Source of the DNA: an uncultured bacterium
GTDB taxonomy: Bacteria > SAR324 > NAC60-12
Reading direction: 5' to 3'
NCBI GenBank assembly: GCA_964010765.1
Contig: CAXGMD010000090.1
Span: forward strand, 1-11,009
DNA: 11,009 nucleotides
The first letter of the stretch is position 1. The number at the start of each line of letters is the position of its first letter. Below the pieces are notes generated by a model. It had not been told where the DNA came from and searched no databases. It worked only from the letters and a program-made list of their open reading frames with translations. Positions 1 through 11,009 of this stretch are shown piece after piece. The position numbers were made by a program, and so were the translations under genes.

Positions 1-163
1 CTGAGAGTCGTTGCATCTTCTGACCAAAGACGGAGCTGACGGGTTGCTTCCGGCAACTACTCTGCCTGTTGACCCTGTTACTTTGTTTCAAAAATTTAAC
101 AACAGGTGTCAAATATTATATTTGAATCGCTGACAATATTGCTAGATTTAAATCTTTTCGTCA

Positions 164-1156
164 TCACACCAACATATTTTCCAACTCTTGGAGTGCATCT
201 GCTGGTTGAATGCTGATCAAGCAGTTTGTGTGACTAAATTGGCAGGTTCGGTCGAAGCAGGGAGAGCAGGGCTCAGCTCGGTACAGGAAGCGAGCATGTG
301 GATTGAGAGGACGAGTCCAGGTGGGGGAGGTGGAACCAAAAATCGCTAGTTGAGGACGCTGTAACGCTGCCATGATGTGCATGCTACCAGAATCATTGCT
401 CAGCAATAATTTTGCTCTGGAGAGCAATGCCACGAGCTGCGGTAAGTTAGAACGACCACACCAGTTCTCAACACCAGACAGCCCGTGGGCGATTTTCTCG
501 CCGCTGGCATGATCCGCTGGAGTACCCAGAATCAGGATGGATTCATTCCACTTCTGAGCTAGCTGGGCGGCTACCTCATGGTAATACACTTCTGGCCACT
601 GCTTGGCTGGGCCATAGATCGCTCCAGGCGCCAACGCGATAAAACGTTTGGGCAAGGCTGGTAGACCTCGCAACTGTTCGCTGACCCACTCTTCGCTCAA
701 CTCAAGCTGAGGAAAAACCAACGGGATCTTGGAATCCTGCGGACTGAGAAGATGAAGGTACTCTTCAACAAGATGTCGTGTGCGCGGTTGCCAAGCAGGT
801 CGTATGGCCGGACGCAAGAGCCAGCGCCTGCCATCACCAGAGTAACCAATCCGTTCTGGAATGCGGCTGCGCCAAGCCATCCATGCAGAAGAAAAGCTGG
901 GTGGTAACACATAGATCCGTTGGTAATCTCGGCTGGCAAGCTCAGCACCAAAATCTCCTGCCTTGGTTAATTCTCGGTCAAAAGGTAAGAGAGTTCCCCG
1001 ATGAGGCAGCGGTAACCCTTCAAAGCCTTTGCGGACGATCAGGTCCACCGTTGCTTCGGGAAAACGTTCTAACACCGCCCGACAAAAAGCTGTCGCCATC
1101 ATCAGATCGCCCAACCAGTTCGGCATACGAATCAGAATCTTTGTTGGATCAGTCAT
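164..1156 (-). CDS. waaF: Lipopolysaccharide heptosyltransferase II (glycosyltransferase family 9)
   Basis: 330 aa. N-terminal KILIRMPNWLGDLMM, plus ALAPGAIYGPAKQWP and LLSNDSGSMHIMAAL...IFGST motifs typical of WaaF/RfaF; C-terminal PCSPCFDRTC...C motif. Confidence 0.9.
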   Translation of the reverse strand: MTDPTKILIRMPNWLGDLMMATAFCRAVLERFPEATVDLIVRKGFEGLPLPHRGTLLPFDRELTKAGDFGAELASRDYQRIYVLPPSFSSAWMAWRSRIPERIGYSGDGRRWLLRPAIRPAWQPRTRHLVEEYLHLLSPQDSKIPLVFPQLELSEEWVSEQLRGLPALPKRFIALAPGAIYGPAKQWPEVYYHEVAAQLAQKWNESILILGTPADHASGEKIAHGLSGVENWCGRSNLPQLVALLSRAKLLLSNDSGSMHIMAALQRPQLAIFGSTSPTWTRPLNPHARFLYRAEPCSPCFDRTCQFSHTNCLISIQPADALQELENMLV

Positions 1157-1233
1157 GAGATTGGATTTAGACTGGCAAGATTAAGCTTATTTGTATATTT
1201 TAATGTTTTATTAAAATTCGTTTCGAGGAAAAT

Positions 1234-1413
1234 ATGGACTTTCTTGGGTTGCTTGGTTTTGTCATCTTCTGGGTTGTATTGCAACGTTGGATTCTGCCGA
1301 AATTTGGGGTGCCCACCTGAATGAACCCCAACGTTTGCCGCGTGCCGGCAAAGAAAGAGAGGAATTTGTCAGAAGAAGAGCAGATCGTCAACAAGGTAGA
1401 GGGACCTGTCTAA
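1234..1413 (+). CDS. Candidate small membrane-anchored selenoprotein, 59 aa (TGA 1318-1320 read as Sec29); 28-aa membrane peptide if TGA is a stop
   Basis: GAGGA at 1225-1229, ATG at 1234. Manual translation: MDFLGLLGFVIFWVVLQRWILPKFGVPT-(TGA)-MNPNVCRVPAKKERNLSEEEQIVNKVEGPV-TAA(1411-1413). Hydrophobic helix at about residues 3-21; hairpin just downstream of the TGA. The read-through ORF fills the gap and ends 10 bp before the convergent purB stop. Confidence 0.7.
1334..1352 (+). promoter_or_regulatory. Putative bacterial SECIS element
   Basis: Perfect 7-bp stem TTTGCCG (1334-1340) / CGGCAAA (1346-1352) with 5-nt loop CGTGC. 20 nt separate the UGA from the loop, which has G at position 2 followed by U. 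This fits the general bacterial SECIS model. Confidence 0.65.
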
Positions 1414-1423
1414 GCGATCCACC

Positions 1424-2848
1424 TTAGAGAAGTGGTTCAGGCTTGATTGCTTGGGCGTTTGGGTGTTCGAAGACCAAGCGAGCCACTCTTTTCAGGAAGG
1501 CGTTCACCTGCTCTGGAGCCGAACCGACCAAACGCTCAGAGTCTGTAAGCAACAACTGGAGCTCTGGCAGGTCCAAAGGCAGTGTGGGATCTTCTGCCAA
1601 GCGCTGCAGCAGGTTGTTTTCCGAGCGAATTTCGCTGCGGAGCTCTTCCGCTACTTGTAGTGCGTGCTGCTTGATGCAGTCATGCAACTGCTCTCGACCT
1701 CCTCCCTTGCGCACGGCTGCCATCAAAATTGTTGTGGTTGCCAGGAAGGGGAGCTGCTGATCTACCTCACGGCGAATCAGATCTTCATAAAATCCCATCT
1801 CCTGTAAAATGGTCAGCATGGTCTCCAACTGACCATCAAAGGCCCAGAAGGCTCCGGGTAGAGCCACACGCCGAACAACTGAGCAGGCAACGTCGCCCTC
1901 ATTCCACTGGTCCCCACTGAGGCCCATCAGCATGTTCACGTACCCATTAAGCACCTGGTGCAAGCCATTAATACGCTCGGCATTGCGGGCGTTGACCTTG
2001 TGGGGCATTGCCGAAGAGCCAACCTGGCCAGACTGGAAGCCCTCTGTGAACAATCCCTGCCCTGCCATCAGTCGGAGTGTCTTGGCCAAGCTACTGATGC
2101 CAGAACTCAACCCGAACAAACAATGCACCACTTCTGTATCGAGACTGCGCGGATAGACCTGACCTACCGCCTGAAGCTGTGCTGGTCCGTCCAAGTGCTG
2201 GCAAACTGCTGCTTCTAGTTCACGAACCTTTTTTGGATCCTGTAAGAGGATATGCTGATCTAGCTGGGTTCCGACTGCACCTTGCAAACCACGCAAAGGA
2301 TAACCAGCACGCAAGCTTTGTAAGCGCTGGAGAGCCTGTAGCATCTCTTCCCCGAACATGGCGAGACGCTTCCCAAGAGTAGTTGGTTGGGCGGGAACAT
2401 TGTGTGTACGGGCCACCAGCAGCCAATCTCGGGTGCGCTCAGCCCAGCGGGCCAACTGATAGAGGACTGCGATGTACTTGTCTTCAAGGAGGGCTAGTGA
2501 GCGGAGAATCTGTAGCTGCTCAACGTTATCTGTCAGATCTCGGCTGGTCAGACCCTTGTGAATCTGCTGCTCTCCAGCCAAGTCACAAAATTCTTCGATA
2601 CGGGCCTTGACGTCATGCCGTAACACACGTTCACGTTCTGCGATTCGCTCTAGGTCAATCTGATCTTTGACTTGCTCATAAGCCTCAATCGCAGCGTCTG
2701 AAATTTCGACACCGACAGCCTGCTGTGCTTTCATCACAGCAATCCAGAACTCACGTTCCAGACGAATCTTTCCTGTTGCTGACCACAGTTCACACATTGC
2801 AGTGCTTGCGTAACGCTGAGCCAGAACGTCAGGAATCTGAGGTTTCAT
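1424..2848 (-). CDS. purB: Adenylosuccinate lyase
   Basis: 474 aa. Fumarase/ASL signature GSSAMPHKVN, RHDV (catalytic His region), IHKGLTSRD, RTHNVPAQPTTLGKR; N-terminal LAQRYAS. Confidence 0.95.
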   Translation of the reverse strand: MKPQIPDVLAQRYASTAMCELWSATGKIRLEREFWIAVMKAQQAVGVEISDAAIEAYEQVKDQIDLERIAERERVLRHDVKARIEEFCDLAGEQQIHKGLTSRDLTDNVEQLQILRSLALLEDKYIAVLYQLARWAERTRDWLLVARTHNVPAQPTTLGKRLAMFGEEMLQALQRLQSLRAGYPLRGLQGAVGTQLDQHILLQDPKKVRELEAAVCQHLDGPAQLQAVGQVYPRSLDTEVVHCLFGLSSGISSLAKTLRLMAGQGLFTEGFQSGQVGSSAMPHKVNARNAERINGLHQVLNGYVNMLMGLSGDQWNEGDVACSVVRRVALPGAFWAFDGQLETMLTILQEMGFYEDLIRREVDQQLPFLATTTILMAAVRKGGGREQLHDCIKQHALQVAEELRSEIRSENNLLQRLAEDPTLPLDLPELQLLLTDSERLVGSAPEQVNAFLKRVARLVFEHPNAQAIKPEPLL

Positions 2849-2862
2849 CAGGGAGGGTTTAC

Positions 2863-3834
2863 TTAGAGACCAACGCTATTGCGCACTCGTTTGCGAACTT
2901 CCAAAGCCACTCGTCGAGCTTTATCACGACCTTTTTCCAAAATTCCTTCCAGAGTCTCAGGCTGCTCGCGTAACTGAAAGTAAGCTTCCCGAGCTTCTCC
3001 CAATTCTCGCTCTACTGCCTCAAACAATTGCTGTTTCGCTTCACCGTAGCCCATTCCACCCGCTCGGTAGCGCTCTGCCAAAGTGGCTTGTTCTTCTACC
3101 GTGGCGAAGTGTCGATAGAGTTGGAAGATGTTGCACTGGTCAGGATCTTTAGAATCTTCCACTCCAAGAGAGTCGGTCTGAATCCGCATGATTGATTTAC
3201 GAACCTGCTTGGCAGGAGCAAACAAGGGAATCACATTGTTGTAGGACTTGCTCATCTTCTGACCATCCAGTCCTGGAATCGTTGCCACCTCTTCCCCAAT
3301 CAGTGGCTCAGGCACCACCAGCACATCCTCTCCGTAGAGATGGTTGAAGCGCAGGGCGATATCACGAGTCATTTCCAGATGTTGTTTCTGGTCCTTGCCA
3401 ACAGGCACAAAGTTCGAGTCGTAGAGTAGAATGTCTGCAGCCTGGAGGACTGGATAACAGAAGAGACCAAGATTGACTTCCTGCTGCTTAGACTCCGCGT
3501 CTTTGAAAGCGTGTGCTCGTTCCAGCAAGCCCTTGGCCGTGATACAGGAGAGGATCCAACTAAACTCGGTGACTTCTGGAATGTCGGACTGGCGGAAAAA
3601 GGTGTGCTGGTCGAAGTCCATACCCAAGGCAGCGAACACCGCCACCAGGTCATAAGTATGCCCCTTCAGCTGGGCGGGTTCCCGAACTGTGGTCAGAGCG
3701 TGGTAGTCAGCAATGAAGTAGAAGGTGTCGTGCGTTTGCTGCAATTGCAGTGCGGGTCTCAGGGCACCAAGGTAGTTGCCCAGATGGGGAGTGCCCGAAG
3801 GCTTAATGCCTGTCAGGGCACGCAAACGGCTCAT
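2863..3834 (-). CDS. trpS: Tryptophan--tRNA ligase
   Basis: [17 protein letters not shown] (HIGH-like), [24 protein letters not shown] and KMSKS motifs. Start reassigned to ATG at 3834 (MSRLRALTG), which overlaps the rpmA stop (ATGA). Confidence 0.96.
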
Positions 3835-4118
3835 GCTTCCGTAGCAGCCAGGGAAGCTTCTGCTGCCGCAGGGAGAACATTGATGAAACAACGGTCATTG
3901 CGCTTACGAGTGAAGCTGACCACACCATCACTGAGAGCAAAAAGCGTGTAGTCCTTGCCAACACCCACGTTTTGACCTGCATGGAAGGTAGTTCCTACTT
4001 GGCGTACTAGGATATTCCCTGCCTTAACGATCTGTCCACCAAAGCGCTTAACGCCGCGGCGTTTGCCGATTGAATCACGTCCGTTGCGGCTACTGCCGCC
4101 AGCCTTTTTGTGTGCCAT
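3831..4118 (-). CDS. rpmA: 50S ribosomal protein L27
   Basis: [29 protein letters not shown]...GNILVRQ...[12 protein letters not shown]; directly downstream of rplU. Confidence 0.98.
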
Positions 4119-4151
4119 GATACTTCCTAGAGGAAAGTTCAGAGATGAAGA

Positions 4152-4466
4152 TCAGGCGCTGATCTCAGAGATGCGCACCAGTGTGTATTGCTGTCGATGG
4201 CCCTGCTTGCGACGATAGCCTTTGCGGCGCTTGCGTTTGAACACGATGACCTTGCGATCTTTCATGTGCTCAACCACCTCGCCCTGCACCTTGGCACCAG
4301 AAACCACAGGCGTTCCCACACGAACCTCGCCATCATCTGTTTGGAGCAGCAACACCTGATCTGTCTCAAAGGTTGCGCCCTGCTCACTCTGCATGCGGTC
4401 CAGCCGTACTACCTCACCAGGCGTGACACGATGCTGACGGCCTCCGGCCTGAATGATTGCGTACAT
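4152..4466 (-). CDS. rplU: 50S ribosomal protein L21
   Basis: MYAIIQAGGRQHRV...KVIVFKRKRRKGYRRKQGHRQQYT; AGGAG RBS at 4477-4473 on the minus strand. Confidence 0.98.
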   Translation of the reverse strand: MYAIIQAGGRQHRVTPGEVVRLDRMQSEQGATFETDQVLLLQTDDGEVRVGTPVVSGAKVQGEVVEHMKDRKVIVFKRKRRKGYRRKQGHRQQYTLVRISEISA

Positions 4467-4510
4467 CAGACACTCCTAAAAATTGGAGATTGAAAGTTTC
4501 AAAACTTTAT

Positions 4511-4539
4511 AATTTAGAAAAAATCTATTTGGAATACAA
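4511..4539 (-). promoter_or_regulatory. Putative sigma70 promoter for rplU-rpmA-trpS-purB
   Basis: Minus strand TTGTAT (4539-4534), 17-bp spacer, TAAATT (4516-4511), in an AT-rich gap upstream of the rplU RBS. Confidence 0.55.
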
Positions 4540-4552
4540 GCTTTTTCTAGGC

Positions 4553-6070
4553 TCAGTTTTCTGCGATTCTCACGAAGACATCTCGCCCATCCCGCTGGTA
4601 ACTAATGATCTGGGCGGAAGCCTTGCTGAACAGTTCTCCAGCCTCGAAGAACACAACCTGAAAAGGCAGTTCTTCACCTTCCCGCAGGTTACGGTTGATC
4701 TCATTGCGTCCGTAGCGTTCCTTGTACTGCTCTCGAATGCGGCTCACACTCCACTCACTTAGTTCCTGATGAGACAGCACTACGCCGGCATATACTACTT
4801 GGCTTTCCAGAATTTTCTGGTCGTCATCAAAGGCCAAACCCTTGAGCCGGATCGAGCTGATATTGGAGAAATCTGAAAAATTTGAACGTACCGTTCCAGT
4901 CATCACATGAATCGCTTGACGACTGAAATTGTTACGAAATTTTTCAACCCGAAGATTACCAACAAACTCAAACTGGTGTAGTTGCACACCAACCAAACGA
5001 CTGAGCAAGGGAGAATCAACCATGTGCAGGTAGCCACCTGTCCAGAGGATCAACAAAAGACCCAAGCTTGCCAGTGTACTTACCAAAGTTAGTCGCCCCC
5101 AAGGGATGCCAGCTTCTGCTGTGGATTTCTCAAAAACCTGGCTGACCGTAGGAACTTCCTCTTTTGCCTTCGCTTGCTCTGGTGCTGGCCCAGGAGCTGG
5201 CAATTGCTTCAGTGGTGGCTTGGACGGTATCTCTGGTTTCGGTGGTATTGGTTTCTTCGGTTTCGACTCCGGCTTTGAAGCAGATTTGACTTCTGGCTTT
5301 GTTTCAGGGTTTGCTTCCGCTTTTGGAACAGGTTCAACTGCTGGCTTGGTAGGTGGCTTTGATGCTGCTGTTGTTTCGGGCTGAGTCGTAGGTTTTATTT
5401 TTGGAGGCGGTTTCGGTGCTGGGATTTCTGGAACTGCCCCATTGTCCTCAAACAAGGGTGTGCTGCTCTGCTCGTTTGGCTCTGATTTCTCAGGAAATGA
5501 TTCGTGAATTGCCCTTTCAAAGAGACTTTGGGCTTCTTCTGTTTCTTCCGTAGGAGGTGAATCGTGCAAAAGAGCTTCGGTGTCTTCTTTCTTCGGAGGA
5601 GCCTGCTCCAGCAGCGAGGGACTTTCCGAAACGGCAGGCTTGGGAGGTGGAATAAACTCTGCCCCTTGTGTTTTACGACCCGGTGGCAGTGGCACTCCCA
5701 GCAAACCACGCAATTCTTGAAGATCTGCTGGATTAGCCGGCTCTGAGTCAGAAATTCCAGCCAGTTCATCAGGGATCTGCAGCTTTTCCTGAGCAGGCGT
5801 GGGTGGTGAGGATGGCAGAACAGGTTCCACAGGTGGTGGCGCTGGCCGAGTCTCACTTTTTGTCAGAGTGGTTGAGCGTCGATAGGCAGCTTCCCCTTCT
5901 GGACTAGGTCTCAACTCAGGTGTATTGGCTTTGGTCTCACGATTAACAGAAGGTGGACCAGGTAGAGGAATCAGACAATTGCAATGAACACATTGCGATC
6001 TATGAGTATCCGGTAGAGCTTCGATAGCAAATTCGTAACGTCGATGACATTCCGGACATTGGATCAGCAT
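4553..6070 (-). CDS. Zinc-ribbon (MJ0042-type) protein with long Pro-rich linker, single TM helix and DUF3426-like C-terminal domain
   Basis: MLIQCPECHRRY...QCVHC (two CxxC). About 290 residues of P/E/K/S-rich low complexity, then TM LTLVSTLASLGLLLILWTGGYL. C-terminal domain with HVMTGTVRSN...IRLKGLAFD...LPFQVVF. ATG at 6070 preferred over GTG at 6082. Confidence 0.75.
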   Translation of the reverse strand: MLIQCPECHRRYEFAIEALPDTHRSQCVHCNCLIPLPGPPSVNRETKANTPELRPSPEGEAAYRRSTTLTKSETRPAPPPVEPVLPSSPPTPAQEKLQIPDELAGISDSEPANPADLQELRGLLGVPLPPGRKTQGAEFIPPPKPAVSESPSLLEQAPPKKEDTEALLHDSPPTEETEEAQSLFERAIHESFPEKSEPNEQSSTPLFEDNGAVPEIPAPKPPPKIKPTTQPETTAASKPPTKPAVEPVPKAEANPETKPEVKSASKPESKPKKPIPPKPEIPSKPPLKQLPAPGPAPEQAKAKEEVPTVSQVFEKSTAEAGIPWGRLTLVSTLASLGLLLILWTGGYLHMVDSPLLSRLVGVQLHQFEFVGNLRVEKFRNNFSRQAIHVMTGTVRSNFSDFSNISSIRLKGLAFDDDQKILESQVVYAGVVLSHQELSEWSVSRIREQYKERYGRNEINRNLREGEELPFQVVFFEAGELFSKASAQIISYQRDGRDVFVRIAEN

Positions 6071-6159
6071 GGCGGGCAGCACGAATTGGATACGGGAAGG
6101 GAGTCGGCTTTTCGAAGGGGATCAAGCTATCGGAGGTCCCTCAGAGATGCCAGTTTTTT

Positions 6160-6834
6160 TTAGCTGAATTCAGCATGCTGCTTTCGCAACCACGTTGCCA
6201 ATTCTATTGGAGAATCAACCACCAAGCGCGCTCCATGCTCCTGAAGTTCTTCAACTTTCCGAAAACCCCAACTAACTCCAATCGGGCAACTGCCCGCATT
6301 CGTAGCGGTCTCTATATCGACACTGGTATCTCCAACCAAGCAGAGTGCCCCGACTGGCAAGCTAAGTTCTTGAGCAATCAGTTGCATCCCAGTTGGATCT
6401 GGCTTTCGGGGAATACCAGCTTGTTGCCCTCGGACAACTCGGAAAGGCCAAGCTCCAAGGAAATGCTGCACGCATTGTTGTGTAAAGGCATCTGGCTTAT
6501 TTGAAAGAACCGCCAAGGGCCAAGCGGCTTGAGTCAATTCATCCAGCAAGTCCGCGATTCCAGCATAGAGGCAAGTCTGCCGCTTCCAACCAAGGGCATA
6601 CTCTTCTTCAAAGGCTTCCAGTAGCCGATCACGCCATTCATCGGAGGCACATGTTTGGGGCAGTATCTGCTCCATCAAGCGGCTAGCGCCTTCCCCCACA
6701 AAATAGCGATAACGCTCCAGAGGGTGTGTTGGTAGGTCAAATCGTAGCAATGCAGCATTTGCTGCATTGCCAATATCTGCCAATGTGTCGAGCAGAGTGC
6801 CATCGAGATCAAAACAAATTGCTTGAATGCGCAT
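6160..6834 (-). CDS. HAD-superfamily hydrolase, phosphoglycolate phosphatase-like
   Basis: Motif I FDLDGTLLDT, motif II VLSNK, motifs III/IV KPDP...VGDTSVDIETA...GVSWGFR. Start probably ATG 6834 (alternatively 6846), not 6939. Confidence 0.88.
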   Translation of the reverse strand: MRIQAICFDLDGTLLDTLADIGNAANAALLRFDLPTHPLERYRYFVGEGASRLMEQILPQTCASDEWRDRLLEAFEEEYALGWKRQTCLYAGIADLLDELTQAAWPLAVLSNKPDAFTQQCVQHFLGAWPFRVVRGQQAGIPRKPDPTGMQLIAQELSLPVGALCLVGDTSVDIETATNAGSCPIGVSWGFRKVEELQEHGARLVVDSPIELATWLRKQHAEFS

Positions 6835-6922
6835 TGAGTCCTTCATCAGATTTTTACAAAAAATAAACTTGGTTTCACTGCTAGTGGTAACGAAGATTAA
6901 CTCACTACTACTGAAAAGACGC

Positions 6923-6952
6923 TTGACCGTCAACCTCATCTTATGTTAACAA
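6923..6952 (+). promoter_or_regulatory. Possible sigma70 promoter for the atp operon
   Basis: TTGACC (6923-6928), 18-bp spacer ending in TG-n, then TAACAA (6947-6952); lies in the divergent intergenic region. The -10 match is weak. Confidence 0.35.
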
Positions 6953-7037
6953 ATTTGCTTCTCTTCAATCTGCTTCCTGAAAGAAAGCTCCGACAAATCG
7001 AAACTGCTCACATCTCACAAGACTGAAGGCAAAGGGA

Positions 7038-7517
7038 ATGGATTACAAACAAGCGATCATTGAAAACGCCTGGGGTGGCGTGGCGGTAGACTATGGTCTG
7101 CTGCATTTCCAATTAGCAACTCCAATCGTAACACTAGTGATCATCTTCATTGTTTACAAATCCCTAAATTCTTTCCTATTCCAACCTGTTTTGCGTACCA
7201 TTGATCAGCGTGAAAAATTCATTCAGGATCGGCGAGACCGAGTAGCTGTTCTGGCTAAAGAGATTGAGACCCTTGGAGAACAGCTTGATCAGAAACTCCA
7301 TGTTGCCCGCGCAGAAGTAGCACATGTGATGAATGAAGCTTACGAACAAAGTCACAAGCACCGCGAAGAGACTATTCTGAAGCAACGAGATCTGCTGGAG
7401 AAAGAGGCCCGCAGTGCTCATGAACGCCTGATTGCCGAGACGGACCAGGCACGAGCAACTCTGCAACAATTGACGGAAGAATTGTCAGAACGGACTGTGG
7501 ACCGCCTGCTCAACTAA
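7038..7517 (+). CDS. atpF2: F0F1 ATP synthase subunit b'
   Basis: 159 aa. TM segment followed by LNSFLFQPVLRTIDQREKFI and a long coiled coil; first of two tandem b-type genes before atpH. Confidence 0.85.
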   Translation: MDYKQAIIENAWGGVAVDYGLLHFQLATPIVTLVIIFIVYKSLNSFLFQPVLRTIDQREKFIQDRRDRVAVLAKEIETLGEQLDQKLHVARAEVAHVMNEAYEQSHKHREETILKQRDLLEKEARSAHERLIAETDQARATLQQLTEELSERTVDRLLN

Positions 7518-7571
7518 CTTCCCTCCTTGCCGCTCCCCTTTATGGGATTCATGATGAGAAAGGACCGTATA

Positions 7572-8144
7572 ATGATGAAGAGAACCGGCATGTATAGCGT
7601 GTTGCTGACTGGACTACTTTGGTCAGCGCCACTCTGGGCTGCTGGAGAAGAAGGACAATCCTCAATGCTGGACTTCTTCTGGAAAGTAGTGAATACGATC
7701 ATTCTGCTGGCGATCCTCTACTATTTTGCTCGCAAACCCATTAGTAGCGCTTTGGGGAAGTCTGCAGAAGAAGCTAAAGCTACTATCGAGGAAGCACGCC
7801 AGGCCGAACAGCGCATCGAAGAAGAATTGACCAAAGCACGTGAAAAATTGGAGAAGGTAGAGCATGAAGCAACAGAGATGATTGCGAAAGCCAAAGTCAC
7901 TGCAGAAACTGAGCGTCAGCGAATTCTGGAGGAAGGTGAGGCTGAGGCAAAAAGAATCACTGACTATGCGCGCTTCACCATCGAGCAAGAATTCAAAAAA
8001 GCTGAATATGACCTGCGTCGCTGGGTAGCTGGAGTGACCATTGATCTAGCCGAAGAGAAGTTGCAGCAACGTGTCAATGCAGACCAGCAGAAAAAACTGA
8101 TTCAAGATTTTGTTGATGAATTGCCGAGCGGAGGAAGCCGATGA
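7572..8144 (+). CDS. atpF: F0F1 ATP synthase subunit b
   Basis: FFWKVVNTIILLAILYYFARKPI followed by a coiled coil ending QQKKLIQDFVDEL. Start reassigned to ATG 7572 (AGGA at 7561-7564). Stop overlaps the atpH start (ATGA). Confidence 0.9.
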   Translation: MMKRTGMYSVLLTGLLWSAPLWAAGEEGQSSMLDFFWKVVNTIILLAILYYFARKPISSALGKSAEEAKATIEEARQAEQRIEEELTKAREKLEKVEHEATEMIAKAKVTAETERQRILEEGEAEAKRITDYARFTIEQEFKKAEYDLRRWVAGVTIDLAEEKLQQRVNADQQKKLIQDFVDELPSGGSR

Positions 8145-8695
8145 GCCAAATGGTGATTGCCCGCAGATATGCTTCGGCACTTTCCAACCTTGCCAAGAAA
8201 GAAAATAATCTGGAGCAAGTTGGCACTGAATTGCAGGACTTCTGTGATACTCTGCACGAAGCCGCTGAATTGCAGGAAAGTTTGAGCAACAACAAAGTCC
8301 CAATGGCGGTGCGCAATAGCATCCTGACAGAAATTCTGACCAAAATGGAATTGTCTACATTAGTCAGTACCTTTCTCCGCTACCTACTCAGTAAACGCCG
8401 CCTGACACTTGTTCATGATATTGCTCGGGCGTTCGCCTTGTTGACCCAAGAGGCGATGGGAATTCTTCCCGCAGAAGTCACGGTCGCCAAAGAACCACGC
8501 AGCAAAGAGAGCAAAGACCTGCTACAGAAACTGCAGGAACAACTCTCTGCCAGTACTGGCAAGACCGTACAAATCCATGTCTCAGTGGATCCTTCCATCA
8601 TCGGCGGTATCGTCACACGCATCGGTTCGATGGTGATCGACGGGAGCATCCGCAACCAACTTATCCAAGTCCGTGAATCGATCATCAGGGGTTGA
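8141..8695 (+). CDS. atpH: F0F1 ATP synthase subunit delta
   Basis: IARRYASAL and VDPSIIGGIVTRIGSMVIDGSIRNQL motifs; GGAGG RBS upstream. Confidence 0.96.
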   Translation: MSQMVIARRYASALSNLAKKENNLEQVGTELQDFCDTLHEAAELQESLSNNKVPMAVRNSILTEILTKMELSTLVSTFLRYLLSKRRLTLVHDIARAFALLTQEAMGILPAEVTVAKEPRSKESKDLLQKLQEQLSASTGKTVQIHVSVDPSIIGGIVTRIGSMVIDGSIRNQLIQVRESIIRG

Positions 8696-10210
<1,515 letters not shown>

Positions 10211-10224
10211 GTGCTAAGCTATCC

Positions 10225-10249
10225 TGTGCCCGGCTTACAGCTGGGTACA
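10225..10249 (+). promoter_or_regulatory. Intercistronic RNA hairpin between atpA and atpG
   Basis: TGTGCCCGGCT / AGCTGGGTACA form an 11-bp stem with two G-U pairs and a TAC loop; no U-tract follows. Confidence 0.55.
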
Positions 10250-10266
10250 CTTCAACGTGAGATCTG

Positions 10267-11009
10267 ATGCCCAGCCTCAAAGAAATCCGCAATCGAATCA
10301 CTAGCGTCAAAAAGACGCAGAAGACCACTAGCGCGATGAAGATGGTCTCCGCTGCTAAGCTGAACCGAGCTGAAGACACTATCCGACGCGCTCGACCCTA
10401 TTCAGTAAAGCTGAGAGAAGTTGTCTCTTCTCTCTCCGGCAAGTTAACGCCAGATGACAATCCTCTTTTTCGAGATCAAGCAGGGGAGCGTGTCGCCGTA
10501 ATCCTCATGACCTCAGACCGAGGTCTCTGTGGAGGTTTCAATGCTAATCTTTGTAAAATGCTGGCCCGAACTCTCCATGAAGAGGGCATAGATAGCGCAG
10601 AGATGCACATCGTTGGAAGGAAGGGTCGAGACTTTTTCCGCCGTACCAACCACCAGATTGCAGCAGACTATCCTGATGCTAGACCAGAACACTATTTAGA
10701 TATTGTCTTCACAGTACTTGATGGGTTGACCACAAGATTTGCTGCTGAGGAATTAGATAAAGTCTATCTGGTCTTCAACGAATATAAGAGTATCTTAACT
10801 CAAGAGCCAACCATCCAACCCTTGCTGCCGATCAGACCGCTCGAAGACGCAGAGGAAGAAGGGGAACAGGAAATTCTCTTCGAACCTTATATCGAAGAAC
10901 TCATCGGCCCCTTGGTTCAGCAGTATATACAGAATCAAATGTATACAGCTTGGTTAGGAACCTTGGCCGGAGAACACGCAGCCCGAATGACAGCGATGGA
11001 CTCTGCCAC
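10267..11009 (+). CDS. atpG: F0F1 ATP synthase subunit gamma (3' end truncated by window)
   Basis: Manual translation: MPSLKEIRNRITSVKKTQKTTSAMKMVSAAKL...TSDRGLCGGFNAN...GEHAARMTAMDSA, open to the end of the window. Absent from the ORF track because there is no stop in the window. Confidence 0.97.
   Translation, partial: MPSLKEIRNRITSVKKTQKTTSAMKMVSAAKLNRAEDTIRRARPYSVKLREVVSSLSGKLTPDDNPLFRDQAGERVAVILMTSDRGLCGGFNANLCKMLARTLHEEGIDSAEMHIVGRKGRDFFRRTNHQIAADYPDARPEHYLDIVFTVLDGLTTRFAAEELDKVYLVFNEYKSILTQEPTIQPLLPIRPLEDAEEEGEQEILFEPYIEELIGPLVQQYIQNQMYTAWLGTLAGEHAARMTAMDSA

Follow-up and report, generated by a model that had tools for sequence, protein, structure and literature searches.

A 59-residue single-helix membrane protein from a marine bacterial phylum as a very probable selenoprotein of a large Sec/Cys family

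The 11,009-nt stretch of DNA analyzed here (the window) carries, at positions 1234-1413 of the forward strand, an unannotated gene that very probably encodes a genuine selenoprotein, as judged from its sequence and that of its relatives. The reading as a whole, which we consider highly likely, is of a 59-residue membrane selenoprotein with a UGA codon read through SelB, belonging to a large and unnamed family of Sec and Cys forms. A selenoprotein had already been suggested in the initial annotation, and the analysis supported this suggestion: the findings named there as arguing against it were all looked for, and none was encountered.

Translated with TGA as selenocysteine (U), the gene gives MDFLGLLGFVIFWVVLQRWILPKFGVPT-U-MNPNVCRVPAKKERNLSEEEQIVNKVEGPV. 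The ribosome-binding site, ATG and single transmembrane helix described initially are borne out by sequence and translation, as are the in-frame TGA at codon 29, the 30 further sense codons and Cys35 (Table 1). The TAA abuts the convergent purB as described (ORF 1424-2848, minus strand), with 10 nt between the two stops, while the upstream neighbor (164-1156, minus strand), a family-9 glycosyltransferase of the heptosyltransferase type, is divergent from the small gene. A promoter consensus scan returned 2 sites against 0.4 expected, with the tabulated site lying in the 77-nt divergent intergenic region, and a purine-rich motif resembling GAGGA is retained across the genus. These waaF/purB surroundings are conserved within the genus only, and in the source genome the small gene stands alone, with housekeeping genes on both sides. 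In the N-terminal codons, the variable sites are distributed as 31/7/57 over the three codon positions, which is a coding pattern; it matches the plus strand and thus rules out an antisense ORF (1200-1394, minus strand). Metatranscriptome contigs from 4 runs span the gene with 1318-1320 unchanged, bearing in mind that RNA libraries may hold DNA and that such contigs show neither strand nor level.

Table 1. Features of the small gene and its upstream region (window coordinates).
Feature	Position	Strand	Basis
Promoter-like site CTGGCA-16 nt-TATATT	1172..1199	+	Consensus scan
Ribosome-binding site GAGGA, 4 nt upstream of ATG	1225..1229	+	Sequence
Probable 59-residue selenoprotein CDS, stop included	1234..1413	+	TGA=U translation, conserved TGA and codon pattern
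Start codon ATG	1234	+	Sequence
Predicted single transmembrane helix, residues 2-23	1237..1302	+	AlphaFold2 helix 2-23, pLDDT about 90
UGA, probable selenocysteine (residue 29, codon 29), after G-V-P-T	1318..1320	+	Invariant TGA column; Cys in homologs
Predicted SECIS hairpin, 7-bp stem and loop CGUGC	1334..1352	+	MFE fold, covariation, none in Cys forms
Cys35 codon TGC (U-x5-C), within hairpin 5' arm	1336..1338	+	Translation
Hydrophilic charged C-terminal tail, probably disordered	1354..1410	+	pLDDT 53-67; weak sequence constraint
Stop codon TAA	1411..1413	+	Sequence

The in-frame TGA recurs in the phylum and in metagenomes. Within the taxonomic family it is present at 24/24 places with E<1e-5, and a profile search of 88 genomes of the phylum gave 43 places with E<=1.8e-4, of which 42 (in 41/88 genomes) have the TGA in the same column; the remaining place is truncated at a contig boundary. 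Metagenomes add a further 38 loci, all with the in-frame TGA (38/38). Following the TGA, the frame stays open for 19-40 codons in 33/33 non-redundant forms, whereas the other two frames reach at least 20 codons in only 16/33 and 15/33. The second Cys is present in 26/36 distinct phylum forms and 28/30 distinct metagenome forms, and its absence from the other 10/36 indicates that the Sec-Cys couple is not obligatory. No homolog with TAA or TAG at position 29 was found, TGA or Cys being seen instead, and the frame and the U/C-x4-5-C motif carry on past the TGA; these were two of the points on which the initial annotation had proposed that its reading could fail. A stop followed by an independent ORF from the ATG is ruled out, since the codon after the TGA is GGC in one genus, so that stop-then-restart is not general, and the Cys forms read through. 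The recurrence of TGA, frame and hairpin at 42 places in 41 genomes is beyond chance.

The selenocysteine machinery, the absence of which had been named as a further refuting observation, is present in full in the source genome, comprising selA (437 bits), the SelB wing domain inside a 664-aa frame, tRNA-Sec with anticodon TCA, and selD (378 bits), which has its own in-frame TGA followed 11 nt later by a hairpin with a GGUC loop. SelA is found in 39/42 phylum genomes holding the small gene, the remaining 3 being 61-75% complete. An alternative genetic code is ruled out because TGA is an ordinary stop in 7/11 genes of the window. Decoding of UGA by SelB with an intragenic hairpin is the standard bacterial mechanism, with E. 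coli fdhF as the paradigm. On the sequence and comparative evidence, the SelA, SelB, SelD and tRNA-Sec of the source genome would read UGA 1318-1320 as selenocysteine, and SelB would be guided by the intragenic hairpin (1334-1352).

The putative SECIS element is formed in the MFE fold by the arms TTTGCCG (1334-1340) and CGGCAAA (1346-1352), enclosing the loop CGTGC (1341-1345). A 7-bp hairpin with a G(U) loop was correctly recognized in the initial annotation, where it was placed 20 nt after the UGA; this distance fits the start of the loop (+21) and not that of the stem, which begins 13 nt after the UGA. For covariation, 42 loci were aligned without gaps and compared with 500 shuffles and with slid controls. 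Paired cells amounted to 77.7% (65.1 +/- 1.5 in shuffles), double-sided changes to 42 (15.4 +/- 3.1 in shuffles), and the covariation score to 0.357 (0.153 in shuffles; slid controls <=0.174), with each of the three observed values reached by 0/500 shuffles. In the fixed register, 5.5/7 pairs form in Sec forms versus 2.98/7 in 47 Cys-form loci, and the hairpin is lacking from the latter, agreeing with the expectation voiced initially that it would occur only in TGA versions. In 24/26 distinct metagenome Sec forms, a stem of 5-9 bp with a different sequence carries a loop that begins at +16 to +25, most of these loops being GUC, GGU, AGGU or GGUC. The bSECIS model quoted in PMC13188914 places a stem-loop 16-37 nt downstream of the UGA, with a small apical loop that has G near its start and G or U next. 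The loop CGUGC at +21 agrees with the model as quoted there. The motif CRVP coincides with the apical hairpin, and part of this 'protein' conservation is therefore RNA constraint. In two congeneric genomes (G031 and G033), a second TGA is present at the Cys35 codon and the hairpin is weakened (5/7 pairs), which may represent decay.

Relatives of the protein are abundant in databases, with 886 proteins found at E<=1e-3. Among the best 150 of these 886, the Sec column contains Cys in 97, Trp in 18, Arg in 4, Gly in 2, Glu in 2 and Ser in 1, and coincides with the end of the protein in 26, which stop at T28 because of gene calling only. The C-x4-C spacing is kept in 78/96 Cys forms measured from the same best 150. 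Two protein entries with Arg at the Sec column (P0002 and P0007) are otherwise near-identical to Sec forms of the source phylum, and a metagenome scan aimed at P0004, a close variant with Cys29, returned TGA forms alone. A scan of named genomes, using an alignment of 24 closer Cys forms as the query, confirmed 211/226 candidate loci. The family consensus is W-x-x-L-[QN]-x-W-[IV]-L-P-x-x-G-[VI]-x-T-[U/C]-x4-5-C, and the small W-x-LP-x-x-GV-x-T proteins with Cys or a stop next, mentioned in the initial annotation, do exist in databases. More than a thousand sequence clusters are spread over Planctomycetota, Acidobacteriota, deltaproteobacterial lineages, Nitrospirota and the source marine phylum. 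Database entries are truncated or Cys forms only, the names seen being all 'hypothetical protein'; Sec forms are missed by gene callers because the frame before the UGA is only 28 codons. Pfam contains no family for P0001 at E<=0.01 and none for the Cys forms scanned; in NCBIfam release 20.0, P0001 and P0004 matched 0 families at E<=10, and none of seventeen small Cys forms had a family-specific match at E<=1, in keeping with the earlier failure to assign a named family. Nothing comparable is listed among the 119 selenoprotein families in Table 1 of PMC13188914 (2026). The family appears to be undescribed, with neither a Pfam or NCBIfam model nor an entry among the 119 families of that table.

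The predicted layout consists of a transmembrane helix (residues ~2-23), followed by L-P-K-F-G-V-P-T-Sec29-x5-Cys35, which would lie at the membrane surface, and then a charged, probably disordered tail. Conserved helix columns are W13, L16, Q17, W19, L21 and P22, including a polar Q/N at position 17 within the helix alongside W13 and W19. The AlphaFold2 model has good confidence for the helix alone. Codon-position bias is almost absent from the distal tail (50/40/56 variable sites by codon position; 10 synonymous-only versus 68 non-synonymous variable codons), and the case for its translation thus rests on the openness, length and composition of the frame, not on sequence conservation. At the genus level, 18/90 tail sites vary, compared to 30/60 sites of the upstream spacer. 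Among PDB sequences, a profile search found nothing beyond chance matches to transmembrane segments (E>=0.1), and the ESM Atlas gave one 'hypothetical protein' cluster (score 0.85), which serves as a lead only.

Gene neighborhoods were compared as raw counts of the nearest flanking ORFs only, for 30 Sec-form loci of the phylum and 47 Cys-form loci (93 neighbors). Neighbors of the Sec forms include thioredoxin (6), TrxB-like reductase (4, from one genus), ArsR (4; loci L022, L024, L027 and L029) and metallo-β-lactamase (2), while those of the Cys forms include zf-HC2 anti-sigma factor (10), metallo-β-lactamase-rhodanese fusion (6), thioredoxin (6), TauE (4), YgaP-like transmembrane protein (4), Cyt_bd_oxida_I-like protein (3) and DsbD_TM-thioredoxin (2). 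One database protein of the family, P0106, is fused to thioredoxin. The neighborhoods are heterogeneous, and many loci, including that of the window, are flanked by unrelated housekeeping genes. The recurrent neighbors suggest that the protein probably provides a juxtamembrane selenol/thiol pair that acts together with thioredoxin and genes for sulfur stress. The pair is predicted to lie on the cytoplasmic face because positive charges follow the helix; it would alternate between the selenol/thiol and selenenylsulfide states, with thioredoxin as the reductant, and would serve responses to thiol, persulfide or sulfite stress at the membrane surface. A redox or metal-binding role, as first suggested, is what we infer in general terms. 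The more specific form, in which the membrane surface carries a redox or sulfur-relay site that responds to stress by thiols, persulfide or sulfite, is proposed tentatively.

It is very improbable that the gene stops at the UGA and encodes a 28-residue membrane micropeptide, with the hairpin acting as a regulatory or stabilizing RNA and the downstream frame left untranslated. Such an arrangement would account for the lack of codon-position bias in the distal tail, for the two relatives with a second TGA six codons later and, at face value, for the 26 of the best 150 database entries that end at T28, though these reflect gene calling only. However, 97 of the same 150 continue past this column with Cys in place, mostly retaining C-x4-C, and the frame is open for 19-40 codons in all 33 forms. 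The hairpin, moreover, has bSECIS spacing and a G/U loop and is lacking in the Cys forms. No T run follows it on either strand, no intrinsic terminator for purB or the small gene was found, and no Rfam family matched at 1100-1600.

Two further alternatives accept the selenoprotein and differ as to its role. A function in handling metals or metalloids (arsenic, copper, mercury or selenium itself), in which the juxtamembrane Sec/Cys pair is a ligand that exchanges ions with a transporter or methyltransferase, is considered unlikely. Sec/Cys pairs are good soft-metal binders, and some lineages have suggestive neighbors, namely the four ArsR-family regulators, SAM methyltransferases (L026, L028 and L033), an ArsA ATPase (L026), two NosL genes (L023), MerR (L160) and HlyD-type efflux adaptors (4 Cys-form loci). 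However, thioredoxin, thioredoxin-reductase-like, metallo-β-lactamase-rhodanese, TauE and YgaP-like neighbors are at least as frequent, persulfide sensors also exist among ArsR-family regulators, and no metal transporter is a consistent partner. Equally doubtful is a role as a small accessory subunit for some larger membrane protein (such as TauE, YgaP-like, DsbD/CcdA or cytochrome-bd-like), to which the Gln/Asn of the helix would hold it and which the Sec/Cys pair would tune or gate. The polar residue 17, conserved with W13 and W19, is consistent with this role, as are the TauE, YgaP-like, DsbD_TM-thioredoxin and Cyt_bd_oxida_I-like neighbors of the Cys forms and the TauE adjoining one Sec form (L184), but no single partner is conserved and the window has no membrane partner nearby.

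As in other bacterial selenoprotein genes, the small gene has an in-frame UGA, a hairpin within the coding sequence with a small G/U loop ∼20 nt after the UGA, Cys homologs, and selA, selB, selC and selD in the same genome. It differs from the classical bacterial selenoproteins in being far shorter and membrane-anchored, with 28 codons before the UGA. The eukaryotic single-pass membrane selenoproteins SELENOK and SELENOS combine one transmembrane helix at the N-terminus with a charged, disordered tail that bears selenocysteine in the cytosol. The architecture here is alike, with one N-terminal helix and a charged disordered tail, but the Sec adjoins the membrane instead of lying near the C-terminus, and the SECIS would be a bacterial element within the ORF instead of one in the 3'-UTR; there is no sequence relation, P0001 having no Pfam match at E<=0.01. 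The W-[IL]-L-x-K-L-G-x-x-x-C end of the YgaP-like transmembrane domain (PF11127, formerly DUF2892) resembles W-I-L-P-K-L-G-V-P-T-C of the small family, and PF11127-family genes adjoin 4/47 Cys-form loci. However, the YgaP-like domain has two helices and the small family one, the small family has no Pfam match even at E<=1, and hhalign was not significant (probability 1.5%, E 0.033, 14 columns). The FeoB-associated Cys-rich membrane protein and proteins of the MerE/MerT type consist of a short membrane anchor and, behind it, a cluster of Cys in the cytoplasm. This anchor-then-Cys plan is shared, but motif and spacing differ, and none of these models matched in NCBIfam or Pfam scans.

While the decoding mechanism is textbook, the family is what appears to be new, adding a widespread membrane micro-selenoprotein to a catalog of mostly soluble enzymes. 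It exposes a systematic blind spot, in which a pre-UGA frame of 28 codons results in truncated calls or none and the Cys forms alone are recorded. The recurrent thioredoxin, thioredoxin-reductase-like, persulfide-dioxygenase-type metallo-β-lactamase-rhodanese fusion, TauE, YgaP-like and ArsR/anti-sigma neighbors suggest a connection, open to experiment, of selenium use with membrane thiol/sulfur stress, and the presence of Cys forms in cultured planctomycetes, among them Lacipirellula limnantheis I41 and Tundrisphaera lichenicola P12, makes genetic testing possible. More speculatively, the protein might be a bacterial architectural counterpart of SELENOK/SELENOS, a single-pass protein of ∼55 residues with its selenol at the cytoplasmic membrane surface, where it would trap or relay reactive sulfur species (persulfide, sulfite) or lipid-proximal oxidants and be recycled by thioredoxin. 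If that were so, it would be among the smallest known selenoproteins, and the selenoproteomes of many environmental bacteria would be under-counted, their Sec forms missing from gene calls.

The small gene at 1234-1413 is a real feature and very probably encodes a selenoprotein, belonging to an uncatalogued and widespread family with Sec and Cys forms. The initial annotation had placed a hidden membrane selenoprotein candidate here, between the heptosyltransferase gene waaF and purB, and the sequence and its translation with TGA read as U bear out that description base for base. The components of the locus are listed in the table; a site scan of the window found no terminator-like site at the small gene. 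An overlapping antisense ORF (1200-1394, minus strand, 64 codons, TTG start) is probably spurious, as the codon-position pattern favours the plus strand.

Features of the small-gene locus
Feature	Coordinates	Strand	Basis or remark
Family-9 glycosyltransferase gene	164-1156	minus	Divergent from the small gene
Promoter-like site	1172-1199
Ribosome-binding motif GAGGA	1225-1229	+	Sequence
Small-gene start codon ATG	1234	+	Sequence
Hydrophobic N-terminus, 28 codons, upstream of TGA		+	Translation
In-frame TGA	1318-1320	+	Sequence
Hairpin, 7 bp, loop CGUGC (1341-1345)	1334-1340 with 1346-1352	+	MFE fold, 55 nt from UGA
Cys35 codon TGC	1336-1338	+	Among 30 sense codons 3' of TGA
Small-gene stop TAA	1411-1413	+	Sequence
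purB	1424-2848	minus	Convergent; its stop 10 nt away

Three further observations concern other genes of the window. With a TTG start, the longest trpS frame (2863-3891, minus strand) shares 61 nt with the end of rpmA (3831-4118, minus strand); translation of trpS probably begins further downstream. A 509-residue ORF (4553-6082, minus strand), flanked by rplU and a HAD hydrolase gene, has at its N-terminus only a weak match to a zinc ribbon (E 1.4e-4, under the Pfam cut-off) and is unassigned apart from that. Two consecutive genes for b-type ATP synthase subunits (159 and 205 aa; 7038-8144, plus strand) precede atpH, atpA and atpG, a b/b' arrangement.

TGA is the terminal stop in 7 of 11 conserved window genes, and the organism therefore uses the standard code. 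The machinery on which a Sec reading depends is complete in the source genome (G000, assembly 92% complete), where all of selA, selB, selC and selD were found: a selA match of 437 bits, a SelB winged-helix domain within a 664-residue frame, a tRNA-Sec with anticodon TCA (Rfam 60 bits, also called by ARAGORN) and a selD match of 378 bits. The selD gene (contig C141, locus L071, TGA at 1528) is itself a selenoprotein gene (TCG-U-AAKL), with a hairpin (CAACCC/GGGUUG stem, GGUC loop) 11 nt 3' of its UGA. SelA occurs in 75 of the 88 phylum genomes and in 39 of the 42 that hold the small gene, the other three being 61-75% complete, and the four families without SelA (5 genomes) lack the small gene as well. 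This co-occurrence is weak evidence for the Sec reading, because nearly every genome of the phylum has the Sec trait.

The TGA is conserved among relatives. In a six-frame search of 45 genomes of the taxonomic family, all 24 places with E<1e-5 have a TGA, in frame and always at the same column. A profile built from 15 sequences of this kind, searched against all 88 phylum genomes, matched 43 places at E<=1.8e-4, 42 of them (in 41 genomes) with the TGA; at the 43rd (G007) the contig ends right after profile position 28, and two weaker matches (E 0.003 and 0.009) seem to be chance hits. The consensus of the 42 loci is M-D-x(10)-W-x-x-L-Q-x-W-x-L-P-K-x-G-[VI]-[PS]-T-U-M-x-P-x-x-C-R-V-P. Termination at the TGA followed by restart at the adjoining ATG is ruled out as a general reading, since one genus has GGC in place of the ATG. 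Seeding a metagenome scan with P0004, a close Cys29 variant, gave 38 loci, each with TGA at this column. The second Cys is less constant, being absent from 10 of 36 distinct phylum forms; the 30 distinct metagenome tails have U-x4-C (24), U-x5-C (4) or neither (2). In the congeneric loci L018 (G031) and L019 (G033), TGA replaces the Cys35 codon six codons after Sec and the hairpin is down to 5/7 pairs, while L017 has TGG there; the second TGA could reflect gene decay or a second recoding site.

Homologs with Cys or TGA at position 29, the comparison proposed in the initial annotation, were both found, with a common column and spacing, and thus give the classical signature of a selenoprotein family. 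The profile matched 886 of 1.84 billion representative proteins at E<=1e-3. Among the best 150, the UGA column holds Cys in 97 (96 by script, plus P0042), 26 proteins end exactly there, and the remainder have Trp (18), Arg (4), Glu (2), Gly (2) or Ser (1). The Trp and Gly entries are probably TGA forms translated with another code, since tables 4 and 25 give Trp and Gly for TGA. For the Arg entries (P0002, P0007, P0049, P0095), CGA variants or an artefact are possible; apart from this residue, P0002 and P0007 hardly differ from the phylum Sec forms L013 and L024. A C-x4-C motif occurs in 78 of the 96 Cys forms measured (typically G-[VI]-P-T-C-M-S-G-A-C). When named genomes were scanned with 24 Cys forms, 211 of the 226 candidate stretches were confirmed; by record title, the best 80 come mostly from Planctomycetota (Thermoguttaceae, Planctomycetaceae, Pirellulales, Isosphaeraceae), the rest including Acidobacteriota, 'Deltaproteobacteria' and Nitrospirota.

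The hairpin 3' of the UGA was analyzed in a nucleotide alignment of 42 phylum loci, gap-free from 5 nt 5' to 39 nt 3' of the TGA. Paired cells in the 7-pair helix (77.7% vs 65.1 +/- 1.5), double-sided changes (42 cells vs 15.4 +/- 3.1) and the covariation score (0.357 vs 0.153) all exceed shuffled alignments (0/500 as high in each case), and sliding the partner column by 1-3 lowers the score to at most 0.174. At pair 26:36, for example, 23 sequences have C-G and 10 have U-A, and one genus has a wholly different stem (CGCCGA/UCGGCG, GGU loop) in the same place. The shuffles take no account of relatedness, and the slid control and the whole-stem replacement therefore weigh more. Perfect stems of 5-9 bp, mutually unrelated in sequence, occur in 24 of 26 distinct non-congeneric metagenome Sec forms, with loops starting at +16 to +25 (GUC in 10; GGU, AGGU, GGUC and similar). 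As the initial annotation anticipated, the hairpin goes with the TGA: as a negative control, the 47 Cys-form loci have at the same register 2.98 of 7 pairs (2.74 at register -3) vs 5.5 of 7 in the Sec forms, and their best-hairpin positions are scattered. In the bacterial SECIS (bSECIS) model summarised in PMC13188914, a small apical loop lies 16-37 nt from the UGA and has a G near its start, often with G or U as the next base; the hairpin agrees with this model in spacing and loop. These features argue that it is a SECIS and more than a mere hairpin. The top of the hairpin encodes C-R-V-P, the conservation of which is thus partly an RNA constraint.

Several observations favour translation of the tail. 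In all 33 non-redundant forms, frame 0 has no stop for 19-40 codons (median 28) past the TGA, and the tail is always hydrophilic; the other two frames run for 0 to 451 codons, reaching at least 20 in only 16/33 and 15/33. Within the genus, variable sites number 10/84 in the N-terminus, 18/90 in the tail and 30/60 in the upstream spacer. Their distribution by codon position speaks against it: 31/7/57 in the N-terminus and 5/7/15 across the ten hairpin codons, but 50/40/56 in the distal tail. There the differences are purely synonymous in 10 variable codons and not in the other 68. The distal tail is thus free to vary, in the manner of disordered tails; its translation goes beyond what sequence conservation proves.

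AlphaFold2 (63-row alignment) predicts a single helix at residues 2-23 (pLDDT about 90), the rest being unstructured (pLDDT 53-67). The N-terminus is acidic, and K23, R36, K40, K41 and R43 follow the helix. By the positive-inside rule the positively charged flank of a helix is cytoplasmic, which would put the Sec/Cys pair on the cytoplasmic side. Contigs of four metatranscriptome runs from four studies cover the gene, one spanning 1129-1465 with zero differences and another 1255-1700; none of the runs shows a difference at 1318-1320, and the variants are synonymous or conservative ones also present among genomes. These contigs attest only the presence of the gene sequence, because RNA libraries may hold DNA and contigs give neither strand nor level.

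Pfam and NCBIfam models matched neither the Sec form nor 17 small Cys forms. Searching 5.8 billion clusters with a profile returned 1048 members; all names given among the 120 listed are 'hypothetical protein', and none of the 120 has a Pfam domain. In architecture the small protein comes closest to SELENOK and SELENOS of eukaryotes, to which it has no sequence relation. Its C-terminal motif W-I-L-P-K-L-G-V-P-T-C is similar to W-L-L-A-K-L-G-L-x-R-C, with which YgaP-like TM domains end, although profile comparison of the two was not significant. Table 1 of the review PMC13188914 (2026; 119 families) lists no small single-pass family with this motif, and passages in the deep-Sep paper (PMC12013277) and in the preprint by Haft and Gwadz (10.1101/2022.07.06.499078) treat other families. 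Full-text literature searching, covering main texts, found no description of the family.

The function can only be inferred, here from neighbouring genes, counted as raw tallies of the nearest flanking ORFs; many loci have unrelated neighbours. Throughout the window's genus its neighbours are the heptosyltransferase gene and purB, an uninformative context. In the phylum's second family (L074-L078, L083) it always adjoins a methylpurine-DNA glycosylase gene, a lineage-specific synteny with no obvious functional link. Among 30 phylum Sec loci, thioredoxin adjoins six (L021, L022, L024, L069, L079, L080), a thioredoxin-reductase-like flavoprotein (~312 residues) four of one genus (L059, L061, L066, L084), ArsR-family regulators four, SAM methyltransferases three, a metallo-beta-lactamase-fold (MBL) protein two (order ArsR - MBL - small gene - thioredoxin - Usp), and an ArsA ATPase and two NosL genes one each. 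Near one metagenome Sec form lies a C_GCAxxG_C_C gene (L188:2020-3018, minus strand), which PMC13188914 counts as a selenoprotein family.

The 47 Cys-form loci (93 neighbours) have upstream a zf-HC2 anti-sigma factor (10) or a metallo-beta-lactamase-rhodanese fusion (6), the domain make-up of bacterial persulfide dioxygenases, CstB and Blh among them, and downstream a TauE/SafE sulfite-exporter-type permease (4). Their other neighbours include thioredoxins (6), YgaP-like TM proteins (4), HlyD adaptors (4), Cyt_bd_oxida_I-like proteins (3), Usp with DUF302 (3), DsbD_TM-thioredoxin fusions (2), ArsR (2) and MerR (1). The database protein P0106 (208 aa) combines a Cys form and a complete thioredoxin in a single frame; it may be a natural fusion or result from reading through two neighbouring genes.

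The common thread of these neighbours is thiol and sulfur redox chemistry. Alternatively, the small protein may handle metals or metalloids, or may serve a membrane protein as an accessory subunit. Given the redox thread, the mechanism that we prefer, with somewhat less than even confidence, is a selenol/thiol couple: the small protein would present the Sec/Cys pair at the membrane surface, and thioredoxin would recycle it. The decoding of its UGA is ordinary; the family is new.
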